Origin: a phage
DNA length: 64,000 nucleotides
Reading direction: 5' to 3' (one strand)
Sequence record: PZ445527.1
Made by a program: the position numbers and the translations under genes
The notes under the pieces: generated by a model
Database searches by the model: none
Told to the model about the DNA's origin: nothing
Seen by the model: only the letters and a program-made list of their open reading frames with translations
Shown here: positions 1 to 64,000 of the stretch, one piece after another
How positions within the stretch are numbered: the first letter of the stretch is position 1
How the letters are laid out: each line of letters begins with the position of its first letter

Positions 1-37
1 TTCCTCGATTAATAATTCATTTACTTTCTCTCTCATA

Positions 38-241
38 TTAGATACTCTCACAACTAAGGTGGAAACATTCGTAAGCATCCCCAGTAAACTCTTTATCTTG
101 TAATAAACACTTAGCCTGGTCTTCCGGTACTCCAGCATCTAATAATTGTTGTTTACTTGGCTTTTCAGCAAATACCTTTACAAAATACTCGCCATCCTGA
201 TTATACTCATTTATATCTCTAGTAAGGACATATACTTGCAT
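38..241 (-). CDS. hypothetical protein (67 aa)
   Basis: ORF on the transcribed minus strand with an ATG start; no recognisable motif. Confidence 0.5.
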   Translation of the reverse strand: MQVYVLTRDINEYNQDGEYFVKVFAEKPSKQQLLDAGVPEDQAKCLLQDKEFTGDAYECFHLSCESI

Positions 242-258
242 TTAAAGTTCCTTGAAAA

Positions 259-290
259 CATAAAAGGCCAGAACAATTAAGTCCTGGCCT
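259..290 (-). terminator. rho-independent terminator
   Basis: Minus strand GGCCAG-12 nt-CTGGCC hairpin followed by TTTTAT, just after the stop of the 298.. ORF. Confidence 0.6.
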
Positions 291-297
291 CCTAAAA

Positions 298-669
298 TTA
301 ATGAAGTTGTTTACCACTTCTTAACATAGTGGCCGTTTCCATAAGACCTAGCGTAGCATCACGCTTATTGATCTGTTTACCAAGTTCATCAGTACGTTTA
401 CTGATGTAAGCATTAATAGCCATATTCATAGCTGTAGCGAGATCTTCTTTGGTTATCTCTTCATCGTCTAAAGCTAATTTAGCCAAAGAATCAAATGTGC
501 TAGAGAGTCCTATAAGATCTGAGGTTTCTCCAGCCAAAATAGGATTAATATTATCTACTGTTACTTCTAGCATGGAGTTGACAATATCTTCACCGTCTAT
601 TAGACCAGTTTCAATATTACTCTCCCACTCCTTCATCTGCTCCAATAATGGATTTTTCTTTTCTGTCAT
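298..669 (-). CDS. hypothetical protein (about 123 aa; the ORF is open to 735)
   Basis: Track ORF 298..735. The internal ATG at 669 (MTEKKNPLLEQ) reduces overlap with the upstream ORF. Acidic helical protein. Confidence 0.5.
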   Translation of the reverse strand: MTEKKNPLLEQMKEWESNIETGLIDGEDIVNSMLEVTVDNINPILAGETSDLIGLSSTFDSLAKLALDDEEITKEDLATAMNMAINAYISKRTDELGKQINKRDATLGLMETATMLRSGKQLH

Positions 670-1078
670 GGTAGAGGTTTCCTGTGTCAGTCGGTAAGAA
701 GGATGATTGCGTTTTAGGTGGATGTTGCTTAGCAATCCAGTTAAGAATCAGCACGCGACTAGGAACAATATCGGTGTTATACCAAAAATCGTGAACCCAT
801 TGACGAGCGTCTTCAAACTTACCAAATTTATATGCTTTCTTAAACAATTCAAATCCAAAACAATCTGGTGTAAAGTCTACTTCGCGATATTGAATTACTT
901 TAGAACCAGTTAGGTCTTGGATCGCTGCATTAATTTCTGTATGTGAGAATTTTGTTTCATGAAACTTATTAAAGAATCGGTAGTTGAAGCGTCCGTTCGT
1001 TTCGACAAACAACTGGATGAAAAGATCGTTAAATTGGTTATCAAACCAGTAATTCTGTAGTTGTTGTAGTGCTGTCAT
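617..1078 (-). CDS. hypothetical protein (153 aa)
   Basis: Minus-strand ORF with an ATGA-type junction to the upstream gene. The C-terminal tail overlaps the next ORF. Confidence 0.5.
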   Translation of the reverse strand: MTALQQLQNYWFDNQFNDLFIQLFVETNGRFNYRFFNKFHETKFSHTEINAAIQDLTGSKVIQYREVDFTPDCFGFELFKKAYKFGKFEDARQWVHDFWYNTDIVPSRVLILNWIAKQHPPKTQSSFLPTDTGNLYHDRKEKSIIGADEGVGE

Positions 1079-1275
1079 TTACGAACCCCGTTAATCGCCA
1101 TAATGATGCCTTCGTACATAAAAGGAAGTAGCCCAGAAGTATAGAATATACTTTCCGTTATTCCTAGATGTCGAAAAAGTACATTAAATAACGCTGTTAG
1201 AAATACAATCTGAGGCAATAATACAAAATACTCAGTTACAATCTTTGGTGCCTGATAAACAAGACGTTTTATCAT
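1075..1275 (-). CDS. small membrane protein (66 aa)
   Basis: Minus-strand ORF with two hydrophobic segments and AAGGAG upstream. Confidence 0.5.
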   Translation of the reverse strand: MIKRLVYQAPKIVTEYFVLLPQIVFLTALFNVLFRHLGITESIFYTSGLLPFMYEGIIMAINGVRK

Positions 1276-1378
1276 TGTTTTTAAGTCTCCTTATTACTTT
1301 GGCCTGCTCCACAATAATGAAAACTGCGAGCACTAATAGTGCTATTAGCCCCGCAGTAATTGGTACTAAATCAATCAT
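1232..1378 (-). CDS. possible small single-pass membrane protein (48 aa, not in the ORF track)
   Basis: ATGA overlap with the stop of ORF 1375..1719. Sequence MIDLVPITAGLIALLVLAVFIIVEQ is one TM helix. Confidence 0.3.
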   Translation of the reverse strand: MIDLVPITAGLIALLVLAVFIIVEQAKVIRRLKNNDKTSCLSGTKDCN

Positions 1379-1719
1379 GGGAGACGCCATACGTAATTAG
1401 CTGTCTGTAGGACCATAGGAGTACCATTATGGTGCATTACTACAGACGTTGGAGAGTAACTATTCGCCAGTTCTGTACGAACCATCTCACGTTCTTCTCC
1501 AGTTTCAATATTTTTAACAACCACCTTCATTTTGAGAGGTGTCAGTTCAGAGAGCGGTTTCCAAGAGTCCTCAATTTCAATTCCTACCTTTTTCTCAATT
1601 AACATGAGAACTTCTAGTGTATCATCTGGAATACTAATATTATTATTTACAAACTGTAACAGCTCATGCAAAGTATTTAATTCGTTGAAATTAAGTTTCA
1701 TCTTTAAGAATATCCTCAA
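1375..1719 (-). CDS. hypothetical protein (114 aa)
   Basis: Minus-strand ORF in a tightly packed gene chain. Confidence 0.55.
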   Translation of the reverse strand: MRIFLKMKLNFNELNTLHELLQFVNNNISIPDDTLEVLMLIEKKVGIEIEDSWKPLSELTPLKMKVVVKNIETGEEREMVRTELANSYSPTSVVMHHNGTPMVLQTANYVWRLP

Positions 1720-1936
1720 TCATATCACAGGACTGTTGCAATTCGTCAGCAATGCGCTTAACATCGGTCTTCGTCACTTTACCGATTAACATCACTAGTA
1801 GCATAGAAAATATAACAAGGGGAACTGGAATAACAAATAATGCTACCTTAACTACATTCTTTGGTGCCCATGTATGGTATTTAGTAACTAGAACTCCCAC
1901 CACGATTAGATAAAATGCTAGAATAAACATCATCAT
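1691..1936 (-). CDS. small membrane protein (81 aa)
   Basis: Minus-strand ORF with two predicted TM helices and an overlapping junction. Confidence 0.5.
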   Translation of the reverse strand: MMMFILAFYLIVVGVLVTKYHTWAPKNVVKVALFVIPVPLVIFSMLLVMLIGKVTKTDVKRIADELQQSCDMIEDILKDET

Positions 1937-2214
1937 TTTTTAATCTCCGTAATTATCTGTGCACGCATTACTTTATTAGGTAATTTTGTATTCCCAGCTA
2001 TTGCTTCAATATTATTTAGTTTTTCTTTAAGAATATCTGAGCGTCTTTGTGCTAATTCAATATCTTGCTCTTGCTCTAGTAACCGGTGGTGTAGCCCATC
2101 ATTAGTAATGAGCATACTTTCCATGTTTTTTCGTGCGTTTACAATCCCAATAACTCCACCAATCGCTACTAGCGTAGTAAGAACCAGTAACCCAATAAGA
2201 ATTTCAATCAACAT
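1933..2214 (-). CDS. membrane-anchored coiled-coil protein (93 aa)
   Basis: N-terminal TM helix (LIEILIGLLVLTTLVAIGGVIGI) followed by a helical domain. ATGA overlap with the downstream ORF. Confidence 0.55.
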   Translation of the reverse strand: MLIEILIGLLVLTTLVAIGGVIGIVNARKNMESMLITNDGLHHRLLEQEQDIELAQRRSDILKEKLNNIEAIAGNTKLPNKVMRAQIITEIKK

Positions 2215-2378
2215 TAAATGTCCTTACATTTTTCATTGTTTGGAACTAGTTTACACATCTCCACATTTAACTCGTGGATAGAATTGTCTAGTTCTTCTAA
2301 ACGTGTGTGAAGAAAAACTATACTATATATTAACACTCCTAAAAGGAGTGACAGCATAAAAATGGATAGTCTTTCCAT
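2214..2378 (-). CDS. small membrane protein (54 aa, not in the ORF track)
   Basis: TAATG junctions at both ends. Sequence MERLSIFMLSLLLGVLIYSIVFL is a TM helix. Confidence 0.4.
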   Translation of the reverse strand: MERLSIFMLSLLLGVLIYSIVFLHTRLEELDNSIHELNVEMCKLVPNNEKCKDI

Positions 2379-2656
2379 TATTTCTTACCTTTCAGTTGTT
2401 TAACTTCACGCTCAAAGCTAGCTGCACGGCGTTCTGCCACTGCTTGATGCTCCTTAGCAAAGCGTGCCTCTTGTTTTGCTAAGTTAAAGGCCATAGCGTT
2501 CTTGTTAAGAGAATCATACATCTTCTTCATCGCCGGAATAGACATTTTCATCAGTTGCCCCTCAAATCCTTGCATGTCGAGGAGAATTGCTAATACATTG
2601 GCCATTTCAGTCTTGGTAAGGTTAGAGGCGTCGAAGTCTTTAGTCATGTTTTCCAT
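2378..2656 (-). CDS. hypothetical protein (92 aa)
   Basis: Track ORF 2378..2674. The first ATG lies in the conserved promoter leader, so ATG 2656 after GAGAGAGGAAA is the likely start. Confidence 0.55.
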   Translation of the reverse strand: MENMTKDFDASNLTKTEMANVLAILLDMQGFEGQLMKMSIPAMKKMYDSLNKNAMAFNLAKQEARFAKEHQAVAERRAASFEREVKQLKGKK

Positions 2657-2688
2657 TAGAATTTCCTCTCTCATTAATTTATGAACTT

Positions 2689-2717
2689 ATTATACAGAAT
2701 TTTGAGGTTTAAAGCAA
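2689..2717 (-). promoter_or_regulatory. T5-type early sigma70 promoter (TTGCTT-17-TATAAT)
   Basis: Exact hexamers and 17-nt spacer read on the minus strand, followed by the conserved AT-rich leader and RBS. Confidence 0.75.
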
Positions 2718-2734
2718 CTGAATTTTTTAATTAC

Positions 2735-3166
2735 TTACCAATCGTTAACAACACCAGAGAACTCAGAAGCAAAAACTTTCTCAAATTTTTCTGCAATTTC
2801 AGGATGATCCTTACAGATCAACTCAATACATGCTTCTGGAGTCATTCCTTCGTCTTCAGGATCACCATAATACTTGTCCCAAAGATCGTCAGGGATGATG
2901 TGCTCTGCCAAATCTTGGAAAGAGATTAGCTGATAACGTTCTGCTTCCTCAGGGATAAGGATTTCACAAAGATCTTTATCTATATCACTACGGTAATCAG
3001 CAATTAGCAGGGCATTGCAAGCATGACACTCCCAAACCATCAAGCGTTCAGAAATAGAATTAGACTTATCCTGAATGTAGGACTGAAACAGGGTTCGAAA
3101 AGTAGCTTTAACTTGTTCAAACTTATCTGCTGCTGCAAAAACTAGAGCTTTATCAACTTTGTTCAT
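2735..3166 (-). CDS. hypothetical protein (143 aa)
   Basis: First ORF after promoter 3197..3225, with RBS GAGAAGGAAA. Confidence 0.6.
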   Translation of the reverse strand: MNKVDKALVFAAADKFEQVKATFRTLFQSYIQDKSNSISERLMVWECHACNALLIADYRSDIDKDLCEILIPEEAERYQLISFQDLAEHIIPDDLWDKYYGDPEDEGMTPEACIELICKDHPEIAEKFEKVFASEFSGVVNDW

Positions 3167-3196
3167 TTTGTTTCCTTCTCATCAATTTATAAAGTA

Positions 3197-3225
3197 ATTA
3201 TACAGAAACTTAGGCATTTTAGCAA
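3197..3225 (-). promoter_or_regulatory. T5-type early promoter (TTGCTA-17-TATAAT)
   Basis: Hexamers and spacer read directly; leader is TTATAAATTGATGAG. Confidence 0.75.
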
Positions 3226-3341
3226 ATAAAACTTTTAATTAAAATGCCTAATCCTGTACTAATAGCAATACAAATGATTATAAGTATTGCTACTGCTTGT
3301 ATGACTCGTTTAATGATAACCTCAGCTATATACTTAGACAT
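3219..3341 (-). CDS. possible small membrane protein (40 aa, not in the ORF track)
   Basis: MSKYIAEVIIKRVIQAVAILIIICIAISTGLGILIK has one TM helix. It overlaps the end of the phosphoesterase gene by 8 nt. Confidence 0.3.
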   Translation of the reverse strand: MSKYIAEVIIKRVIQAVAILIIICIAISTGLGILIKSFIC

Positions 3342-3855
3342 TTAACATCCAGCTAGTTTTATCATGGGAAGTATACTTACCACTCATGATGTCTTCCAGG
3401 CGTACTGGTGATTTTGCATACTCTACACAAACGTTAATATAACGAGGGTCTCCCATTAACTCAAAGTGAGTATGCCCATGTAAGTTCTTTTTACCCCTCA
3501 GCTCCTCTGGATGTACTGGAGCATGGGAAAGCCAAAAGTTTTTATACTTAACTAGGGATTGTACATTATCTACTACTCCTACTAAGTCTTTGAAAGATAA
3601 CCCTTCTCGTTCTAAGTCGTGGTTCCCCAAAACTAATATAGTTCTAACATTGCTAAAGAGTTTTTCGAACTTTTCCAAACCATTTCTAGATACAAATGCA
3701 TCTCCTAAAATATAAAATACTGTACGCTTATCTTTCATGGATGTAATAGTATCCATAATAAATTCATCATGCTCTTCCATAGTAGAGAAGATTGGTCTGA
3801 ATTTAGTAATATTTGCATGTCCTAAATGGAGATCACTCCAAAAGCAAACTTTCAT
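3334..3855 (-). CDS. calcineurin-like metallophosphoesterase (173 aa)
   Basis: Metallophosphatase motifs SDLHLGH, GDAF, GNHD and GHTH in the canonical order. Confidence 0.8.
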   Translation of the reverse strand: MKVCFWSDLHLGHANITKFRPIFSTMEEHDEFIMDTITSMKDKRTVFYILGDAFVSRNGLEKFEKLFSNVRTILVLGNHDLEREGLSFKDLVGVVDNVQSLVKYKNFWLSHAPVHPEELRGKKNLHGHTHFELMGDPRYINVCVEYAKSPVRLEDIMSGKYTSHDKTSWMLNV

Positions 3856-4730
3856 TAAAGGATCCTCTGTACACCACAGCTATTATTTTTGTCAGTGGTA
3901 AATGCTGTGATTTTGCCAGTTTCATCATTAACCTGCGCAACCGTCAACTGCCCGTTGAAAACACCGCCAGTATCAAGATAAACACGGTTTTTATAAAGAA
4001 GTGGGTAAGGTACTCCAGTATGCCCGTGAAACACGAAATCTATCCCTTTAACTTCTGGCACTTCCACCATATATTCTTCTTTAAATCCTGCATAACGCTG
4101 GAAATAGGGGTGTTCCTCAACATTTTTAGACAAGTGGAAGCCTATTTCTTGGATTACATCTCGATCCCATAAATATGGTTCAACATGGTATCCAGGAGGG
4201 TCATGTGGGTCTTCCTTAGCTGCTTCTACTTGTGCAATAAGGTTATCCCATACTGGGGTTTCAACTTCGTTACCACATTCTTTGTACATAAAAGGTACAC
4301 CACCATGAACAACACCATATTTCTTGCCACGATGTTTAACAGTTAGGAATACTGGCATTTTTTCAGCCATGTCTTCGGCAATATTTTTAATGGTATCTGC
4401 ATCTAGTTCATTCATAGCCCACATACCACCGTTATACATCCAGTTAGCCCAATCTCCTACAATCATAAACTGGTCATGATTTCCACGAACGCTACAGAAA
4501 CGTGGATTATACAGGAATTTGGCTAAAACTTGTAGGTTCTGCGTGCCTCGATCAATTAAATCTCCCACGCATACAACGCAATCTTTCTTGCCGTTATAGC
4601 CAGCTAATTGTAGTGCATCTTCTAGCAAATCGTTGCATCCATGAATATCACCAACAAAGAATAAGTTAACATCATCAGGTACTACTAGTGTTTTATGTAC
4701 ATTAAATTCTTTTTTCATAATTATTCCCAA
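3855..4730 (-). CDS. serine/threonine protein phosphatase (PPP / lambda-phosphatase family)
   Basis: Motifs GDIHG, GDLIDRG and GNHD. The start may be ATG 4718 rather than 4730. Confidence 0.8.
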   Translation of the reverse strand: MGIIMKKEFNVHKTLVVPDDVNLFFVGDIHGCNDLLEDALQLAGYNGKKDCVVCVGDLIDRGTQNLQVLAKFLYNPRFCSVRGNHDQFMIVGDWANWMYNGGMWAMNELDADTIKNIAEDMAEKMPVFLTVKHRGKKYGVVHGGVPFMYKECGNEVETPVWDNLIAQVEAAKEDPHDPPGYHVEPYLWDRDVIQEIGFHLSKNVEEHPYFQRYAGFKEEYMVEVPEVKGIDFVFHGHTGVPYPLLYKNRVYLDTGGVFNGQLTVAQVNDETGKITAFTTDKNNSCGVQRIL

Positions 4731-4966
4731 ATAACATTTAAAATAGTTGTACCATAGTTATTCGATAGTTTGAGAGTATAACCCTCTTTATTGAGGGCTT
4801 TTATAGCCTCATAACTAATTTCGTCACGATTAAGCTGTACAAAGGAACCTCCAATCTCGACAGAAGATACTATCCTCCGCTTAACCCATCTATACGTTTT
4901 CTTTCGGCTCTTAAGGAGTGCAGCTCTATTAACCCTAGCTAAATGTTTTGCTTGCTCTGCTAACAT
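4721..4966 (-). CDS. hypothetical protein (81 aa)
   Basis: First ORF after promoter 4994..5022, with RBS TAGGAGG. Confidence 0.6.
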   Translation of the reverse strand: MLAEQAKHLARVNRAALLKSRKKTYRWVKRRIVSSVEIGGSFVQLNRDEISYEAIKALNKEGYTLKLSNNYGTTILNVIWE

Positions 4967-4993
4967 TTAATCCTCCTATCAATCTATATAAAT

Positions 4994-5022
4994 ATTATAC
5001 CAAAATTTTTAGCAAAAAGCAA
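4994..5022 (-). promoter_or_regulatory. T5-type early promoter (TTGCTT-17-TATAAT)
   Basis: Hexamers and 17-nt spacer read directly. Confidence 0.7.
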
Positions 5023-5023
5023 G

Positions 5024-5057
5024 TAAAATAAAAGCCTGATCCGCTAAGATCAGGCTT
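5024..5057 (-). terminator. rho-independent terminator
   Basis: AAGCCTGATC-6 nt-GATCAGGCTT stem followed by TTTATTTT on the minus strand, after the thioredoxin-like gene. Confidence 0.75.
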
Positions 5058-5063
5058 GGTTTA

Positions 5064-5360
5064 TTAATCCTCTGGATTATCATCCAGGAAATTTTTAATA
5101 GCTTCGTGCATAGTTTCCTTACGAAGCTGACGTCCAATCAAAATATGGTTAGCTTCTACTCGACCATTAGGTAAGCGATCTGCCAGAACTACTACAGGTA
5201 CTTGACGTACACCAAATTTCTGCATTAATTCTGTATTATCAGTCTCTTTATGGACTTCCAAGTTATAGTCATTGACTACTTTATCAAATACTGGCTCGAA
5301 AAGAGCACAAGGACGACACGTGGAACCTTTTAATAAATAAATAATTTTGCTCATATACAC
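5064..5360 (-). CDS. thioredoxin/glutaredoxin-fold protein (98 aa)
   Basis: CxxC redox motif (CRPC) near the N-terminus, of thioredoxin-fold size. Confidence 0.6.
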   Translation of the reverse strand: MYMSKIIYLLKGSTCRPCALFEPVFDKVVNDYNLEVHKETDNTELMQKFGVRQVPVVVLADRLPNGRVEANHILIGRQLRKETMHEAIKNFLDDNPED

Positions 5361-5367
5361 TCCTATT

Positions 5368-5907
5368 TTACTTGTTAAGCTCTTCTAAATCTGGTATATA
5401 TCCAAGAAACTCCTCAATTAAAGCGTACTCCCCAGCAATCTCCTGTCTAGACTTATTCGCTAAGTCTACTGCCAGAGCTAAGTCTTCATAATTGAAGGTT
5501 CCTTTCATACGTTTTCGGCCTGTTTCATCCGTAATTTGAACTCTCCATTTCTGCCTATCTTTAGCCCACATAACATTTGCATATCCAGATTTGGACTTTC
5601 TATGCTTCTTATTACGACAATTTTGTGGTTTAGATGCAGAACGTAAGTTTTTCCATCGGTTATTTTGTGGATTTCTATCTATGTGATCCACAAATTCAGG
5701 TATATATCCTTCCATATATAGGAAGGCCCATCTATGGGCTCCCTGCCTCTCCCCTTCCACCATTATCATTATGTAATCATTGTTATATAGAGTTCCAGCT
5801 TCCATTCCCCTCTTTACATACTGATTATTACCATCTATCTTCCAGGTAAATATCCCGGTTTCTGGATTATATTCTAGTAATTCTTTTAGTCTTTCTTGAG
5901 TGATCAC
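5368..5907 (-). CDS. HNH homing endonuclease (MITQERLKEL family, copy 1)
   Basis: GTG start. HNH_3-like DHIDRNPQNNRWKNLR followed by an AP2-like DNA-binding half. Paralogous to 29152..29694 and 55085..55615. Confidence 0.8.
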   Translation of the reverse strand: MITQERLKELLEYNPETGIFTWKIDGNNQYVKRGMEAGTLYNNDYIMIMVEGERQGAHRWAFLYMEGYIPEFVDHIDRNPQNNRWKNLRSASKPQNCRNKKHRKSKSGYANVMWAKDRQKWRVQITDETGRKRMKGTFNYEDLALAVDLANKSRQEIAGEYALIEEFLGYIPDLEELNK

Positions 5908-6308
5908 AATTTATTAATGGCCTCTAAGAAGTTTTTCATGCACTTAACAGTTGCGGTGCTGAGGTCTAGAGTAGTTCCTAAACATTCTGTTAATGCTGCC
6001 TGGTAAGGCGCTTTTAAACGCCCTTCAGGGACTTCTACCTTTTTGTAGGTTTTATTCTTTACTTTATCTAGCATAGCTTCAAGAACATTGAGAGGCAACT
6101 TCGCACCCTCAATATTCACACCAAGCATTTCGGTCAGCATGTTATTAAGATCAATACGAGTAAGTTTCTTGCCTTTAGACATAGTAGTTCCTGCCTTCTT
6201 CTCAAGTTTTTTACGCTCTGGTGAATCGAGGTCACGTAATGCGATGTTCAACTCATATGGAGCCATGTTATAATGTTCCGCCATTTGAGTGTAGAAACGA
6301 TCAGACAT
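5904..6308 (-). CDS. hypothetical protein (134 aa)
   Basis: First ORF after promoter 6342..6370, with RBS AAGAGAGG. Confidence 0.6.
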   Translation of the reverse strand: MSDRFYTQMAEHYNMAPYELNIALRDLDSPERKKLEKKAGTTMSKGKKLTRIDLNNMLTEMLGVNIEGAKLPLNVLEAMLDKVKNKTYKKVEVPEGRLKAPYQAALTECLGTTLDLSTATVKCMKNFLEAINKL

Positions 6309-6341
6309 AGTATATACCTCTCTTAACTAATTTATGTATAT

Positions 6342-6370
6342 ATTATATAATAACTAGGGCTAAAAGTCAA
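6342..6370 (-). promoter_or_regulatory. T5-type early promoter (TTGACT-17-TATAAT)
   Basis: Hexamers and 17-nt spacer read directly. Confidence 0.7.
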
Positions 6371-6383
6371 CTACTTTTTTATC

Positions 6384-6800
6384 TTAATCTACTGCATGTA
6401 TAAATCTTTTCCTAACTAGATACATAGTTATTGGGTAAATTGAGTACATAAGTATAGGGGAGAAAAGGGTGAAATACGCTGTAACTCCCCCAGCTAACAT
6501 CAAAGGTATTAATGCTAGAGTAAGGGCCATAAGAATCATACCGAATGAAACAGCCAAAGCTATGGATATAGGATTCTCTAGTTCCATCCATAACCAACAA
6601 TATTTCGTATCTCTGTGGCAATTGCATTTACAAACGCCGAATAAACCCATAATTATATACTCTAGTCCGTGAATAACCTTTATTAATAAGCTATTTCGGG
6701 TAGTTAATGCAATGATAGTAAAGACTATCATTAAAACGAATACTACTAGACTTATTTTCCAAATACCTAGCAGCATCATAGTGAATAGTTCTGCAAACAT
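6384..6800 (-). CDS. multi-pass membrane protein (138 aa)
   Basis: Four hydrophobic segments. The competing overlapping ORFs are short and low in complexity. Confidence 0.55.
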   Translation of the reverse strand: MFAELFTMMLLGIWKISLVVFVLMIVFTIIALTTRNSLLIKVIHGLEYIIMGLFGVCKCNCHRDTKYCWLWMELENPISIALAVSFGMILMALTLALIPLMLAGGVTAYFTLFSPILMYSIYPITMYLVRKRFIHAVD

Positions 6801-6842
6801 GGCTTTCTCCTATCTTCAAAAGTTATTAAAGCCCCCTTTGCC

Positions 6843-6867
6843 TAAAAAGGCGGGAGTATTCCCGCCG
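6843..6867 (-). terminator. rho-independent terminator
   Basis: GGCGGGA-4 nt-TCCCGCC stem followed by TTTTT on the minus strand, after the endolysin gene. Confidence 0.8.
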
Positions 6868-6875
6868 TATCTTAC

Positions 6876-7289
6876 TTAAATCAATTCTATATGTGGGCCA
6901 TCAAAAGTACCACGTTGGATTTCATCCTTATAACTTCCGTTCTGGTTCCAATCACCACCCCATCTAATCTTTACCCCTAGCTCTTCTGCTGCCTTAAAGA
7001 AGGCATCTGCCACTAATTTGAATGATTCTAAATCATTCCAATCAATCTTCCCATTTTTAAGAGGAGCAAAGTCAACGGCCAGCCCTTGTACGTGTTTTGA
7101 CTTGCTCGGGTCTTTTAAAAACGAGGTTCCATTCTTAATATTTTGGGCGCTTTGTTCTAAGGAACGTAATCCTTCTGTAATTGTAAAATCATATGGGCTT
7201 AATTCTAAAGCTCTATGAGTTACTCTTACTAAATCTGGATGAACACCCTTTAATCTATCTAAACTTCTTTTACTAAATTTAAAACTCAT
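6876..7289 (-). CDS. lys: endolysin, L-alanyl-D-glutamate peptidase (M15 family; T5 Lys type)
   Basis: The 137-aa sequence MSFKFSKRSLDRLKGVHPDL...HVQGLAVDF...DGPHIELI is recognised as the T5 endolysin, with Zn ligands H..D..H. Confidence 0.92.
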   Translation of the reverse strand: MSFKFSKRSLDRLKGVHPDLVRVTHRALELSPYDFTITEGLRSLEQSAQNIKNGTSFLKDPSKSKHVQGLAVDFAPLKNGKIDWNDLESFKLVADAFFKAAEELGVKIRWGGDWNQNGSYKDEIQRGTFDGPHIELI

Positions 7290-7942
7290 ATTGACCTACC
7301 TAAAGACCTCTGTTGTGGGGAACAGAGCTTTGCTAAATATTCCTTGAACTGTTCAGAATCAGCTGTATCTACCGGATTATCTTTCCAAGCAATACCAATG
7401 TACCCAGCATAGATATTTTTTAGATTGAAGTATGGACAAGTGTATATGTAATTAAAAGTAATGTTTTTAAACGCAGGTATATTTAACCCCATATATTTAT
7501 TTACTCTTACACTTAAATCCGATGCGTAGTTAAAGCCCTCTAAATGACGTCTGTATAATTCAGACGTTTTATTTACCGCTTTATCGGCCAAGTCAGCCCT
7601 ATCTAATTGCGCATTACTTTCCCATGCAATAATATTGGAATAATCATTGATAGCATCTGGTTTATACTTGACTACAAAAACAGCATCTGCACCCGTCTGA
7701 GAGAAGAGAACCATGCTCTTTTCCCTCGCCACATTAGGGAAGTTATCTATCCTCTGGGTTTGTAAATCCTGTAAAACTGCAGACGTGGAAAAAGTCTTTA
7801 AGAATGACATCACTTCACTAGTATTACTAACGAATAAGAAAATAATGACAGCAACTAAGATAGTTAGCAGACGTTTAAGAAGCGATGCTGGGTCTTTCGC
7901 TTCTTGGAGCAGTACTGTTAATAATTGTAAGAACTTTTCCAA
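7286..7942 (-). CDS. hol: holin (218 aa from a TTG start)
   Basis: The track ORF runs to 7996 but would cover its own promoter. GGAGG plus 7 nt plus TTG at 7942 gives 218 aa with an N-terminal TM helix. ATGA overlap with lys. Confidence 0.75.
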   Translation of the reverse strand: MEKFLQLLTVLLQEAKDPASLLKRLLTILVAVIIFLFVSNTSEVMSFLKTFSTSAVLQDLQTQRIDNFPNVAREKSMVLFSQTGADAVFVVKYKPDAINDYSNIIAWESNAQLDRADLADKAVNKTSELYRRHLEGFNYASDLSVRVNKYMGLNIPAFKNITFNYIYTCPYFNLKNIYAGYIGIAWKDNPVDTADSEQFKEYLAKLCSPQQRSLGRSI

Positions 7943-7967
7943 TTTGTAACCTCCTCTAACCAGTACC

Positions 7968-7996
7968 ATTATACTAATTTTGGAGGAAAATTTCAA
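7968..7996 (-). promoter_or_regulatory. sigma70 promoter of the holin-endolysin operon (TTGAAA-17-TATAAT)
   Basis: Hexamers and 17-nt spacer read directly, immediately upstream of the GGAGG RBS. Confidence 0.7.
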
Positions 7997-8057
7997 TGGG
8001 TTTTTAAATGTTATACTTGGAGCACAAAATTATGTCGTTGTCAAGAAGAATTTTAGA

Positions 8058-8090
8058 TAAAAGAAAAGCCAGGGTACTTAACCCTGGCTT
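8058..8090 (-). terminator. rho-independent terminator
   Basis: AGCCAGGGT-5 nt-ACCCTGGCT stem followed by TTTTCTTTT on the minus strand. Confidence 0.8.
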
Positions 8091-8098
8091 AAAATTAC

Positions 8099-8698
8099 TT
8101 ACTCTTCGTTGCGCTCCTCGGATTGAGGTAACTGCGCTTTATTATATTGCTCAGATCGATATTTTGCCAAGATTTCAATACGTTTATGGATTTCCTTGCT
8201 ATCTAGATAGATATTTTTGTTGTCTTTTACCATCTCGTCGATTTCATCTATTGAGAAGAACGGATAGTAGACATCTAGCATCATATCTTCTACGAACTTG
8301 TTGTAAGATTCATAGGCTTTCTTGATTTCTTGACCTTTCTCACAGAACCCGCCAGAGAACGTGTGTCCCATTAGCGTAGCATGTGGATGTACTACCCATC
8401 CATGACAAGATAGGAAAATTGTGCAGTAAGCAGAAGCACTAGGACCAATCAGGTGTCCTATAACTGTTCCACGGCAATTAGCAATTAAGTTAGATAACTG
8501 TGCAGCGGTATCAACATAGCCACCAGGGCCATTAATCATCAGATTAATTTCATCGTCCTCATTTGCCTGCATAAGTACCATTGATAAATCACGGTATTCA
8601 TCCGGCGGACCAAGTTCTTCATCAAAGAAAAAGGTATACTCGTTAGATTGGCGAATAGAGTGGAACAGGTTAGTCTTTTCTTCTTTTTTATTAGTCAT
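8099..8698 (-). CDS. ClpP-like serine protease (199 aa)
   Basis: ClpP/crotonase-like block INLMINGPGGYVDTAAQLSNLI with downstream Ser and His segments. Confidence 0.6.
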   Translation of the reverse strand: MTNKKEEKTNLFHSIRQSNEYTFFFDEELGPPDEYRDLSMVLMQANEDDEINLMINGPGGYVDTAAQLSNLIANCRGTVIGHLIGPSASAYCTIFLSCHGWVVHPHATLMGHTFSGGFCEKGQEIKKAYESYNKFVEDMMLDVYYPFFSIDEIDEMVKDNKNIYLDSKEIHKRIEILAKYRSEQYNKAQLPQSEERNEE

Positions 8699-8710
8699 AG
8701 CGATCCTTGA

Positions 8711-9463
8711 TTATCCAACTAGTGGTTCTAGCTCTAAGTCACAGAAGTTATACACTTCTAGTTTAAGGTTATTGATACCATCGAATTTATTAACTAATTC
8801 ATGAGTAATATATTTTGCAGGAATACCACTTTCAGATGGATGATCTGATTTAATAGTGAACTTCTGCTCAGCGGGCACTACATTTACTAGTAAAGAATCC
8901 ATATCTAAATGGTTTGTTTCTCTGAGTAACTCTCCTTCATTGGGGAATCTCACATCTGTTATTACGGCGACATCTGGGTCGTCTTTAGCGATGGATTGCT
9001 CCAGAATTATGAGCCAAATGCGTTCATGTACTAGCTGCCTTCCTAGCTCTGTTCCTACGAGCTGTAACATTTTTCTCGGAGAAATAAATAAACTATAAAG
9101 TCCATCTTCTTTATTCTCTGAGATAAGTTGTTGAGGATTAAGATATTTTTCCTCAAAAATAGGCCAAACGTACGAGAAGTCCTCAAACTTATCGATACCA
9201 TATTTAAACCATACGTCTCTAGCTCGCTCCAATTGATATTGTGTGACCGTAAACCATTGGTCAATCTCTTTCCCCCTGCGCTCTCCTAGAAACTCTGGAG
9301 TTACCCCGAGGATTACGGATGCAAGCTCATAAACTGGTTTAGCAAAACTGTAACGACGTGGTAAACACGTTGGATACGTGTCATTACACCAATCGATAAT
9401 TAATTTTGCAACGGTATCTTTTCCTGCACCTGCCTCGCCATGTAAACCTACTAATACTGACAT
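8711..9463 (-). CDS. dnk: deoxynucleoside-5'-monophosphate kinase
   Basis: 250 aa with P-loop GEAGAGKDT. Size and position match the T5 dNMP kinase. Confidence 0.8.
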   Translation of the reverse strand: MSVLVGLHGEAGAGKDTVAKLIIDWCNDTYPTCLPRRYSFAKPVYELASVILGVTPEFLGERRGKEIDQWFTVTQYQLERARDVWFKYGIDKFEDFSYVWPIFEEKYLNPQQLISENKEDGLYSLFISPRKMLQLVGTELGRQLVHERIWLIILEQSIAKDDPDVAVITDVRFPNEGELLRETNHLDMDSLLVNVVPAEQKFTIKSDHPSESGIPAKYITHELVNKFDGINNLKLEVYNFCDLELEPLVG

Positions 9464-9816
9464 TAATCTTTCCTATTGTTAATGGGTGGATAGTAAATTA
9501 AGCAACGTTTTTCTTGTAAATCTTGGCGATAGAAGCAAACCATACTAGTCAATCGTGAGATATATGAATATTCTGCCTCCCGACATTTTGCTAACATATT
9601 CCAATCTTTATATGGTACAACAACTACTACACCATCTTCGCCATTTGTAGCTAATTTCTTTTCGAATTTGAAATCAAAGCTACAAGGCTGAAGTCCTTTA
9701 GGCCAATCTACATGAGCTGTTGGTAGCTCATGTGTAGGTTCTGGCTTTACTTCTTGTGCACAGCCTGTGATTGTGATTGCGGCTGTGAGCAGTATTCCAC
9801 ACTTCCAGTTAAACAT
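9463..9816 (-). CDS. outer-membrane lipoprotein, candidate o-spanin (117 aa)
   Basis: Signal peptide plus lipobox LLTAAITITG|C. The start is embedded in the 3' end of the upstream TM/coiled-coil ORF. Confidence 0.5.
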   Translation of the reverse strand: MFNWKCGILLTAAITITGCAQEVKPEPTHELPTAHVDWPKGLQPCSFDFKFEKKLATNGEDGVVVVVPYKDWNMLAKCREAEYSYISRLTSMVCFYRQDLQEKRCLIYYPPINNRKD

Positions 9817-10190
9817 GCTAATCTTTCCTCGAACTCCTTACTCTGCTTTTTAGCAATTAATGTAACCAATCCAGGCTTTGCAGCTATAATATCTTGACGA
9901 CTAAGTGCTTTATCAAGCTGGGAGATCTTCTTATCAAGATCTTGTTGGGAAATATTATGGAAAGTGAAATATTGATTCATACGTGTTTCACGTTGTTCAC
10001 TTTCAACTTTAATCTTGTTTAAGGAAGTTTCTAGAGTAGAGATCTTTTTAGTAGCTACTGCAAGATCACCTGATAGAGTCTCAACCTTATTAACTAAGTG
10101 ATAAGCACCGAATCCGATGCCTATCGCTAGACCTGCTCCCAGGATATACCATTTACCTTGCCATAGAGAACTAATAAAGTTTTTTATCAT
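9747..10190 (-). CDS. type II membrane coiled-coil protein, candidate i-spanin (147 aa)
   Basis: N-terminal TM helix (WYILGAGLAIGIGFGAYHLV) followed by a heptad-rich periplasmic domain. It overlaps the lipoprotein ORF by 70 nt. Confidence 0.5.
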   Translation of the reverse strand: MIKNFISSLWQGKWYILGAGLAIGIGFGAYHLVNKVETLSGDLAVATKKISTLETSLNKIKVESEQRETRMNQYFTFHNISQQDLDKKISQLDKALSRQDIIAAKPGLVTLIAKKQSKEFEERLACLTGSVEYCSQPQSQSQAVHKK

Positions 10191-10867
10191 CTTTTCATAT
10201 TCCTGAATGACGTAACCGTATCAAATCCATGTGCTGCTAGGCGGTCTTTATCAGAAGTGGTAATAATATCTGGTTCTCCTGTTCCAAGTACACCCCAAAT
10301 ATACTGCTCGATTCTTTGGTGCAGCCGATATAGGTTAGGTTCCACACTCTGCCACGGAATACCTGATAGGTGTAGACGCGGATTAGTTATAACCTTGAAG
10401 TATTTATTGTTATCTTTATCATTTGGAACTAATGAATCTAGAACTGCTAACGGTACTCTTAACTCAGTTAAGGCTTCTTCAGCTTTGGGGGTAACTTCTT
10501 CTTGCCATGCTAAGATAGACTCTTTTGGCTTCCCCCTATTTATGTCTAGCAAAGAAAACCCTGTTGACCATCCCTTCTCCTCCAAAATTTCTAACGCCTC
10601 GTCCAAACTGAAGGTTTTTACTTGGGTATCCAGTACATCAATGTGGTATAACCAGTAAATCTCCCCAGCTAGGAAGAAAGGCAAAATTTTAAAGTAGCCA
10701 ATCTTTCCCTCAATACGAGCAATCCTACGTTCTTGCATGATCATATAGTTGTCATCATCTGGGGCTTTTATTGTTAGCTCTTCAGTTTTACGTTCCCAAA
10801 CGCGATCGGGGTCGAACAAACTGTTCTGCAAATCATACACATCTACGAATTTAGAGATGATTCTCAT
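10187..10867 (-). CDS. hypothetical protein (226 aa)
   Basis: First ORF after promoter 10899..10927, with RBS AAGAGGA. Confidence 0.6.
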   Translation of the reverse strand: MRIISKFVDVYDLQNSLFDPDRVWERKTEELTIKAPDDDNYMIMQERRIARIEGKIGYFKILPFFLAGEIYWLYHIDVLDTQVKTFSLDEALEILEEKGWSTGFSLLDINRGKPKESILAWQEEVTPKAEEALTELRVPLAVLDSLVPNDKDNNKYFKVITNPRLHLSGIPWQSVEPNLYRLHQRIEQYIWGVLGTGEPDIITTSDKDRLAAHGFDTVTSFRNMKR

Positions 10868-10898
10868 ATTTAATCCTCTTGCCTCAATCTATGAATAT

Positions 10899-10927
10899 AT
10901 TATACAAAAGTTTGGGCATCTATGCAA
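10899..10927 (-). promoter_or_regulatory. T5-type early promoter (TTGCAT-17-TATAAT)
   Basis: Hexamers and 17-nt spacer read directly. Confidence 0.7.
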
Positions 10928-10941
10928 CTAAAATTTTATTA

Positions 10942-10978
10942 CAAAAATAGCCCAGTCGCAAAAGTGCAGGCTGGGCTT
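10942..10978 (-). terminator. rho-independent terminator
   Basis: AGCCCAG-15 nt-CTGGGCT stem followed by ATTTTTG on the minus strand. Confidence 0.65.
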
Positions 10979-11021
10979 TGTCATTATTTGCTTTTGCTAG
11001 TAAGTTGACTTAGTGTCAATC

Positions 11022-11366
11022 TTATGTAATATTAGTTTCTCTAGCTTTGCGTAGTACCCCTGCATTTCTCCATAACTTAATATCGTCTACTGTTTCTTTA
11101 TAAGGAGCTATGGTAAAACCTAGTGGGCCAGCACTAAATAATCCTAAGAATCCTATTGCACGCATATAGAATAAACATTCTTCGCCTGTCATTTCTTCAA
11201 CTGCTTTTCTTTGTTTTTCGTTTTCAAACTCGTGATCCTTGTTGTCTATACGAAGGTGTTTAATGAACCATTCAGCAGAATATTCATCTAAGTGTCTAAG
11301 TATGGCTACTGCATACCCAGCACCAATTAAAAACCAAGTGGTAACAAGAATTAATACTATAGTCAT
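11022..11366 (-). CDS. membrane protein (114 aa from ATG 11366; the ORF is open to 11402)
   Basis: GGAG plus 5 nt plus ATG at 11366. N-terminal TM helix IVLILVTTWFLIGAGYAVAIL. Confidence 0.55.
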   Translation of the reverse strand: MTIVLILVTTWFLIGAGYAVAILRHLDEYSAEWFIKHLRIDNKDHEFENEKQRKAVEEMTGEECLFYMRAIGFLGLFSAGPLGFTIAPYKETVDDIKLWRNAGVLRKARETNIT

Positions 11367-11476
11367 ATCATCTCCAGTTAAGGTCAGCGACCAACTCACC
11401 ACTTACCGCACTAAGGGGCACGACTCCCTTATCCGTAACAGTTGCAGGTGACGCAACTCGGTCCTACGCGAGTTCT

Positions 11477-11761
11477 TTAAGTATTCTGCATTTCTGCTTT
11501 AAATTTTCTCATATTACGGGTTTTTCGGTAATAGAAAAATACAGATGTTGGGCCTAAAAGAATGTCTATAATAAATATTGCAGATCTAGCACACCTGAGC
11601 AACGTTTTATCATCAAGAGGTGCTAGGTCTGATGGACGTGTTTTATGTACAACATATAAGATCACATCTTTATTCTTGGAGATGAATAAATCATCTATTA
11701 GACTATAAATAGCAACCACAGAGCCGATGACGAACCAAAGAGCAAATGGAGAAACAATCAT
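11477..11761 (-). CDS. membrane protein (94 aa)
   Basis: Two hydrophobic helices; ATGA overlap with the upstream ORF. Confidence 0.55.
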   Translation of the reverse strand: MIVSPFALWFVIGSVVAIYSLIDDLFISKNKDVILYVVHKTRPSDLAPLDDKTLLRCARSAIFIIDILLGPTSVFFYYRKTRNMRKFKAEMQNT

Positions 11762-12054
11762 TTCAGATCCTTTTCATTAATTAAAATATTTGTAAATAAT
11801 GGAGTATTTCCTAAACTCATAGTAGGTCCAAATGTTTTCATAGCTACCCATAACTGCATAGTAATCATGCCATCTTTAATTTCTGGATCTTTATACTCCT
11901 CGATACGTTTTTTAGCAAAGGCAACTACATCTGGAGTGCTGCCATTCTTTATAACATGATCATGCCAAAATTGTGCATCCTCACTACGCAGGAATGTTAA
12001 GATGTCCTTAGTTGCTGGAATCTGCACTGTGCTATTGATGTTTAGCTTTTTCAC
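11758..12054 (-). CDS. hypothetical protein (98 aa)
   Basis: Minus-strand ORF in an overlapping chain. Confidence 0.55.
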   Translation of the reverse strand: MKKLNINSTVQIPATKDILTFLRSEDAQFWHDHVIKNGSTPDVVAFAKKRIEEYKDPEIKDGMITMQLWVAMKTFGPTMSLGNTPLFTNILINEKDLK

Positions 12055-12451
12055 GTTCTTCTCTCCGACGTTTGCATTCTTTCATCATATGAGCTGCTAC
12101 TACTTCATGGTAGTAGTCATTAATGTTATCTTCTGGCAAGAAATGCTTAATAGTCTCTAGCTGACAAATAACTCGATGAAGATGATTATTTGGTAGACAC
12201 AATTTCATACCTGCAACAAATCCAGAGAAGCCTGGAACACTGAACATGGGTTGGGCTTCTACTCTACCTTCAGAGTTGATATTAAGCTCAATTGAGATAC
12301 CCATTTTCATGCTATAAAGCTGGCAGTATTCCCCATTACCAGATCTTGACCAAATAGTGAAGTCTTCATCAATTTGATCTTGGATTTCTGTAATTGCAAA
12401 TTTAATTCTAGGATCTAAATTATTCATCTTCACCTTCAAAGTCGCAATCAT
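12032..12451 (-). CDS. hypothetical protein (139 aa)
   Basis: Minus-strand ORF in an overlapping chain. Confidence 0.55.
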   Translation of the reverse strand: MIATLKVKMNNLDPRIKFAITEIQDQIDEDFTIWSRSGNGEYCQLYSMKMGISIELNINSEGRVEAQPMFSVPGFSGFVAGMKLCLPNNHLHRVICQLETIKHFLPEDNINDYYHEVVAAHMMKECKRRREEREKAKHQ

Positions 12452-12722
12452 AACGACAAGTAAAAGAACTAGAGCTATTAGTACGTTGAGTAGTTATCTC
12501 ACCGCGTTTGCTAATGGTAATAGCTGGTGTAGAGAAATTTTTGTTAGTGTATACCTCTACTTTACCATTACGTTCCCTAACATCACGAACTTTACCATAC
12601 TCGGTAATAATACCATTCTGTTGTACCCTAACATTCCCATTTTTCATAAAAACTTTGGTAGATGCTAGAGAACCGAAACTAACTGCTGAAACCATCAGTG
12701 CAATAATAAACTTATTCATCAT
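12420..12722 (-). CDS. secreted protein with signal peptide (about 100 aa)
   Basis: The track ORF extends to 12830 across the upstream gene. ATG 12722 gives MMNKFIIALMVSAVSFGSLAS, a signal peptide. Confidence 0.5.
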   Translation of the reverse strand: MMNKFIIALMVSAVSFGSLASTKVFMKNGNVRVQQNGIITEYGKVRDVRERNGKVEVYTNKNFSTPAITISKRGEITTQRTNSSSSFTCRYDCDFEGEDE

Positions 12723-12993
12723 GGTCTTCCTCATTGCAGTCACGGCATACATCATAATCATTGAAGGAATGTTCGTGGGCTTCACACCACCAAGAACAAG
12801 AATCACAGAGGAATATTTCGGTTTTCTCAAGTGCTTGGCCTAAAAGATCATCAGCTTCCTCAGCAGTAATCTTCAATCCACATACATCTGCCACACGTTC
12901 TTTAATTAAGCGACCTGCCTCATGGTAAGACATACAGGTTCCAACAACACTATGCTCGACAACGTGAATAGCACAGTCTAGACGAGTTTTCAT
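12712..12993 (-). CDS. Cys-rich putative zinc-binding protein (93 aa)
   Basis: First ORF after promoter 13024..13052. Cysteine pairs CDSCSWWC and CRDC. Confidence 0.55.
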   Translation of the reverse strand: MKTRLDCAIHVVEHSVVGTCMSYHEAGRLIKERVADVCGLKITAEEADDLLGQALEKTEIFLCDSCSWWCEAHEHSFNDYDVCRDCNEEDHDE

Positions 12994-13023
12994 TTCAAAC
13001 CTCTCTCATCAATTTATAAATAT

Positions 13024-13052
13024 ATTATAACAAGAAAAGAGAGGTTTAGCAA
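13024..13052 (-). promoter_or_regulatory. T5-type early promoter (TTGCTA-17-TATAAT)
   Basis: Hexamers and spacer read directly; leader ATATTTATAAATTGATGAGAGAGG. Confidence 0.8.
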
Positions 13053-13069
13053 ATGAATTATTTCAGAAA

Positions 13070-13417
13070 TTAGTCGTAGCACCACCATAACCCACGCTTA
13101 CGCATGTCATGATCGCGATTATAGTCGTAATTTTCTGGATCTTTCATCACGCGGTGGAGTTCTTGACGATTCCCTTGACGAACCATTTTATTAGAATGCC
13201 ACTTAACATTCTTACTAATGGAATTCCAGTTATAACCATCCTTTTTCTCATTACGAATGGTTGCTTCCTTCATTTCTTTTTTGATGTCGTCCCAGGATTT
13301 AGCATAAGTAACACGAATCCAGTAGCCATTTTCTTTTAGGAAAGAATATTCTTGAGAGAATTGTTCTTTAGACTTCCACCACTGATCACCAGATTGTTTA
13401 CGATAAGTACGGCTCAT
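13070..13417 (-). CDS. hypothetical basic protein (115 aa)
   Basis: Minus-strand ORF with RBS GGAGGT 6 nt upstream of the ATG. Confidence 0.55.
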   Translation of the reverse strand: MSRTYRKQSGDQWWKSKEQFSQEYSFLKENGYWIRVTYAKSWDDIKKEMKEATIRNEKKDGYNWNSISKNVKWHSNKMVRQGNRQELHRVMKDPENYDYNRDHDMRKRGLWWCYD

Positions 13418-13493
13418 ATTACCTCCATTAAGTCTTTTAAACTAACCTAATGTGGATGAATTTTGTTATACATATATTATGTACCTTTATACA

Positions 13494-13528
13494 GAAAAAC
13501 CCCAGACTACTTATTCAATAGCTGGGGT
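13494..13528 (-). terminator. rho-independent terminator
   Basis: CCCCAG-16 nt-CTGGGG stem followed by TTTTTC on the minus strand. Confidence 0.7.
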
Positions 13529-13538
13529 TTGTTATTAA

Positions 13539-13850
13539 TCACAGATCGGGGCGCTTATCTTCTAAACAGTCCGAGCTAATATCTTCTCCGAATCCTACGA
13601 AGCCATCAAATTCATTTGAAATATCCGTAATCATTGCTTCCATTTTCCTAATCTCCGAGGTTTTCATCCCTGCTTTACTATTCTTAAAGTGTTTGCGAGG
13701 ATTCCCGCACATCCAACAAGAACAGATACAAGGAGTAGTAGTGATAATACCTAACCGTTTAGGGCTTTCTTCATGCGGGAAGACTGTCCAATATTTCTTG
13801 CGGTTGTTCTTCACACGTTGCCGGTGATGACGTCTTAATGCTCGATCCAC
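13539..13850 (-). CDS. hypothetical basic Cys-rich protein (103 aa, GTG start)
   Basis: AGGAG plus 6 nt plus GTG. Arg/Lys-rich N-terminus with a CICSCWMC cluster. Confidence 0.5.
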   Translation of the reverse strand: MDRALRRHHRQRVKNNRKKYWTVFPHEESPKRLGIITTTPCICSCWMCGNPRKHFKNSKAGMKTSEIRKMEAMITDISNEFDGFVGFGEDISSDCLEDKRPDL

Positions 13851-13931
13851 ACATTTCTCCTAAAACTTGGGAGATAAATGGAGTTTGCTCGACTACCTTA
13901 CGTAGTTCGTAGAAACCGTATCCAAGCCCCA

Positions 13932-14300
13932 TTACATCGCCTGAGTAAATGTACGACTAATAACGTCGTTCTGCTGTTCACGCGTCAGTGCGTTAAAACG
14001 CACAGCATAACCAGAAACACGAATGGTTAGCTGAGGATATTTTTCAGGATGTTTCTGAGCATCCAAAAGCTGGTCACGACTTAACACATTGACATTTAGG
14101 TGTTGACCCCCTTCAATTTGAGGGGCGACTTCCACCTTGACTTCACGAAAGGATTCGGGGTCAAAGTGAGGTGTGATACCTTCTAGATCCTCAACTAGAA
14201 CTTTTTGTTTAAGTTCACCATCTTTAGAGTATAATTGAATAATCTGATTATTATGAACAATATTAATTACGCCAGATTTAAGATTTTGATATGCTTTCAT
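13932..14300 (-). CDS. grcA: autonomous glycyl-radical cofactor, GrcA/YfiD-like (122 aa)
   Basis: The C-terminal 60 aa ([57 protein letters not shown]) is near-identical to E. coli GrcA as recalled, including the RVSGYAV glycyl-radical motif. Confidence 0.85.
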
Positions 14301-14665
14301 TAGATCTCCCTGATGTTAGAATTTGGCTCAGCTTTTTGTTAACCCAGAAGCAAGATAAAAACTGGAAGGCAGGCTTGCTTTTCTCTTAACCACTAGGCTA
14401 CTTTTGGGTGCTAGCATTCCGGTGAGATTGATGGTCTCGGTTAAGAAGAAAAACACGGGACTTCTGTTTTAACGTCGTGCTCCCGGATTGATGCGACTAC
14501 GTGATTGCTCGCGCTAAGACAATGGCTATCTAAAGTCTTAGCTTCTACATTTATACTCCTGGATAGCATGGAGTTGCAGTCTACTTCCTGCTGTCACGCC
14601 CGGTCATTTATAGAATGTGGACTCTCTTCTCAGCAAGTTCTGGCACTATGGCCTGATCTTCTGTT

Positions 14666-14740
14666 TGGTAGTTAGTAGTGGAATCGAACCAGGTTCCACG
14701 GTTTACAAGACCGTTGCATCGCCAGCAATGCTTTAAGAGC
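14666..14740 (-). tRNA. aberrant tRNA-Thr(UGU)-like gene (probable chimera or pseudogene)
   Basis: Good D arm (GCAT/ATGC), anticodon arm (ACGGT-CTTGTAA-ACCGT) and GGTTCGATTCC box. The 3' T-stem and acceptor strands do not pair with the 5' half. Confidence 0.35.
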
Positions 14741-15132
14741 TATCGTTGTCTTGTTGAAACTCTATTTCTGGCCCTATGCGTAGAGGTCATAGAGTGGCAG
14801 TTAGGGCAGAGAATCTTTAGATTTTCTGGAGAACAGTTAGTTGCATCTCCATCTATATGATCTACCTCAGTTAAAACTGCTCCGTCAATTGGATGTTTCC
14901 CATCCCAACCACATACTTCACAAGCAGTACCACGAGTATCCCACAGCCACTTCCTAACAAAAGGTTTTAATTGTGCAGCTTTACCAGTATAACCAGGTTC
15001 TTCACCTGCCAGCCACTTTAATACTTTTTGCTTTGTCTGGTACTCCTGCTGACAAGCAGGACCACAATACTTACCTGCGGAACCTCTACTTTTAGGTTTT
15101 GTGATTCCGCAATTTAAACAAGTAAACTCCAT
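14740..15132 (-). CDS. HNH endonuclease (130 aa)
   Basis: C-terminal HNH motif VDHIDGDATNCSPENLKILCPNCH plus N-terminal Cys4 pairs. The stop codon abuts the tRNA-like gene. Confidence 0.8.
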   Translation of the reverse strand: MEFTCLNCGITKPKSRGSAGKYCGPACQQEYQTKQKVLKWLAGEEPGYTGKAAQLKPFVRKWLWDTRGTACEVCGWDGKHPIDGAVLTEVDHIDGDATNCSPENLKILCPNCHSMTSTHRARNRVSTRQR

Positions 15133-15145
15133 GTTGCTTCCTATT

Positions 15146-15304
15146 TCAACGGGATTTCTTTTTCAATAACAAGGGCTTATCAGTCATAACTGTCATTGCC
15201 ATTTGTTGTAGAAATTCAAAGGTGAAGGCTACACGTTCTTCACCAATCTCTACTTCTACACGTTTCTTTTGTTTGTCAACCTTTAATTTTAGGCTATCAG
15301 CCAT
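15146..15304 (-). CDS. hypothetical small protein (52 aa, not in the ORF track)
   Basis: ATGGCTGA overlap with the upstream stop. The frame is open down to the RBS of the HNH gene. Confidence 0.4.
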   Translation of the reverse strand: MADSLKLKVDKQKKRVEVEIGEERVAFTFEFLQQMAMTVMTDKPLLLKKKSR

Positions 15305-15518
15305 CTTCGGATTCTCGTTGCTCGGCTACTGCTAGCCAGTCTGGTAAAAGAAACTTAGTACGAAACTCTTCATACGTTTCTTCTGGATAAAAGCTAAAAC
15401 CCCCTTTCTCATCATTCAAGATAACAGAGCCGTCAGTTTGTTCATATGCTCGATATGTTTCTCCAATAATGATAACTCGCTTATCAGTACTTTTATTACG
15501 AAACTCAAAAACGTGCAT
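15297..15518 (-). CDS. hypothetical protein (73 aa)
   Basis: Minus-strand ORF directly downstream of tRNA-Gly. Confidence 0.5.
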   Translation of the reverse strand: MHVFEFRNKSTDKRVIIIGETYRAYEQTDGSVILNDEKGGFSFYPEETYEEFRTKFLLPDWLAVAEQRESEDG

Positions 15519-15534
15519 AACGTTTCCTTAAAGT

Positions 15535-15610
15535 TGGAGCGGCTAGAGGGAATCGAACCCTACTCAGCGAGGCTTGGAAGGCCTGCGACACAACCCGTGT
15601 GCTTAACCGC
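15535..15610 (-). tRNA. tRNA-Gly(UCC)
   Basis: Manual cloverleaf: acceptor GCGGTTA/TAGCCGC, anticodon loop CTTCCAA, T loop TTCGATT, encoded CCA. One T-stem mismatch and a short D loop. Confidence 0.7.
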
Positions 15611-15618
15611 TTATTGTT

Positions 15619-15692
15619 TGGCAGGGGATATTGGATTTGAACCAATGATCTCGACTTCAAAGGCCGTTGTGCTAACCGTTACACTACTCTCC
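15619..15692 (-). tRNA. tRNA-Gln(UUG)
   Basis: T arm CATTGG-TTCAAAT-CCAAT, anticodon loop CTTTGAA, encoded CCA. The acceptor stem has two A:C mismatches. Confidence 0.55.
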
Positions 15693-15699
15693 AATTGTT

Positions 15700-15775
15700 T
15701 GGCTGGAGTGCCTGATTCAATCCCAGGCACCTTCGGAGTCAGAGGCCGACGACTTGACAATTGATCTACACCTCA
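15700..15775 (-). tRNA. tRNA-Gln(CUG)-like
   Basis: 76 nt fits standard numbering: acceptor TGAGGTG/CACTCCA, anticodon loop CTCTGAC, encoded CCA. The T loop GATTGAA is atypical. Confidence 0.5.
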
Positions 15776-15784
15776 AGAATACTA

Positions 15785-16021
15785 TTAACTAGATGCTGGT
15801 TCTGCTGGCTGAGATACAGCAGGCTGTTCTAATGTATCTGGTGCTGATACAGAGAAAAGAGCTTGTAATGCTGCAATATCACGCTCGTAAGTTTCAATAC
15901 GAGTAGTAAGAGTATCTACCATCTGTTTATGATAGGCTAAGTTATTCTGAGATTCATCTCGAAGGGTTTGCAGTTCTGCAAGACGTGTTAACATAATTTC
16001 ACTAATTAAAGCATTACTCAT
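15785..16021 (-). CDS. hypothetical coiled-coil protein (78 aa)
   Basis: Minus-strand ORF overlapping the upstream ORF by 8 nt. Confidence 0.5.
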   Translation of the reverse strand: MSNALISEIMLTRLAELQTLRDESQNNLAYHKQMVDTLTTRIETYERDIAALQALFSVSAPDTLEQPAVSQPAEPASS

Positions 16022-16211
16022 TTGTTTCTCCTAAATTTTCCGGTTCTTCTAAACGTTTGCCTTCATGATCTACTCGAATAACTCCGCATCCTTCGCAAAT
16101 CACAACTGCACCATAACCTTCTTTGACTTCAGCTTCTGTAATCAAACCAGAAAGATCACCAGTATCTCTGCCCCACATATCAATGGAGCATTGTTTGCAG
16201 AAATCAGCCAT
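16014..16211 (-). CDS. zinc-ribbon protein (65 aa)
   Basis: CxxC...CxxC pairs (CKQC, CEGC). Confidence 0.5.
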   Translation of the reverse strand: MADFCKQCSIDMWGRDTGDLSGLITEAEVKEGYGAVVICEGCGVIRVDHEGKRLEEPENLGETNE

Positions 16212-16236
16212 ATTTTATTTCCTATTTAAGTTAATT

Positions 16237-16313
16237 TGGGGTGGCTAGTGGAACTCGAATCCACATAGGCCTGATTCACAATCAGGATCATTAACCAATT
16301 ATGATATAGCCAC
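16237..16313 (-). tRNA. tRNA-His(GUG)
   Basis: Clean cloverleaf: GTGGCTA/TAGCCAC, D stem TCAT/ATGA, CCTGA-TTGTGAA-TCAGG, GTGGA-TTCGAGT-TCCAC, encoded CCA. Confidence 0.9.
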
Positions 16314-16424
16314 AATTGAAAACTCGCAGGGTTAGCGAAACCATCCTCAATTAGCATGTTCTAGAATACTAATCAAGTTATCTCCTATTGCACGCAGCTC
16401 AAGACGAGTACGAATTTTCAATTG

Positions 16425-16531
16425 TGGCGGCTCTCAGAAACTCTTCTATTCTAGCCTCAGAAGCTTACCCCCGAACGCATGTCGGGAAAGTCTTTCCAAG
16501 CGCATCAAATAGCACCGTTACACTTTGAGCC
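16425..16531 (-). ncRNA. 107-nt structured RNA with a tRNA-like GGCTC/GAGCC terminal stem and encoded CCA
   Basis: No cloverleaf can be drawn. Internal hairpins GGAAA-GAC-TTTCC and CTTCT-11 nt-AGAAG. It sits in tRNA-gene spacing between tRNA-His and tRNA-Ser. Confidence 0.4.
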
Positions 16532-16679
16532 ATTGATGTATCAAGGAATAGAAGGACTTGAACCTTCATGAGTTAGACCATTTAACTCAACCGCTTTTTA
16601 GGGTATATTTCTAGGAGTGGATGTTCCTAGTAAACCTATTCGGCAGTCCCGTCTACCAATTCCGGCATATTCCAAGATT

Positions 16680-16774
16680 TGGAGGTAGGTAAGGGGATCG
16701 AACCATTACACCGTATCACTACGGTCAACCGATTTCAAGTCGGAGTCCATCGCCAGCCGTTGGATTGACCTACC
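16680..16774 (-). tRNA. tRNA-Ser(UGA), class II
   Basis: Acceptor GGTAGGT/ACCTACC, anticodon loop CTTGAAA, variable arm ACCGTA-GTGA-TACGGT, T loop TTCGATC, encoded CCA. Confidence 0.85.
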
Positions 16775-16786
16775 TTATAAATTGTT

Positions 16787-16871
16787 TGGTGGGTTAGGAG
16801 AGACTCGAACTCTCACGCACTTAAGCAAGGGCTTCTAAGACCCTCGTGGCTACCAATTACACCACTAACCC
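16787..16871 (-). tRNA. tRNA-Leu(UAG), class II
   Basis: Acceptor GGGTTAG/CTAACCC, 3-bp D stem, AGGGT-CTTAGAA-GCCCT, GAGAG-TTCGAGT-CTCTC, encoded CCA. Confidence 0.9.
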
Positions 16872-16877
16872 CTAATT

Positions 16878-16952
16878 TGGTGGACAGTAGGAGAGTCGAA
16901 CTCCTCACTCCTGAGTGCAAGTCAGGTATTTTCCCAGATAAACTAACCGCCC
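16878..16952 (-). tRNA. tRNA-Ala(UGC)
   Basis: Acceptor GGGCGGT/ACTGTCC (with G:U pairs), CCTGA-CTTGCAC-TCAGG, AGGAG-TTCGACT-CTCCT, encoded CCA. Confidence 0.9.
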
Positions 16953-17191
16953 AAATTCTTTAATTTACTAAGGCTATTAGCTCGGCGTAACTACAGCACC
17001 TTCGCTTCAAGCGGAAGGAACCGCGTCATCTCGCAAACCCAATACACTATTCAGTTGCCGCTGAATCTAGTGGACTAATCTAGAACTTCTCCCGAGTCGT
17101 AGGGATCGTGCTTTTTGGCAGCCAGTCCTAGGTCGAGCTAATACCTTAGTGAATTATGATGAGGATTTCTCCCATATCAATTTATATAAAT

Positions 17192-17220
17192 ATTATAACA
17201 AGAAATTAATCATCAAGCAA
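17192..17220 (-). promoter_or_regulatory. T5-type early promoter (TTGCTT-17-TATAAT) driving a leader RNA and the Ala-Leu-Ser tRNA cluster
   Basis: Hexamers and spacer read directly. No long ORF lies downstream, only a 9-codon mini-ORF and structured RNA. Confidence 0.75.
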
Positions 17221-17238
17221 TTGAGTTTTTCTTGAAAT

Positions 17239-17314
17239 TGGTAGCGGGTTCCAGTACTGCCCTGGACTTACTTAGCTTATGAGACTAAGAAGAACTCTAT
17301 GCCTTCCACCCGCA
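17239..17314 (-). tRNA. tRNA-Met/Ile2(CAU)
   Basis: 76 nt: acceptor (T)GCGGGT/ACCCGC(T), TTAGT-CTCATAA-GCTAA, T stem TCCAG/CTGGA with a non-canonical loop GGCAGTA, encoded CCA. Confidence 0.6.
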
Positions 17315-17320
17315 ATTGTT

Positions 17321-17445
17321 TGGTTATTCTAGACAGGATTCGAACCTGTTATCACTTGTGCGGACTTACGAGAACCATTCTTTCACTCGAATCGAACGAG
17401 CTTCTGCCCTAGCCAAGCTGGTTTCCCCATCAACCACGCTAGAAT
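17321..17445 (-). ncRNA. oversized (about 121-125 nt) tRNA-like gene with a nested extra T-arm
   Basis: Perfect acceptor ATTCTAG/CTAGAAT, D arm TGGT-10 nt-ACCA and T arm ACAGG-TTCGAAT-CCTGT enclose about 67 nt, including a second CTCG-TTCGATT-CGAG hairpin. Confidence 0.35.
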
Positions 17446-17567
17446 GTTTGATTGTTTTCAGTGCAAGAGTCCGAGTCTTGGACACGACCGTTTCGCAAGT
17501 ACATAGGCAGCTTATCATGAGTCAGCACTTCCGAATTGCTAGCCCCGTGTTCTGCACTGAAATTTTA

Positions 17568-17915
17568 TTAGTTTAACCGTAAAGTATTATCTAATTCACC
17601 ATTAATTGTTCGGCATTCCTCTGGAATTGCTGGTGTGGCCTTGTATTCCCACCACTCAGCACCATCATATTCCCCACGTTCTAGCCAAGTTCCGTCGGCA
17701 AACCATACATTACCATAAAGTAATTGTCCACCGTATCCAGAATCATACTCAAAGTCTAGGTTATCAAGAAAATCCTCAATATCTTCTTCTGTATAGCCTA
17801 AAGGTAATACCCAAACTTTTTTATCCCCATAATACCCGAATTCTATTTTAATACACTTAATTTTAGAATTGGTATTTTTTAAGGCAAGTAACAACTCTTC
17901 TTTAGCATTACGCAT
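17568..17915 (-). CDS. hypothetical protein (115 aa)
   Basis: Minus-strand ORF between tRNA genes; acidic and Trp/Tyr-rich. Confidence 0.55.
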   Translation of the reverse strand: MRNAKEELLLALKNTNSKIKCIKIEFGYYGDKKVWVLPLGYTEEDIEDFLDNLDFEYDSGYGGQLLYGNVWFADGTWLERGEYDGAEWWEYKATPAIPEECRTINGELDNTLRLN

Positions 17916-17940
17916 AGTATATTCTCATACTGAATTAATT

Positions 17941-18017
17941 TGGCGCGACTGATGGGATTTGAACCCACATTCCCTCCCGTGATAGGGGAGTACCATTACC
18001 AAGCCAGCCACGGTCGC
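17941..18017 (-). tRNA. tRNA-Asp-type with anticodon AUC (A34)
   Basis: Acceptor GCGACCG/CAGTCGC, CTCCC-CTATCAC-GGGAG, GTGGG-TTCAAAT-CCCAT, encoded CCA. The loop differs from the Asp CTGTCAC loop only at position 34. Confidence 0.7.
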
Positions 18018-18026
18018 ATAATTTAT

Positions 18027-18212
18027 TTACTCAGCTTTGAGTTTTTCAATAGCTGCATTAAGTTCTTTAAGAAACTCTTTTCGTACATTAAGACGATTGA
18101 GACTTACTAGTATATCATGTTTAAGTTCTTCGATGTATTTCTTCTCAACTTCAATATTGTTGATAGTGCTATCACGATGAACTTCTAGCTGCGCAATCAC
18201 ATTCTTGGACAT
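18027..18212 (-). CDS. hypothetical coiled-coil protein (61 aa)
   Basis: Minus-strand ORF between tRNA genes. Confidence 0.45.
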   Translation of the reverse strand: MSKNVIAQLEVHRDSTINNIEVEKKYIEELKHDILVSLNRLNVRKEFLKELNAAIEKLKAE

Positions 18213-18314
18213 GCTTGTTTCCTCAGTTATTAATGAAAATGGTATCTGTGGCTGAATTAGATGTCAGCAATGATAGCTGGTTGGCTACCGGTTTACTTAA
18301 CTCTACACAGAATT

Positions 18315-18397
18315 TGGCGGGCCGTGTAGGATTCGAACCTACGTTGTCTTTCGACACGGATTAACAATCCGCCGCCAAACCGCTTGGCTAACGACCC
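18315..18397 (-). tRNA. tRNA-Asn(GUU) with a long variable region (83 nt)
   Basis: Acceptor GGGTCGT/ACGGCCC, D arm GCCA-AGCGGTT-TGGC, GCGGA-TTGTTAA-TCCGT, 13-nt variable region GTCGAAAGACAAC, GTAGG-TTCGAAT-CCTAC, encoded CCA. Confidence 0.75.
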
Positions 18398-18552
18398 TAA
18401 AAAATTTATATTGCTGACTAGGGTTTTCACCTAGACGGAGTTAGCACCGTAGCGTGTAGCGGCATACCTCTCCAAACCGTGCCTCATCTTTCAATTACGG
18501 AGACAGTGTTCCTACGCGTGCCTGAATTGATTTAACAATTCTTTCAGCAAAT

Positions 18553-18628
18553 TGGACGACCGCATGAGGATTGAACTCACATAAAAAGGATTTGCAATCC
18601 TTCGCCTAAGCCATTCAGCCAACGGTCG
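18553..18628 (-). tRNA. tRNA-Cys(GCA)
   Basis: Acceptor CGACCGT/GCGGTCG, AAGGA-TTGCAAA-TCCTT, GTGAG-TTCAATC-CTCAT, encoded CCA. The 5' 14 nt overlap the end of ORF 18615..18806. Confidence 0.85.
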
Positions 18629-18806
18629 ATTTATCTTGTTTTTCGAGATCTTCAAACTCTAAATCATTGAAGTTCCCTAGAGTACGGGTATAGAACCCAT
18701 CCCCTGCGTCATAGCCTGATTTACCACAATCACACATTTTAAATTCGCGCAGGTGTGTGAAAACATGTTCAGAACCACAACACTTAAATCTAACTAATCG
18801 TTTCAT
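18615..18806 (-). CDS. zinc-finger protein (63 aa)
   Basis: First ORF after promoter 18835..18863, with CC...CDC cysteine pairs. The stop lies inside tRNA-Cys. Confidence 0.55.
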   Translation of the reverse strand: MKRLVRFKCCGSEHVFTHLREFKMCDCGKSGYDAGDGFYTRTLGNFNDLEFEDLEKQDKSTVG

Positions 18807-18834
18807 TAGCTTCTCCAGTTCAATTTATGTAATT

Positions 18835-18863
18835 ATTATATAGAACTTTTGGGAACTAAGCAA
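18835..18863 (-). promoter_or_regulatory. T5-type early promoter (TTGCTT-17-TATAAT)
   Basis: Hexamers and 17-nt spacer read directly. Confidence 0.75.
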
Positions 18864-19128
18864 CTACATTTTTTAAGAATTTGATGCCTTTCTTTTTCTT
18901 CTTATATTTCCACGTTAATGGATTCTGTCGATTATGAACGCTTGAGATCTTTGTCTCGTCAAAGTTCTTCAATATCATGTAATCACAAGATAATTGTTCT
19001 AGTGGAATGTGATCACCGTCAAAAGCGTATACATAAGGCTGTTGACTAGCACGATAATGATAGACTTTGTTAATTCTACGTTTCAGCGACTTATCCGCGC
19101 AGTAAATAAAGAAGTTTTAAGGGTGCAT
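18856..19128 (-). pseudogene. ORF interrupted by an in-frame TAA after codon 3
   Basis: AAGGAG-ATGCTG-ATG CAC CCT TAA, then 86 further sense codons open in the same frame (NFFIYCADKSLKRRINKVYHYRASQQPYVYAFDGDH...) before the terminal TAG. No alternative start follows the stop. Confidence 0.5.
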
Positions 19129-19145
19129 CAGCATCTCCTTCAATT

Positions 19146-19229
19146 TGGTGCATCGTGCTGGATTTGAACCACCAACCCCGAAGGGCACGGATTTACAGAC
19201 CGCTGCAATAGCCATTCTGCCAACGATGC
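19146..19229 (-). tRNA. tRNA-Tyr(GUA), class II
   Basis: Perfect acceptor GCATCGT/ACGATGC, anticodon loop CTGTAAA, variable arm CCC-TTCG-GGG, T loop TTCAAAT, encoded CCA. Confidence 0.85.
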
Positions 19230-19292
19230 ACATTTAAAAGTATTCAAATACTAGTTTAAACACTTTTAAATATGTTTCCAAATTAGATAACT

Positions 19293-19321
19293 ATTATACC
19301 AAGTTTTAAGGCACTGAGCAA
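19293..19321 (-). promoter_or_regulatory. T5-type early promoter (TTGCTC-17-TATAAT) upstream of tRNA-Tyr
   Basis: Hexamers and spacer read directly. The -35 box is embedded in the 3' arm of a 12-bp hairpin (GCACTGAGCAAG...). Confidence 0.65.
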
Positions 19322-19357
19322 GTCAGATTTTGAAGAACTTGCTCAGTGCTGTATTAG

Positions 19358-19642
19358 TTAGTCGAACTTAGGAGTGACAGATAAGGAGAACGGAAGTTCA
19401 AAAACTTCTTCACCCTCATTACTAACGGTAACTACACGACCTTTAAGTTCAGACATTAAAATATCAATATCAGCTTTTGCATCTGGAGCCATGCCAGCTT
19501 CAATACATTTAGCTTTAACTTCCGGTAAAAGCTCTACGTTATAGAGATAGAGCCACTCAATCTCACCTTCCCAGTCTTCCCAGTCTTCCCAGGATTTGCA
19601 GATTGCACTTTCAATACCAGTTGCTACAACACGATTTTGCAT
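19358..19642 (-). CDS. hypothetical acidic protein (94 aa)
   Basis: First ORF after promoter 19673..19702, with RBS GAAGGAG. Confidence 0.6.
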   Translation of the reverse strand: MQNRVVATGIESAICKSWEDWEDWEGEIEWLYLYNVELLPEVKAKCIEAGMAPDAKADIDILMSELKGRVVTVSNEGEEVFELPFSLSVTPKFD

Positions 19643-19672
19643 TCGTTAACTCCTTCATCAATTTATATAACT

Positions 19673-19702
19673 ATTATACCAGAAATTTAAAGCAAAAGGC
19701 AA
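19673..19702 (-). promoter_or_regulatory. T5-type early promoter (TTGCCT-18-TATAAT)
   Basis: Hexamers read directly; 18-nt spacer. Confidence 0.65.
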
Positions 19703-19732
19703 GTACATTTTTAAAAATTCTGTTTGGAGGAG

Positions 19733-19939
19733 CTAAACTCCAGATTCTTCTGCCAAGTCTAGACTAATAAGAGTTATAGCCATAATTGCTGCACCGTGTT
19801 CTTTTTCTCCGGTGTTTTTAGCAGAGTCTATAATATCCTTAATCTGTTCGTAATAACTTTTTACTTCTTGTTCAATGCCTGCCTCGGCTATCATGCCTTT
19901 AGTCATGAGTCGTTGCATGGTAATTTCAGTATTAGCCAT
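19733..19939 (-). CDS. hypothetical protein (68 aa)
   Basis: Minus-strand ORF with an ATGGCTAA overlap with the upstream small ORF. Confidence 0.5.
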   Translation of the reverse strand: MANTEITMQRLMTKGMIAEAGIEQEVKSYYEQIKDIIDSAKNTGEKEHGAAIMAITLISLDLAEESGV

Positions 19940-20099
19940 GTTGTTTCTCCAGTTTCATTTTTAATAGTTTACAAATGAAATCAACGTCTTCATCCGTGCC
20001 TAGATCTCTATCTTCAAGGGTTGCCTTGAAATTTTTTGTTAGTTCCATAAGAATAACTTCCCTGGAACGACGTGTTGGCGGGGGTGGATGTCTATACAT
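19932..20099 (-). CDS. hypothetical small protein (55 aa, not in the ORF track)
   Basis: AAGGAAATAAG-ATG directly downstream of tRNA-Met. The frame is open to the overlap with the next gene. Confidence 0.4.
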   Translation of the reverse strand: MYRHPPPPTRRSREVILMELTKNFKATLEDRDLGTDEDVDFICKLLKMKLEKQHG

Positions 20100-20114
20100 C
20101 TTATTTCCTTAATT

Positions 20115-20189
20115 TGGTGGGTCGGAGGAGAATCTAACTCCTACTCGTTAGCTTATGAGGCCACCGCTTTAACTTTAAGCTACCGACCC
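20115..20189 (-). tRNA. tRNA-Met(CAU)
   Basis: Acceptor GGGTCGG/CCGACCC, D arm GCTT/AAGC, anticodon loop CTCATAA, AGGAG-TTAGATT-CTCCT, encoded CCA. Confidence 0.75.
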
Positions 20190-20195
20190 TATGTT

Positions 20196-20284
20196 TGGCG
20201 GAAGAAGTGGGAATCGAACCCACAAGGCTATATTTCAAACCGACAGATTAGCAATCTGCTGCAATACCGTTATGCTATTCTTCC
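20196..20284 (-). tRNA. tRNA-Ser(GCU), class II
   Basis: Perfect acceptor GGAAGAA/TTCTTCC, GCAGA-TTGCTAA-TCTGT, long variable arm, GTGGG-TTCGATT-CCCAC, encoded CCA. Confidence 0.85.
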
Positions 20285-20298
20285 GAATTTATAAATAT

Positions 20299-20327
20299 AT
20301 TATATTAGAAATTTAGCTTCATAGCAA
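20299..20327 (-). promoter_or_regulatory. T5-type early promoter (TTGCTA-17-TATAAT) for the Ser/Met tRNA pair
   Basis: Hexamers read directly. The -35 box and part of the spacer lie inside the last codons of ORF 20305..20823. Confidence 0.7.
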
Positions 20328-20823
20328 GAAAATTTTTCAAGTTTTCGGTAGACATCTCATCCACATCTACAGGAGAAACAAATCCATTTAATTGTCTAGC
20401 AAATTTTTTACCAGCAGGATCATTATCCCCAACAGCTACCAATTTAAAAGGTAGTAATTTCAATTGCTTTAATAGCGCTTTTCCTGGAGAAGAACCCAAC
20501 ATTGCCAAGGCTGGATAACCAGCGTTATGTAACGCAACTGCCTTAAATACAGATTCAGCAATCAATACCACTTTTTCATCTCCATTGAGAGTTTCTAGTC
20601 CCCATACACACTGTGTAGTAGAATAAGTAAAATATCTAGCTTCAAAGGGGCACTTACCATGACCTTTTGGAGCAGAAGGATTATAAGTCTGATAGCCTCT
20701 CAACATCCCAGAGAAGTCATACAATGGGACTGTTAGCCATCCTTCCGGGCTTAACCAGCAATGATATTTATCTGTATCAAACCCTCTAGATAAGAGATGT
20801 TCTGTTAGTTCATCAACAGTCAT
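20305..20823 (-). CDS. Toprim-domain protein (172 aa)
   Basis: Toprim-like signature: conserved Glu (LIAESVFKA) and DxD (AVGDNDPAGKKFA). Confidence 0.6.
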   Translation of the reverse strand: MTVDELTEHLLSRGFDTDKYHCWLSPEGWLTVPLYDFSGMLRGYQTYNPSAPKGHGKCPFEARYFTYSTTQCVWGLETLNGDEKVVLIAESVFKAVALHNAGYPALAMLGSSPGKALLKQLKLLPFKLVAVGDNDPAGKKFARQLNGFVSPVDVDEMSTENLKNFLAMKLNF

Positions 20824-20859
20824 ATTTGATCCCCTAGTTAGTTGTATAAATACATTATA

Positions 20860-20896
20860 CAGAAAAGCCCTGCGCTCTCCAGTGAACGCAGGGCTT
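20860..20896 (-). terminator. rho-independent terminator
   Basis: AGCCCTGCG-12 nt-CGCAGGGCT stem followed by TTTTCTG, then a TATAAT -10 box. Confidence 0.8.
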
Positions 20897-20919
20897 ACTT
20901 CGAATATTACGTGTGGGTA

Positions 20920-21867
20920 TTACTTGTTACGCATATCCATAATCATTTGGCCATCGTAACCAGTGCCAACCACAGTCTGCGGTACACCACCTTGATACTT
21001 CTGAGCACGAATCATTTCAACTTCTAGTTGCTTCCAGCGAATCATCTCAGGAGTAATGGTACGTTGCAGAGCGGCGTTAGCTTCAGCTTCTTTCTTAGCT
21101 GCGTACAGTTTAGCATCTGCATCACGTTCGTTTGCAATAGCTTGGTTGTTACGAGCTTCACGATCTGCTTCTGCTTGTTTAACCTTCTGCTGTGCTTCTT
21201 GTTCAACACGAGCCAACTCAGCTTTCGCAGCATTAACTTGTTCTTCACGAACTTTGGTATTCTGTACCTGTTCCATGATTACAGGCGGCAAAGTAATATC
21301 CTGAAGGAACACTTGCTTAACTGTGTAACCATAAGGGCGTGCATACTCTTCAACTTCCTGTTGAATTGCAGTTTGCAATTGAGCCTGAATTTTAGCATCA
21401 AACAAATCTTGTGCTTTAGGTACAGACTTACCAAACTCACGAATAGTAGACAGTAATTTTTCAGTTACATACTTGTCTAGTGCCTGATCCTGAGTACCTG
21501 CATTAATACGGTTAATCGGTGCCTTAGAACCATCAAACTGCAACATAACAGTCAGGTCAACAGTGGATTTAAACTTATCCTGACTAGGAACCTGAAGTTT
21601 ATCTAATTTTACAGCAATATCTTTTGTACTGAAAGTATCGAAAGATGCAAACGGGTTTACAATATGGAAACCAGGTAATACTGGATTAGGGTCTACTTTA
21701 CCAAGAAATGTTTGGGTTTTAACCGTACCATCAGAAACAATAGTATATGAATTAAAAGCTAGGATTAAACCTGCTAAACCAACTACAGCACCAATACCCC
21801 AACGTTTAATAGTACGGATTACTTTCTGCTCAGAAGTCAGTTCTTTCATATTTTTAGTAGCAAACAT
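20920..21867 (-). CDS. SPFH/band-7 (prohibitin/HflC-like) membrane protein (315 aa)
   Basis: N-terminal TM helix, an SPFH-like core and a long Ala/Glu/Gln coiled coil. Strong E. coli-type codon bias. Confidence 0.7.
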   Translation of the reverse strand: MFATKNMKELTSEQKVIRTIKRWGIGAVVGLAGLILAFNSYTIVSDGTVKTQTFLGKVDPNPVLPGFHIVNPFASFDTFSTKDIAVKLDKLQVPSQDKFKSTVDLTVMLQFDGSKAPINRINAGTQDQALDKYVTEKLLSTIREFGKSVPKAQDLFDAKIQAQLQTAIQQEVEEYARPYGYTVKQVFLQDITLPPVIMEQVQNTKVREEQVNAAKAELARVEQEAQQKVKQAEADREARNNQAIANERDADAKLYAAKKEAEANAALQRTITPEMIRWKQLEVEMIRAQKYQGGVPQTVVGTGYDGQMIMDMRNK

Positions 21868-21901
21868 ATATTTCCTTTGTTTTAGTTACAGTTAATAAAA
21901 T

Positions 21902-21976
21902 TGGCCGAGGTGACAGGATTCGAACCTGCATAAAGGAATTTAGAAGACTCCTGCCTCTCCCTTAGACTACACCCCG
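21902..21976 (-). tRNA. tRNA-Arg(UCU)
   Basis: Acceptor CGGGGTG/CACCTCG, GGAGT-CTTCTAA-ATTCC, GCAGG-TTCGAAT-CCTGT, encoded CCA. Confidence 0.85.
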
Positions 21977-22626
21977 TTTAAGTATTTTTAAGAACTCTCG
22001 TAAAAACTCTTAAAAATACAGACGATACCGGGAGAGTCATAAGTCTCACTCATTAAGTATTTCAAGACAAAATACAGTAACGTCTATTATTTTCCAGTTT
22101 AAGTCAGGGTGACTTAGTGGTTATGTCCTGCGGTATATTGAGGACTCGGTTAGGCTTGGGGTCATGACTTCCCGCCTTTTGCTGCTACTCAACAGGAGTT
22201 ATCGCGAATTACCTGTGCTATTGTGCACCATTAGTGACATCTCTCATGCCAGCATTTCCCACTTTGTGGATAGCTTGAAAAACTACTCCGATACGGAGAA
22301 AGAACTTCACTATCCTAGAATACCTTCTAAAGTTCTTCTTTAGCCTGGACATAGTTAAATCGTAATAAAACTATTCAGCAGACCGGTTGGTTAGTCTGGA
22401 ACCAACTACCGCGTGGTTTAGGCAGTGCGCAACTAACCTCGGAAGCTTTTACGTTAAAAGCACCAGTTATCCAGTTCTTACCGACCGTAGGATTCGAACC
22501 TACATCTTCCACCAGTTACGGCTTGATAATACCAATTATACTAGGACGGCAGTGTTACTACATAAGTGATTTCCACACCCCACTATTTATAAATTAGAAA
22601 AGAATTACTCTCTAATTTATGAATAT

Positions 22627-22655
22627 ATTATACAGAATTTATAAGCATTTAGCAA
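22627..22655 (-). promoter_or_regulatory. T5-type early promoter (TTGCTA-17-TATAAT) driving a 640-nt non-coding transcript and tRNA-Arg
   Basis: Hexamers read directly. The leader has GAGAG but no ORF follows. Confidence 0.75.
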
Positions 22656-22663
22656 ATGAATTT

Positions 22664-23098
22664 TTAGAAAAACTCGCTAGCAATCAAGGCGGCTGTTTTA
22701 CCATCATAACGCCCTGTAAACTCTGCCTTAATAGTTTTCATTAAGAGAGCTTTGGTAATACCTGGGTTTAGCTTAACCAATTCTGCAAAGTATTTACGAA
22801 TTTCAGTTTCAGTTAACTGTTGCAGTGCATAATCATGCTCTAAACGCGCTAAAAGATCTAAGTATTCAGCATCAGGGGTATAGTCAACATTCGATTTTTC
22901 AGCAGCAATCCGTGTATTCTCAATTGCTTTGAATTGTGATTTCAACCAGTTAGTAAACTCCAGCTCAGTTACGCAATCTTTATCAATACGTTGCAGGTCT
23001 CCTAGAACCGTACTTAGATGCTTAACTGATACAGCGTCACCACTTTTGCGAGCAGCTTCAATCAACTCTCGCAGTACATAAAGCATATTCATGCCCAT
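22664..23098 (-). CDS. hypothetical protein (144 aa)
   Basis: TAATG junction with the upstream small ORF. Confidence 0.55.
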   Translation of the reverse strand: MGMNMLYVLRELIEAARKSGDAVSVKHLSTVLGDLQRIDKDCVTELEFTNWLKSQFKAIENTRIAAEKSNVDYTPDAEYLDLLARLEHDYALQQLTETEIRKYFAELVKLNPGITKALLMKTIKAEFTGRYDGKTAALIASEFF

Positions 23099-23268
23099 TA
23101 TTTCATCCCCAATGCTTGGTTGAAAGATTGTTCCGTCATAACTGCTGAGACTTTGGCGAAATCAAACTTTTTAGGGTTAGTAGTGATCTCAGCAACGTTG
23201 GAAGTTTTAACAGTTTTCGTAGTACGAATACCGCGAGTGTTAACACCAATGACGATCAAGTTTTTCAT
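23098..23268 (-). CDS. hypothetical small protein (56 aa, not in the ORF track)
   Basis: First ATG after promoter 23300..23328 and RBS GAGAGGAAG (MKNLIVIGVNTRGIRTT...). The plus-strand ORF 23120..23332 is its shadow. Confidence 0.55.
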   Translation of the reverse strand: MKNLIVIGVNTRGIRTTKTVKTSNVAEITTNPKKFDFAKVSAVMTEQSFNQALGMK

Positions 23269-23299
23269 ATTTCGCTTCCTCTCATTAATTTATGAAAGT

Positions 23300-23328
23300 A
23301 TTATACAGAAGTTTAAGTATTTAAGCAA
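23300..23328 (-). promoter_or_regulatory. T5-type early promoter (TTGCTT-17-TATAAT)
   Basis: Hexamers and spacer read directly. Confidence 0.75.
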
Positions 23329-23336
23329 ATAAATTT

Positions 23337-23786
23337 TTAAGTTTTAGTGACAACAGGCTTATAAAATGTATGTCCCTTAATCTTAGTTGTTTTCTTAAAC
23401 TTCTTTGTCCAGTACGGTTTATCTTTACCACTATGGAAGTATAAAGCTCCATGTGTAGGATCTTGTGGTAAATCAACGTAGTATATCACTCTAGCTAAAT
23501 TCTTGGCGGTTTTCCAAGCCTCATCGGTTTTATCAACTTTTGGTCTCTTAGATACCCAAGAGAACTGGTTAGACTGATATACTACTTTACAGTAGGAATC
23601 TGGGAATTTACCGGAGTTTACACGGTTTTTAGTAACATGTGCAATCGCCGTCATTCCCTTTATGCCCTCACCACGACTTTCGAAATAGATATTTTTAGCA
23701 ATGCAATCTATTTCTTTTGCATCGTGCGATGCCTGACTACTAAAGCTGAAGGTAAGGGCAGCTACTAAAAGCAAAGCTGCCTTCAT
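23337..23786 (-). CDS. SleB/CwlJ-type cell-wall hydrolase with signal peptide (149 aa)
   Basis: Signal peptide MKAALLLVAALTFSFSSQA, then a Hydrolase_2-like block CIAKNIYFESRGE...AIAHVTKNRV...VVYQSNQFSW. Confidence 0.75.
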   Translation of the reverse strand: MKAALLLVAALTFSFSSQASHDAKEIDCIAKNIYFESRGEGIKGMTAIAHVTKNRVNSGKFPDSYCKVVYQSNQFSWVSKRPKVDKTDEAWKTAKNLARVIYYVDLPQDPTHGALYFHSGKDKPYWTKKFKKTTKIKGHTFYKPVVTKT

Positions 23787-23798
23787 TCTTTTTACTCC

Positions 23799-24620
23799 TT
23801 AAAATAGATCATATTCTAATCTATTGGGATTTTCTCGGTATCCATAAGACGTAAGAGTACCCCTCATATACTCTGCGTCAACAGGATTAGATGTTACTAG
23901 AACCACTTTTAGTGGTCTTTGACCTAAAAATAGTATATGATCTAATAAGTCTTTTCCTTGTACCTCTGGATCTCCTAAATCTGAGTCCATAAATAAATAG
24001 GATCCTGTGAAACTAAATATATCTGATAGTTCCAGCGCACCTATAACTGTACGACAAATAATGGACATTTCAGGTAGATCTCTAACATCGTCTATTAGAA
24101 TATTGGTCTGCTTCCCAATTTCTGCATTACATAAACCATTTACTAGTTTTTCTCTTTCCCCTTTAGCTTGTTCGAAAGTGGTGAAGCCAGGAGATACGAA
24201 AAACTTTCCACCTAATGTAATGCTATACACAAAACCCTCTGGGAGTAGTTCTACACCTACGGTTTTATTAGTATTAATCCTATTTAACTTAAAATTTGTC
24301 TCTCTTAGATTAATAATTCTGTTATCCCACGGTATAGTATTTATATGGTCGATCATATAAGGCGGCTCTTCACCATAATGGAGCAACCACGCTATTCGGT
24401 GTCCATAAATAATTGTGGGTTTATTATCTAAGAGCAAACTAACTCTGATGTACCCATCAGAGTTCTTACTACATATTTCTCTCCCAGCATATAGGGTGTG
24501 CCAAGTTTTATTCTTGTATTTATTAGGCTTATAAAATAATTTACCGGTATAAGGATTATACTCTATAATTTCTCGAATATAATCTATATATGGTAGTATT
24601 TGTTTTTGTAATTTACCCAT
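23799..24620 (-). CDS. HNH homing endonuclease fused to a receiver-like C-terminal domain (273 aa)
   Basis: The N-terminal half has an HNH_3-type motif (IDHINTIPWDNRIINLR). The C-terminal 90 aa has a DxDLG-type block (LFMDSDLGDPEVQGKDLL). Confidence 0.65.
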   Translation of the reverse strand: MGKLQKQILPYIDYIREIIEYNPYTGKLFYKPNKYKNKTWHTLYAGREICSKNSDGYIRVSLLLDNKPTIIYGHRIAWLLHYGEEPPYMIDHINTIPWDNRIINLRETNFKLNRINTNKTVGVELLPEGFVYSITLGGKFFVSPGFTTFEQAKGEREKLVNGLCNAEIGKQTNILIDDVRDLPEMSIICRTVIGALELSDIFSFTGSYLFMDSDLGDPEVQGKDLLDHILFLGQRPLKVVLVTSNPVDAEYMRGTLTSYGYRENPNRLEYDLF

Positions 24621-24650
24621 AATAGCCTCGTTTCATCAATTTAAAAATAT

Positions 24651-24679
24651 ATTATACAGATAACTTAGTAAATTAGCAA
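24651..24679 (-). promoter_or_regulatory. T5-type early promoter (TTGCTA-17-TATAAT)
   Basis: Hexamers and spacer read directly. Confidence 0.75.
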
Positions 24680-25062
24680 ATACATTTTTAAATTGTGAAA
24701 CTAGTAAACCGATAAACAGCCTAGAGGCGCCACAGGCCATATCTTACGAGCCATGTACCTTTGATCTAGGGTTTGAATCATCAACGAATACTTTGCATCT
24801 TTTAGCTTTAGAAGTTTAGAAGTTTGAGTTCTTTAAACTTTTCAGCTTTCATACTTAAATGTTGATCTTTGAAGTTGTGTCGGTAATATCAACGACGCTT
24901 TGTTTTTACGTGTCAGATTAAGTGTCTGATGTAATAAACATAATCTCCAATAGATTATACTTTATAGTATGGTCAGCGGTCTTATTTAACCTCGTATTTC
25001 AACCGCTGCTGCGAGGTAAGATGCTTGGGCTTTCGTCTACCGATTTACTAGCTTTTAAATTA

Positions 25063-25701
25063 TTACTCTACTTCAATGAAGGTAGAGGCGTTAGACTCGG
25101 ACAGAACAAAGTCAACATTTGTTGCAAAGTCCTGATATTCCTCGTCATGCTGTTTAATCAGCTTCTCCAGCTCCAGCGGATCAATCAAGAATGGAGTATT
25201 CTTGAGTTCCAACAGGTTGAGCTGCATTTTAACTTCATCTTCGGAAGTTTTCTTATCGCGGGTAGCCATGCTATCCTGCAAACGCTCATATTTAGCATCA
25301 AACTGTGCTTTCTGCGTATTAAACTTAACTGTAGCGGCATGGAACTGCTTACGCATGTTAGCCAGCAGCTGAGCTTTAAGCTCCATAGAACGCTTAGCTT
25401 CAATTGCTTCCGCAACAGTCATCTTACGAGAGCCAATCTCAACGATTGTTTCCGCATTGCTTTTAATCAGAGCAGCTTTGATACGATCACGCTGGGACAT
25501 CATATCCAGCAGAGACTGGAAATCAGTCTTAATACGGGTAGACAGATCAGCTACTTCGATTGCAGCGCCAACTACAACCTGGTTTTTATCCTTACCTTCA
25601 CCAACAGCGATCAGAAGCTGTTGTTCAGTAGCTTTACGGATTTTAGCTTCCAGAGATTTGATGGTTGCCAGAGCACGAGTTTTAGAAATACGAGTAGTCA
25701 T
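25063..25701 (-). CDS. hypothetical coiled-coil protein (212 aa), codon-optimised
   Basis: The minus-strand ORF is preferred over the 270-aa plus-strand shadow ORF because its composition is protein-like and its codon use is biased. Confidence 0.65.
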   Translation of the reverse strand: MTTRISKTRALATIKSLEAKIRKATEQQLLIAVGEGKDKNQVVVGAAIEVADLSTRIKTDFQSLLDMMSQRDRIKAALIKSNAETIVEIGSRKMTVAEAIEAKRSMELKAQLLANMRKQFHAATVKFNTQKAQFDAKYERLQDSMATRDKKTSEDEVKMQLNLLELKNTPFLIDPLELEKLIKQHDEEYQDFATNVDFVLSESNASTFIEVE

Positions 25702-25754
25702 TATTTGCTTCCTTATATGAAGTTTGAGATTTGAATTTGTTTAAAGTTGGTCTA

Positions 25755-25937
25755 TTACAGACCAATTGCCAGCAGAGTGCGTAGAACAGTATCGTTACTG
25801 TTATCAATTTTAGGATTAGCACGATTTAGCAGATCAAAGATCTTCTGGACACCTGATTGACGTTCAGCCATACGACGGCTACCCAGATTACGAGTAGCTT
25901 TCTTACCATTTTTACGAACATTTTTAGATACTGGCAT
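25755..25937 (-). CDS. small basic protein (60 aa)
   Basis: First ORF after promoter 25978..26007, with RBS AAAGGAAAA. Confidence 0.55.
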   Translation of the reverse strand: MPVSKNVRKNGKKATRNLGSRRMAERQSGVQKIFDLLNRANPKIDNSNDTVLRTLLAIGL

Positions 25938-25977
25938 ATTTGTTTTCCTTTTATTGTTCTCTCAAATTTATGAATAT

Positions 25978-26007
25978 ATTATACAGAATTTTGGGGGCCG
26001 GAAGCAA
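25978..26007 (-). promoter_or_regulatory. T5-type early promoter (TTGCTT-18-TATAAT)
   Basis: Hexamers read directly; 18-nt spacer. Confidence 0.7.
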
Positions 26008-26008
26008 A

Positions 26009-26710
26009 TCAAATTTTCATTTTTTCGATCATAGCTGCAACACAATAGCTCTCAACTAAGGCATCGAATGCTGGGTCATGTTTAACTGGGTAGATCCCAT
26101 AACGAATGGTGTCCATCTTCTCCATTTTAGCTTTTGCCCAGCTAATCCCCTCTGCTTCTAGGTCTTTGTAGTTATAACCAGCCTGCATCCAGAGATTGCG
26201 GAGAGATCGAACATTACCCAAGTTCCAGAATTTCCACGGAACTATTTCTTCATTGGTTCCAGCATGGAAAGTGTTTGCAGAGTAGATAGTCATATCAAAC
26301 TCTGGGCCGTTGCCATAATACAAAGCATTCTCTCCTAGAGCCAACTCCATAATATTTTGAGCCATAGAGTAAGCAGCATAGTTAGAGCCGAGTTTATTAG
26401 TACAATGATGTTTACCGTTTTGGAATGCAATCAGCTTTGGATTACGTTCGTTCATAGCTTCCATAATGTGGAGAGCAGACGGACTATTTTTAGCTTGATC
26501 CATCCAGAATGCTAGAGTAGATGCTGTAACTTTAGCACCAGAATTAAACTGATCTTGCACATCCAAAGTAACAAATACTAGATCAGGATCTTTATCAATT
26601 CCGTGCATAGCCACAAAAGCGAAAGAAGGCATTGCGATATGAGTAGTACCACAATCTCCTGGAGTTCCTAGAGATTCAATATCTAGCATACCAAATGGTT
26701 TTACTTTCAT
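26009..26710 (-). CDS. DEDDh-type 3'-5' exonuclease (233 aa)
   Basis: Exo I motif MLDIESLG and a C-terminal H-x4-D (KHDPAFDAL), consistent with the DnaQ-like fold. Confidence 0.6.
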   Translation of the reverse strand: MKVKPFGMLDIESLGTPGDCGTTHIAMPSFAFVAMHGIDKDPDLVFVTLDVQDQFNSGAKVTASTLAFWMDQAKNSPSALHIMEAMNERNPKLIAFQNGKHHCTNKLGSNYAAYSMAQNIMELALGENALYYGNGPEFDMTIYSANTFHAGTNEEIVPWKFWNLGNVRSLRNLWMQAGYNYKDLEAEGISWAKAKMEKMDTIRYGIYPVKHDPAFDALVESYCVAAMIEKMKI

Positions 26711-26738
26711 AACTTATCCTTTATTGTGTAGAAAACTA

Positions 26739-26960
26739 TTAAAGAGCTGTCTCTTTAATAGACTCCCACTTCTTGGGGTCTTTAAAACCAGGAAGCATAC
26801 CCTCACTGACATCCCAGTTCTCCTCCACATAGAGGTCCTCTAAGTCTAACTCATCTACTGCTAGATCCATTACCTCATGACTAGAAAGTCGTGTATAATC
26901 CCTAGCTGACTTATGGGTACTAGCACGGTTAAAATCATTCTTTGCTACAAAATTACGCAT
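26739..26960 (-). CDS. hypothetical acidic protein (73 aa)
   Basis: Minus-strand ORF after terminator 26970..26993. Confidence 0.5.
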   Translation of the reverse strand: MRNFVAKNDFNRASTHKSARDYTRLSSHEVMDLAVDELDLEDLYVEENWDVSEGMLPGFKDPKKWESIKETAL

Positions 26961-26969
26961 AGTTTCTCC

Positions 26970-26993
26970 AAATAAGAGGGGCTTTCGCCCCCT
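26970..26993 (-). terminator. rho-independent terminator
   Basis: AGGGGC-GAAA-GCCCCT stem followed by CTTATTTGG on the minus strand. Confidence 0.6.
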
Positions 26994-27001
26994 GATTTAA
27001 A

Positions 27002-27217
27002 TCACTTGCCCAGCAGTTTAAGGATATTTTCCATAATAGTTTGGGCAGATTTTTCACTCTTGTTGGTTTCAGCCAACTTTAAAGCGAGTTCTTCCTGCTG
27101 TTTCTGAATATCCGCAGCAATTTTTTGATCAGCCTCAATACGAGCTTGAAGCTCATCAGTGATAGTGGTAAAGGAAGCAACGATTTCAGTAACAGAACGT
27201 GGTTTCTTAGAGAACAT
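27002..27217 (-). CDS. hypothetical coiled-coil protein (71 aa)
   Basis: Minus-strand ORF with helical heptad composition. Confidence 0.5.
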   Translation of the reverse strand: MFSKKPRSVTEIVASFTTITDELQARIEADQKIAADIQKQQEELALKLAETNKSEKSAQTIMENILKLLGK

Positions 27218-27280
27218 AAAAATATCCTTGATTAGTTAGAGAATTAGTAGATTCTAGGGGCAGAAGCCCCTATTTATCTA

Positions 27281-27796
27281 TTACTTCGCTTTACGTTTAC
27301 GAGCTGGTTTAGCAGATTTACGAGCAGAATCACCCGTGAACTTAATGCCTACACCGTAACACAGAGCACGAACATTATCTTTACTATACTCTACGCCAAA
27401 GATATTTGGCTTAACAGAACCAAACTGTCCACGAGTATCACGCAATACATCTGCCGTTGGTTTGCGTTTCTGGTTAACTGCTTTCTCGTAATCTTTCATG
27501 GCCATGCCATTACGAGGGAACAATTCTGCTCCAGCATTGAAACTCAGTGCTACGGGAACAGATTTGTGACCGTAACCCTGTACATAGGTCACAAGGCGGG
27601 TTACAGAACGAGTAGCATTCTTAGCCTTCGGCTTTTGACGAATCGGAGCCGGACGATTCAGTGCCTGTGCAGCTTGAGCATCAGTAGGGTGCTTGCGCAG
27701 GTGGCGTTCCAGACGAGCTTTGCGGTTAGCCTCAGTCTGAGGGAAAGTTTTAACTGTAGTAGCTGCTTGAGTTTTTGCGTTTTTCTGCTTAGCCAT
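27281..27796 (-). CDS. highly basic putative nucleic-acid-binding protein (171 aa)
   Basis: First ORF after promoter 27835..27863. Lys/Arg-rich termini and optimised codon use. Confidence 0.6.
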   Translation of the reverse strand: MAKQKNAKTQAATTVKTFPQTEANRKARLERHLRKHPTDAQAAQALNRPAPIRQKPKAKNATRSVTRLVTYVQGYGHKSVPVALSFNAGAELFPRNGMAMKDYEKAVNQKRKPTADVLRDTRGQFGSVKPNIFGVEYSKDNVRALCYGVGIKFTGDSARKSAKPARKRKAK

Positions 27797-27834
27797 TATT
27801 TGTTTTCCTTTTTGTTTATCAATTTATGAAGTAT

Positions 27835-27863
27835 ATTATACGGTAATTTGAAGCGTTTAGCAA
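27835..27863 (-). promoter_or_regulatory. T5-type early promoter (TTGCTA-17-TATAAT)
   Basis: Hexamers and spacer read directly. Confidence 0.75.
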
Positions 27864-27871
27864 ATGAATTT

Positions 27872-28321
27872 TTAATTTATTAACTGTAAGCTTCTTTTAA
27901 TTTCAGACCTTACCTGCATCAAAAGAACTCCTAAAGTATTGTCCCCGATGCCTCGGCAAACACCCCAATATGTATCTCCCCAGGTATTTCCTTCGATCAA
28001 AGTTGCATTTTTTGTTGCTAACAGTTTGTCCCTCAAATCAGGGATTGCAAACTTTAACCGTAAAAGCTCTAGCATTACGTCATCTTTTACCTTATCCCAG
28101 TCAGAGCGCAGAGTTAATTTACGTCCCCTACGTTTGGCAACTCCTGCATTTAGGGAGCGCAGTACATGAGCTACATCATCTTTTTGGTCGGATTTCATAG
28201 CCTGAAAAGCATGTTCTACAGTATCAGCATGCCATATCTCATTTAGATATTCGAAAGTAATTGGTGATAAATAAAAGTTAGATAAAAAACTATAAGTACC
28301 TTTAAATTCAGTAATCTTCAT
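27872..28321 (-). CDS. NADAR (YbiA/DUF1768) domain protein (149 aa)
   Basis: Family hallmarks YSFLSNFYLSP...VEHAFQAMK...GNTWGDTYWGV. Confidence 0.75.
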   Translation of the reverse strand: MKITEFKGTYSFLSNFYLSPITFEYLNEIWHADTVEHAFQAMKSDQKDDVAHVLRSLNAGVAKRRGRKLTLRSDWDKVKDDVMLELLRLKFAIPDLRDKLLATKNATLIEGNTWGDTYWGVCRGIGDNTLGVLLMQVRSEIKRSLQLIN

Positions 28322-28602
28322 TTTTTACGCCCCGCATCTTTAGCCTCCTCGGCTGTATAGATATACTGATAAGCCCCTTTGGAGTAGGCTGGAGCAGTAC
28401 ACATTTTCTTACGCTCAATCTCTTCTTGAGCTTTTCTTTCGCGTTCAGCTAATTCTTCATCCAGATAAACTAAACGTTGTTCTGGAGGAGGTGGAAGACG
28501 TGTTTCTGGCTCACCAATATTAGCCTTTCTTATTTGACGAGGTGATTGTGCACGTTTTCTCAACGGTTTAAATCCTAATGAATTTGAGTTATAAATTCGC
28601 AT
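28318..28602 (-). CDS. hypothetical basic protein (94 aa)
   Basis: First ORF after promoter 28630..28658, with RBS GAGGAGGG. Confidence 0.55.
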   Translation of the reverse strand: MRIYNSNSLGFKPLRKRAQSPRQIRKANIGEPETRLPPPPEQRLVYLDEELAERERKAQEEIERKKMCTAPAYSKGAYQYIYTAEEAKDAGRKK

Positions 28603-28629
28603 AAAGCCCTCCTCACTTTCAATACGAAT

Positions 28630-28658
28630 ATTATACTAAATTAGAGGGCTTTAAGCAA
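28630..28658 (-). promoter_or_regulatory. T5-type early promoter (TTGCTT-17-TATAAT)
   Basis: Hexamers and spacer read directly. Confidence 0.75.
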
Positions 28659-28678
28659 GAAGATTTTTAATTTATTTA

Positions 28679-29155
28679 TCACATCTCGGCAAGTTCTTGC
28701 TCAGTAATAACAGTATTACATAATGCGTCAACTTCTTCATTACCTCTAATACCTGAGTGCCCTTTAACCTTAATAAAGGTAGGGTTAGTATTATGAAAAT
28801 TAATATACTGTTGGGTTAGTTTAAATGCTTCTTGCCATAGTTCTAAATTGAGAGGAGCTTCACCATCTCCCTTCTTCCAGCCTTTCTTCTGCCAAGACCA
28901 CATCCAGCTTTCCATACCATTTTTACAGTATGCAGAATCAGTGTAGATTATAACTGGACGTTTATCATTCTTAGTAGCCCAGCGCAGAACTTCAACAATA
29001 GCTGTAAGTTCCATTTCATTGTTTGTGGTTTTTGGACTGAAACCCGACTTAGAACCCAAACGTTCGTCATTAGGATCATAAACTACGAAACCCCAAGCAC
29101 CTAAACCAGGATTACCTTTACAAGCCCCATCTGTATATATATGAAATGTACTCAT
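28679..29155 (-). CDS. rnh: ribonuclease H (RNase HI type, 158 aa)
   Basis: RNase HI motifs IYTDGACKGNPGLGAWG, NNEMEL, YTDS and a C-terminal GN..D. Confidence 0.85.
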   Translation of the reverse strand: MSTFHIYTDGACKGNPGLGAWGFVVYDPNDERLGSKSGFSPKTTNNEMELTAIVEVLRWATKNDKRPVIIYTDSAYCKNGMESWMWSWQKKGWKKGDGEAPLNLELWQEAFKLTQQYINFHNTNPTFIKVKGHSGIRGNEEVDALCNTVITEQELAEM

Positions 29156-29694
29156 TTATTAAGTTCCTCTAAAATAGGGGGTGGTTTTGTGGAATCAAAA
29201 GTTTCTATAACAGCGTTTTTACCGTGTAACTGTAGACGAAGTTCATTGGCACATTGAATGGCGGATTCTAGGTCTTTGTACTCAAAATAACCACCATATA
29301 CTGACTTTTTATCGGAGTCTCTAACATGTACTTGCCATTTCTGATTTTGCCTATTCCAGCTAATTCCTAGATAACCAGATTTACTTCTAGTGGTTTTATT
29401 TCTCTGATTCTCTTGGTAATTAGATTTCCTGAGATTAATCCATCTATTATCATCTCGTATGCGGTTTATGTGGTCTACCATTTCCGGTAGATAGCCTTCC
29501 ATATAGAGAAATGCTAGCTGATGCGCATAATATGGATTTTTATCCACGGATATAGTTATATATCCGTCTTTTCTTAGATGACCAGCAATACTTCCTATTT
29601 TTCCGTTTCTACCCCTGACTCCCGTCCTTCTAGTAAATATTCCGGTATCGGGGTTATAATCGAATAGTTCTTTTAATCTTTCTTGTGTGATCAT
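29152..29694 (-). CDS. HNH homing endonuclease (MITQERLKEL family, copy 2)
   Basis: Same N-terminus, HNH motif (VDHINRIRDDNRWINLR) and C-terminal ...EELNK as copies 1 and 3. ATGA overlaps on both sides. Confidence 0.8.
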   Translation of the reverse strand: MITQERLKELFDYNPDTGIFTRRTGVRGRNGKIGSIAGHLRKDGYITISVDKNPYYAHQLAFLYMEGYLPEMVDHINRIRDDNRWINLRKSNYQENQRNKTTRSKSGYLGISWNRQNQKWQVHVRDSDKKSVYGGYFEYKDLESAIQCANELRLQLHGKNAVIETFDSTKPPPILEELNK

Positions 29695-30074
29695 TCATCT
29701 AACCATCCTATGTCTATACTAAGTAATGCTTTTATTCCTGTAATACCTGTACCATAGGTATTATATCGAATAGCACTTCTGCTCTTTACTTCAAGTATAT
29801 TTTCATACTCTGTATTTTCTAGAATTTCTGTAGATATACCTAAATATCCTGATTGATCTTCCTCGTCCCAACCCATATCTTCTAGAAGATTTAGACGTAA
29901 TTCTACCTTCTCATCTCCATTGCCTACAGAGTAGTAGTCTTCTAAAGTCCTGAATTTAGAAGTGATAGAGTCTAGTATTAATAATATCTGTTCCTTAGTA
30001 ATAGTTTCTTTATCACCCTGTAAGTAATTGGAGTAATTCAGAAGGGCTTGTTCTAATTCAATTTCTTTACTCAT
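29691..30074 (-). CDS. hypothetical acidic protein (127 aa)
   Basis: First ORF after promoter 30116..30145. Confidence 0.55.
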   Translation of the reverse strand: MSKEIELEQALLNYSNYLQGDKETITKEQILLILDSITSKFRTLEDYYSVGNGDEKVELRLNLLEDMGWDEEDQSGYLGISTEILENTEYENILEVKSRSAIRYNTYGTGITGIKALLSIDIGWLDE

Positions 30075-30115
30075 TTTATTATCCTTTTGTACTTATTGAG
30101 TATATTATATTTAAA

Positions 30116-30145
30116 ATTATACCTAATAAGCAGGTACAATTTCAA
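30116..30145 (-). promoter_or_regulatory. sigma70 promoter (TTGAAA-18-TATAAT)
   Basis: Hexamers read directly; 18-nt spacer. Confidence 0.55.
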
Positions 30146-30149
30146 ATAT

Positions 30150-30170
30150 AATAGCCCCGAAAGGGCTATT
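30150..30170 (-). terminator. rho-independent terminator after thyA
   Basis: TAGCCC-TTTC-GGGGCTA stem followed by TTATATTT on the minus strand. Confidence 0.6.
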
Positions 30171-30174
30171 TGAG

Positions 30175-31014
30175 TTAAGAAGACATCTTAGCTTTAAGAG
30201 CTGGGTGAGGATCATACCCCTCCAAATGGAATGACCAAGCTGCCGTATTATTTTCTAGTAAGTCGTAAAGATCTACAAATTCTGGCATTACTAGAGTCGG
30301 TAAAGGACGAGGTTTACGTTTTACCTGTTCTTCTACCTGTTCCATGTGGTCATTATAGATATGAGTATCGCCGCCACTAAAGATAAGGTAGCGAGGTTTT
30401 AATCCTGTCAGTTTTGCTAATATATGCGTTAATAAAGCATAACTAGCAATGTTGAAAGGTAAACCGAGGAAACAATCCACAGAACGTTGTGTCCATTTAA
30501 GATCTAGGTATCCATCGTTACTTACATAGCACTGGAAGCCGTAGTGACAGGGTGGTAATGCCATTTTATCAAGTTCAGCTACGTTCCATGCAGATACTAG
30601 GTGTCTGCGACCATGTGGGTTATTTTTGAGTCCCTCAATAAGTTCTATAATCTGATCTCGTCCACCAAAGTTGCGCCATTGTTTACCATATACTGGCCCT
30701 AGATTACCTTTGTCATAACCCATACTTATGGCTTGGTCTTCGTAGTTTGGAGTCCATATAGTCCATTGCCCCTCATCACACCCAAAAGTGAATACACGTA
30801 GATCATGAAGATTTGTGGAACCAGACAAGAACCATAAAAGTTCTCCTACTACTGATTTCCAGGCCAGGCGTTTAGTAGTTACAGCCGGGAACCCTTCACG
30901 TAGATCGAACTTAGCATAGGAATCAAAAATTGAAACTGTGCCTGTTCCTGTACGGTCATTACGGGGTTCACCTAGTAAAATTACATCTGTCAAAATTTTT
31001 AAGTATTGTTGCAT
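30175..31014 (-). CDS. thyA: thymidylate synthase (279 aa)
   Basis: MQQYL...RNDRTGTGT...LPPCHYGFQCYV (catalytic Cys)...DTHIY motifs. Confidence 0.92.
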   Translation of the reverse strand: MQQYLKILTDVILLGEPRNDRTGTGTVSIFDSYAKFDLREGFPAVTTKRLAWKSVVGELLWFLSGSTNLHDLRVFTFGCDEGQWTIWTPNYEDQAISMGYDKGNLGPVYGKQWRNFGGRDQIIELIEGLKNNPHGRRHLVSAWNVAELDKMALPPCHYGFQCYVSNDGYLDLKWTQRSVDCFLGLPFNIASYALLTHILAKLTGLKPRYLIFSGGDTHIYNDHMEQVEEQVKRKPRPLPTLVMPEFVDLYDLLENNTAAWSFHLEGYDPHPALKAKMSS

Positions 31015-31547
31015 TAATAAGTAACCAATTCCTGTACAAATCGCAGGCTGTTATCACTGTTTGCGCCAACTGCATAGACTAATCGAGTGGATTCATAGTT
31101 ATAATCCAGTATCATACTATCTAGGTGTGTATCTGCCTCTAGCTTCTGTTCGCTAAAGATTGTAGATACAAAAGCACTTTCAATATGCCCATGTTGGTAC
31201 ATTTCTAGAAGAAGACTAGCTCCACCTAGAACTACTGTTTGCTGATCTTTTAGAAAGGTAGGTAATGTATCACCTATCATTGATATGGGAGTGTAAATAT
31301 CGTGTGTAATATCGTCTGGCAGTGGACGATCAGCACGAATAAATAGGTCAGAAGCTCCAATCATACGTTCCCTAACGGTATATGGAAGAGCTAAATAAGT
31401 ACCCGCACCAATGATGATATTATCGGGATTCAACACGTCCAGTTGGGAATAGAAAGCATTCAGCTCTTCCTTGAAGGAGCCCCAAGGAAGCTTACCCCGG
31501 AGGCCGAACTCCCCATTCGGCCCAACTGCATACATTGCTGTAATCAT
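31014..31547 (-). CDS. frd: dihydrofolate reductase (177 aa)
   Basis: N-terminal DHFR signature with GKLPW; sits between nrdB and thyA with overlapping junctions. Confidence 0.8.
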   Translation of the reverse strand: MITAMYAVGPNGEFGLRGKLPWGSFKEELNAFYSQLDVLNPDNIIIGAGTYLALPYTVRERMIGASDLFIRADRPLPDDITHDIYTPISMIGDTLPTFLKDQQTVVLGGASLLLEMYQHGHIESAFVSTIFSEQKLEADTHLDSMILDYNYESTRLVYAVGANSDNSLRFVQELVTY

Positions 31548-32689
31548 AGGAAATCTCCAAATTCATTACCCAAATCTTTCAGGGTATCCATAGACGTTTC
31601 TGTGACTTGACCTACACGGTAGGCTGCACCAATCTGGATTTCTTGTGGAGCAGGCTGTAGAGAGGTAGTATCCAACCAGTTCATGATCCACGGAATAGGG
31701 TTTTTGGTGATTACTGGTAAGTGACTAGGCCATTCTACACCAATGTGCATAAATGCATTACGCCCCACAAAGTACAGATATTCTTCTAGAAGTTCTGCAT
31801 TCAAACCAATCAGACTACGACCTTTGAAGATGAAATGACCCCATTCAATTTCAGTTTTCAGAGTTTTCAGGAGCTGTGCTGGTGCTTTAGCCACTGCTTC
31901 ATCTACCAGATCTTTGTCAAACTGCTGGAACATAATCTGGATGATTGTTTTAGACATCTGCGTGTGAAGGGCCTCATCCTTAGCAATCAACTGCAGATTT
32001 TTAGCAATACCTTGCAGAATATCGTTCTCTGCTAACGCAAAGGTACATGCAAAGGATGCGTAGAACTGCATTGCTTCCAGACCGTAGATTGCAAAATAAG
32101 CATCTAACAGTTTAGCCTGAGTTTCACGCTTAACTTCAGGGAACTCAGTTTCTGGGTATGTATTGTCACCACGATGATCACGTACTGCGATGAAATACTG
32201 ACCTAACTGGTACAGTTCATCAAATAGTTCAACAGAATCTGCGATACGTGCAAATGCTTCTTGGTTTTTAGTTACAGAATCAATAAATTCTGCCGGATCA
32301 GTCAACACATTACGAATAATATTGCTATAGGCACGACTATGCAGGTCTTCAAAGTAGCTCCACTGTTTTAGCATTCCTTCCAGTTCAGGGCGGCTTACAA
32401 GCGGCATAATAGCTGCTTCAGGTGCGCGACTAATGAAAGAATCTGTTTGGGTCTGCCATGCTAAGTTCAGGAGTGTAATTTCCTGAATTTCACGAGGGAG
32501 GTTAGGCCATTGTTTCTTATCAGCCTCTAAACTGATTTCTGTCTCAGTCCAAAATTGAGAGCGTTGCAGAAGTGCCAGACGCTCTAATTCTGGATGTGCT
32601 ACGCGTACATAATCTGCGATACCTAGAGAATCGCCCAGGAAAAGATCAGCGTTAGTATGATCCCAATTCAGGTTTAGTAAAGTAGTCAT
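31544..32689 (-). CDS. nrdB: ribonucleotide reductase class Ia beta subunit (381 aa)
   Basis: Di-iron ligand pattern (E..H in FEDLHSRAY and KDEALH) and an acidic C-terminal alpha-binding tail. Confidence 0.9.
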   Translation of the reverse strand: MTTLLNLNWDHTNADLFLGDSLGIADYVRVAHPELERLALLQRSQFWTETEISLEADKKQWPNLPREIQEITLLNLAWQTQTDSFISRAPEAAIMPLVSRPELEGMLKQWSYFEDLHSRAYSNIIRNVLTDPAEFIDSVTKNQEAFARIADSVELFDELYQLGQYFIAVRDHRGDNTYPETEFPEVKRETQAKLLDAYFAIYGLEAMQFYASFACTFALAENDILQGIAKNLQLIAKDEALHTQMSKTIIQIMFQQFDKDLVDEAVAKAPAQLLKTLKTEIEWGHFIFKGRSLIGLNAELLEEYLYFVGRNAFMHIGVEWPSHLPVITKNPIPWIMNWLDTTSLQPAPQEIQIGAAYRVGQVTETSMDTLKDLGNEFGDFL

Positions 32690-32720
32690 TGATTTTCCTC
32701 TTTCTCACTATTTCAGGAAT

Positions 32721-32749
32721 ATTATAGCAAATCAGATAGCGATTAGCAA
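32721..32749 (-). promoter_or_regulatory. T5-type early promoter (TTGCTA-17-TATAAT) for nrdB-frd-thyA
   Basis: Hexamers and spacer read directly. Confidence 0.75.
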
Positions 32750-32755
32750 GTAAAA

Positions 32756-33247
32756 TTATAAACTATCAAGCTCCAATAGTTTAGCATCACGCCATTCTAT
32801 AGCATCCTCTAATTCTTTAAATGTTTTTGTATATTTTACGCCTTTACGAGCTATCTGGACTTGATATGATCCACTAGCTTTTTGATGAATATTTTTAATA
32901 CCTAGCTTATTGTCTTTATGCGCCCCGACATTCTTTCCGTTACTGAATCTATCAGAAGCTACTAGGTTAATAGCTCTATTATCATGTCGTATTCTATTAT
33001 CGTGGTCTACTTCAGGTGGCAGATACCCATGAATTTTAGCAAAGATTACCCTATGGGCTAAGTAGGGGTATCCTTTAATATTTAATACTATATATCCTGT
33101 AGATTTATCTAAGGAGCCTGCTGGTTTTCCGGCATATTTGGTATTAAATGTTTTATTATCTCTAGGTCTATGAGTCAATATTCCAGTATATGGATCATAA
33201 TCAAATAATTTAGCTACCTCTAGATGATCTTCTAATGTTTTTGACAT
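32756..33247 (-). CDS. HNH homing endonuclease between nrdA and nrdB (about 163 aa)
   Basis: HNH_3 motif VDHDNRIRHDNRAINL plus an AP2-like C-terminal half. The track ORF starts at 33262, but MSKTLEDH at 33247 is more likely. Confidence 0.8.
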   Translation of the reverse strand: MSKTLEDHLEVAKLFDYDPYTGILTHRPRDNKTFNTKYAGKPAGSLDKSTGYIVLNIKGYPYLAHRVIFAKIHGYLPPEVDHDNRIRHDNRAINLVASDRFSNGKNVGAHKDNKLGIKNIHQKASGSYQVQIARKGVKYTKTFKELEDAIEWRDAKLLELDSL

Positions 33248-33311
33248 AATTATAATTTCCAACCAATTAGTATAAAAATAAGAGGGTTATAATTAACCCT
33301 CTTTACTAGTT

Positions 33312-36300
33312 TTATAAGGTGCAGCCACCTGAAGAACATCCTGTAGTTTCTCCAGCTCCTCCACCATTCGCAGTGTTAAAGTTAGCATAATACCAGGTTT
33401 TTATACCATACTTAACCGCAGTCATAAAGTCACGAACTACTACTGGGCCAGGGATGATTTCATTCTCGAATTTAGAGTAATCATAATACATCTGGAAACT
33501 TGATGACTGACTCAAGAATTTTTGGTAAACGGCGTTCCACTTGATCCACTCAATACGATCTACATCATAGGCCAGTTTATAGCTCATGAGAGTATCCCAA
33601 TCAGTTGCACCTGGGGCAATTGCAATTACTTTATTCACTGCACTACCCTTGATAGATACAATCTTACGAGGTGGTTCAATAGAGTTAGTAACGCCTAACA
33701 GAACAGAGGAACTTTCTCCCGGCATCTGCGCAGTCAGAACAGAGTTACGCATACCGTATTTCAGAATGTCTGCACGCAGAGATTCCCAATCCATTTCTAG
33801 ACCTACGGATACCAGCTCATCAACAGTTTTCTTATACGTGTCGATTACCAGAATTCCTTTGGATGGTTTAGTACGATTAAACCATTCACATGCACCTTGT
33901 TCTTTAGCCAGACGTACAGAGGCTTTATGTAGGAAGTAAGACAGTTTTTCAGCTTCACGATGAATCCAGTTACGTGCTTCAACGCCTTCATAAGCCAAAC
34001 CTTCCGCCGCCATTGCACCTGCTGCGTTCATCAGACCAATACCAACATTACGACGTTTCTTAGCCGTATATTCCATAGTTGGGAACGGATAATCCTGAAT
34101 TTCAATGATGGTATCAACGAATTTCAGGAGGATGTAGCAAGTTTTCTCCCACTCAGCCAGAGATTCCATGCGTCCTAGTACAACACCACCTAAGTTACAC
34201 AGAGATACTTCACCAATATCCTCTGGCTTCATTTGATCAAGCTGCTCTTTTGTCTTATACAGCTCTGTGATATGATGGAACGGGCGTGTAGGCTGAGTAA
34301 TTTCTACACAGTTACCCGCTAAAATGCCATTAAATACACCTAAGTTTAATTTAGGTTCTGTAAAGCAATAAGTATCACTAATACGACCAGTAAACTCAAC
34401 GTTAGTTACAGTTACAAAACGGGTTGCGTCTCTATTGGGGCGTGTTAGGTTTAAGAGTTTCTCTTTATCCAAAGAGAGTCCTAAATCTTTAAGTTTCCAG
34501 AAGCCACTACTCCCCACAATAAGCCTACTAGTCTCCTTGCAGTGGTATAGTTTACTAGTACCAGTACCATCTGGTAACTCGTGGTCACCTTCTTTGCGTC
34601 CTAAAATAATCTTGCTAGTAACCCCCAATTCTAGTAACAAATCCTTCACTTTACTTAGAAAATCAGGCTCTGCCGAAGCAACCACAATACTAGGAGTTGT
34701 GCCATTTTTCTGTATGCAGCCATCTGCATCTAAATATCCCTCTAACCATTTGATACGGCTATCAATAGTATACTCTGGGCCAGGTACAAAATACTTCGGC
34801 ATTAAATCAGACTTAACAATATAGCTCAGTCTACCTGTGCTGTCCAGTAATCCACTTCCCTGAATTTCTGCGTCAATTTTATCCACTAATGGTAGTTTGC
34901 CACCTTTTTCATAGAAGTACAGCTTAGGTTCTCCATGTCTTCCATAAGTTCCATCTCCAGTGAAGAAACCGTTAGTATAAGGAGATTTTAGTACCATATT
35001 TCCATGATCTACAATAGGATTACTAAATTTAGGCATTTTCATACCTACTTGCAAGTCTACTGCTCGTACCTCTTCTAGCCCCTGTTTGAAAGAGGTACGA
35101 CGATCCTCTCTGACATATTTGGGCTGGTGGTAGAACTTATGATAAAGAGTAGATTCAATAGTAGATCCATCAGAGAATGTGATTTTTATCAACTCCTGAG
35201 CTTCCCCAGTTTTAGTAGGGATAACTGTTGACCATTCTTGTCCGTTCCAAATCTCTACTTCTTTACCAACTAAATCAATAATCTCTATGTTACCATTTTT
35301 GGTTAAAATTTTTGTTTCTGGAGCTACACAAAGGTTTGTCATACGGATTGGATCAAGGAAGTTACCGTGACGATTAGATTCCCCGATGTGGTGCGCATAC
35401 ATACGTCCTGTTTCCATTCGGATACGTAGCCAAGTATCTAGGATTTCTTTTGCAGAGACTTTAGGAGCTGCTGGAACTGTTTTTCCTTCGTGGTCGATCT
35501 TTGTAAGAGATGCCACACGTTTCTCCGCTGCCACGTAGATTTCTTCAAATTTAGCCTCGTCATCACTATAAAACGCTTCATGAACTTCTGGAGCATAGAA
35601 GTATGACATTAGCGTAATATCTTCATTTTTCAGATAACGTTTTAACAAAAGATTGTTGAAGCTCAGAGAATAATCCATCTTATCAATTTTATTCTCGTCT
35701 GTAGCACGTTGTTGCTTAACCTGCATCAACTGAATGATTTCAGGGTCAAAGTATGGATAAGACACTGTAGCAGAACCACCACGAGTTTGCTGAGTATTGG
35801 CCTTTACTGAGCGATCAATGTGTCGATAATATGGCAGTTTTCCGGAATGCGGGAATGCCCCATTTCGCACCGGATCAGCAATTGATCTGCTTTCAAGATG
35901 ATACCCGATTCCCGCTCTGGCTGCAACCATTTTGAAGACGATGTGCTCGGCGGTGTCGATTGAATCCAACGTGTCAGTGGAATCCACGAGGCAGCAACTA
36001 GCAAATCCACGGTCACTAGAGCGCAGACCAACCAGTGGCGGCGTAGGAACGTTGATTTTGTGGAGCGACATTGCGTTGTAGAGGTCGATTGCATCTAGAA
36101 TTGTCCAGTTAGGTTGAGATAACATCGCCATTGCCATACCCATGTAGGCAAACTGCGGAGTTTCATAAATTTCACCAGTGGCTATGTTGCGGCGGGAATA
36201 CTTATCAAAGAACTGCTTCAGTCCACCACTAGTAAAAAGACGGTCACGATCATGGTCGATAACCTGATTCAGAGCTTCAAATTGCTCATCGGTAATCCAT

Positions 36301-36659
36301 GCACTCATGTCTTCCCATGCACCTACGCTAACCATGTGGTCATGGAAGAAGCGCAGAGAAGGTGGTTCGAAGGAATCATAAAGGCGTTTACGCATTTGCG
36401 CAAGACGTAATTCCTTTGCTGGCACATCGTATGCTGGGTTATCTTTGATAAGGCTTTCAGCAGCCTTAATTAATGCGTCCATCAGAGTGTCGGAATCTAC
36501 AACCCCTTTAGGCAGAGTTTTTTGAGCAGCCATAGTAATGGCTGACCAACTTACATCAACTGTTTTGCAACCATACTCTGCCCAACCATTGAGTTTTTCA
36601 GGAGCAAAGTCTTCTACAGTACCGTCACGTTTAATTACTTTTTCAATGCGATGGCTCAT
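33312..36659 (-). CDS. nrdA: ribonucleotide reductase class Ia alpha subunit precursor containing an intein (1115 aa; about 775 aa after splicing)
   Basis: ATP-cone (VIKRDGTVEDF), RNR barrel motifs and a C-terminal CSSGGC redox pair. Start at ATG 36659 after AAGGAAAA; the track ORF extends to 36764 across the promoter. Confidence 0.9.
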   Translation of the reverse strand: MSHRIEKVIKRDGTVEDFAPEKLNGWAEYGCKTVDVSWSAITMAAQKTLPKGVVDSDTLMDALIKAAESLIKDNPAYDVPAKELRLAQMRKRLYDSFEPPSLRFFHDHMVSVGAWEDMSAWITDEQFEALNQVIDHDRDRLFTSGGLKQFFDKYSRRNIATGEIYETPQFAYMGMAMAMLSQPNWTILDAIDLYNAMSLHKINVPTPPLVGLRSSDRGFASCCLVDSTDTLDSIDTAEHIVFKMVAARAGIGYHLESRSIADPVRNGAFPHSGKLPYYRHIDRSVKANTQQTRGGSATVSYPYFDPEIIQLMQVKQQRATDENKIDKMDYSLSFNNLLLKRYLKNEDITLMSYFYAPEVHEAFYSDDEAKFEEIYVAAEKRVASLTKIDHEGKTVPAAPKVSAKEILDTWLRIRMETGRMYAHHIGESNRHGNFLDPIRMTNLCVAPETKILTKNGNIEIIDLVGKEVEIWNGQEWSTVIPTKTGEAQELIKITFSDGSTIESTLYHKFYHQPKYVREDRRTSFKQGLEEVRAVDLQVGMKMPKFSNPIVDHGNMVLKSPYTNGFFTGDGTYGRHGEPKLYFYEKGGKLPLVDKIDAEIQGSGLLDSTGRLSYIVKSDLMPKYFVPGPEYTIDSRIKWLEGYLDADGCIQKNGTTPSIVVASAEPDFLSKVKDLLLELGVTSKIILGRKEGDHELPDGTGTSKLYHCKETSRLIVGSSGFWKLKDLGLSLDKEKLLNLTRPNRDATRFVTVTNVEFTGRISDTYCFTEPKLNLGVFNGILAGNCVEITQPTRPFHHITELYKTKEQLDQMKPEDIGEVSLCNLGGVVLGRMESLAEWEKTCYILLKFVDTIIEIQDYPFPTMEYTAKKRRNVGIGLMNAAGAMAAEGLAYEGVEARNWIHREAEKLSYFLHKASVRLAKEQGACEWFNRTKPSKGILVIDTYKKTVDELVSVGLEMDWESLRADILKYGMRNSVLTAQMPGESSSVLLGVTNSIEPPRKIVSIKGSAVNKVIAIAPGATDWDTLMSYKLAYDVDRIEWIKWNAVYQKFLSQSSSFQMYYDYSKFENEIIPGPVVVRDFMTAVKYGIKTWYYANFNTANGGGAGETTGCSSGGCTL
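34311..35330 (-). mobile_element. intein (340 aa) with a LAGLIDADG homing-endonuclease domain, inserted in the NrdA catalytic N-L-C-x-E loop
   Basis: N-terminus MTNL|CVAPETKILT, C-terminus GILAGN|CVEITQPT. Dodecapeptide motifs NGFFTGDGTYG and LEGYLDADGCIQ. Confidence 0.85.
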
Positions 36660-36697
36660 TTGGTTTTCCTTTTTATAGTTATCAGGATTTAAGGAAT

Positions 36698-36726
36698 ATT
36701 CTACATTATTATTGGTCATTAGGCAA
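36698..36726 (-). promoter_or_regulatory. sigma70 promoter of nrdA (TTGCCT-17-TAGAAT)
   Basis: Hexamers and spacer read directly, between the terminator and the nrdA RBS. Confidence 0.6.
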
Positions 36727-36742
36727 ATAAAATTTTCTGATA

Positions 36743-36774
36743 GAAAAGGCCCGAGTATTTTCATACCCAGGCCC
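36743..36774 (-). terminator. rho-independent terminator
   Basis: A 10-bp stem GGCCTGGGTA/TACTCGGGCC (two G:U pairs), loop TGAAAA, followed by TTTTCT. Confidence 0.7.
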
Positions 36775-36803
36775 TCTGTGTTGTCAGTCTAGTTTTTGGC
36801 CAC

Positions 36804-37001
36804 TTAAGTTCTCAGCAGAATATCTATCGAGGTACTTAGTTCACTATAATTGAAGGGCCGATTTGGATTTGAGGTTACAATTTTCCACGCTAGGGTAGTC
36901 TTAGGACTTTCTTCCCCTTCCTTACGTGTAATCATATTAGCAGCGCTCAGTGAAGTACGATGTATTTTAGTTTTTCGGTGTAGATGTACAACGTCTCCCA
37001 T
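36804..37001 (-). CDS. hypothetical small protein (65 aa)
   Basis: ATG 37001 lies 2 nt after the phoH stop, with AAGGTG as RBS. The track's 88-aa version overlaps phoH. Confidence 0.45.
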   Translation of the reverse strand: MGDVVHLHRKTKIHRTSLSAANMITRKEGEESPKTTLAWKIVTSNPNRPFNYSELSTSIDILLRT

Positions 37002-37002
37002 A

Positions 37003-37755
37003 TTACACCTTCCCCATGTCTTTAAAAATATCGTAGAATGCTTTAGACTCAGCAGAACGAACGTTATCAATTAATTCGATCATTGAGAATGGAGCATTTT
37101 CATATTTCTCATAAACTTCCATAAGAAGTGCTAGACCTGAGTCACCTTTAATGTCTTTCTGAGCTATATCCCCGCAGATAATCAAACGGCAGTCTTGTCC
37201 TACACGAGTTAGGAGACAAACCATTGCCTCAACGGAAATATTCTGAGCTTCATCGACAATTACATAGGAGTTGTTGAAAGTTCTGCCACGAGCATGTTCT
37301 ATAGCCAAAAATTTAATTTTCTGACGTTCGACATATCCCTTATAGGCATGATCACCGATGGCCCATTTCATACCATCAGCTATTGGCTCCAACCAAGGCT
37401 CTAGCTTTTCGGCTAGATCACCAGGAAGCATACCAAGAGACTTACCTAGAGGTTCATTAGGACGTACGAGAATCACTTGCTCAATATCTGAGTGAATGTC
37501 TACGAGTTCCTGAGCTGCAAGAACGGACGGAATAAAGGTTTTACCAGTACCTGGCTCACCGATACCCACAGTCACTGTGTTGTTCTTGATCATATTGATA
37601 TATGATTTTTGCTCGCGGTTTTTACCTACTAGGGATTTAGCAACTGGGTTAGCGTAATCATTAGAAAAATCAGCCTGAATTACGTTATTCTCATATTTGT
37701 TGCCACGCTTTCTTGAACCATTGCGGTTCTCTCTTTTTTGACGTGCTTTTCCCAT
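37003..37755 (-). CDS. phoH: PhoH-like ATPase (250 aa)
   Basis: Walker A GEPGTGKTF and Walker B VIVDEAQN. ATG 37755 is 8 nt after TAGGAG, whereas the GTG at 37764 abuts the RBS. Confidence 0.85.
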   Translation of the reverse strand: MGKARQKRENRNGSRKRGNKYENNVIQADFSNDYANPVAKSLVGKNREQKSYINMIKNNTVTVGIGEPGTGKTFIPSVLAAQELVDIHSDIEQVILVRPNEPLGKSLGMLPGDLAEKLEPWLEPIADGMKWAIGDHAYKGYVERQKIKFLAIEHARGRTFNNSYVIVDEAQNISVEAMVCLLTRVGQDCRLIICGDIAQKDIKGDSGLALLMEVYEKYENAPFSMIELIDNVRSAESKAFYDIFKDMGKV

Positions 37756-37830
37756 AAATAACACTCCTATAGTGTACTTCGCTTCTAACAGAGGATCAAC
37801 AAAAGATCTTGTTTATCAACTTACAAATAT

Positions 37831-37859
37831 ATTATACCAGTATATACAGTAAAAAGCAA
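37831..37859 (-). promoter_or_regulatory. T5-type early promoter (TTGCTT-17-TATAAT) for phoH, leftward arm of the divergent region
   Basis: Hexamers read directly; about 70-nt 5' UTR. Confidence 0.7.
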
Positions 37860-37904
37860 CTACAATTTTAAATAAGCCTATGATATTGCATTTAAATAAA
37901 AAAT

Positions 37905-37933
37905 TTGCTTGCTTATAGAGGTAGAAATATGAT
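37905..37933 (+). promoter_or_regulatory. sigma70 promoter (TTGCTT-17-TATGAT), rightward
   Basis: Hexamers and spacer read directly in the AT-rich divergent region. Confidence 0.5.
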
Positions 37934-38030
37934 ACTAGATAATCATTTATTTATATGTAAAAATACTATGCTGTATAGCATCAATAAAAATTGATAAAAA
38001 TCAAAAGTCAAATAGTATTAGAAAAATGTA

Positions 38031-38059
38031 GTTGACGTATGGGGTGGAATTATGTATAA
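38031..38059 (+). promoter_or_regulatory. sigma70 promoter (TTGACG-17-TATAAT), rightward
   Basis: Hexamers read directly, 22 nt upstream of the AAGGAG RBS of ORF 38082. Confidence 0.7.
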
Positions 38060-38081
38060 TATGTGAATTAAGGAGAATTTA

Positions 38082-38747
38082 ATGGTAAGAAAGAAAATAA
38101 CTACAGAAGATGTGAACTTAGCACTTGCTCCCAGAGGAATAATTATGCTAAGCACGTATATATCAGCTAAATCCAATGCTATATTTAAGTGCTCTAATGG
38201 GCATAGTTGGGAGGCTAGAGTAGATAATGTAAAAGGTGGGAGAGGTTGCCCTTATTGTGCTAGTCGTACTTTAGATCTTAAAGAGGTAAATGAATCCTTA
38301 GCTGCTCGTGGAATAAAGATGGAAGGTAAATACATCAATTCTAAGAGTAAAATTATGTTCAGCTGTGAGAATGATCATAGGTGGGAGTCTACCCTTGATA
38401 GTGTTAGAAATCATAATTCTGGTTGTCCTATATGTTTATTAGAGAAGGATAATTATCCTACTAACGTATATATTTTAGTAAGTAGTATGGGAACCAAAAT
38501 AGGGATGTCTAGCAGAACTAAAGATAGACTCAGAGATATTAAAACTTCTTCTAACATACATGATTTAAAAATATTTAAGGAATATAGCTTTTCAGATAGA
38601 TCAAAAGCTGTGCGTATTGAAAGAGAAGCCCATTTACAGTTTAAGGAATATAATTGTCAGTACAAAGATTTTGATGGTGCTACAGAATTTTTTAGTATTG
38701 AGCCAGAAGTAGTAGCAAGGTTTATTGAGGAAATAATTAATGAATAA
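38082..38747 (+). CDS. T5orf172 (GIY-YIG-related) domain protein with two N-terminal zinc ribbons (221 aa)
   Basis: Duplicated C..H...C..C modules (CSNGHSWE...CPYC, CENDHRWE...CPIC), then VYILVSSMGTKIGMS...RLRDI...GATEFF. Confidence 0.7.
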   Translation: MVRKKITTEDVNLALAPRGIIMLSTYISAKSNAIFKCSNGHSWEARVDNVKGGRGCPYCASRTLDLKEVNESLAARGIKMEGKYINSKSKIMFSCENDHRWESTLDSVRNHNSGCPICLLEKDNYPTNVYILVSSMGTKIGMSSRTKDRLRDIKTSSNIHDLKIFKEYSFSDRSKAVRIEREAHLQFKEYNCQYKDFDGATEFFSIEPEVVARFIEEIINE

Positions 38748-40587
38748 AGATGAATTGATTAGAAACTGCAAAGAAATTATTGAGGGTTCTGCTGATGAAG
38801 AGCTTCTCTTTAATAATGCGAATAAACCCTCTGAGCGTTTCCCTACACAAAGGGATATGCTTGCAGGGGAATTGAGTAAATATCTGATTCTAGAAGAAAT
38901 GCCAATTCAGATTCGAAATGCTCATATGATTGGAGATATTCATTTCCATGATGCTGACTATGCTGCATTAGGCATGACTAACTGTTGCCTAGTAGCCCTG
39001 GAAGATATGTTGAAAAATGGTATGAAAGTTGGTAATGCTGAAATTAGTACACCAAATTCTATTACTACTGCGGCGGCTATTACTGCTCAGATTATCACTC
39101 AGGTTAGCTCCCATCAGTATGGTGGTACTTCTGTAGATCGCCTTGATGAAGTATTAGCCCCTTATGTTCGTAAGTCCTATGATAAAAATCATGCGTTTGC
39201 AAAACGTTGGACTAAGGATGAAGCTAAAGCATCTGTAATGGCTACGGAGATGACTGAAAAAGAAGTCTATGACGCTTGCCAGGGTTTAGAATATGAAATC
39301 AATACCATGTTCAACTCTAACGGTCAGAGTCCATTTATTACCTTTGGTTTTGGTCTAGGAACTTCTTGGGAAGCACGTCTAGTACAGAAAGCAATACTGA
39401 AAGTACGCATGGATGGTTTAGGTATCAATAAACGTACAGCTATCTTCCCGAAACTGGTATTTGTACTTCGTGATGGCGTAAATATGAAACCAGGGGATGT
39501 TAATTATGACATCAAGAAGTTAGCTATGAAATGTACTGCTGAACGTATGTATCCAGATTATATCAGCTATGATAAGGTTGTGGAAGTTACTGGAGACTAT
39601 AAAGTTTCTATGGGCTGCCGTTCATTCCTAGCTGCTGCAGAAGATGGTGAAACTGCCGGTCGTAATAACTTAGGTGTTGTTTCTGTAAACTTGCCTAGAA
39701 TTGCTATCGAAGCTGAAGGAAATATTGACCTATTCTTTGATTTGCTTGAGCTACGTGTAGATACAGCATTAAAAGCGTTGGAGTGGAGAGTTGATCGCTT
39801 AAAATACATTCAAGCTAAAGCTGCACCCATCCTCTATATGTCAGGAGCCTTTGGATTACGCTTAGGGCCTGATGAATATGTATTCGATCATTTCTATAAC
39901 CGTGCTTCTGTATCTCTAGGGTATATTGGTTGCCATGAAATGCTACAGTTCATGTTTGGCAAAGATGTAGACACAATGTCCGAGACCTGCATCAAGTTTG
40001 TTCAGCGTGTATTGCAGTACATGCGGGATAGAGTCGATCAGAAGAAGGAAGAAACTAAGTTAGGTTATAGCCTGTATGCTACACCATCAGAGTCCCTATG
40101 TGATCGCTTTTGTCGTCTAGACCGTGAATATTTCCCGGAGCATGAAGATATTCTGTCCAAAGGATACTACACTAACTCTCACCACCTTGATGTGGAACGT
40201 AAAGTTGCCCCTAACGTGAAATTTGATTATGAATCTAACTTTACTCCGATTGCTTCTGGTGGGTGTATCTCTTATGTAGAACTACCAGATATGAAACGAT
40301 TCCCGGATGCACTGGAATGGGTTATTAATTATGCTGCTAGTAAGGTTCATTACTTCGGTATTAATACTCCAGTGGATTCCTGTGGTAAATGTGGATTCTT
40401 AGGTGAAACAGTAGCATCCGAAGATGGATTCAAGTGCCCTATCTGTGGTAATCATGACCCTGAAACTCTTGAAGTAACTCGTCGAGTTTGTGGGTATCTT
40501 GGAAATCCAGGTGCTCGTCCGTTTAACCCAGGAAAACAACATGAGGTTATGGGCAGGGTGAAACATCAGGATATTCGAGCTAAATAA
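38740..40587 (+). CDS. nrdD: anaerobic ribonucleoside-triphosphate reductase (class III, 615 aa)
   Basis: C-terminal Zn site CGKCG...CPICG and glycyl-radical motif RRVCGYLG. Confidence 0.9.
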   Translation: MNKDELIRNCKEIIEGSADEELLFNNANKPSERFPTQRDMLAGELSKYLILEEMPIQIRNAHMIGDIHFHDADYAALGMTNCCLVALEDMLKNGMKVGNAEISTPNSITTAAAITAQIITQVSSHQYGGTSVDRLDEVLAPYVRKSYDKNHAFAKRWTKDEAKASVMATEMTEKEVYDACQGLEYEINTMFNSNGQSPFITFGFGLGTSWEARLVQKAILKVRMDGLGINKRTAIFPKLVFVLRDGVNMKPGDVNYDIKKLAMKCTAERMYPDYISYDKVVEVTGDYKVSMGCRSFLAAAEDGETAGRNNLGVVSVNLPRIAIEAEGNIDLFFDLLELRVDTALKALEWRVDRLKYIQAKAAPILYMSGAFGLRLGPDEYVFDHFYNRASVSLGYIGCHEMLQFMFGKDVDTMSETCIKFVQRVLQYMRDRVDQKKEETKLGYSLYATPSESLCDRFCRLDREYFPEHEDILSKGYYTNSHHLDVERKVAPNVKFDYESNFTPIASGGCISYVELPDMKRFPDALEWVINYAASKVHYFGINTPVDSCGKCGFLGETVASEDGFKCPICGNHDPETLEVTRRVCGYLGNPGARPFNPGKQHEVMGRVKHQDIRAK

Positions 40588-40594
40588 GCTAATC

Positions 40595-40628
40595 AGCCAG
40601 GTTGCTAGTCGACCTGGCTTTTATTTTA
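40595..40628 (+). terminator. rho-independent terminator after nrdD
   Basis: AGCCAGGT-9 nt-ACCTGGCT stem followed by TTTTATTTTATTT. Confidence 0.8.
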
Positions 40629-40629
40629 T

Positions 40630-40658
40630 TTGCTTTCAGCTAAAAATATATGTATAAT
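40630..40658 (+). promoter_or_regulatory. T5-type early promoter (TTGCTT-17-TATAAT)
   Basis: Hexamers read directly; leader AGATTTATAAATTTGAGAGGAG. Confidence 0.8.
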
Positions 40659-40686
40659 AGATTTATAAATTTGAGAGGAGAAGACT

Positions 40687-41067
40687 ATGAAAGTAAAACC
40701 CTATATAGTTGAGTCTACGTGCGGGAGTTTCCATCTAGGAGTGGATGATATTGCAGAAGCTATCTTTGCTGCTACAGGTGATTACTCCCATATAGGGGGT
40801 GCTGCATACCCCACCGTTATTGGTGATTGGGCGGAAACAAATCTAGATGTATCACCATATAGCTCACATTGCTTGTTTGATGAAGACAGAGATGAGGTAA
40901 AATGTAATCTTGAATTTGTATACAATAGAGTACTAAAAGTCTATCAACACAGTGTTGAGGGATATGAAGATATTACTGGAAGTATTAAACAATATCTTAA
41001 AGATGTATACTCTAATTTTTCTGATGAAGACCTGGAAACAGTTGCAGTGGAGTTTAATAATGACTAA
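40687..41067 (+). CDS. hypothetical acidic protein (126 aa)
   Basis: First ORF after promoter 40630..40658. Confidence 0.6.
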   Translation: MKVKPYIVESTCGSFHLGVDDIAEAIFAATGDYSHIGGAAYPTVIGDWAETNLDVSPYSSHCLFDEDRDEVKCNLEFVYNRVLKVYQHSVEGYEDITGSIKQYLKDVYSNFSDEDLETVAVEFNND

Positions 41068-41293
41068 GAATGTGAAACACCTTAAATATCGCTTAATCTA
41101 TAACGGACGTATGGAAACTGAAGAGCTAGCTCAATTAGCTATTAACTCTAGTGAGGTTATGGTGCGTGCGCTAGCAATTGAAAAGTTGCGTGCTTCTTAT
41201 GAAAGCCGTATTATGCAACTGGAGGAAACCCTTTATGGGCTTCTTGAATCAGAAGCTAAAAGCAACCCAGAGGATAGACCTACTAAGCAATAA
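41060..41293 (+). CDS. hypothetical protein (77 aa)
   Basis: ATG 41060 overlaps the upstream stop (AATGACTAA). The track's 113-aa version overlaps the previous gene. Confidence 0.5.
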   Translation: MTKNVKHLKYRLIYNGRMETEELAQLAINSSEVMVRALAIEKLRASYESRIMQLEETLYGLLESEAKSNPEDRPTKQ

Positions 41294-41347
41294 AAGGTAT
41301 GCATATTATGGAATAATTTTACCCCAAAACATTATCGAAGGATTTAA

Positions 41348-42187
41348 GTGAGGAACTGTACAGTGCGTAGATTAATTATTATTAGCGGTGCAGGTTTGAG
41401 CGTTGAAAGTGGTGTACGAGCCTTCCGTACTGATACTGCTAGTGGTAAAGCATTGTGGGATGATTATGACTTAGAAGAGGTATGTAATATTCATGCCTTT
41501 CGTGGTAATTTTTATCATAAAACCCATATGTTTTACAACAAGCGTCGTGAAGAGCTAAAAACTATTGAACCCAATCTTGCGCATCTTCGTATTGGTGAGT
41601 GGTATAAACAATACCCAGGTCAAGTAGTAAACTTGACTACTAACGTCGATGACCTTATTGAGCGTGCTGGCGTTCCGCATAGTGACATTCTACATATTCA
41701 TGGGTATTTAAAAGAGGTTGTTGTAGCTGACAGCTACAATAGCAGTAATAAACGAGTTATTGATGTTGGGTATAGCTCTATTGACCCAGATGATTATAAA
41801 TGGGTTAAACCTAATGTAATCTTCTTTGGTGAGCATGCTCCAGCGTACGCAGAAATGTACAATATTTTTGATGGTATTACCAGTCAAGATATGATCGTTG
41901 TAGTTGGTTGCTCTAACCAAGTAATTAACTTCTACTGGGAATTATTCCCTGTTCTTAATTTGACTGCTGCCAAATTAATGGTAGTTAACTACTATGATAG
42001 TGCCCTAGCGACAGAGCCAGGCTATCAAGGTATGACTCGTAGTGAGATGTACCAGCTGGAAGAACGCGGTATCCCTTACTGGAGTAAAGGGGCTGTAGAT
42101 GCCTTCAGTGACCCTGATTTTATTACTCGTGTAGAAGCTCATCTAGAGGGTAGACCTTATATGCCGGGGAAACAAATATGTCCATAA
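41348..42187 (+). CDS. Sir2-family NAD-dependent deacylase / ADP-ribosyltransferase-like protein (279 aa)
   Basis: Sirtuin motifs ISGAGLSVESGVRAFR, TTNVDDL and a catalytic His in LHIHGYL. Start is GTG 41348 or GTG 41363. Confidence 0.75.
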   Translation: MRNCTVRRLIIISGAGLSVESGVRAFRTDTASGKALWDDYDLEEVCNIHAFRGNFYHKTHMFYNKRREELKTIEPNLAHLRIGEWYKQYPGQVVNLTTNVDDLIERAGVPHSDILHIHGYLKEVVVADSYNSSNKRVIDVGYSSIDPDDYKWVKPNVIFFGEHAPAYAEMYNIFDGITSQDMIVVVGCSNQVINFYWELFPVLNLTAAKLMVVNYYDSALATEPGYQGMTRSEMYQLEERGIPYWSKGAVDAFSDPDFITRVEAHLEGRPYMPGKQICP

Positions 42188-42360
42188 TTAAATCTGTGTA
42201 TACACACCCTGATGATATATTTGTATGGGCGGATGGTAGTTGGTGCTATCGCTGTGAGCTGTGGGAAATGGACTATAAATCCGATGACTATGGTGTCATA
42301 TATGTTGATACGGTTGAGTATGATACGTTCTTAGAAAGGGACAAAAGTGGAAATAAGTAA
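42178..42360 (+). CDS. hypothetical protein (60 aa)
   Basis: Overlapping junctions with both neighbours. Confidence 0.45.
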   Translation: MSIIKSVYTHPDDIFVWADGSWCYRCELWEMDYKSDDYGVIYVDTVEYDTFLERDKSGNK

Positions 42361-42854
42361 TACTCCGATTATTTTTCTAGACATTGATGGGGTGCTCAAT
42401 TCGAGCATCTCCCACCATCATGCACCTGATGATGAAAAGATTTTCTTTGGAAGTGACTGGGTTTTCAAACCGCTTCTCAAGGCTTTTCAGGACTTTATTC
42501 GTCCTTCTCCGATAATGATTGTTGGAGTATCCTCATGGTTCTCTGTCAGGAATGAGGTGGAGAACGTTCACATTATGACCGGATTAGGTCTTATCGATCG
42601 TTTTCTAGGTACAACGGATTTTACAGGGGGGTGGATTATCTAGGGGTAATTCTGTTCTTCGTTTCGTTGAAAAGCATAAGCTCAAACATTGGTGTGTGCT
42701 GGATGATGCTGGTGCTATGATGTATCAGTATCCAACAGTTATAGTCAATGGTAGGACTGGGATAAATCTTCAAGATTTAAAAGCTGTTAGCTATATGCTA
42801 GAATTTAGCCCAGATCTTGAAATGTGTAAATCCTTACAACAATTTAAGGTGTAA
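42347..42854 (+). pseudogene. HAD-superfamily phosphatase-like gene disrupted by a +1 frameshift in a G6 run
   Basis: Frame A (IIFLDIDGVLNS, HAD motif I) stops at 42641..42643. The next frame continues GGLSRGNSVLRFVEKHKLKHWCVLDDAG to 42854. Deleting one G at 42626..42631 restores one ORF. Confidence 0.7.
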
Positions 42855-42856
42855 AT

Positions 42857-43285
42857 ATGTTCAATAATGTATTCTCTAAAGAAGCTAACCCAATTTTGGT
42901 TAACTTTTGGCGTACTCTTCCAGCCAACCTATACAATGAGGCTATTAATGCTCTGAAAATATGGTGTGAGAATAATGAAATCTCCTTTGCTTTTAAAGGT
43001 GAGATTGAAGAGGCTCCGTGTATTGGTTTAATTGTGCAGGTGGAGGATGGTCTTGAAGAGATTGTCGGCTGGAAAGAGTTAGATGAAATGGGCTTGGTTT
43101 TTGCATTAAACTATAAGCTGTTTATGCCTAATAAACACCGTATTGTTGTTAATTATAAAACCAGTGAATCTCCTGGTTTTCAAGTTAATGAACGGTATGG
43201 TTGGTCTTACTCACCAGAAGAGGTAAATGATGGTATCCAAAAACTTCGCCGTTTTGGTTATCAAATTCCGGGTTTAACTGCCTAA
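42857..43285 (+). CDS. hypothetical protein (142 aa), paralog A
   Basis: Shares PCIG...W.EL..MGL..ALN..LF.P...Y.P......L.R.G...PGL with the next ORF. Confidence 0.6.
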   Translation: MFNNVFSKEANPILVNFWRTLPANLYNEAINALKIWCENNEISFAFKGEIEEAPCIGLIVQVEDGLEEIVGWKELDEMGLVFALNYKLFMPNKHRIVVNYKTSESPGFQVNERYGWSYSPEEVNDGIQKLRRFGYQIPGLTA

Positions 43286-43294
43286 GGAGGCACA

Positions 43295-43681
43295 ATGGAA
43301 CAAGTATATTGGCGTCAGATTGATCCTAGTTTAGTGAAGCGTGCAGAGAAGCTGCTACAACGTTGGTTGGGGGTAAGACAAGCCTCCTTCACTTTTCCGG
43401 AGCAGCAAACGGATGATCCCTGTATTGGTGTTTTCCTATCAGGCTACGCTAGGGAATTGGATTGGAATGAGTTGTCTGCTATGGGTTTAATTGTTGCACT
43501 AAATTTCTTTTTGTTCCATCCACGTGGTTTGGCCATATGTCGTGTGCCTGATGACGGTTGTTCGCCCCATCTTTTACAGGTGAAAGATGATACTTGGGAG
43601 TACACTCCAGATATTCTCAAAGAAGCCAAAGAACAATTGAATCGTGTTGGAATCTATGTTCCAGGCCTGAATGATGAATGA
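43295..43681 (+). CDS. hypothetical protein (128 aa), paralog B
   Basis: RBS AAGGAGG. Collinear similarity to ORF 42857..43285. Confidence 0.6.
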   Translation: MEQVYWRQIDPSLVKRAEKLLQRWLGVRQASFTFPEQQTDDPCIGVFLSGYARELDWNELSAMGLIVALNFFLFHPRGLAICRVPDDGCSPHLLQVKDDTWEYTPDILKEAKEQLNRVGIYVPGLNDE

Positions 43682-43704
43682 TTTTTATTAGCTGAACTCT
43701 AATT

Positions 43705-43732
43705 GCCGAGTCATTTTGGCTCGGTTTTCTCT
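43705..43732 (+). terminator. rho-independent terminator
   Basis: GCCGAG-9 nt-CTCGGT stem followed by TTTCTC. Confidence 0.6.
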
Positions 43733-43772
43733 ATGCTCAAAGACACTGGTAGCAGCCCCTGGAAAAATCTAC

Positions 43773-43801
43773 TTGCATGATGCTCAAAATCTTGATATAA
43801 T
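43773..43801 (+). promoter_or_regulatory. T5-type early promoter (TTGCAT-17-TATAAT)
   Basis: Hexamers read directly. The leader has GAGAGA but no ORF for about 600 nt. Confidence 0.75.
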
Positions 43802-44395
43802 ATTTATATTGAATTGAGAGACATTAGTAAAAATTGATTTTGCTAATTTTTCTTAGTGAAGCTGACAAGGGATTTACGGCGAGAGGAATCGATGACCCGT
43901 AAATAGCTGCATAAGGTACGTTGCTAGAGCTTTACGAAAAAGTTTTTTCTTGTTTACAATCCGCGATACGGAACAGTTAGGCTGCCCCATTAAGGGTTGT
44001 TTTAACTATTACTAGTGTTTATATTGCATTAGTTAATCTTCAATTAAGTGATCTGTGTACCCTGAATTCGGAAAGGTAAATCCAAACCGTGCATATTTAG
44101 CTCGTTATATAGGCAGAGTTTTATATGGGGGTGCGAACGAAAAGAGCAGCGAATGGCGGCACGTACAGTAGTCACCTACCAATAGGATAGTGAGGACAAA
44201 TAGAATCGGCTTAGCGGCCAATGACCTAGGTTCTATTCTGTATATGAGCGAAGAGAGCACAGCACTGAGATATGATAACTTATTCATATTGTTTGATGAT
44301 AATTGATGTTTACGTAAATAGTAGTAATAGTTGTTCTATTCTTTCTGAATAGTCCTAAAGAAAAGATTTCGATTAACCAACACAGGAGTATTATT
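43802..44395 (+). other. about 600-nt non-coding, repeat- and palindrome-rich region (long 5' UTR, ncRNA or candidate origin)
   Basis: No credible ORF on either strand. Contains the hairpin ATTTACGG/CCGTAAAT, CGTAAATAG twice, the palindrome TTTACGTAAA and TTCTATTCT-type repeats. Confidence 0.5.
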
Positions 44396-47185
44396 GTGTT
44401 TTCTATCCTCCAAGGTCACGCCGGGTTTTCTCGTGATTTAGCAACAGGTATTTGGCGAGAAATCAAAGCGGAAGATTATACCTTTGCCAAGCGATTCTCG
44501 AAAGAGCATCCAGAAGGTAAACCAGCTTCTATGCCCTTCAAATTTGATGTAATAGAAGAGCACGACCCACAAAGCCTTGCAGAAATGTTACCACTTATGA
44601 GACGTTTAACGTCTGACCCTCATATCGTTGCGGTACGAGGTCGATGTCTTGCACCTAAAAATAATGTGCGACGTAAGAAAGATAACTTTAATGTATCTAA
44701 TCCTAGTAATATTATTGCTATGGACGTGGATGGTATCCTAGATACCGGTGGGTACGACAAATTTAACCTTGTTGGTATGGCCCGCCACATTATTAAGATG
44801 TTGAATAGTATTAGTGAGGATATGTTTCCTCTTGATGCAGGCTTTATAGCTCATGCATCGTCTTCGGCTGGGCTAAAACCAGGTATCCGAATGCACTTAA
44901 TGCTAGAATCTAACGTCAAGGTAACTCAGGGTCAGCTAAAGTTCTTATTTACATCTATCAATGATAGTAGTAAGCAAAAATTTGGTTTTGATATTGCCGA
45001 CCTAGCTTATTATTCATCTGTCCAGCTCCACTATTTTGCCAACCCCTTATTTAGCGATGGTATTGTTGATCCGTTTAAAGCGGAGAGTAAGCCACGTCTG
45101 GTGTATGTTAAAGGTTCGAAAGTAAATTTGCCCAATAATCTGGTTGACTATGAAACAACTAGAGGGGAGTTTAAAGAGGAATTCTACTCTTTACTCGATC
45201 AAATTAAAGGCAAAAAGATTGCTTCCGATAAAGTAGAAGAAACCATTAGCGAGTTAGAAGAGGCTGATGATGGAGTGTACTTGCGTATTATCCCCAAACT
45301 ATACCATAGAGCATTAGAGGATGGTGTTGATTTTGAATGGCTAGAACGTGAGATTAAACCAGCTTTATCTGAATATATTGCAACTAAAGATAACAGCCGT
45401 AATATTCAAGATTACTTTAATAACGGTCGTAAGCAGGCTCTCAAAGCGTTTGTTAATAATTCTAAACGTGAGATTCCATTAAATCTGAAAGGTGTTCCAC
45501 TTAAGAAATTAGAAGTGGATTCTCCACCAGAAGTTCCATACCTGAAGATTAACATTGTGCCCCCAAAAGGCCATATAACATTTGTTAAGGCAAGTCTTGG
45601 TACTGGTAAAACTACGGCAGTAACTAAATGGCTGGACGCAGGTGTTCTTCCGGGCAACTTTTTAGCAGTTACAAATACTAGAGCACTGGTATCTTCAAAT
45701 GCTAAGAAATTTAGTGCAGGACAATATGATAAGTCTGTAGATATGCTTAATTTTAAACGTGGAGCTATTGATCGTATGTCCACAACTATTCACTCTTTAC
45801 ATAAGTTCAAAAGTTTTATTGGGCAAATAGACACCATTTTTATTGATGAATGTGACGCTGTAATGAATGACCTATTATTCGCCCCAGTTGTTAAGCAACG
45901 TCGCGAGTGTATTCAAGTTCTACGTGACATCCTCATGACAGCTAAGACTGTAATCTTATCCGATGGTGATATTAGTGCGGAAACAATTGAAGCATATGGT
46001 TCTTTGATTGAGTTCGATAAACCAGTTGCATTCTATAATCATCACCGTAAGATGCTGTCAAAAGCTCATGCTTATGAGTTCCCTGATGAATCTAGTATTT
46101 GGGTTGCACTTCAGACCTCTCTAGAGATGGGTGAGAAATCTATTCTGGTATCTGATTGTGGGCCGGATGAACTGAATGAGAAGGGCATGGCGTTGCGTCG
46201 TAATACGGGTGCGTTAGTTAAGGAAATCCACTCAAACTCTACGTCTGATGTAGATATTCGACGTATTCTGGATTACACAACTAATGAGTTAATTGACCAA
46301 CAAATTGATTGCTTATTATGTAGTCCATCCGTAACGAGTGGTGTTGACTTCAACTATTTTGATAACGTATTCGTTATTACTAGAACCTCAAACCAAGCGC
46401 CAAACATGCGTTTTCAAGCAATCAGGCGCGACCGTGGTGCTCAGAATATCTATTATTTTATTGATAAATCCACTAGTGGGTTCTCTGCAGGTTCTGAACA
46501 ATATAATATTGATGAAGGTTGGCTGGAGTTAGCACAGCAATTATACGCACGTCGCAGAGAGCTGGAATCTAGGAACTATACTAGTACTTTACGTTATTAT
46601 TTGCTTGATCAGGGTGCAACTATTGATATTTTCAGCGAAAGCTGGGGAACTATTGAAGGTGCTGGTAAAGAGTACACAGAAGAGCGAATCAAAGCTATTC
46701 TGCACTCAACTCCTGATTATTGTGCTCCACGTCATGCGGATGCGTATGAAGCTAAACTACTTCTTGTCCGCTATTATCATCTTGAGTCTATTAAAGATGT
46801 AACAGTTGAGCATGTTGAACAATATATCAAAGATAAGCCGAATGATCGAGCTGCATTCTTCCATAAGATGCACGAGATGTTCTGGGAAGATATTAAGAAG
46901 TGTTCAAATGTGACCATTAAACCATTCATAGAAGCTCTGAAGGGTAAGAAGAAGGACTTCTTCCTTAAAACAGGTCAGAGTGCTAACCCAAAATATGCTA
47001 GAATGTATCTTGGTATGATGGGTATTGGTAAGGATATGAACACTGAAAATATTGTAGACTGGTACAGAACCTATTGTAAAATCGAGTGTATGCCAATTCC
47101 TTTCAAATTCATGACAGAGGAAGAGAAGGCTATGGCAGAAGAAGTAATGTCAGAGCTAGGTGCTAGAAATGACAGTGAAGAATAA
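44396..47185 (+). CDS. large P-loop helicase, putative replication-initiation / origin-binding protein (929 aa, GTG start)
   Basis: AGGAG plus 7 nt plus GTG. Walker A ASLGTGKTT and Walker B IFIDECDA, with an N-terminal domain of unknown fold. Confidence 0.7.
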   Translation: MFSILQGHAGFSRDLATGIWREIKAEDYTFAKRFSKEHPEGKPASMPFKFDVIEEHDPQSLAEMLPLMRRLTSDPHIVAVRGRCLAPKNNVRRKKDNFNVSNPSNIIAMDVDGILDTGGYDKFNLVGMARHIIKMLNSISEDMFPLDAGFIAHASSSAGLKPGIRMHLMLESNVKVTQGQLKFLFTSINDSSKQKFGFDIADLAYYSSVQLHYFANPLFSDGIVDPFKAESKPRLVYVKGSKVNLPNNLVDYETTRGEFKEEFYSLLDQIKGKKIASDKVEETISELEEADDGVYLRIIPKLYHRALEDGVDFEWLEREIKPALSEYIATKDNSRNIQDYFNNGRKQALKAFVNNSKREIPLNLKGVPLKKLEVDSPPEVPYLKINIVPPKGHITFVKASLGTGKTTAVTKWLDAGVLPGNFLAVTNTRALVSSNAKKFSAGQYDKSVDMLNFKRGAIDRMSTTIHSLHKFKSFIGQIDTIFIDECDAVMNDLLFAPVVKQRRECIQVLRDILMTAKTVILSDGDISAETIEAYGSLIEFDKPVAFYNHHRKMLSKAHAYEFPDESSIWVALQTSLEMGEKSILVSDCGPDELNEKGMALRRNTGALVKEIHSNSTSDVDIRRILDYTTNELIDQQIDCLLCSPSVTSGVDFNYFDNVFVITRTSNQAPNMRFQAIRRDRGAQNIYYFIDKSTSGFSAGSEQYNIDEGWLELAQQLYARRRELESRNYTSTLRYYLLDQGATIDIFSESWGTIEGAGKEYTEERIKAILHSTPDYCAPRHADAYEAKLLLVRYYHLESIKDVTVEHVEQYIKDKPNDRAAFFHKMHEMFWEDIKKCSNVTIKPFIEALKGKKKDFFLKTGQSANPKYARMYLGMMGIGKDMNTENIVDWYRTYCKIECMPIPFKFMTEEEKAMAEEVMSELGARNDSEE

Positions 47186-47402
47186 AAAATGGGAAACAAG
47201 GAAGCTTCCAGTAAAAGAACGTAAAGTTCCTGTTTATGATACTTCGGAAAAGCTATGTAGGGTGGTTCCTGCTAGACTAGCTGGCATCCCTAACATATCC
47301 GAGTGGTTACTTAAACAACGGAGGACTAACGTATCTCTTCGCATAGGGTTTGAGTTAGATAAAGTATATGCTGAACTTTCTTCTTTGCTCAAGGAACAAT
47401 AA
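47169..47402 (+). CDS. hypothetical protein (77 aa)
   Basis: ATG overlapping the helicase 3' end; TAATG junction to the next gene. Confidence 0.45.
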   Translation: MTVKNKKWETRKLPVKERKVPVYDTSEKLCRVVPARLAGIPNISEWLLKQRRTNVSLRIGFELDKVYAELSSLLKEQ

Positions 47403-47974
47403 TGTTTATAAGAATTCCTAAATTTCCTGACTATGCAGTGAATGAAAATGGAGAGGTGTATTCTTTTCTCTCCTACAAGTTTCTTACTCCAGGTCAAAAT
47501 ACTGCTGGGTACTTACAAGTTAATTTAATGAAGGACGGTCCCCCTATAAATATGAGGGTGCATAGGTTAGTAGCCTATTGTTTTGGACTACTTCCTGGGT
47601 TAGAATCAGAATTGGTAGTAGACCATATAAATGATGATAAGTTAGATCCTAGACTATCTAACTTGCAGGTATTAACCTACAGAGCTAATGCAATAAAATT
47701 TCATAATAAAAATTGGAGAGAACATCCAGATTTCCTAGTAGAAATTAAGAAATTAGAAAGTATGGGCATAACTAAAGCAGCTGCATCCTATAGGCGCAAG
47801 GCTATGCTTAAATACATTGTGGCTGTTCCCTCTAGTGATACTCTAACCTTAGAATTAATAGAATCTACATATCAGAAAACCAATTCTTGGAGAAAAACTG
47901 CTAGAGTGCTTGGATTTAAAAGCGCCCCAGCTATTCTTTATAGATATAACAAGCTGAAAGCAGCTTCTTTATAA
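47402..47974 (+). CDS. HNH homing endonuclease (NUMOD4 plus HNH_3 type, 190 aa)
   Basis: N-terminal IPKFPDYAVNENGEVYS and HNH motif VDHINDDKLDPRLSNLQVLTYRANA. Confidence 0.8.
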   Translation: MFIRIPKFPDYAVNENGEVYSFLSYKFLTPGQNTAGYLQVNLMKDGPPINMRVHRLVAYCFGLLPGLESELVVDHINDDKLDPRLSNLQVLTYRANAIKFHNKNWREHPDFLVEIKKLESMGITKAAASYRRKAMLKYIVAVPSSDTLTLELIESTYQKTNSWRKTARVLGFKSAPAILYRYNKLKAASL

Positions 47975-47980
47975 ATTTAT

Positions 47981-48009
47981 TTGCATAGTTCAAAAAATTT
48001 CTGTATAAT
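47981..48009 (+). promoter_or_regulatory. T5-type early promoter (TTGCAT-17-TATAAT)
   Basis: Hexamers read directly; conserved leader and GAGAGAGGAG RBS. Confidence 0.8.
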
Positions 48010-48040
48010 AGATTCATAAATTTGAGAGAGGAGTTTAAAT

Positions 48041-48745
48041 ATGGCCGGTTCTCGCAGAAAGAAACATATCCATGAAATCCCGGATGAAGTCTTTAAAAAA
48101 GTTATAGAGCATCTGGAGAACGGTGGTACTAAGAAAGCAGCATGTGAAATGCTCGGCGTATCATCCAATCCGACTATGGAAAGGATGATAGAAGAGTGGC
48201 AAGATCGCCAAATTCAAGTTGCCGAGATGAAGAAAAAGAAACGTGGTACACTCATTGAAGGTATTGAGTTGGCCAACGTTATTGAACAGTATCTATCTGG
48301 TGATTCTTTTGAAGAGATTGCCGATCGTAATTACCGCTCTGTAGCAATGGTTAAATCCGTTCTGGAACGCTATGGTGCTCTGCTTCGTTTGAACGATATT
48401 GTAGATCCATTGAATCCACCAATTATTCCTGATGATGCTGTAGCAGAAGAATTTGAGGTAGGTGAGCTTGTTTGGGTTCCTGGATACCAGTGTATCGGTG
48501 AAATCAAAAAAGCAATGGATAACCCTGTTGGTTGTTACCGTGTATGGCTTCTATCAGAAGGCAAACAACAGAACGTTCATTATATGAATTATGAATTAGC
48601 TTCTGTAAAGCATTTGGAAAAGCTAGGGGTAGACGTAAAATCTCTGGGGTATAAATGGTCCCGGGAAGAAGTTATCACACTGATTAACGAAGCTGTTAAG
48701 GCCGCCTTGAAACTTGATAAAGAAAAAGGAAAACGCCGTGAGTAG
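48041..48745 (+). CDS. putative DNA-binding protein with N-terminal HTH (234 aa)
   Basis: HTH-like block GGTKKAACEMLGVSSNPTMERMIEEW. First ORF after the promoter. Confidence 0.55.
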   Translation: MAGSRRKKHIHEIPDEVFKKVIEHLENGGTKKAACEMLGVSSNPTMERMIEEWQDRQIQVAEMKKKKRGTLIEGIELANVIEQYLSGDSFEEIADRNYRSVAMVKSVLERYGALLRLNDIVDPLNPPIIPDDAVAEEFEVGELVWVPGYQCIGEIKKAMDNPVGCYRVWLLSEGKQQNVHYMNYELASVKHLEKLGVDVKSLGYKWSREEVITLINEAVKAALKLDKEKGKRRE

Positions 48746-48974
48746 ACTAACTGATTTACTTAAAGATGGAGATGTAAAATATCTCCAACGGGATAGCTGG
48801 GAAAATAATAAAGAGTATACTGTACTATTGAAGTTTGACGTAGACAGTAATACTGTACGCCAATACGTGTGGATGCCTTCAGACACTACTCTGCTGCCTA
48901 GTGATGAAGAGGTTGAATTAACACTAGATGAAGCTCTAGCGGATGATTGGGAGATTGTTGAGCTAGATGTGTAG
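48738..48974 (+). CDS. hypothetical acidic protein (78 aa, GTG start)
   Basis: GTGAGTAG overlap with the upstream stop and AAGGAAAA RBS. The track's ATG 48714 lies further inside the upstream gene. Confidence 0.5.
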   Translation: MSRLTDLLKDGDVKYLQRDSWENNKEYTVLLKFDVDSNTVRQYVWMPSDTTLLPSDEEVELTLDEALADDWEIVELDV

Positions 48975-48993
48975 CAATTACCGAAAAATTTCA

Positions 48994-49022
48994 GTTGCTT
49001 AATCCTACAATTCTTGATATAA
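48994..49022 (+). promoter_or_regulatory. T5-type early promoter (TTGCTT-17-TATAAT)
   Basis: Hexamers and spacer read directly. Confidence 0.75.
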
Positions 49023-49080
49023 TATTCTCATAGTTTGAAAGAACTATTCTGTTTAATTCTTAATTAAGGAAATATAAAAT

Positions 49081-49491
49081 ATGACTACTCCAACTCAGTG
49101 GACTGATGAACTGTTCGAAAAAATGTCTTCCGAATATGTTGCTCGTATGGAGCAATTCCCAGAGGATGAACGTCCGAGTGTTAGCATGGAAATTGTTAGC
49201 GAAATTGCCCAGGAAAATGGTGTAACTCCGAACGGTTTTCGTATGAAGCTGACTAAAGCAGGTTTGTATATCAAGAAAGCTGCTGGTTCTACTTCTAAAT
49301 CTAGCGCATCTACTGGAGAAAAAGCTTCCGGTGGTTCTCGTACCTCCAAAGCCCAGGCCCATGCCGACCTTCGTTCAGCATTCTCTGACGCTGGCTTAGC
49401 ACCAGATTTTCTGGATGACGCAATTATCGACAAACTGACCGGTAAAGCGGCCGCTCATCTGGCAGAAGCAATCCGAGCTATCACTAAGTAA
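49081..49491 (+). CDS. codon-optimised putative DNA-binding protein (136 aa)
   Basis: One copy of the W-T-D/E-E...helix motif also repeated in ORF 52766..53533, plus a Ser/Lys linker. The antisense ORFs are shadows. Confidence 0.6.
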   Translation: MTTPTQWTDELFEKMSSEYVARMEQFPEDERPSVSMEIVSEIAQENGVTPNGFRMKLTKAGLYIKKAAGSTSKSSASTGEKASGGSRTSKAQAHADLRSAFSDAGLAPDFLDDAIIDKLTGKAAAHLAEAIRAITK

Positions 49492-49505
49492 TAGGGAGAT
49501 TATAC

Positions 49506-49793
49506 ATGAACAAACAAGAAATTATCTCCGCATGTGAAGCCTATAATGAATTCTATCTCCATTATGAGAAACTACGCCAAAAAGGTACTACGTATCTTCA
49601 GGGTACTATGGATTTTTCTGATAAGTACCTAAGTAAACGTTTTGCCCAGGAGCGTATCCGTCAACCAAAAGATGACGAAATTCTAGTGTTTAGTCGCACT
49701 AATGACAGCTTCCGTTTTATTCCTGTAGCGAAAGTTCGTCGTGTGACTAGCCTCCAATCAGAGTTAGATCGTGCTTCTCCAGTAGGCCGATAA
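49506..49793 (+). CDS. hypothetical protein (95 aa)
   Basis: RBS GGGAGA 6 nt upstream of the ATG; followed by a terminator. Confidence 0.55.
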   Translation: MNKQEIISACEAYNEFYLHYEKLRQKGTTYLQGTMDFSDKYLSKRFAQERIRQPKDDEILVFSRTNDSFRFIPVAKVRRVTSLQSELDRASPVGR

Positions 49794-49803
49794 GAAAACA
49801 ATT

Positions 49804-49826
49804 AGCCCCTATATGGGGCTTTTTGT
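49804..49826 (+). terminator. rho-independent terminator
   Basis: AGCCCC-TATAT-GGGGCT stem followed by TTTTGTG. Confidence 0.8.
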
Positions 49827-49843
49827 GTATTTGGGATATGTAA

Positions 49844-50152
49844 ATGAGCGAACAGGTAAATCAAAACTATGAGGGACACGTTGATGACCAGTCCATCATA
49901 CTTTGGGAGAAGGAGGGGGAACAAGTAAGATTAACAGTATCTGAATTTCGTGGGAATCTATACATGGGTATTCGTTACTGGCTTCTTGATATTAATGATG
50001 AGTGGTTTCCAACGAAATCTGGCTTCTCTTTTCCTTACACCCTAGAAACAACATCACAGCTTTTCTATGCGTTTACACAGATTCTTAGCGAATCTGAGGT
50101 TTTACATGAAGTACAGAAACGAGCTGAAGAACTCAAAGCCAAGAATGCCTAG
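49844..50152 (+). CDS. PC4-like ssDNA-binding protein (102 aa)
   Basis: PC4/YdbC-type core VRLTVSEFRGNLYMGIRYW...WFPTKSGFSF. A PC4-like protein is known in T5. Confidence 0.7.
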   Translation: MSEQVNQNYEGHVDDQSIILWEKEGEQVRLTVSEFRGNLYMGIRYWLLDINDEWFPTKSGFSFPYTLETTSQLFYAFTQILSESEVLHEVQKRAEELKAKNA

Positions 50153-50168
50153 TTCTTGGCTTTTTCTT
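50137..50168 (+). terminator. rho-independent terminator overlapping the stop codon
   Basis: AGCCAAGAA-7 nt-TTCTTGGCT stem followed by TTTTCTTT. Confidence 0.8.
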
Positions 50169-50179
50169 TATAAATGTAT

Positions 50180-50208
50180 TTGCTTTCAACTCAGTTTTGT
50201 TATATAAT
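50180..50208 (+). promoter_or_regulatory. T5-type early promoter (TTGCTT-17-TATAAT)
   Basis: Hexamers and spacer read directly. Confidence 0.8.
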
Positions 50209-50239
50209 ATTTATATAAATTAATGAGAGATATAAATAA

Positions 50240-51211
50240 ATGACTAATGTAAAAGAATTTATTAAACGCTGTCAAGAAGCATATTATCAAGGCATGTCTT
50301 TAATCTCTGATGAAGAATATGATCGTCTGGTAAAACGCTTCCCGTTAGAGGAAGAGATCGGGCCTAAGGGTGATATTCCACACCTATATCGTATGTATTC
50401 TTTACAGAAAGTTTATTATAATCGTGGGGATAAACCACCATTCAATCCTTTAGGTCAGGTGGAAACCGATAAGTTAGATGGTTGTGCAATTTCTCTGCTA
50501 TATATTAACGGTGAATTTGTTCAAGCATTAACCCGTGGTAACGGTATTCTGGGGAATGATGTCACAAGCAACGTAAGATTGCTGAACATCCCTAAAAAGA
50601 TTTCCCAAAAAGTACCTACCCAAATCACTGGTGAAGTTCTAATTACAAAGGAAGTAGAAAATAAACGTAACTTTGCCTCTGGTGCTATTAACCTCAAAGA
50701 TAGCAATGATTTTGTACAACGCATTGGAGAAGGCGGTTTAATTTTTGTTGCTTATGGTATCCAATGTTCTGCTGAATCTGTAGGTATTACAGAAGCATAC
50801 TTAAAAGATATGCTTTGGCTAGAGAATGAGAACTTCTTAACAGTTGTTAATGTACGTTCCTTCTTTAAATGGATTCCAACCGACGGTAAAGTTGTTCGTA
50901 TTAATGATAATAATAAATTCTTCCGCGAAGGGTGGACTAATAAATTCCCTCGTGGAGCATTCGCTATTAAAGAGGATGAAGAAGGCGAGATTACAACTCT
51001 TACTAAAGTTGAATGGGCGACAGGAGCGTCTGGTAAAGTAACTCCAGTTGGTTATTTCGAACCGGTAATTATTGATGATGCAGTTATTACAAAAGCCACC
51101 CTTAATAATGTAGATTATATTAAATCACTAGATTTAGAGATCGGATGTCAGATTAGAGTAGTACGTGCAGGCGGTGTGATACCAAAGATTGTGGAAAGAG
51201 TTTATGAATAG
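50240..51211 (+). CDS. ligA: NAD-dependent DNA ligase, N-terminal part (adenylation plus OB fold, 323 aa)
   Basis: Ia-domain start, KxDG adenylation motif (ETDKLDGCAISLLY) and OB-fold end VRAGGVIPKI. Stops before the Zn finger. Confidence 0.85.
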   Translation: MTNVKEFIKRCQEAYYQGMSLISDEEYDRLVKRFPLEEEIGPKGDIPHLYRMYSLQKVYYNRGDKPPFNPLGQVETDKLDGCAISLLYINGEFVQALTRGNGILGNDVTSNVRLLNIPKKISQKVPTQITGEVLITKEVENKRNFASGAINLKDSNDFVQRIGEGGLIFVAYGIQCSAESVGITEAYLKDMLWLENENFLTVVNVRSFFKWIPTDGKVVRINDNNKFFREGWTNKFPRGAFAIKEDEEGEITTLTKVEWATGASGKVTPVGYFEPVIIDDAVITKATLNNVDYIKSLDLEIGCQIRVVRAGGVIPKIVERVYE

Positions 51212-51845
51212 CGGAGTTTATCCACTGATAGTAAAAGGATATAAATATGTTGGCTATTCCAGAAATATTGATAGAAGGTTTAAGGAGCATACATATACTT
51301 ATGTTACTAATCTAGGTCATATAGACTCCCATATCCCGAGAAACTTACTAGGTGTACAGGTACAGAAGTCAGATATAAGCATAGAAATTCTAGAGTATAT
51401 TTCTCCGGAAGAGAGTACTGATGTATTTTTAAGGGCAGAAGATTTGTGGATACAGAGGATTTGTCCAGAGCTAAATACAAACGTTCCTTTATCTAACTTA
51501 GTCGAAGCAGTAGAATATTGTATTTCAAACCCATCTGAAACGTATAAATCAGCGGCCTCAAAGTTCAACATTACACCTAAAATGTTAGAGCATGTTGCCT
51601 CTGGAGGATATAACTCCTTAGGATGCATTTTATCAAGAAGTACTTTAGAACTATTTCGTAGTAAGAAATATAAAGAACTAATATTAGTACACGAAAATGG
51701 GGCTAGGTTTGTAGCGACGTCTTACCTTGAATTACATAGATTATCTGGGCTAGATAGGCATAGAATATCTGACCTACATAAAGGCAAGTACCCCACCTTT
51801 AAAGGGTGGACCCTTTTAACCCCATCTACCATATCGGAATTATAA
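51204..51845 (+). CDS. GIY-YIG homing endonuclease inserted between the ligase halves (about 213 aa)
   Basis: GIY-YIG core GVYPLIV..YKYVGYSRNIDRRFKEH. ATGAATAG overlap with the ligase-A stop. Confidence 0.8.
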   Translation: MNSGVYPLIVKGYKYVGYSRNIDRRFKEHTYTYVTNLGHIDSHIPRNLLGVQVQKSDISIEILEYISPEESTDVFLRAEDLWIQRICPELNTNVPLSNLVEAVEYCISNPSETYKSAASKFNITPKMLEHVASGGYNSLGCILSRSTLELFRSKKYKELILVHENGARFVATSYLELHRLSGLDRHRISDLHKGKYPTFKGWTLLTPSTISEL

Positions 51846-51853
51846 AGTGGTTA

Positions 51854-51882
51854 TTGACATTTTCGCCGCTTAGGTATATACT
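51854..51882 (+). promoter_or_regulatory. sigma70 promoter (TTGACA-17-TATACT)
   Basis: Consensus -35 box and 17-nt spacer. Followed by an RBS and an 8-codon mini-ORF (MARVSKVN). Confidence 0.65.
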
Positions 51883-51946
51883 ATTATCATTCAGTTGAGG
51901 GATAGAAAGTTATGGCGAGGGTAAGCAAAGTTAATTAAAATTGTAG

Positions 51947-51975
51947 TTGCTAAATGCTTAAATACTTGCTATAAT
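51947..51975 (+). promoter_or_regulatory. T5-type early promoter (TTGCTA-17-TATAAT) for the ligase C-terminal part
   Basis: Hexamers read directly; conserved leader and AAGGAAG RBS. Confidence 0.8.
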
Positions 51976-52005
51976 ATTTATATAAATTGATAAGGAAGAA
52001 ATTTG

Positions 52006-52773
52006 ATGAAAATCGAAATTCCAACACAATGTCCCTCTTGTGGTTCTAAGCTAGATCTTGTCAACGGACAATTATTCTGTCGTAATAAGTCCAACTGTCC
52101 AGCGCAATCAAGTAAGTTAATTGAGAACTTCTGTACAAAAATGAAGTTAAAGGGCTTTGGCCCAAAAACTATTGAGAAGCTGGAGCTGACGAAGATTTCA
52201 GAACTATTTTACCTAACCGAAGAAGATTTGGTTAGAGCCGTGGGTAGCAAGGTTGCCGCTAAGTTAATTAGCGAATTAAATACTAAAGTTCGCGGAGACA
52301 TTGACTTTGGTTCAGTTCTCGGTTCTTTAGGAATCCCTCTGATTGGAGAGGTTGCAGCAAAGAAATTATCCCAAAATTGCACTAGCTTCCACGATGTGAA
52401 GGCTGACGGCAAGGCTGGAGAAAACTATAAAGCCTGGCTAAATTCCCCACAAGGCAAGGATGTAATCGAATTACCGTGGAAATTCTCAAAGGGTGTTAAA
52501 GCTGACATCATTACTGATGGTCTAGTAGCTCAACCAAATGGAATCGCGGTATGTATTACCGGATCTTTGCAAGATTTTGCAAATAGAACGGATGCAACAA
52601 ACTATTTAGAAAGTCTAGGGTATACGGTTAAGAAATCCGTTACTAAAGACGTCAAATACCTAATCTGTGAGGATGAATCAAAACGTTCTTCCTCATCTTA
52701 TAAGAAAGCCGAAACGAATGGGATAGAAATCCTGTCGATTAAAGAACTATTGGAGAAAAATAATAATGTCTAA
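52006..52773 (+). CDS. ligB: NAD-dependent DNA ligase, C-terminal part (Zn finger, HhH, BRCT; 255 aa)
   Basis: CPSCGSKL...CRNKSNCPAQ zinc finger, HhH-like GFGPKTIEKL/GIPLIGEVAAKKL and a BRCT-like ICITGSL...KYLI. Confidence 0.85.
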   Translation: MKIEIPTQCPSCGSKLDLVNGQLFCRNKSNCPAQSSKLIENFCTKMKLKGFGPKTIEKLELTKISELFYLTEEDLVRAVGSKVAAKLISELNTKVRGDIDFGSVLGSLGIPLIGEVAAKKLSQNCTSFHDVKADGKAGENYKAWLNSPQGKDVIELPWKFSKGVKADIITDGLVAQPNGIAVCITGSLQDFANRTDATNYLESLGYTVKKSVTKDVKYLICEDESKRSSSSYKKAETNGIEILSIKELLEKNNNV

Positions 52774-53533
52774 ACTGAACTGGAACGTAGAAGGTGTAAC
52801 CGAGTCTCTGAAAGCAAAAGCCACTGCTCTGGGTGTTGCTGTAATCTCTCAAGAACAAGTAGCTGCTATCGCTGCTGAACTGGCCGCTGAAACTGGTAAA
52901 GATGTTACCGCTCGCTCTGTTGGCTCTAAACTGCGTAAAGAAGGTTTTGAAGTACAAAAAGCTAACGAAGTACAGAAATCCCCGTGGACTCCTGAGCAGG
53001 AAGCTGAACTGGTTGATTTCCTGAACGCTCATGCTGGTCAGTATACCTATGCTGAAATCGCTGCTGCTGTAGCTGGTGGTCAGTTCGGTGCTAAGCAGGT
53101 ACAGGGTAAGATTCTGAGTCTGGAAATGACCGCTTCTGTTAAACCAACCGAAAAAGCTGCTGCTGTTCGTTCCTTCACTCCGGATGAAGAAACTGATTTT
53201 GTTAATCAGGTTGTTGCTGGTGCTACTATTGAAGCTATCGCTGCTCACTTCGGTCGTAATATCAAGCAGATCCGTGGTAAAGCTCTGAGCCTGCTTCGTG
53301 AAGGTCGTATCGCTGCTATGCCGGTACAGGAAACCTCAAGTGCTAAAACTCGTGAAGATCTGTTAGAAGGTCTGGATCTGGTTAACATGACTGTTGCTGA
53401 GATCGCTGAGAAAACTGGTAAGTCTGAGCGTGGTGTTAAATCTATGCTGTCTCGTCGTGGTCTGGTTGCTAAGGACTATGATGGTGCCGCTAAGCGTGCT
53501 AAACTGGATGCAAAAGCTGCGGCTGCTGAATAA
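52766..53533 (+). CDS. abundant Ala-rich DNA-binding protein with four helix-turn-helix-like repeats (255 aa; possibly the T5 D5 equivalent)
   Basis: Four internal repeats ending VGSKLRKEGF, VQGKILSLEM, IRGKALSLLREGRI and VKSMLSRRGLV. Extreme gct/ctg/ggt/cgt codon bias. Confidence 0.65.
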   Translation: MSKLNWNVEGVTESLKAKATALGVAVISQEQVAAIAAELAAETGKDVTARSVGSKLRKEGFEVQKANEVQKSPWTPEQEAELVDFLNAHAGQYTYAEIAAAVAGGQFGAKQVQGKILSLEMTASVKPTEKAAAVRSFTPDEETDFVNQVVAGATIEAIAAHFGRNIKQIRGKALSLLREGRIAAMPVQETSSAKTREDLLEGLDLVNMTVAEIAEKTGKSERGVKSMLSRRGLVAKDYDGAAKRAKLDAKAAAAE

Positions 53534-53551
53534 TCTGGTAAATTAAACCTA

Positions 53552-53585
53552 AGGGGTGGGGGCTATGCCTCTACCCCTTTTTGCA
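53552..53585 (+). terminator. rho-independent terminator
   Basis: An 11-bp stem AGGGGTGGGGG/CCTCTACCCCT followed by TTTTTG. It lies inside the N-terminal extension of track ORF 53556. Confidence 0.8.
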
Positions 53586-53615
53586 TTTAGAAGGCACGAA
53601 AGCGTGCAAAGGAGA

Positions 53616-55088
53616 ATGACCTTGTTTAACGTGCAAGCTGTAGTGTTGAAGATGCTTCTAGCTTCCGAACAGAAGCAAATAGCATTGGAAACATTCTCAA
53701 AACTGCATAAAGATCATTTTAATGACGCTTTCTCCTCAATTTACCAAGCCGTCCAGAATTATTATAAAAAATATAACGCAATGCCGTCCATTGACGCACT
53801 TATGCTTGAGGCCAATAGGAACGCCCGCCTTTCTCAAGCTCTAGTCGTCTTAGCTAACACTCAAATTCCAGAAGTTAGCATGGAACAGGCACTTGAAGTC
53901 CTAGAGGCCGAGTATACACAGGATTTATTCCTGAAGCTTCTAGAAACAGACGTGCTTCAAGATTTAACAATGCTGGATCAGGGAGAAATTCTTAACCGAG
54001 TTGCCTCCCTTCACTTAAAATTAGAAGAGAAAGTAACGAATACTGGAAAAGTATTCAACGCAGATAACATGCGTATTTTCCAGAGAGAAGAAGATACCAA
54101 ACTGAACTTAATCGCTCTTGGTATTTGTAATGAGTTCGACGCTCAAATTGGTTTAGCTCGCACAGAAACGTTACTGCTTGGTGGTTGGCGTGGTACTGGT
54201 AAATCCATTATCTGTTCAAACATACAGGTTCAGCAATATTTGAATGGAGATATTGCTCCATACTTCTCAATTGAGATGAAAGAACATGAAGTATTTAGAC
54301 GTAATCTAGCCATGTTAGCTGGTGTATCAGCACTAGCAATGCGTAATAATACTCTAGAAGGCGCAGCTCTGTTGAGATTAGCCAGAACTAGAGCTAGGAT
54401 GTTTAATGGTGGTGAAGAGCTTTTCGATAACTTCGTTAAACAGTACACAATGGCTAAGATGAGTGATTTCTACGATATGGAAAGTAAGCTAATAGAAGGA
54501 TATGAGCTACATACTCCTATGATTATTGTTTATGATCCTGAGCTGTCTATTACAACAGTTGACGTAGAATTAAATAAATTAGTTGCTAGATATGGGGATA
54601 AAGTTACAGTAGCTTTACTGGACTATATTAACCAAACCCGACTTCCAGACTCTAAAACCATTGATATGTATGACTGGAAAGAACAGATGGTTGTTAGCTC
54701 GTCTTTCAAATCTATCTGCCAGAAACATAACGTGGCTGGTGTAGCCCCTTACCAGATTGATCAAGATGGTAGAACACGTATGTCAAAGGGGATTCTTGAT
54801 TCCGCAGACATGGCTGCTAATCTTAATGCTGCAAAAGCTGATAATGGTCAAGGTGCTATTATGTTTGACTTCGTTAAGACTCGTTCTTCTGATAGCGTGA
54901 AGTTTATGCCTAAAATGAACTGGGAAACCCTACGGATGGATAACACTACCAACCTAGCAATGGAAGATATATCTCAAATGGAAGCTGAGTTCGTTATCCC
55001 TATTGAGAAGGATAAGCCGGCTCAATCTAAACGTGCTAAGAAAGACAAAGCTGAAAATTCAACAGGTGAACAGGCCAGCGATATATGA
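53616..55088 (+). CDS. DnaB-like replicative DNA helicase (about 490 aa)
   Basis: Walker A GGWRGTGKS and a RecA-like core. The start is after the terminator: ATG 53616 or in-frame TTG 53622, 7 nt after GGAG. Confidence 0.75.
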   Translation: MTLFNVQAVVLKMLLASEQKQIALETFSKLHKDHFNDAFSSIYQAVQNYYKKYNAMPSIDALMLEANRNARLSQALVVLANTQIPEVSMEQALEVLEAEYTQDLFLKLLETDVLQDLTMLDQGEILNRVASLHLKLEEKVTNTGKVFNADNMRIFQREEDTKLNLIALGICNEFDAQIGLARTETLLLGGWRGTGKSIICSNIQVQQYLNGDIAPYFSIEMKEHEVFRRNLAMLAGVSALAMRNNTLEGAALLRLARTRARMFNGGEELFDNFVKQYTMAKMSDFYDMESKLIEGYELHTPMIIVYDPELSITTVDVELNKLVARYGDKVTVALLDYINQTRLPDSKTIDMYDWKEQMVVSSSFKSICQKHNVAGVAPYQIDQDGRTRMSKGILDSADMAANLNAAKADNGQGAIMFDFVKTRSSDSVKFMPKMNWETLRMDNTTNLAMEDISQMEAEFVIPIEKDKPAQSKRAKKDKAENSTGEQASDI

Positions 55089-55615
55089 TAACACAGGAAC
55101 GACTAAAAGAACTGTTTGACTACTCCCCAGAGACTGGGGAGTTTACTAGAAAAGTATCTAGAGGCAATCAGAAAGCTGGTAGTATTGCGGGTACTCTAGA
55201 TAGTGGATACATACGGATAAGGGTAGATAGAAAATTATACTTTGCACACCAACTAGCCTTCCTATACATGGAAGGATATATGCCAGAGGAAGTAGACCAT
55301 ATTAATCGAATTACTTGGGATAATAGATGGATTAATATTAGGCCATCCACCCGGCAAGAAAATAGCAGAAATAAAACAGCTAGAAGTAAATCTGGATACT
55401 TGGGAGTTTTCTGGTTTAAGCGGGATCACAAATGGCATGTAAGAGTAGTAAATTCTATGGGAGAAAAAGTTCACGGTGGGCTCTTTAATTACGCAGATCT
55501 AAAGCTTGCAGTCACTAAAGCCAATGAACTACGTCTACAATTACATGGAGAAAATGCTGTTCAAGAGATCTTTGATCCAACTAAGTATCCTTCACTGGAG
55601 GAGTTAAATTCATGA
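55085..55615 (+). CDS. HNH homing endonuclease (MITQERLKEL family, copy 3) between helicase and primase
   Basis: Same architecture as copies 1 and 2 (VDHINRITWDNRWINIR ...EELNS). ATGA overlaps on both sides. Confidence 0.8.
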   Translation: MITQERLKELFDYSPETGEFTRKVSRGNQKAGSIAGTLDSGYIRIRVDRKLYFAHQLAFLYMEGYMPEEVDHINRITWDNRWINIRPSTRQENSRNKTARSKSGYLGVFWFKRDHKWHVRVVNSMGEKVHGGLFNYADLKLAVTKANELRLQLHGENAVQEIFDPTKYPSLEELNS

Positions 55616-56502
55616 GTAGAATAACAGAATTACTTGATCTTAAGGGAATTGAGTATAAAGATACTGGTGGAGATATTTTAATCTGTTGCTTAAATCCAGA
55701 TCATGACGATAAACACCCAAGTTTGCGTATTGACCCTGAAACAGGTATTATGCACTGCTTGAGTTGTGGCTTCGGTAAAGGTATACCGAGCATTTACCAT
55801 TATTTTAATGAGACTCAGTACCGACAGTCCCCAAGACTATCGCAAGTACGTAAAAAGATTTCAGAGATTAGGAATGGATCAACGAATCTTGCAATTCCTG
55901 AATCTGCTTACCTTTTCGAAGGTGATTTCCGAGGTATAAGTTCTAAGACCTTGAAGAAATATTTTGCTTTCCAACACCAAGCAGACTGGGAAGGCAGAAT
56001 TGTATTCCCAATCACAGATGCTGTTGGACGCAATATCCTATTTTTGGGTCGTTCTATAAACAGTTCTGCCCCTCCTAAATACTTAGTAAAACCAAAACAA
56101 GTTTCACCCCCAATTTTTCCTGTACGATATAATACTCCAGTTCTTATTCTAGTTGAAGGCATCTTTGATATGCTGAACCTAGAGGATAATGGTATAGACT
56201 ATGCTTCTTGCTGCTTTGGTACACATCAGTTTACTTCGGATAACATTGCAGATAAGTTCAGTCCTTATATTATTGCCGGTGTAAAAGTTGTTGTTATCTT
56301 ACTAGATAATGATGCTTCTGGTAATAAAGCCGCACAAGCATTGGCCAAGCTAATTCGTACAAAAACACGTTTAACACCTGTAGTTGCTAACTTCTTACTT
56401 CCAGAGGGTAAGGATCCTGGTGATTTAAATAAAGAAGAAGTCGATACGTTAGCAAAACGTATTGAAATTTTAGTTGCTGAATCGCTTAAAGATTTGGTAT
56501 AA
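55612..56502 (+). CDS. DNA primase (DnaG-like; CHC2 zinc finger plus Toprim, 296 aa)
   Basis: Zn finger CCLNPDHDDKHPSL...HCLSCG. Toprim residues VEGIFDML and LLDNDASGNKAA. Confidence 0.85.
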   Translation: MSRITELLDLKGIEYKDTGGDILICCLNPDHDDKHPSLRIDPETGIMHCLSCGFGKGIPSIYHYFNETQYRQSPRLSQVRKKISEIRNGSTNLAIPESAYLFEGDFRGISSKTLKKYFAFQHQADWEGRIVFPITDAVGRNILFLGRSINSSAPPKYLVKPKQVSPPIFPVRYNTPVLILVEGIFDMLNLEDNGIDYASCCFGTHQFTSDNIADKFSPYIIAGVKVVVILLDNDASGNKAAQALAKLIRTKTRLTPVVANFLLPEGKDPGDLNKEEVDTLAKRIEILVAESLKDLV

Positions 56503-56503
56503 T
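56474..56503 (+). promoter_or_regulatory. sigma70 promoter (TTGCTG-18-TATAAT) inside the primase 3' end
   Basis: Hexamers read directly. The -10 box overlaps the primase stop codon. Confidence 0.55.
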
Positions 56504-56564
56504 ATATTGGTAAGTTAGAGAAGAAACATTGAAGTTATACTTACTTACCAAGAGGAGATTAAAT

Positions 56565-59132
56565 TTGAAAATCGCAGTAGTTGATAAAGCTCTAAACAAC
56601 ACTCGTTATGATAAACATTTCCAGCTATACGGCGAGGAAGTTGATGTATTCCATATGTGTAATGAGAAGTTGTCCGGTCGTTTGCTCAAAAAGCATATTA
56701 CTATCGGGACTCCAGAAAACCCATTTGACCCGAATGATTATGATTTTGTTATACTGGTAGGTGCCGAACCTTTTCTGTACTTTGCAGGTAAGAAAGGTAT
56801 TGGTGATTATACCGGTAAACGTGTAGAGTATAATGGATATGCTAACTGGATTGCTAGTATCAGCCCAGCCCAGTTACACTTTAAACCTGAAATGAAACCA
56901 GTTTTTGATGCAACAGTAGAGAATATCCACGATATTATCAATGGTCGTGAGAAGATTGCAAAAGCTGGTGATTACCGTCCTATTACTGGTCCTGACGAGG
57001 CAGAAGAATATATCAAGATGGTATATAATATGGTTATCGGACCTGTCGCATTCGACTCCGAAACCTCAGCACTATACTGTCGAGATGGTTATCTGCTTGG
57101 TGTTTCTATATCTCACCAAGAGTATCAGGGTGTATATATTGATTCTGATTGTCTCACAGAGGTTGCAGTATATTATCTCCAGAAAATTCTGGATAGTGAA
57201 AACCACACTATTGTTTTTCACAACTTGAAGTTTGATATGCACTTTTATAAGTACCACCTGGGACTTACTTTTGATAAAGCACATAAAGAACGCAGGCTCC
57301 ATGATACCATGTTGCAGCACTATGTTCTAGATGAACGTCGTGGTACTCATGGCTTGAAATCTCTAGCAATGAAGTATACCGATATGGGTGACTATGACTT
57401 CGAACTAGATAAGTTCAAAGATGATTACTGCAAAGCACATAAAATCAAGAAAGAAGATTTCACCTATGATTTAATTCCGTTTGATATTATGTGGCCTTAC
57501 GCTGCGAAAGATACAGATGCCACCATACGTTTGCACAACTTCTTCTTACCAAAGATTGAGAAGAATGAAAAACTTTGCAGTCTGTATTACGATGTTTTGA
57601 TGCCTGGTTGCGTATTCTTGCAGCGTGTTGAAGATCGTGGTGTACCTATTTCTATCGATCGTTTAAAAGAAGCTCAGTATCAGTTAACCCATAATCTGAA
57701 TAAAGCCCGTGAGAAACTGTACACTTATCCGGAAGTTAAACAGCTAGAACAAGATCAGAATGAAGCGTTTAACCCGAACTCTGTTAAGCAACTTCGTGTT
57801 CTTCTGTTCGATTATGTTGGTTTGACTCCAACTGGTAAGTTAACAGATACTGGGGCAGATTCTACGGATGCAGAAGCTCTGAATGAACTGGCTACGCAGC
57901 ATCCAATTGCTAAAACTCTACTAGAGATTCGTAAGCTGACTAAGCTGATCTCTACTTATGTTGAGAAGATTCTACTGAGTATTGATGCAGATGGTTGCAT
58001 TCGTACTGGTTTCCATGAACATATGACTACTTCTGGTCGTCTGAGTTCTTCTGGTAAACTGAACCTGCAACAGTTGCCCCGCGATGAATCTATTATCAAG
58101 GGTTGTGTAGTAGCTCCTCCAGGATATCGTGTAATCGCATGGGACTTAACAACTGCGGAAGTTTATTATGCTGCTGTTCTATCTGGGGATAGAAATATGC
58201 AACAGGTATTTATCAACATGAGAAATGAACCTGATAAATACCCAGACTTCCACTCTAACATCGCACACATGGTATTTAAGCTCCAATGCGAACCTCGTGA
58301 TGTTAAAAAGTTATTTCCAGCTCTGCGTCAAGCAGCTAAAGCAATCACCTTTGGTATTCTGTATGGTTCTGGCCCAGCTAAAGTAGCTCATTCTGTTAAC
58401 GAAGCTCTTCTGGAGCAGGCTGCTAAGACAGGCGAACCGTTTGTAGAGTGTACTGTTGCAGATGCTAAAGAGTACATTGAAACTTACTTCGGTCAGTTCC
58501 CGCAGCTTAAGCGTTGGATTGATAAGTGCCACGATCAGATAAAGAATCATGGATTTATCTACAGTCACTTTGGTCGTAAACGTCGTCTGCATAATATCCA
58601 CTCCGAAGACCGTGGTGTTCAGGGTGAAGAAATCCGTTCTGGATTTAACGCAATCATTCAGTCTGCTTCTTCTGATAGTCTCCTTTTAGGTGCTGTAGAT
58701 GCAGATAATGAGATCATTTCTCTTGGCCTAGAACAAGAGATGAAGATTGTTATGCTGGTTCATGACTCCGTAGTTGCTATTGTTCGTGAAGACTTGATCG
58801 ACCAATACAATGAAATCCTGATTCGTAATATTCAGAAAGACCGTGGTATCAGTATTCCTGGCTGTCCGATTGGTATTGATTCAGATTCTGAAGCTGGAGG
58901 TTCTCGTGACTACTCTTGTGGTAAGATGAAGAAACAGCACCCATCAATCGCTTGTATTGATGATGATGAATATACTCGTTATGTCAAGGGTGTATTACTT
59001 GATGCAGAGTTCGAGTATAAGAAACTAGCTGCAATGGATAAAGAGCATCCAGATCATAGCAAGTACAAGGATGATAAGTTTATTGCTGTATGTAAAGATT
59101 TGGATAACGTGAAAAGGATTCTCGGTGCTTAA
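56565..59132 (+). CDS. DNA polymerase, family A with 3'-5' exonuclease (855 aa, TTG start)
   Basis: AGGAG plus 7 nt plus TTG gives MKIAVVDKALNNTRYDKHF, recognised as the T5 polymerase N-terminus with 855 aa. Exo motif FDSET and Pol A motifs are present. Confidence 0.92.
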   Translation: MKIAVVDKALNNTRYDKHFQLYGEEVDVFHMCNEKLSGRLLKKHITIGTPENPFDPNDYDFVILVGAEPFLYFAGKKGIGDYTGKRVEYNGYANWIASISPAQLHFKPEMKPVFDATVENIHDIINGREKIAKAGDYRPITGPDEAEEYIKMVYNMVIGPVAFDSETSALYCRDGYLLGVSISHQEYQGVYIDSDCLTEVAVYYLQKILDSENHTIVFHNLKFDMHFYKYHLGLTFDKAHKERRLHDTMLQHYVLDERRGTHGLKSLAMKYTDMGDYDFELDKFKDDYCKAHKIKKEDFTYDLIPFDIMWPYAAKDTDATIRLHNFFLPKIEKNEKLCSLYYDVLMPGCVFLQRVEDRGVPISIDRLKEAQYQLTHNLNKAREKLYTYPEVKQLEQDQNEAFNPNSVKQLRVLLFDYVGLTPTGKLTDTGADSTDAEALNELATQHPIAKTLLEIRKLTKLISTYVEKILLSIDADGCIRTGFHEHMTTSGRLSSSGKLNLQQLPRDESIIKGCVVAPPGYRVIAWDLTTAEVYYAAVLSGDRNMQQVFINMRNEPDKYPDFHSNIAHMVFKLQCEPRDVKKLFPALRQAAKAITFGILYGSGPAKVAHSVNEALLEQAAKTGEPFVECTVADAKEYIETYFGQFPQLKRWIDKCHDQIKNHGFIYSHFGRKRRLHNIHSEDRGVQGEEIRSGFNAIIQSASSDSLLLGAVDADNEIISLGLEQEMKIVMLVHDSVVAIVREDLIDQYNEILIRNIQKDRGISIPGCPIGIDSDSEAGGSRDYSCGKMKKQHPSIACIDDDEYTRYVKGVLLDAEFEYKKLAAMDKEHPDHSKYKDDKFIAVCKDLDNVKRILGA

Positions 59133-59622
59133 TTTCAAATTGCCCGTCTATGCGTTACGGGCATTTGTATCAATTGAGCAAGAAGGTGATTATTCCGTAA
59201 TTACAACAAGATATAATAAATATGTCCTAGATAACAGGAAGTTGCCTGGCACTTTTTCTCAACGTAGACTTATTCTATTTGAGAAACGGAAAGAATTACC
59301 ATACAAGCTCTATCCTATTAGAGGTAGAATATCAATGTTGTCTCAATTAGTTGGGTCAAAGCGTAACCAATTTATAGATTCTGATGGAAATCTTATTAAT
59401 TGGAAGAAAACTACGTTCTACGATGTTGTCACCTCTAAAGTTTTGCATTCAGCTAGAATTTATAATGGAAAATACCAATGCTATGTGGCTAAAGTCCCTT
59501 ATCCATTTGTATTATCCTATGTTCCAGCTTATATAAGCTATATTCTGGTAAATAATAGCCCTGTTATTTATCAAGTCCATCAAGAGGAGCCTGAAATTCC
59601 TAGACTTAGAATAAAATTATGA
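59125..59622 (+). CDS. hypothetical protein (165 aa, GTG start)
   Basis: GTG overlapping the polymerase stop, with AAGGA RBS. ATGA overlap to the helicase gene. Confidence 0.5.
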   Translation: MLNFKLPVYALRAFVSIEQEGDYSVITTRYNKYVLDNRKLPGTFSQRRLILFEKRKELPYKLYPIRGRISMLSQLVGSKRNQFIDSDGNLINWKKTTFYDVVTSKVLHSARIYNGKYQCYVAKVPYPFVLSYVPAYISYILVNNSPVIYQVHQEEPEIPRLRIKL

Positions 59623-60971
59623 AGGTTGTTATATCTAATAAAGCCTATTTCAAGCCCGATGATGAACTTTGGGATTATTGTAGTAAGCAAACCACTTATC
59701 ACATAGAGACAATGACTAGTAAATACCCTATTATGTATAAGAATAGTGGTGTTGTTGCCAAAGAGATTAAGTGGATTCCTATTACGCGTCTGGACTTATT
59801 AGATGCTAAAGGAATAAAATACGAATTAGTCGATAAACGCACATTAGCTCCGGTAGATATACCAAAACCGTCGTTTAAACTGCGTGAAGAAGATCAGCTT
59901 CCAATATACGAAGAATGCGATGATACCTGTATTATTAATGGTAAGCCTGGGTTTGGTAAAACTATCCTAGCACTTGCACTTGCGTATAAATTTAGTCAGA
60001 AAACTTTGGTAATCTGTACAAATACATCCATTCGTGAAATGTGGGCGGCAGAAGTTCGTAAATGGTTTGGGTTTGAACCAGGCATCATAGGTTCTGGAAA
60101 GTACAATATTGATCCACCCATTGTGGTTAGTAATATTCAAACAGTGAATAAACATGCGAATAATCTTTCTAAAGTATTCGGTACTGTTATAGTTGATGAA
60201 GTTCACCATTGTGTGGCTACAACTTTCACTAACTTCCTAGAAATATCATGTGCTCGCTATAAAATTGGACTATCCGGTACACTAAAACGAAAAGATGGTC
60301 TACAAGTTATGTTCAAAGATTTCTTTGGATATAAGATATTTAGCCCACCGGTTAATAATACTGTTGCACCTACAATCCATAGGTACTCCGTGCCTGTTGA
60401 GCTATCAGGAAACCAAAACGTACCGTGGGCATTACGTGCTAACGATGTGTATAACCATCCTGAATACCGAGAGACTATTATAAACCTAGCACATCTATAT
60501 GTGAATATGGGGCATAAAGTACTCATTGTAAGTGATAGAACAGAGTTAATCCAAACAGTACTAGAAGCACTATCTCAGCGAGGCGTCACAACCTATGAGA
60601 TTATTGGCGCAACCCCCCTTGATGATCGATTAAAAATTCAGGAAGATATAGCAAAAGGTGGCCCTTGTGTACTTGCAGCAGCTCAAAGTATCTTCTCTGA
60701 AGGTATTTCCCTTAATGAGCTATCTTGTTTAATAATGGGAAGCCTCATTAATAATGAATCTCTCATTGAACAGCTTGCAGGCCGTGTTCAACGTATTGTC
60801 GATGGTAAACTCGACCCTATTGTTGTAGATCTAATTATGAAAGGTGGCACTGGACTAAGACAGGCTTCTGGGCGTATGGCAGTATATCGTAACAACGGGT
60901 GGAAAACTATTACTATGACTCCGGAGAAAGCAGTTCAATTAGCTAAAATTGCATTTGGCAACAGCTTATAA
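59619..60971 (+). CDS. D10: SF2 DNA helicase, T5 D10 type (450 aa)
   Basis: Motif I GKPGFGKT, motif II VIVDEVHH and motif VI QLAGRVQR. Confidence 0.8.
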   Translation: MKVVISNKAYFKPDDELWDYCSKQTTYHIETMTSKYPIMYKNSGVVAKEIKWIPITRLDLLDAKGIKYELVDKRTLAPVDIPKPSFKLREEDQLPIYEECDDTCIINGKPGFGKTILALALAYKFSQKTLVICTNTSIREMWAAEVRKWFGFEPGIIGSGKYNIDPPIVVSNIQTVNKHANNLSKVFGTVIVDEVHHCVATTFTNFLEISCARYKIGLSGTLKRKDGLQVMFKDFFGYKIFSPPVNNTVAPTIHRYSVPVELSGNQNVPWALRANDVYNHPEYRETIINLAHLYVNMGHKVLIVSDRTELIQTVLEALSQRGVTTYEIIGATPLDDRLKIQEDIAKGGPCVLAAAQSIFSEGISLNELSCLIMGSLINNESLIEQLAGRVQRIVDGKLDPIVVDLIMKGGTGLRQASGRMAVYRNNGWKTITMTPEKAVQLAKIAFGNSL

Positions 60972-60983
60972 ATGATGTATAAT
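60955..60983 (+). promoter_or_regulatory. sigma70 promoter (TTGGCA-17-TATAAT) with an orphan leader
   Basis: Hexamers read directly. The conserved leader and GAGAGAGAAAG are followed only by the hairpin TTCGGA-12 nt-TCCGAA, with no ORF. Confidence 0.6.
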
Positions 60984-61054
60984 ATATACATAAATTTGAG
61001 AGAGAAAGTTTCGGATTGATAAGAAAGTCCGAAGCAGAAAAATAAAAATTTTAG

Positions 61055-61084
61055 TTGCTAAATTCTCTCGAAATCTAGTATAAT
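61055..61084 (+). promoter_or_regulatory. T5-type early promoter (TTGCTA-18-TATAAT)
   Basis: Hexamers read directly; leader ATATACATAAATTCGAGGAG. Confidence 0.7.
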
Positions 61085-61191
61085 ATATACATAAATTCGA
61101 GGAGAAAACAAAAATTAAATTCTTCGATTATGAAAAGCTATACTTACTAGCTAGAGGAAATTCCGACTTAATTATTAGGCTATTCAAAAGA

Positions 61192-61476
61192 ATGCTTACA
61201 GAGCCTGATGCTCACCAATTATTGGTCGGTTCCTCATTCATTTTGAATGAATCAACAATAGTTGATAATCCAAATAAATTGTCTAATAGACAACTGGCAG
61301 AATATCTAGGAATTTTAAGTCTACGAAATTATGCCGAATACAAGTTTACAAACGATCCTAGTTTGGACATACAATATGTTCCAGTATGGATACCACGTTT
61401 AGTAATCGACACTAACCCACTAATCGCAATTAACAAATCGAAATTAATCTTTAAAGAGGAAATAAAATATGGCTAA
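61192..61476 (+). CDS. hypothetical protein (94 aa from ATG; the frame is open upstream to an ATT at 61114)
   Basis: The track ORF starts at ATG 61192. The same frame is open from the GAGGAG RBS and contains only an ATT (61114) at RBS distance. Confidence 0.5.
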   Translation: MLTEPDAHQLLVGSSFILNESTIVDNPNKLSNRQLAEYLGILSLRNYAEYKFTNDPSLDIQYVPVWIPRLVIDTNPLIAINKSKLIFKEEIKYG

Positions 61477-62242
61477 GTCTTGGGGCGAAACTACTGGCGG
61501 TTCTAACGATAAAATCGAATTCCTGAAGTTCAACAACGGTATCACTCGTGTTCGTATCGTTTCTGGTGTTCTTCCACGTTATGTCTACTGGCTGACTAAT
61601 AAAGAAGGTAGCGTAGCTCCTTTTGAATGTCTCCGTTTTAACCGCGACAAAGAGAGCTTTGTTCGTGGTAAAGCTGATCCAGTTCATGAGATGGGCTTCT
61701 TTGAGAAAGAGCTGGATAAAGATGGTAATCGAGTTCCGCTGAAACCGAAGAAAAACTATATCGCTTTTGTTATCGACCGTTCTGATAACAAACTGAAAGT
61801 AATGGAAGTCAAAGCTACTATTCTGAAAGGCATCCAGTCTATCATGAAGCAGTTGAATCTGGCAACTCCGTTTGATATTGATATTTCTATCGAGAAAAAA
61901 GGCAAAGGTTTCGATACTGAGTATGATGTACAGCAGATTGCTGCTATGCAGTTCCAGATTAAGCTGCAAGATCCTAACAGTGCAGAGTCTAAGCAATATG
62001 CTGCGGATGTAGATCTGATCGGTGAAGCTATGTGTGATGAAGATGGCGACATCATTAAGTTCGAGAAAGTTCCTTCTCTGGAACAAACCTATCCGGTCCC
62101 TACCTATGAAGAGCAGAAAGAAGCAATTCAAGCCTTCATGGAAGGTCGTGAGAATAAAGATGATGATGCCAAATCTGGTAACAGCAATGCTGGTTCCCAG
62201 AAAGGTATTGACCAAGAAGCTGCAAGCGATCTGGATGACTAA
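61469..62242 (+). CDS. putative ssDNA-binding protein with an acidic C-terminal tail (257 aa), codon-optimised
   Basis: Position between the D10-type and D12-type genes, acidic tail ...EAASDLDD, strong codon bias. The 275-aa antisense ORF is a shadow. Confidence 0.55.
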   Translation: MAKSWGETTGGSNDKIEFLKFNNGITRVRIVSGVLPRYVYWLTNKEGSVAPFECLRFNRDKESFVRGKADPVHEMGFFEKELDKDGNRVPLKPKKNYIAFVIDRSDNKLKVMEVKATILKGIQSIMKQLNLATPFDIDISIEKKGKGFDTEYDVQQIAAMQFQIKLQDPNSAESKQYAADVDLIGEAMCDEDGDIIKFEKVPSLEQTYPVPTYEEQKEAIQAFMEGRENKDDDAKSGNSNAGSQKGIDQEAASDLDD

Positions 62243-62249
62243 TAAATAG

Positions 62250-62273
62250 AGGGGCTTCGGCCCCTTTCTTTTT
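62250..62273 (+). terminator. rho-independent terminator
   Basis: AGGGGC-TTCG-GCCCCT stem followed by TTCTTTTT. Confidence 0.85.
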
Positions 62274-62278
62274 AACAT

Positions 62279-63256
62279 ATGAGAATATTATTTAGTGCTG
62301 ATCATCATATTAAGCTGGGCCAAGATAAGATACCCAAAGAATGGCAGAAGCGTCGCTTCCTGATGCTAGGAGAACGGTTAAATGATATATTCCATAATCA
62401 TAACTGTGATCTTCATATTATTGGTGGTGATTTATTTGATCATTCCGACCCGTCGTCGGAAGAAGTAGAACTTCTAGAAAAATTTATGTCTAGGCTAGAT
62501 CATATAGGAATGGTATTTACAGGTAATCATGAATTAATAACTAAAACTATTTCATGTCTGTACCATTATGCGGGAGTTATTAATAAAGTAACTAGTGGGA
62601 AGTGGGAAGTAATTACCAAACCATATCGTTCCCTTGAATTTGATATTGTCCCATATGATGAGATTCATAAACCCAAGTGGAAACCTGCTGAATCAAAACT
62701 ATGTTTCACGCATGTTCGTGGTGAAATCCCTCCACATGTAAAACCAGAAATTGATCTAACTAAGTACAACTGTTATGATACTGTAATTGCTGGAGATTTA
62801 CATTCTTATACTAATAGCCAGACTATCGGATCTACTAGACTTCTCTACCCAGGGTCTCCATTAACTACATCGTTCCATAGAGAACGCACAAAAGGTACAA
62901 ATGGTTGCTTTATCATTGATACCGATACATTAAAAGTAGAATGGATTGAACTAGGTGATTTACCACAACTGATTCGTAAAACAATCGGAGCAGGTGAAGA
63001 AATGGAACCTAGTGATTATGATCGTGTAGTCTACGAAGTTACTGGTGACGTTGTTCAATTAAAGTCTATCAAAGACTCTGATTTATTAGATAAGAAGATT
63101 AACCATCGAGTTACTAAAGACGCTAAGTTAAATCTTGTTGATCTTGATATGTTGGGCGAACTTGAACTTTACTTCCGTGAAGTCGAGAAGCTATCTCAAG
63201 GCGACATTGATAGAATCTTGGCTAGAGCTGCGAAATATGTCAAAGATTACAATTAA
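62279..63256 (+). CDS. D12: SbcD/Mre11-like nuclease subunit (T5 D12 type, 325 aa)
   Basis: Metallophosphoesterase motifs SADHH, GGDLFD, TGNHE and GDLH. Confidence 0.75.
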   Translation: MRILFSADHHIKLGQDKIPKEWQKRRFLMLGERLNDIFHNHNCDLHIIGGDLFDHSDPSSEEVELLEKFMSRLDHIGMVFTGNHELITKTISCLYHYAGVINKVTSGKWEVITKPYRSLEFDIVPYDEIHKPKWKPAESKLCFTHVRGEIPPHVKPEIDLTKYNCYDTVIAGDLHSYTNSQTIGSTRLLYPGSPLTTSFHRERTKGTNGCFIIDTDTLKVEWIELGDLPQLIRKTIGAGEEMEPSDYDRVVYEVTGDVVQLKSIKDSDLLDKKINHRVTKDAKLNLVDLDMLGELELYFREVEKLSQGDIDRILARAAKYVKDYN

Positions 63257-64000
63257 GACACTAAAATTTAGTAACGTTATGTCTTACGGTAAGGACATCG
63301 TAATTCATTTCGATAAGAATCCAGTTACTCAACTAATTGGTGGCAATGGGCTAGGGAAATCCACCATCGCTACTGTTATCGAGGAATTGTTTTATAACAA
63401 GAACTCTCGAGGTATCAAGAAGGATGCTCTATTCTCTTGGAATGCCCCTAAGAAAGAATATGATATGCACGCTTATTTCTCGAAAGATGATGATGAGTAT
63501 GAATTGCATAAAGTAGTTAAATCAACTGCTAAGGTTACACTCATTAAGAATGGAGAAGATATTAGTGGGCATACGGCAACCCAAACATATAAGATGATTG
63601 AAGAAATTATGGGTGGTGACTTTCAAACGTTCACCAAACTGATTTATCAATCAGTGGGTTCCAACCTAGATTTTCTAAAAGCAACAGATGCAACACGTAA
63701 GGCTTTTCTTGTCAACTTGTTTAATCAAGAACAATACAAAGAAATGTCGGAAACTATTAAGGCTGACCGTAAAGAAATAGCAAATACCTTAAATAATTTG
63801 CAGGGCCAAATGGCTGTAATTACGAAAATCCTTAATGGAAAAAATAATCTAGGAACTTTGCAGGAACCTGTAGAAGTACCGGAGTTTGATGAAGAGCCAT
63901 TAGCACAAGAACTTACTGAATCGAAAATTAAGGCGGCATTAGCCAAGTCTCAAGAGGCTAATATTACTAAGTTGCGTAATTTGGACAAAGCTGTACAAGT
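63237..64000 (+). CDS. D13: SbcC/Rad50-like ATPase (T5 D13 type), 5' partial, runs off the window
   Basis: ATG 63237 overlaps the D12-type 3' end. P-loop GGNGLGKST. The frame is open to position 64000. Absent from the ORF track because it has no stop. Confidence 0.75.
   Translation, partial: MSKITIKTLKFSNVMSYGKDIVIHFDKNPVTQLIGGNGLGKSTIATVIEELFYNKNSRGIKKDALFSWNAPKKEYDMHAYFSKDDDEYELHKVVKSTAKVTLIKNGEDISGHTATQTYKMIEEIMGGDFQTFTKLIYQSVGSNLDFLKATDATRKAFLVNLFNQEQYKEMSETIKADRKEIANTLNNLQGQMAVITKILNGKNNLGTLQEPVEVPEFDEEPLAQELTESKIKAALAKSQEANITKLRNLDKAVQ

Follow-up and report, generated by a model that had tools for sequence, protein, structure and literature searches.

The window, i.e. the whole 64,000-nucleotide stretch of phage DNA analysed here, belongs to a T5-like Tequintavirus with a G+C content of 38.7%, whose nearest genomes (HildyBeyeler, HASG4 and EASG3) share ~94% identity over ~85% of a 24-kb query. 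ARAGORN predicts 12 tRNA genes in it, all on the minus strand and located between 15.6 and 22 kb. One of these, at positions 17941–18017 (minus strand), had been described in an earlier note as an Asp-type tRNA with an A34 (AUC) anticodon, a description borne out by two tools. ARAGORN calls these 77 nt, which include an encoded CCA, as tRNA-Asp with the anticodon atc, and the Rfam covariance model RF00005 (gathering score 29) matches 17944–18017 over its full length (model positions 1–71 of 71) with 44.5 bits and E = 4.9e-7, the register of ARAGORN and Rfam/Infernal being identical.

Read on the minus strand, the gene has the sequence GCGACCG UG GCUG GCUUGGUAA UGGU A CUCCC CUAUCAC GGGAG GGAAU GUGGG UUCAAAU CCCAU CAGUCGC G CCA and the layout of a canonical elongator tRNA, comprising a 5-bp anticodon stem, a 7-nt loop with U33, a T arm and a discriminator followed by CCA. 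The anticodon A34-U35-C36 lies at 17981–17983 (minus strand), with A34 at window position 17983 (T on the plus strand), and the encoded 3′ CCA occupies 17941–17943 (minus strand), preceded by the discriminator G73 at 17944. Alignment to T5-like tRNA-Asp confirms that the loop CTATCAC is the Asp loop CTGTCAC with G34 replaced by A. The cloverleaf had also been called otherwise regular. Its 6/7 paired acceptor stem, CUCCC/GGGAG anticodon stem, UUCAAAU T loop and CCA are all there, but the regularity is not, as the acceptor exception C6•A67 and the U at position 8 are lineage-specific changes at invariant positions. As in all T5-type tRNA-Asp, pairing in the D stem (G•U, C-G, U•G, G•U) is weak.

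Two protein-coding neighbours serve as synteny anchors. Upstream lies a 61-aa ORF (DUF7337; 18027–18212, minus strand), the equivalent of T5.068, which precedes tRNA-Asp in T5-like phages; downstream lies a 115-aa homologue of T5.067 (17568–17915, minus strand). The interval between them is the locus of tRNAD(GUC) in T5, Shivani, BF23 and others. The exact 61-aa protein is found on many T5-like contigs, with tRNA-Asp(GUC) next to it every time, and all 10 contigs newly found via this protein carry G34. The surrounding 361-nt region (17800–18160) is 97–98% identical to Shivani, T5 and BF23, and the tRNA itself shares 74 of its 77 bases (96.1%) with the Shivani/EASG3 type. Judged by sequence and synteny, it is a real gene and the ortholog of phage T5 tRNA-Asp(GUC).

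Alignment with T5, Shivani and EASG3 shows that exactly three bases separate the window tRNA from the Shivani/EASG3 type: G8 is replaced by U, G34 by A and G67 by A. Among 42 homologues drawn from IMG/VR, GenBank phages, ENA, Logan and JGI contigs, position 8 (window position 18010, minus strand) and position 67 (17950, minus strand) are G in all 42, while position 34 is G, and the anticodon GUC, in 41, the only exception being the allele of Salmonella phage 5. U8 is unique to the window at a depth of 48, and A67 converts the C6-G67 pair into the C6•A67 acceptor mismatch. T5-type tRNA-Asp is itself unusual in combining G8 with G14. Its other natural variation falls mostly on position 5 (C/U, with pairing kept), the variable loop at positions 44–46 and T-loop position 57; exceptions are A4G in one homologue (L139) and a broken copy with C6A and a 3-nt deletion (L083). 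As read from this alignment, U8, A34 and A67 are all derived states, with A34 coming from G34.

How rare is A34 at this position? Outside tRNA-Arg(ACG), ANN anticodons had been said to be rare, in agreement with the 12 found among 1,499 predicted tRNAs in 160 phage loci; 120 unrelated phage tRNA loci, obtained with a T-arm pattern that was too generic, served here solely as background for the frequency of ANN anticodons. In GtRNAdb, 695 such genes occur among 246,393 bacterial tRNAs (bioRxiv 10.64898/2026.05.15.725136). Non-ACG ANN calls in phages are rare, yet not unheard of. The A34 allele of tRNA-Asp itself gave no exact-pattern hit in 185,579 reference genomes, none in IMG/VR contigs with a 21-mer pattern (vs 24 for G34) and none in JGI metagenome contigs with a 27-mer pattern (vs 11 for G34). 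A 36-nt query restricted to D-arm and anticodon-arm positions that do not vary retrieved A34 from one of 366 matching GenBank phage records, the other 365 having GUC; the corresponding G34 36-mer control has no exact denominator, as its identity bands include partial matches to unrelated phages. BLAST queries of 59 and 77 nt had missed this one allele, which was masked by other polymorphic positions.

The sole other A34 record, AJ604531.1, comes from Salmonella phage 5, which has S. heidelberg as its host, and bears the title ‘Bacteriophage 5 tRNA gene region’. In the depositors' annotation, its tRNAD carries the remark ‘codon recognized: GAU’, and ARAGORN calls it Asp(atc). This tRNA is of the T5 type (G8, A44, G67), with A34 as its only departure. 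A search for literature on AJ604531 or on A34 tRNA-Asp in phages found no paper, and no genome near-identical to phage 5 was found in the phage collection. Over a 645-nt region, 25 positions distinguish the window from phage 5, and each of the two is nearer to G34 phages (17–18 differences for the window, 13–14 for phage 5); A34 is the only state exclusive to the two. Recent common descent of the shared A34 is thereby ruled out. Since the two lineages are not sisters, there have been at least two occasions on which G34A arose or was retained, and no other rare variant at a conserved position recurs among the 42 homologues. That a change seen at least twice sits, in phage 5, in an otherwise intact backbone is a counterpoint to any reading of decay.

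The three substitutions are concentrated in a gene that is otherwise well conserved. Three of the five lineage-specific changes in the 645-nt alignment fall inside the 77-nt tRNA, although variable sites among 17 relatives make up 3.9% of the tRNA vs 20% of its flanks, i.e. five-fold less. The excess of lineage-specific change is significant by Fisher's test (p = 6e-4) and by a binomial test on length (p = 0.014). With the lineage-specific rate at third codon positions as a proxy for unconstrained sites, 0.95 changes are predicted per 77 nt and three are seen (P(≥3) = 0.07). Three changes are compatible with this rate, which makes the gene look free of constraint rather than fast-evolving. Purifying selection, as seen in the orthologs, appears to have been lost, which is the mark of a decaying tRNA gene, whereas the truncation or abolished cloverleaf of a pseudogene is absent: the model score is 44.5 bits, and the damage amounts to one acceptor mismatch and ~7 kcal/mol of predicted stability. 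With a G34 relative scoring 46.7 bits, the window gene is no obvious pseudogene. It can be noted on the other side of the decay question that there are only three substitutions, whose excess over the neutral rate is not significant.

The structural cost of the changes can be estimated by evaluating the cloverleaf directly. Minimum-free-energy folding with shuffled controls did not help to recognise a tRNA, as z-scores were close to 0 for both the mutant and the wild type, and evaluated cloverleaf energies were used instead. The predicted energy is −19.6 kcal/mol for the window tRNA, −26.6 kcal/mol for the Shivani type and −25.8 kcal/mol for the window tRNA with only A67 reverted, meaning that A67 alone costs about 6–7 kcal/mol of predicted stability. 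The minimum-free-energy fold of the window tRNA (−24.6 kcal/mol, 5 kcal/mol below the cloverleaf) contains a slipped helix, 6–13/67–74, that uses both U8 and A67. The anticodon hairpin is unchanged in every predicted fold, including this non-cloverleaf one, and a search for an alternative fold that would move the triplet at 34–36, a possibility raised in the earlier note, found none with either tool or in the predicted folds. Two structural points run counter to decay: U is the canonical base at position 8 and might aid folding rather than harm it, and a C•A mismatch can be mild.

The tRNA-Asp gene is not the only element of its region to have changed. Whereas relatives have 22–27 tRNA genes (22 in phage 5 according to ARAGORN, 27 annotated in HildyBeyeler), the window has 12. 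Its tRNA-Ser(UGA) shows three lineage-specific changes, including a U51•C63 mismatch in the T stem, and falls below the Rfam tRNA threshold; tRNA-Cys and tRNA-His have T-loop changes; and a conserved 90-aa ORF lying between tRNA-Cys and tRNA-Tyr is interrupted by a stop at codon 4. The tRNA region of this phage thus looks eroded. Elsewhere in the subfamily, the tRNA-Asp of L083, an IMG/VR contig, is broken to the point that neither ARAGORN nor Rfam calls it, that of phage smaug has its 3′ half replaced and that of Kenya-K38 its 5′ half. Because the gene has been destroyed outright in these three, it is evidently dispensable in the subfamily.

What the G34A change means for aminoacylation can be gauged from the known identity set. 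G34 is among five strong aspartate identity determinants (G73, G34, U35, C36 and C38), with those in the anticodon being strongest in bacteria (PMC9976931). If the conserved pairs G1-C72 and G2-C71 from the same source are included, the window tRNA has five of the seven listed features. It has G73, U35, C36, C38 and G1-C72, has A34 in place of G34, and has C2-G71 in place of G2-C71; the C2-G71 pair is present in every T5-type tRNA-Asp and is not specific to this allele. Speaking against decay, G73, U35, C36, C38, G10 and the CCA have all been kept.

As to decoding, the anticodon loop C-U-A-U-C-A-C has U33, A34 and A37 as in tRNA-Arg(ACG), but not C35-G36. Inosine at position 34, if it were formed, might mimic G for AspRS. 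The earlier note's worry that inosine could lead to misreading of GAA agrees with published reasoning, and A-to-I modification in E. coli has been reported, apparently, only for Phe-tRNA(AAA) (bioRxiv 10.64898/2026.05.15.725136). In the same study, E. coli with an aspV deletion grew better when given a plasmid-borne Asp-tRNA(AUC), whereas overexpression of this tRNA slowed growth, in line with a tendency of two-codon-box ANN tRNAs to be deleterious if overexpressed. The aspV result means that an Asp-tRNA(AUC) can be charged and used, a further counterpoint to decay.

Taken together, we consider the window tRNA-Asp to be a weakened allele drifting under relaxed purifying selection, i.e. an early stage of tRNA gene decay, with a probability that we would put at a little under 60%, and probably not a purpose-built GAU decoder. 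The comparison with other T5-like phages that the earlier note called for gives GUC with one exception (phage 5) and makes the window allele a derived mutation. Drift or decay is favoured over a designed decoding change because the derived mutation sits in a genome with other erosion of its tRNA region.

In the window lineage, the gene has gained G8U, G34A (GUC to AUC) and G67A, each at an otherwise invariant G residue. Since CCA is encoded and the flanks are conserved, transcription together with the rest of the tRNA cluster and processing of both ends probably still take place. G34A removes one of the five strong AspRS determinants. In addition, G34 is normally modified to queuosine, and G34A loses the modifiable base. 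The C6•A67 mismatch is expected to destabilise the acceptor stem and, together with U8, to allow the competing slipped helix, likely leaving the tRNA a poorer folder and a poorer substrate of AspRS. Whatever fraction is charged would read GAU; if A34 were deaminated to inosine, as reported for one two-codon-box ANN tRNA of E. coli, both GAU and GAC would be read and GAA might be misread. The allele may well be selectively neutral, as host tRNA-Asp reads both Asp codons and loss of the phage copy should be tolerated at little cost.

A competing explanation, which we regard as unlikely, holds that G34A is a selected functional variant, kept since an AUC or IUC anticodon serves the phage. Two such benefits are possible. 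The anticodon might match the strong GAU bias of the phage genes: as had been claimed, GAU is the preferred Asp codon, accounting for 76% of Asp codons in the window, and no other two-codon box checked has as strong a bias towards U. Alternatively, UAU instead of UGU at positions 33–35 might confer immunity to anticodon nucleases that need G/Q34-U35, such as colicin E5, allowing Asp codons to be translated after cleavage of the host tRNA-Asp. Colicin E5, which cleaves tRNA-Asp, has an absolute requirement for the YGU motif (PMC1635277), and this motif is lost in the window tRNA. Anticodon-loop mutations have been proposed as a means for phage tRNAs to evade anticodon nucleases (PMC10264068), and T5 tRNAs are reported to neutralise the tRNA-targeting defence PARIS (PMC11464382, PMC11555353) and retron systems (PMC11555353). 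The occurrence of A34 in two non-sister T5-like lineages and the growth benefit in the aspV deletion strain likewise speak for a variant that is of use.

Several observations weigh against selection, however. A34 is present in only two of ~400 T5-like genomes, even though the GAU bias is common to them all and their hosts are presumably similar; G34 is retained in the tRNAs of the window that colicin E5 also targets (Tyr, His and Asn); and the window A34 is accompanied by the acceptor-stem mismatch and the other erosion of the tRNA region. Changing G34 would also affect a strong AspRS determinant (PMC9976931), two-codon-box ANN tRNAs tend to do harm if overexpressed, and phage 5 is a single record that might reflect a sequencing or cloning artefact. 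The fullest version of this explanation, in which G34A is recurrent and positively selected and, with the motif needed by nucleases of the colicin E5 class or by others, not yet known, that are directed at Asp lost and the tRNA usable for GAU in unmodified or I34 form, makes a working two-codon-box ANN tRNA, strikes us as improbable.

It is about equally improbable that the true phage has GUC and that the A, alone or together with the remaining two changes, stems from a sequencing or assembly error or from a variant acquired during laboratory passage. Such an artefact would fit with the three changes being unique to the window sequence in each collection searched with exact patterns and 77-nt BLAST, and with the failure of our searches to turn up a sister genome of the window phage or any record of the exact 115-aa neighbour protein. 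On the other hand, phage 5 provides an independent record of A34, and the window otherwise looks like real evolved sequence. Of 23 HildyBeyeler CDS queries, 22 have full-length homologues in the window (the remaining one has only a weak 29% match elsewhere), none of which is frameshifted and one of which contains a stop. Lineage-specific changes in ORFs are distributed over the three codon positions as 14/7/32, and transitions account for 31 of the 43 lineage-specific substitutions with good support. Such a pattern marks real evolution under purifying selection as opposed to random error, and the intact conserved genes, the third-codon-position bias and the transition-rich spectrum rule out an error-ridden or randomly mutated window. 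Because the rest of the window behaves as real evolved DNA, three errors in one 77-nt gene are unlikely.

That the gene does not encode an Asp tRNA at all, with another triplet acting as the anticodon or with its identity switched to a different synthetase, is highly improbable: the minimum-free-energy fold is not a cloverleaf and the G34 determinant is lost, but the ARAGORN and Infernal registers agree, each predicted fold has the same anticodon hairpin, G73, U35, C36, C38 and G10•U25 are kept, and the identity to tRNA-Asp(GUC) is 96%. To our knowledge, there is no synthetase for which an AUC anticodon is a cognate signal.

Why should a single base in a phage tRNA be of interest? tRNAs with an unmodified A at the wobble position are nearly absent from split codon boxes, for reasons that are still debated, and a natural Asp(AUC) allele in two T5-like phages would offer a test case of whether such a tRNA is charged, deaminated, tolerated or harmful while a phage actually infects its host. 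The same allele could reveal whether evasion of tRNA-cleaving defences by phage tRNAs extends to changes of the anticodon itself. On the likelier reading of decay, the allele documents the base-by-base erosion of phage tRNA genes. Finally, there is a warning for annotation, in that calls of ‘tRNA-Asp(atc)’ in T5-like genomes represent derived alleles of the GUC gene.

Comparison with known systems helps to place the allele. T5 tRNAD(GUC) and its orthologs in Tequintavirus/Markadamsvirinae (AY543070, Shivani, EASG3, BF23) occupy the same locus and share with the window tRNA the unusual C2-G71, G10•U25 and G14, the UUCAAAU T loop, G73 and the encoded CCA, yet they have GUC, G8 and C6-G67 where the window has AUC, U8 and C6•A67. 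The tRNA-Asp of Salmonella phage 5 (AJ604531.1) has A34 as in the window and differs from it by G8, G67 and A44; moreover, phage 5 retains a full set of ~22–24 tRNAs compared with the 12 of the window.

A second point of reference is tRNA-Arg(ACG) of bacteria, in which A34 is the rule and is deaminated by TadA, and which likewise has a gene-encoded A34 in a loop with U33-A34 and A37. Its positions 35–36 are CG, however, while those of the window tRNA are UC, the codon box is split such that inosine would misread GAA (Glu), and the window allele is not conserved. The phage tRNAs proposed to evade anticodon nucleases (van den Berg et al. 2023, PMC10264068; colicin E5 specificity, PMC1635277) offer a parallel in that the window change removes the YGU motif which colicin E5 needs in tRNA-Asp. 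In contrast, the evasive changes described in PMC10264068 typically lie in the anticodon loop outside the anticodon, and according to that study phages tend not to encode tRNAs whose cleavage site falls inside the anticodon, whereas the window change affects the wobble base itself, is found in only two genomes and likely carries a charging cost.

There is also a likeness to the bacterial tRNA-ANN genes of two-codon boxes and the engineered E. coli Asp-tRNA(AUC) (Raval et al., bioRxiv 10.64898/2026.05.15.725136), which also represent G34A changes of GNN tRNAs in a split box. The bacterial genes are sporadic and have a GNN gene alongside them every time; for the window tRNA, the GNN isoacceptor is that of the host. 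By analogy, it can be expected to behave as the bacterial ANN tRNAs do, i.e. to be usable, possibly A-to-I modified and mildly harmful when abundant. It differs from them in being phage-encoded and in having a non-E. coli backbone with extra destabilising changes. It falls into one group with the phage 5 allele already in GenBank and with the ANN alleles of two-codon boxes, likewise sporadic and derived, that have been catalogued in bacteria.

The tRNA cluster of the window phage, which extends from 15600 to 22600, contains only 12 tRNAs according to ARAGORN, compared with 22 ARAGORN calls in Salmonella phage 5 (AJ604531) and 27 annotated tRNAs in HildyBeyeler. Missing are, among others, the genes for Ile, Thr, Gly, Val, Lys, Pro, Phe, Trp and Glu, together with the second gene each for Gln and Leu and the extra Met (CAU) genes.

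Several of the genes that are present differ from their counterparts in related phages. The call for tRNA-Gln(UUG) (15619–15693, minus strand) is a hybrid: it is identical to the T5-type gene up to and including the anticodon, whereas its 3′ half is wholly unlike that gene from position 38 onward, which results in three acceptor-stem mismatches (U1•U72, A4•C69 and G7•A66). L016 and L020, two further T5-like contigs, carry this hybrid allele as well. In tRNA-Ser(UGA) (16680–16774, minus strand), three substitutions are peculiar to the window phage among the relatives compared, one of which leaves the T stem with a U51•C63 mismatch at its centre; the gene now falls below the Rfam tRNA threshold and is matched, weakly, by the tRNA-Sec model only. 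Two such lineage-specific changes at the adjoining positions 59–60 are also seen in tRNA-Cys (18553–18628, minus strand), the T loop of which reads UUCAAUC rather than the UUCAAAU of 19 relatives. Between tRNA-Cys and tRNA-Tyr lies a homologue of a conserved 90-aa ORF (18856–19128, minus strand; T5.071 in T5, bas33_0099 in HildyBeyeler) that is 97% identical, yet has acquired a stop at codon 4 (GAA to TAA, at about 19117–19119), leaving only a 40-aa ORF.

Two further regions resemble tRNAs. The element at 22479–22550 (minus strand) scores 35.5 bits with the Rfam tRNA model; it lacks CCA and received no ARAGORN call in the window. ARAGORN does call a tRNA-Ser(act) in BF23, HildyBeyeler and HASG4, at least in the latter two at the equivalent position downstream of tRNA-Arg, and the corresponding site in EC105 is annotated as ‘tRNA-OTHER’. 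With this tRNA-Ser(act), the T5-like phage family has a further apparent A34 anticodon. The second region, between tRNA-His and tRNA-Ser (16543–16612, minus strand), gives only a weak match to RF00005 (22.2 bits, E = 0.063). It may be the counterpart of one of those T5 ‘tRNA-like stable RNAs’ (RNA1/RNAIII region) for which phage 5 carries annotations.

With respect to tRNA-Asp itself, disrupted loci occur in other Markadamsvirinae. In the phage contig L083 (1480–1600), the gene carries a 3-nt deletion and a C6A change, while other sequence has replaced the 3′ half in phage smaug (L160, 380–480) and the 5′ half in Kenya-K38 (L159, 370–490); in smaug and Kenya-K38 the gene thus altered resembles a chimera formed by recombination of one tRNA gene with another. 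Even the wild-type T5-family tRNA-Asp is non-canonical in its own right: it has G8 and G14 in place of the canonical U8 and A14, its D stem includes three G•U pairs, and it carries C2-G71, all of which are conserved among the T5-type homologues examined, whereas bacterial tRNA-Asp has a conserved G2-C71 pair.

Follow-up and report, generated by a model that had tools for sequence, protein, structure and literature searches.

In the stretch of DNA analysed here (64,000 nucleotides of sequence record PZ445527.1, hereafter the window), a T5-like phage very probably carries a private and recent null allele of a small, conserved and dispensable accessory gene, the fourth codon of which has changed from GAA to TAA. 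In the mechanism that we propose, a single G-to-T transversion at position 19119 of the minus strand would have converted this Glu codon into an ochre codon. Ribosomes would still initiate from the usual RBS and ATG, synthesize Met-His-Pro and terminate. The protein, an ortholog of T5.071, would then not be made, so that the allele would be a null and, in effect, a very young pseudogene. The event is an ordinary recent loss of function and not a recoding signal.

The window belongs to a T5-like phage (Demerecviridae, Markadamsvirinae, Tequintavirus). The 801-bp neighbourhood of the ORF matched 399 phage records with a top identity of 96.6%, while for a 20-kb stretch of the window the closest relative was phage HildyBeyeler, with around 94% identity at best; this low value indicates that the window phage itself is absent from the collections. 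Along the minus strand, the CCA end of tRNA-Tyr (position 19146) is followed by AATTG, the Shine-Dalgarno sequence AAGGAG, ATGCTG, and the codons ATG (19128-19126), CAC (19125-19123), CCT (19122-19120) and TAA (19119-19117). The 86 sense codons beyond the TAA (NFFIYCADKSLKRR...GIKFLKNVVA) are closed by a TAG at 18858-18856. A previous inspection of the letters without database searches (the sequence-only reading) had described an RBS and an ATG with an in-frame TAA at codon 4 followed by 86 open codons, and all of these elements lie where it had placed them. It had also located the end of the frame inside the next promoter. Indeed, the TAG overlaps by a single base the -35 hexamer of a P14b-like promoter (TTGCTT at 18863-18858, a 17-nt spacer, and TATAAT at 18840-18835), and the alignment showed that this region is nearly base-for-base identical to the annotated P14b of T5. 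The promoter scan missed it because the -35 hexamer fits the consensus at only three of six positions. The layout suggests that tRNA-Tyr and the ORF are presumably co-transcribed. Since the gene downstream has its own P14b-like promoter, polarity of the nonsense codon should be small or negligible. The coordinates of all these features are given in Table 1.

Table 1. Features of the disrupted locus and its surroundings in the window
Feature	Coordinates	Strand	Basis
Disrupted ORF of 90 codons and a stop, orthologous to T5.071; codon 4 is TAA	18856..19128	-	Translation, ortholog alignment, PHROG match
Premature ochre codon TAA, G-to-T at 19119; GAA (Glu) in relatives	19117..19119	-	Ortholog reading, allele searches
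Start codon ATG, common to all orthologs (GTG in one)	19126..19128	-	Ortholog reading; tblastn
Shine-Dalgarno sequence AAGGAG, 6 nt before the ATG and 5 nt past the CCA end of tRNA-Tyr	19135..19140	-	Sequence
tRNA-Tyr (GTA), directly upstream of the ORF	19146..19229	-	ARAGORN; Rfam tRNA
Residual 40-aa ORF from Met51, the sole canonical restart in frame, without RBS and without the predicted conserved N-terminal beta-barrel	18856..18978	-	ORF list, structure model
P14b-like promoter, TTGCTT-17-TATAAT, overlapping the TAG of the ORF	18835..18863	-	T5 annotation, alignment
Intact 63-aa gene downstream of the ORF, served by the P14b-like promoter	18615..18806	-	Shivani annotation of the orthologous CDS

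The identity of the disrupted gene was established by similarity and by position. The ORF is orthologous to T5.071 (AAS77117.1, a hypothetical protein of 90 aa, AY543070 34806-35078), with which it shares length, start, RBS and synteny. Both in T5 and in the window, a tRNA gene precedes the ORF, the 3' end of which overlaps P14b, and a small ORF and tRNA-Cys follow; the upstream tRNA is, however, tRNA-Tyr in the window, Shivani and SHSML-45, and tRNA-Phe in T5. Once repaired with GAA at codon 4, the ORF matched PHROG 5876 over profile positions 1-90 of 90 with an E value of 4.6e-64. The residues 5-90 as encoded in the window are 99% identical to cluster P0001 and 94-100% identical to the orthologs. 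Sequence similarity and genomic position (behind a tRNA gene and before P14b and tRNA-Cys) both place the locus in this family. What sets it apart is the frame opened by the shared ATG, which is interrupted by TAA at codon 4 in the window and continues in all 28 relatives; this makes the locus an interrupted allele of a T5.071-family gene.

The family is conserved among T5-like phages (Markadamsvirinae) and constrained. Its tblastn matches lie in 400 phage records, with a coverage of at least 80% in 398, and the alignments that were sampled all begin at query residue 1. From 22 distinct orthologous sequences we obtained a pooled pS of 0.147, a pN of 0.014 and a pN/pS of 0.096, which shows that the T5.071 family is under purifying selection at the codon level. 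A profile search of 1.84 billion representatives retrieved only eight proteins, all of them small. In an alignment of ten family sequences the core reads FIYC-x5-KRRxSKVY-x8-YVY-x5-IPLxxL-x3-DYMxLK and begins, even with the remote relatives included, 1-5 residues past the initiator Met. The opening residues vary (MHPE, MHPK, MHPS, MGL, MNN), and one member, P0008, opens at MFIY. At the other end of the protein, a lysine tract (AAG AAG AAA AAG AAA, with an adjoining A-run, at 18886-18903 on the minus strand) varies by indels among the relatives. These indels, found at four ortholog loci (L019-L022) and in several INPHARED records, yield variants of 86 and 89 aa, and the corresponding tblastn alignments end at residue 73; the C-terminal tail of the orthologs seems to tolerate frameshifts.

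Searches at the level of function gave little. No Pfam family was detected at E values up to 10 for the T5.071-family protein or for ten family members, a profile search of the PDB gave no sequence match, PHROGs yielded only family 5876, which is annotated as of unknown function, and the T5.071 identifiers returned nothing from the literature. AlphaFold produced a poor model from five sequences (pLDDT 57), but with the ten-sequence alignment the pLDDT rose to 77. The latter model predicts with confidence a five-stranded N-terminal beta-barrel (pLDDT around 90), followed by a basic helix at the C-terminus, which contains the KKKKK tract and is poorly defined in the model. Foldseek comparison of the model with the PDB gave nothing significant, and with BFVD only family members. 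The nearest known systems may include the YopX-like proteins (PF09643 / 2i2l) and other small SH3/Tudor-like beta-barrel proteins of phages; as a guess from the model, the protein may be a small barrel that binds nucleic acid or protein. The label 'homing endonuclease' attached to the SIA3lw ortholog found no support, as neither Pfam nor the PDB gave a match and no nuclease was present among the significant fold matches. A degenerate GIY-YIG nuclease, which the motif VYHY...YVY might bring to mind, was discarded: no profile matched, and the positions of the catalytic Arg and Glu are absent.

We then compared codon 4 between the window and its relatives. The window ORF was aligned with the orthologs of Shivani, VAH1 and SIA3lw, and codon 4 was read in 28 orthologs, namely three INPHARED loci, 23 IMG/VR loci (one of which is T5), T5_ev212 and HildyBeyeler. 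GAA occupies this position in 27 of the 28 and AAA in the remaining one, while the start codon is the same in all, with GTG in one case; the Shine-Dalgarno sequence AAGGAG is kept in most relatives. In the more distant 90%-clusters the position is Lys, Ser or a one-residue gap. The alignment with T5-like orthologs had been set in advance as the test of the sequence-only reading, and it returned GAA as the sense codon with the same start throughout. Because all orthologs use this start codon, none begins past the TAA, the observation that would have spoken against a disrupted frame. The comparison favours the recent nonsense mutation, one of the three options that had been left side by side. 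The protein-like character that had been noted for the downstream frame also proved real, as its 86 codons are 99% identical to a cluster of 282 sequences and are not a chance ORF.

The allele itself was searched with a 33-mer centred on codon 4, megablast being forced to exact matches of the allele. In INPHARED, codons 2 to 4 read CAT CCT GAA in 325 records and CAC CCT GAA in a single record (T5_ev212), whereas neither CAC CCT TAA nor CAT CCT TAA occurred in any of the 50,697 phage records. No contig with CAY CCT TAA was found in IMG/VR, in the JGI metagenomes or in the GTDB genomes. With GAA in nearly all relatives and TAA in none of them, the TAA must have arisen from an ancestral GAA by a G>T transversion that is private to this phage. 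Compared with the relatives, the only rare bases of the window ORF are the TAA and a synonymous CAT>CAC change at codon 2, and the nearest orthologs differ from it by 4 nt in 273. This lack of secondary decay indicates that the nonsense event is recent. An undecayed frame fits a very recent event, but it would be just as intact if the base had been misread or if the frame were still in use, and these cases were considered separately.

Loss of the gene should be tolerated. The viable mutant T5Mos carries an 8-kb deletion (30661-38625 in AY543070 coordinates; PMC11464382). T5.071 lies inside this deletion at 34806-35078 and is therefore dispensable in T5, which explains why the phage tolerates the TAA. 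Deletions of the T5 tRNA region are described as non-essential in the same report (PMC11464382). T5Mos and the deletion mutants of Glukhov et al. (cited in PMC11464382) likewise lose accessory functions of the same plastic segment. T5Mos, however, removes T5.071 by a multi-kilobase deletion, whereas the window phage does so by a point nonsense mutation in one gene. The locus should thus be annotated as a disrupted (pseudogene) copy of a T5.071-family gene, and not as a 40-aa ORF or a recoding site. As a natural knockout it adds evidence that propagation does not depend on this conserved protein, or at least not on the isolation host, in agreement with the deletion mutants of T5; beyond annotation its importance is small.

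The mutational background is consistent with such an event. Around the locus, 13 private substitutions were counted in 2586 well-covered positions (about 0.5%), so that now and then a nonsense mutation is to be expected in a gene free of constraint; scaled to a whole genome of this size, the rate means hundreds of private changes. Of changes that arise at random, a few per cent produce stop codons, which persist only where the gene is dispensable. When around 95 HildyBeyeler proteins were compared with the window, an early stop was found only in the T5.071 ortholog. Such a pattern is what ordinary divergence would leave where selection on accessory genes is relaxed. Minor differences in gene length were also seen. 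CAA>TAA changes at 617-619 (minus strand) and 41065-41067 (plus strand) end two genes 1 and 5 codons before the HildyBeyeler C-terminus, and are probably harmless length variants. Single-base, frameshift-like differences relative to HildyBeyeler occur on the plus strand in small hypothetical ORFs at around 22313 and around 42621-42631, the second in a run of six G (ACAGGGGGGTGG versus AC-TGGTGGTGG); these represent genuine disruptions or else homopolymer errors of sequencing.

Among the alternatives, an error of sequencing or assembly, by which a true GAA of the phage was deposited with a miscalled T, is unlikely. It would account for a TAA allele that is found nowhere else within an otherwise pristine ORF, and the two frameshift-like differences could be homopolymer errors of the same record. 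Moreover, when the 40-aa residual ORF and three proteins encoded nearby were looked up by exact match, none was on record, and hence no second copy of the phage was found for comparison. A substitution is, however, not the typical error of homopolymer-prone platforms. The large genes for replication and nucleotide metabolism are all intact, with 94-100% amino acid identity, which argues for a good consensus, and the gene comparison as a whole argues that the assembly is generally sound. The private substitutions, at about 0.5% of well-covered sites, are also what real divergence from the relatives produces. We infer from these data that the T is genuine and not a miscalled base.

A selective origin of the null allele is decidedly unlikely. 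It would suppose that the T5.071 protein was sensed by an abortive-infection or other defence system of the host and that the phage escaped by losing it. Two T5 proteins, Ptr1 and Ptr2, are sensed by PARIS (PMC11464382). A stop at codon 4 of an undecayed ORF would fit very recent selection on the isolation host, and three private changes in tRNA-Asp, including GTC>ATC, would fit the same pressure acting on the tRNA region.

It is very improbable that the gene is still expressed, be it by readthrough, by an ochre suppressor of the host, or by reinitiation at the near-cognate ATT of codon 8. The downstream frame is intact, and the product of such residual expression would be nearly full-length, lacking only non-conserved N-terminal residues; as the first four residues are variable in the family, a protein restarted near the TAA might still fold. 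Programmed readthrough and suppressor-tRNA recoding in phages resemble the window in that an in-frame stop is followed by a long protein-like frame. The resemblance ends there, because the stop of the window is unconserved, is a UAA rather than a UGA or UAG in a leaky context, and is accompanied by no suppressor tRNA. Programmed recoding sites are normally conserved, but TAA was found in none of the records against GAA in 325, and was equally absent from IMG/VR, the JGI metagenomes and GTDB. Both release factors, RF1 and RF2, act on UAA, which in enterobacteria leaks less than the other stop codons. ARAGORN detected 12 tRNAs in the whole window, none with the anticodon TTA, which bears out the earlier remark that no UUA-anticodon suppressor is encoded. 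TAA also terminates 38 of the 56 conserved genes in the window and is therefore not reassigned. Readthrough, another of the options left by the sequence-only reading, is accordingly not supported: no relative has the TAA, UAA is an ordinary terminator in this phage, and no suppressor tRNA is encoded.

Restart of translation fares no better. No ATG, GTG or TTG lies between the TAA and codon 51, and the first such codon, Met51, is preceded by no GGAG-like RBS, in line with the earlier statement that no start codon served by an RBS follows the TAA. The ATT of codon 8 is 27 nt away from the Shine-Dalgarno sequence, and a start there would cut into the first conserved strand (FIYC) of the predicted fold. 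A product beginning at Met51 would lack the entire predicted beta-barrel, the strands of which are modelled at residues 6-53. Taken together, the unique stop, the lack of a suppressor tRNA, the use of TAA as the usual terminator and the absence of an early restart site make residual expression unlikely. Genome-wide reassignment of TAA and multiple ochre mutations were also considered and rejected, as the other in-frame TAAs lie only 1 and 5 codons before the C-terminus. A search for an RNA element at the locus with Rfam gave tRNAs only.

That the TAA is an ochre allele made in the laboratory, as a conditional marker in a mutagenized stock, is hardly credible. In its favour, the nonsense codon is clean and early in an otherwise wild-type ORF, and on the minus strand G>A and G>T account for 8 of the 13 nearby private substitutions, which could hint at biased mutation. 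T5.071 is, however, dispensable in T5, and this disqualifies it as a conditional-lethal marker. The phage differs from T5, BF23 and every other database strain (best nucleotide identity 94-97%), and no further early nonsense codon was seen in the roughly 95 genes compared. This remaining option of the sequence-only reading was set aside, the gene being dispensable in T5 and the phage no known laboratory strain.

The tRNA region that surrounds the null allele shows other signs of change. ARAGORN placed the 12 tRNA genes of the window between 15619 and 21976; T5 has 23 and HildyBeyeler about as many, and the tRNA region of the window phage is therefore strongly reduced. In T5, HildyBeyeler and most relatives, tRNA-Glu/Trp/Phe separate tRNA-Tyr from T5.071, but these genes are missing between tRNA-Tyr and the ORF in the window, Shivani and SHSML-45. 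At the junction (19141-19150, minus strand), the 3' end of tRNA-Tyr, ...GATGCACCA, is joined to AATTGAAGGAG, the spacer that usually follows tRNA-Phe; in other phages tRNA-Phe and its spacer read ...GGTGCACCA followed by AATTGAAGGAG. tRNA-Tyr and tRNA-Phe end alike in ...TGCACCA, and the junction at these 3' ends suggests a deletion by recombination between them. The disrupted T5.071 ortholog provides one more data point for the tRNA region of T5-like phages as a zone of ongoing gene loss.

The tRNA-Asp gene (17941-18017, minus strand) has the anticodon ATC, whereas GTC is found in T5, Shivani and VAH1. Its further private changes are G>T at position 8 and CGGTCGC>CAGTCGC in the 3' strand of the acceptor, the latter creating a C-A mismatch. 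Hence 3 of the 13 private substitutions of the 5-kb neighbourhood fall within these 77 nt. The ATC allele was absent from the phage collection; it may represent a decaying tRNA, or a variant with altered specificity or resistance to nucleases.

Outside this region, the alpha subunit of ribonucleotide reductase, NrdA (33312-36764, minus strand), is encoded by one continuous ORF of 1150 aa, which relative to the NrdA of HildyBeyeler contains an in-frame insertion of around 338 aa (approximately 34311-35324). Judged from the residues at its boundaries (...TNLC/VAPETK... and ...GILAGN/CVEITQ), the insertion looks like an intein. Five stretches of the window (5632-5889, 29398-29676, 32918-33217, 47495-47695 and 55103-55372) have 30-36% amino acid identity to HildyBeyeler bas33_0076, an insert-containing protein that is annotated as intein-containing. 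On the basis of this similarity, they are presumably multiple genes of the homing-endonuclease type scattered through the window.

Follow-up and report, generated by a model that had tools for sequence, protein, structure and literature searches.

The window, a stretch of phage DNA of 64,000 nucleotides (PZ445527.1), carries on its minus strand, at 22655..21977, a T5-type early promoter followed by a tRNA-like unit and a series of hairpins, with no conserved ORF (Table 1). The arrangement matches that of rnaX in T5 and DT57C, with a P16-17 promoter upstream, a YqeY-like gene before it and tRNA-Arg directly after it. The locus is annotated as misc_RNA "rnaX" in the GenBank records of T5, DT57C, DT571/2, BF23 and Salmonella phage 5 (rnaX records AY734508, NC_027356, NC_042564, AJ604531 and KM979355). 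As a locus, rnaX is thus not new, having already been named in GenBank for T5 and its close relatives. Alignment over 100% of the length gave 94.3% identity to rnaX of T5 and 96.1% to rnaX of DT57C, the two records to which this range of 94-96% applies. Judged by its sequence, the ORF-free stretch is the same gene as T5-type rnaX, hereafter RNAX. The annotators describe the product as a "stable RNA with unknown functions", where "stable" is a label of the GenBank annotation. In the literature on RNAX, T5 stable RNAs and T5-like structured RNAs, we found no published description of RNAX structure or function.

Table 1. Features of the RNAX locus and its flanks (window positions; minus-strand features with a hyphen are written 5' to 3').
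Feature	Position	Strand	Basis or remark
Sigma-70 early promoter	22627..22655	-	Consensus scan; homologous site annotated in T5 and AKFV33 records
P1 leader hairpin	22589..22620	-	MFE folds; 13 pairs, 22620-22608 with 22601-22589
5' junction domain	22441..22586	-	Covariation; model R1
Invariant GUGG	22583-22580	-	5' junction domain
Helix Pd	22574-22571 with 22444-22441	-	Covariation; 5' junction domain
Helix Pa-Pb, 12 pairs	22570-22557 with 22475-22462	-	Covariation; tRNA-like unit at tip
Embedded tRNA-like module	22479..22550	-	Rfam tRNA match; per-pair covariation
Hairpin Pc (GCTTTTA-ACG-TAAAAGC)	22461-22445	-	Sequence verified; 5' junction domain
Central region	22255..22438	-	Alignment with relatives
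Hairpin Pe	22438-22421	-	Alignment
Invariant CUAAACCAC	22421-22413	-	Alignment
Hairpin Pf	22406-22386	-	Alignment
Lineage-variable hairpin AAGAACTT...AAGTTCTT (RNA AAGAACUU...AAGUUCUU)	22338-22300	-	Sequence verified
Lineage-variable hairpin CUCCG-UAU-CGGAG	22298-22286	-	Sequence verified
Invariant GUGGGAAA	22262-22255	-	Alignment
Conserved 3' domain	22092..22251	-	Covariation; model R2
Pg	22251-22235	-	3' domain
Ph (ACAGG-15 nt-CCTGT)	22216-22192	-	Sequence verified; 3' domain
Pi	22177-22152	-	3' domain; invariant apical loop
Pi apical loop AGUCAUGA (DNA GGAGUCAUGACC)	22169-22162	-	Invariant; palindrome GUCAUGAC
Pj	22145-22125	-	3' domain
Invariant AUAACCAC	22124-22117	-	3' domain
Pk (AAGTCA-CCC-TGACTT)	22115-22101	-	Sequence verified; 3' domain
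Invariant AACUGGAA	22099-22092	-	3' domain
3' tail	21977..22091	-	MFE fold; alignment
Terminal hairpin, 15-17 pairs	22019-21982	-	MFE fold; contains 12-bp stem
Spacer UUAAA	21981-21977	-	Adjoins tRNA-Arg
tRNA-Arg(UCU)	21902..21976	-	ARAGORN, Rfam; downstream

The consensus-like promoter of the original prediction is present: TTGCTA (22655-22650) and TATAAT (22632-22627), separated by a 17-nt spacer, agree with the consensus at 10 of 12 positions. It is the counterpart of "promoter P16-17" of T5, and it also agrees with the T5 consensus given in the record of AKFV33. We take transcription to start at A22620, presumably, going by the layout of the T5 PN25 promoter. The GAGAG noticed in the leader belongs to a transcribed stretch common to T5 early promoters, the same ~60 nt being found at other promoters. 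This leader supplies the 5' arm of the P1 hairpin, in which AUAAAUUAGAGAG pairs with UUUUCUAAUUUAU around a 6-nt loop, and compensatory variants of P1 occur in Pantoea phage AAS21 (AAAUUGAGAA/UUCUCAAUUU) and in DU_PP_V (AAAUUAAAG/CUUUAAUUU). In many relatives P1 encloses an additional 5' domain of 150-400 nt that is absent from the window phage; ECOP18 and BF23 have a 149-nt insertion exactly within the P1 loop. The window, T5 and DT57C all lack a 5' domain of ~150 nt found inside the leader hairpin of many other Tequintaviruses. T5 contains an 85-nt insertion between direct repeats, which is absent from the copies of the window and DT57C.

As predicted, no ORF follows the promoter. The longest ORFs on the sense strand reach at most 45 aa, and none is kept among the relatives in the RNAX alignment. 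Substitutions fall on the three codon positions in numbers of 46/43/42, showing no 3-nt periodicity, and indels disrupt the frame. A coding function of the stretch was ruled out on these three grounds.

We compared about 45 distinct relatives with identities of 55-97%. In the 5' junction domain, compensatory double changes were seen in 15 of the 41 pairs tested in alignment A1 and in 24 of 37 in alignment A4, compared to 2-9 in the slid controls of these alignments. The 3' domain had double changes in 14 of 29 pairs, against 0-4 in its slid controls. The cells were paired in 92-93% of cases overall (93.5% in the 3' domain), and none of 500 shuffles matched the observed values for cells paired, double changes or covariation score, although shuffle controls overstate significance for related sequences, for which slid controls give a fairer test. 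As a sign of structure beyond chance, covariation is more decisive than the MFE z-scores, computed from 20 shuffles per strand (sense, -3.59; antisense, -2.19). Two covariance models were built, one of the 5' junction domain (R1) and one of a shortened 3' domain (R2). R1 scored 188 bits on the window and 93 bits on the Pectobacterium phage DU_PP_V, on which it had not been trained (E ~1e-23); R2 scored 128 bits on the window and 48.5 bits on an untrained Pantoea phage. With default filters R2 misses DU_PP_V and is weak on Klebsiella phages, the latter because of the large insertions there. The length of RNAX ranges from 0.64 to ~1.3 kb across relatives, in which the peripheral helices grow and the core islands stay fixed. 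These sequence comparisons show that RNAX is non-coding, is conserved across T5-like phages (Demerecviridae) and adopts a modular multi-domain fold. From 5' to 3', this fold consists of the leader hairpin, the junction whose long helix bears the tRNA-like module, a centre that varies, the conserved 3' domain and the terminal hairpin. All five hairpins listed in the original prediction are present in the sequence, and they belong to this conserved fold, which includes long-range pairings. The view of the locus as a non-coding unit that has its own promoter, lacks ORFs, is dense in hairpins and precedes tRNA-Arg is therefore supported, with one degenerate tRNA-like unit in it.

The same data bear on the idea that the conserved entity is not an RNA at all, and is instead a DNA-level element (an origin, a recombination or homing target, an array of protein-binding sites) or several genes for small proteins. 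Both the GTCATGAC palindrome and the terminal inverted repeat show conservation at the sequence level, endonuclease genes lie beside the core, and several genome records draw short hypothetical ORFs across RNAX. However, the compensatory changes keep the pairing rather than the sequence, and many pairs are maintained as G-U wobbles, compatible with the minus strand only, that would be A-C on the opposite strand. Since in addition the region can be deleted and has neither a conserved ORF nor codon periodicity, we regard this idea as very improbable.

The degenerate tRNA-like unit that had been noticed in the sequence scores 35.5 bits and thus exceeds the gathering threshold of the Rfam tRNA family RF00005 (29 bits); ARAGORN makes no tRNA call at 22550..22479. 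It has an acceptor-like stem of 7 pairs, in which 5:68 is mostly a U-U mismatch; its D arm keeps the conserved GG, and its T arm reads GUAGG-UUCGAAU-CCUAC. Acceptor-like stem, D-loop GG and T-loop are conserved and covary. The statement that the unit has no anticodon stem was nearly right: the standard arm (5-pair stem, 7-nt loop) is not present, but a covarying 3-pair stem with a 6-nt loop (GCC-GUAACU-GGU) takes its place. This substitute arm varies, being long in Klebsiella phages, whereas that of DU_PP_V has 5 pairs capped by a triloop. Unlike tRNA-Arg and tRNA-Asp of the window, which both end in an encoded GCCA, the unit has no encoded CCA and reads on as GGUCGGU-AAGAAC; its flanks pair with each other, so that the acceptor end is not free. 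Rfam scans and model R1 found no second tRNA-like unit in the stretch, and neither ARAGORN nor Rfam found a tmRNA there. T5 has another small tRNA-like RNA, rna3.

It had been proposed that the stretch may encode several small RNAs or tRNA remnants, and that relatives may have tRNAs at this position. In its full form, this proposal holds that decayed tRNA genes and/or independent small RNAs are cut from one precursor and that the RNA as a whole has no function. A tRNA-like unit above the Rfam threshold would suit it, as would rna3 and the location within a tRNA module where homing endonucleases shuffle DNA (an HNH gene inserted in SB9, hegA in BF23). It nevertheless fits poorly with the observations. 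Only one such unit exists, and it is enclosed by the covarying 12-pair Pa-Pb helix formed by its own flanks. EPS7-type phages have a plain hairpin instead of the unit and retain the rest of the RNA. The relatives carry the same structured RNA, and neither ordinary tRNAs nor conserved ORFs, at this position. Finally, the covarying helices and invariant strands lie mostly beyond the unit, some of them being long-range, and conservation persists at identities as low as 55% and includes a second subfamily. We consider this proposal rather improbable. Since the module is missing from EPS7-type phages, it cannot be required for the core function.

Alternatively, the unit could be a tRNA mimic serving as a decoy that soaks up a tRNA-targeting defence nuclease or a tRNA-binding enzyme, with the rest of the RNA stabilising it. 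The upstream protein, whose assignment to the YqeY/GatB-tail family was confirmed, would be in line with this, as this domain family binds tRNA. So would the conservation and covariation of the tRNA features, and T5 tRNAs do counter a host defence, PARIS (PMC11464382). However, EPS7-type phages lack the unit yet keep both the rest of RNAX and the YqeY-like gene, Klebsiella phages have the unit but not this neighbouring gene, and the strongest conservation is found elsewhere in RNAX. Most known tRNA nucleases target the anticodon loop, which is missing here and is replaced by a highly variable arm. A decoy is thus, in our view, unlikely.

Downstream of the junction, the central region is more variable. 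Hairpin Pe surrounds an 80-nt insert in relatives and shows a compensatory exchange of GCUG/CAGC and GCGG/CCGC. In DU_PP_V, the two GUGG motifs have become ACGG and AUGG, and the two CCAC motifs have changed with them, to CCGU; two schemes for the GUGG/CCAC pairing receive equal support from the data. In the 3' domain, the apical loop of Pi is identical in all relatives compared, DU_PP_V included, and its self-duplex has a computed energy of -12.4 kcal/mol. The 3' tail contains lineage-variable hairpins closed by AGACG/CGUCU (22085-22081 with 22024-22020) and ends in the terminal hairpin. The 12-bp stem described directly before tRNA-Arg is part of this hairpin, which extends it to 15-17 pairs. 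Between DU_PP_V and T5-like phages (450 phage records), the terminal hairpin is 93-100% identical, whereas the remainder could not be aligned by blastn. In the T5 and DT57C records, the last base of rnaX directly adjoins tRNA-Arg.

RNAX could also be viewed as a long leader, or a cis-regulatory or processing element, for tRNA-Arg or for the downstream Band-7 gene, given that it abuts tRNA-Arg, with which it would be co-transcribed, and that the hairpin beside the tRNA is so extremely conserved. Yet Klebsiella and Pantoea phages have ORFs and no tRNA-Arg downstream of RNAX, and in SB9-type phages an inserted ORF of 510 nt separates the terminal hairpin from tRNA-Arg. In addition, 0.64-1.3 kb with an invariant core is much longer than known bacterial leaders. 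It is quite improbable that RNAX is such an element.

In total, 526 phage records match RNAX, which is conserved down to 55% identity and reaches a second subfamily. Its neighbours are the YqeY-like gene and, downstream, the Band-7 gene; in BF23 hegA is inserted, and endonuclease genes flank the core. A search via the upstream protein gave 6 loci only. That the YqeY-like protein and the tRNA-like unit work as partners was also considered and is kept only as a weak idea, the two showing no consistent co-occurrence. When public collections were scanned with sequence patterns, no relatives of RNAX in bacteria or in distant phages came to light. In viral contigs, AGTCATGACC...CATAACCAC matched T5-like phages only, apart from three chance matches in coding DNA, and GGGGTGNNGAA...AACACTGCC added only Pectobacterium phages; in metagenomes, ACTTATGTNNNAACACTGCC gave 49 matches, of which ~12 were real, all T5-like. 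The 104 matches of GGGGTGNNGAA...AACACTGCC in bacterial genomes included, among the 80 loci listed, a single one fitted by R1, an ordinary tRNA. An Rfam scan, which had been suggested at the outset, returned only the tRNA family above threshold in the stretch. Neither the gathering threshold nor permissive E-values revealed another family in the window or in four larger relatives, and weak matches to SpF41, miRNA and snoRNA families were discarded as far under their thresholds.

In its architecture, RNAX resembles the large non-coding RNAs of phages. GOLLD, an RNA of enigmatic function, lies near tRNA islands in phages and prophages, has many covarying helices and combines a conserved 3' region with a variable 5' region (PMC12286853). 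RNAX is likewise phage-encoded, adjacent to a tRNA, full of covarying helices and conserved in its 3' and variable in its 5' part. However, GOLLD sometimes contains tRNAs (PMC12286853), whereas RNAX contains a non-decoding tRNA mimic, and the two differ in sequence motifs and hosts, those of RNAX phages being Enterobacterales. ROOL is a phage-encoded ornate RNA of ~0.6 kb found near tRNA islands, abundant and non-essential, and both GOLLD and ROOL are held together by kissing loops, ROOL forming oligomers (PMC12286853). RNAX resembles ROOL in being deletable and in having an invariant self-complementary loop, its oligomerisation being putative; as far as visible, the folds are unrelated. The likeness to both is architectural only, as the Rfam models do not match: GOLLD gave no match at E up to 10 in the window and up to 1 in the four larger relatives, and ROOL none in either. 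A tRNA-like domain within a larger helix, with an acceptor-like stem, D and T arms and no proper anticodon loop, is also known from the YrlA Y RNAs, of which those with a 7-pair acceptor stem are RNase P substrates (PMC4201824). RNAX is 4-10x larger than YrlA, and judged by neighbourhood and Rfam it does not appear to be a Y RNA: YqeY-like and Band-7 genes adjoin it, and a Ro60/Rsr gene was not seen there. Lastly, in MALAT1-mascRNA and in polycistronic tRNA precursors, RNase P sets the 3' end at a downstream tRNA, as would be the case for RNAX according to the record boundaries. RNAX differs from these in its bacterial phage context and in that some relatives have no downstream tRNA.

We consider it reasonably probable that the window copy of rnaX gives rise to a single folded RNA of ~640 nt that is released by RNase P, acts as a scaffold and may self-associate. 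One RNA rather than many is indicated because the tRNA-like unit is enclosed by Pa-Pb, the GUGG and CCAC motifs change coordinately and the core islands are fixed. From the P16-17-type promoter, host RNA polymerase would make an early transcript of RNAX and tRNA-Arg together; RNase P, cutting where tRNA-Arg begins, would release RNAX and set its 3' end. Such release would not be universal, because Klebsiella and Pantoea phages lack tRNA-Arg and SB9-type phages carry the inserted ORF. The hairpins at the 5' and 3' ends would shield RNAX, which would account for the "stable RNA" label of the annotators. With less certainty, it is the folded shape of RNAX, and not base pairing to mRNAs, that would matter for its action, and RNAX may scaffold tRNA-handling or translation factors through the tRNA-like elbow and the invariant strands. 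Self-association, also less certain, we infer from the invariant palindromic loop: RNAX probably uses GUCAUGAC for this, as GOLLD and ROOL use their loops. The palindrome could also be due to chance (there are about a dozen loops), or the loop could bind a protein or make a contact within the same molecule. The benefit may be accessory and not required on laboratory hosts; rnaX lies inside the 8.2-kb deletion of T5 st0 and is therefore dispensable in the laboratory. A bolder proposal, which we put forward tentatively and think more doubtful than not, is that RNAX represents a third independent class of "ornate" tRNA-island phage RNAs, forming a homo-oligomer through a GUCAUGAC kissing loop, with the module and invariant strands engaging tRNAs or the translation or tRNA-processing machinery during infection, and this in the tractable coliphage T5.

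The native hosts of GOLLD and ROOL are hard to work with. If our reading is true, RNAX in the T5-like phages of E. coli and Salmonella would offer a tractable system for these enigmatic giant phage RNAs, and its role would be directly testable, as deletion mutants such as T5 st0 exist. More than 500 sequenced phages carry RNAX, including many therapy or biocontrol candidates. There is no Rfam family for RNAX, and our alignments and models show that building one is feasible. Most of the records we examined leave RNAX unannotated or annotate it wrongly, and the GenBank labels of the tRNA-like unit differ from record to record: tRNA-Sec, tRNA-Ser, tRNA-Pro, "OTHER" and pseudogene.

On the minus strand, ARAGORN called twelve tRNA genes in the 15.6-22.0 kb interval. 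By megablast, the flagged region matched 443 phage records, nearly all of them from T5-like phages that infect Salmonella, Escherichia, Shigella, or Klebsiella. On these sequence grounds, we take the window to represent the tRNA module from a Tequintavirus-type phage. GenBank entries for T5 (AY734508) and DT57C already give the homologous stretch as a misc_RNA ("rnaX / RNAX"), and the feature is also present in those of BF23, DT571/2, and Salmonella phage 5; as a locus, RNAX is previously annotated. In T5, it measures 719 nt and follows "promoter P16-17," directly before tRNA-Arg, a position that would also suit a leader for tRNA-Arg; in DT57C, it measures 636 nt and is noted as a "stable RNA with unknown functions." Our literature search found no paper describing RNAX, and as far as our searches reached, it is undescribed as an RNA family with respect to structure, Rfam entry, and function.

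The original prediction of a promoter-driven, ORF-free, hairpin-dense transcript was confirmed as an observation. We recovered the consensus-like promoter (TTGCTA-17-TATAAT), found no sense ORF longer than 45 amino acids, and located all six strong hairpins where they had been placed. The GAGAG leader is present as well; it is part of the transcribed region common to T5 early promoters and supplies the 5' strand for a 13-pair hairpin. Compared with shuffled sequence, folding gave a z score of -3.59 for the sense strand and -2.19 for the antisense strand. No conserved sense ORF was found across 19 representatives (<97% mutual identity), the 131 substitutions separating the window from phage SE19 are spread 46/43/42 across codon positions, and RNAX indel lengths include 1, 2, 4, 5, and 7. 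Judged from these comparisons, the RNAX stretch is non-coding. A DNA-level or coding element, one of the rival explanations, could draw on the short hypothetical-protein CDSs that many relatives' records place across RNAX, some on the opposite strand (for example in L003, L005, L006, and L023). However, these CDSs, like the labels tRNA-Sec, tRNA-Ser, tRNA-Pro, tRNA-OTHER, and pseudogene variously given to the tRNA-like unit, are probably annotation artefacts. Furthermore, many RNAX pairs are held as G-U, which corresponds to A-C on the opposite strand, indicating that the selected molecule is the minus-strand RNA.

To this we can add the covariation evidence. Relatives gathered from a phage collection, IMG/VR, and metagenomes yielded a set of 44 distinct core sequences (55-97% identity), whose alignment contains fully identical blocks between helices whose two sides co-vary; an all-against-all column scan recovered the best-supported helices without prior assumptions. 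In the structural alignment of the 5' domain (A1, 36 sequences), 91.6% of the cells were paired and 15 of 41 pairs had changes on both sides, compared to 2-4 pairs when the partner was slid by 1-3 columns. The corresponding values were 93.5%, 14 of 29, and 0-4 pairs for the 3' domain (A2, 30 sequences), and 93.1%, 24 of 37, and 4-9 pairs for a model-based alignment of the 5' domain with untrained phages (A4). In each alignment, 0 of 500 shuffles reached the observed cells paired, pairs and cells with both-side changes, or covariation score; the number of further pair types, counted separately, was attained in 79/500 shuffles for A1 and 1/500 for A2. Because the sequences are related, the shuffle control overstates significance, and the slid control, which is fairer, was still clearly exceeded. 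RNAX is thus very probably a single large structured RNA. The earlier interpretation of the region as decayed tRNAs or several small RNAs stands only in part: a degenerate tRNA-like unit is indeed there, scoring 35.5 bits against the Rfam tRNA model (threshold, 29) and rejected by ARAGORN, and it lies inside this larger fold.

Features of RNAX and of neighboring or related loci (window coordinate = 22587 - p, where p is the core position; L numbers are loci of relatives)
Feature	Location	Strand	Description
Promoter	22655..22627
P1, leader hairpin	22620-22589	-
12-pair helix, 5' junction	22570-22557 with 22475-22462
tRNA-like unit	22550..22479	-	On the tip of the 12-pair helix, internal loop AACACU/AAGA between
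Helix Pd, 5' junction			GGAA/UUCC; CGAA/UUCG in relatives
Hairpin Pc, 5' junction			GCUUUUA-ACG-UAAAAGC, in the original prediction
Centre			Hairpin Pe, invariant strand CUAAACCAC, hairpin Pf, lineage-specific hairpins
Invariant strand			GUGGGAAA, between centre and conserved 3' domain
Conserved 3' domain			In order: Pg, Ph, Pi, Pj, invariant AUAACCAC, Pk, invariant AACUGGAA
3' tail			Variable; closes with a 15-17-pair terminal hairpin five bases before tRNA-Arg
Terminal hairpin (38-42 nt)	21982..22019; L111 2001-2042
144-aa YqeY-like protein	22664..23098	-
rna3 homologue (73 nt)	18240..18312	-
tRNA-Asp	17941..18017	-
HNH_3 gene, SB9	L008 320-799
Gene at the core border, another relative	L016 1-399
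169-aa ORF, SB9	L008 1386-1895
hegA (F-TflIV), newer BF23 genome	L009 2396-3079
Hypothetical CDS over RNAX	L003 1190-1327
~85-nt insertion, T5	L001 839-904
~50-nt module	L019 ~790-870; L022 ~720-790; L021 ~1010-1080

Two further hairpins of the original prediction correspond to Ph (ACAGG...CCUGU) and Pk (AAGUCA-CCC-UGACUU). In the 12-pair helix, the outer and inner quartets covary in five combinations (UAGU/ACUG, UAAC/GUUG, UGAU/AUCA, UAGC/GCUA, and UAAU/AUUA). From promoter to terminal hairpin, RNAX spans ~645 nt in the window, 727 in T5, 854-1111 in Epseptimaviruses, and ~1270-1300 in Klebsiella phages, and the extra length lies within helices that are plain hairpins in the window copy. In many relatives, among them the closely related ECOP18 and BF23, P1 holds a 5' domain of 150-400 nt; Pe encloses an 80-nt insert in relatives, and Klebsiella phages carry a ~110-nt insert after AUAACCAC. 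The window RNAX is a minimal form. T5, KookSpook, and one metagenomic phage (L005 and L077 loci) carry an ~85-nt insertion that the window lacks, in which a long hairpin is bordered by a 22-nt direct repeat duplicating Pk and AAACUGGAA; it is apparently a small insertion of mobile or duplicative origin. A conserved ~50-nt module (AGGACUAGGAUGCUGAUUUGGCUACCCUUACCUGAUAYAUGCCCAAAUC), which looks like a pseudoknot, occurs in RNAX of 26175IV, Kpn9-P3, and Pantoea AAS21; its position differs in each, suggesting a shuffling of RNA modules among lineages.

A second subfamily is informative about pairing. Pectobacterium phage DU_PP_V (Mccorquodalevirinae) has a ~1000-nt ORF-free stretch before tRNA-Arg that holds a "pseudo-tRNA," and blastn aligned only its terminal hairpin with the T5-like phages. 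The 5' junction covariance model (R1), trained without DU_PP_V, scored 93 bits there (E ~1e-23). Elements that are invariant elsewhere change together in this phage: GUGG is replaced by ACGG at one site and by AUGG at the other, CCAC by CCGU at both of its sites, and UUAU/AUAA in the long helix by CAC/GUG. P1 changes from AAAUUAGAG/CUCUAAUUU to AAAUUAAAG/CUUUAAUUU. The joint change of the GUGG and CCAC motifs indicates that they are paired strands, which close either each half on its own or the whole core and the variable centre. The 3' domain model (R2, Pi-Pj-Pk) likewise matched an untrained Pantoea phage at 48.5 bits, and by either model the window (64 kb) holds exactly one strong copy. Scanning metagenomes, viral contigs, and 185,579 bacterial and archaeal genomes for the motifs found no relatives beyond T5-like phages. 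Overall, these data demonstrate that RNAX, found only in T5-like phages, is a conserved non-coding RNA that folds into multiple domains and has a tRNA mimic built into it.

Rather than a remnant gene, the tRNA-like unit is a module. Its T arm, D-loop GG, and acceptor-like stem are conserved and covarying, with the T stem occurring as GUAGG/CCUAC, GUGGG/CCCAC, and GCAGG/CCUGC. The anticodon arm is replaced by a 3-pair stem with a 6-nt loop, by a long arm in Klebsiella phages, and by a 5-pair stem with a 3-nt loop in DU_PP_V; CCA is not encoded, and the flanks base-pair together. Such conservation could also be expected of a pure tRNA decoy. However, EPS7-type phages carry an unrelated hairpin on the 12-pair helix instead of the whole unit and keep the remaining RNAX, and R1 still gave 92-94 bits on them.

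Every relative examined, DU_PP_V and Pantoea included, has GGAGUCAUGACC as the apical loop of Pi, on a stem that covaries (AGGC/GCCU, AGGU/ACCU, and GUGAC/GUCAC). Within this loop, GUCAUGAC is its own reverse complement, and two Pi loops could pair with each other, with a computed duplex energy of -12.4 kcal/mol. The terminal hairpin is 93-100% identical between DU_PP_V and the T5-like phages (450 records), unlike the rest of RNAX, which has diverged beyond blastn. This constancy would reflect either a sequence-specific partner, such as a nuclease or other protein, or repeated gene conversion at an endonuclease-prone junction.

A scan against Rfam 15 returned tRNA only (E up to 10 for the window region and up to 1 for four larger relatives), which places RNAX outside GOLLD, ROOL, OLE, tmRNA, RNase P RNA, and the curated ribozymes. 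In architecture and context, it resembles GOLLD and ROOL, which are phage-encoded, often lie near tRNA islands, and form oligomers held by kissing loops, ROOL being abundant yet non-essential (PMC12286853). RNAX appears to be a new class among the large phage RNAs associated with tRNA islands, themselves a known kind; that it is a GOLLD/ROOL-like oligomer is a tentative and rather unlikely proposal. The embedded tRNA mimic is reminiscent of bacterial YrlA Y RNAs, some of which are cut by RNase P when the acceptor stem has 7 pairs (PMC4201824), but unlike for YrlA, no Ro60 gene lies near RNAX. We propose that RNAX would be transcribed early together with tRNA-Arg, released by RNase P at the tRNA, and stabilized by its terminal hairpins. 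It may then act by shape, as a scaffold, probably self-associating via the palindromic loop and probably contacting tRNA-handling or translation components.

In relatives, homing-endonuclease genes have landed at the edges of the RNAX core. SB9 has an HNH_3 gene between promoter and core, PRF-SP13 has an ORF at the same position, and in mar003J3 an annotated HNH endonuclease gene ends just before the core. Between terminal hairpin and tRNA-Arg, SB9 carries a 169-aa ORF without family assignment, at whose position a 510-nt ORF begins in 26175IV and STG2. RNAX of the newer BF23 genome is cut short within the tRNA-like unit by hegA. Since the 8.2-kb deletion of T5 st0 includes rnaX, and tRNA-region deletions are described as non-essential (PMC11464382), RNAX is accessory on laboratory hosts.

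The gene upstream of RNAX encodes a 144-aa member of the YqeY/GatB-tail family, a membership detected via homologues only (9 of 13 match PF09424), as Pfam misses the window copy; among solved structures, the family profile matches B. subtilis YqeY (1NG6) best. In GatB, this domain binds tRNA. Records name the gene "tRNA amidotransferase," "recombination-related exonuclease," or hypothetical. EPS7-type phages have this gene but lack the tRNA-like unit, and in Klebsiella phages the gene is absent upstream of RNAX, so it does not track the unit. Elsewhere in the module, a homologue of T5 "rna3" (98.6% identical) follows immediately after tRNA-Asn; it has ACCA at its end, is called by neither ARAGORN nor Rfam, and looks like another degenerate tRNA-like small RNA. 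Finally, ARAGORN assigns tRNA-Asp the anticodon AUC (loop CUAUCAC), the usual one being GUC.
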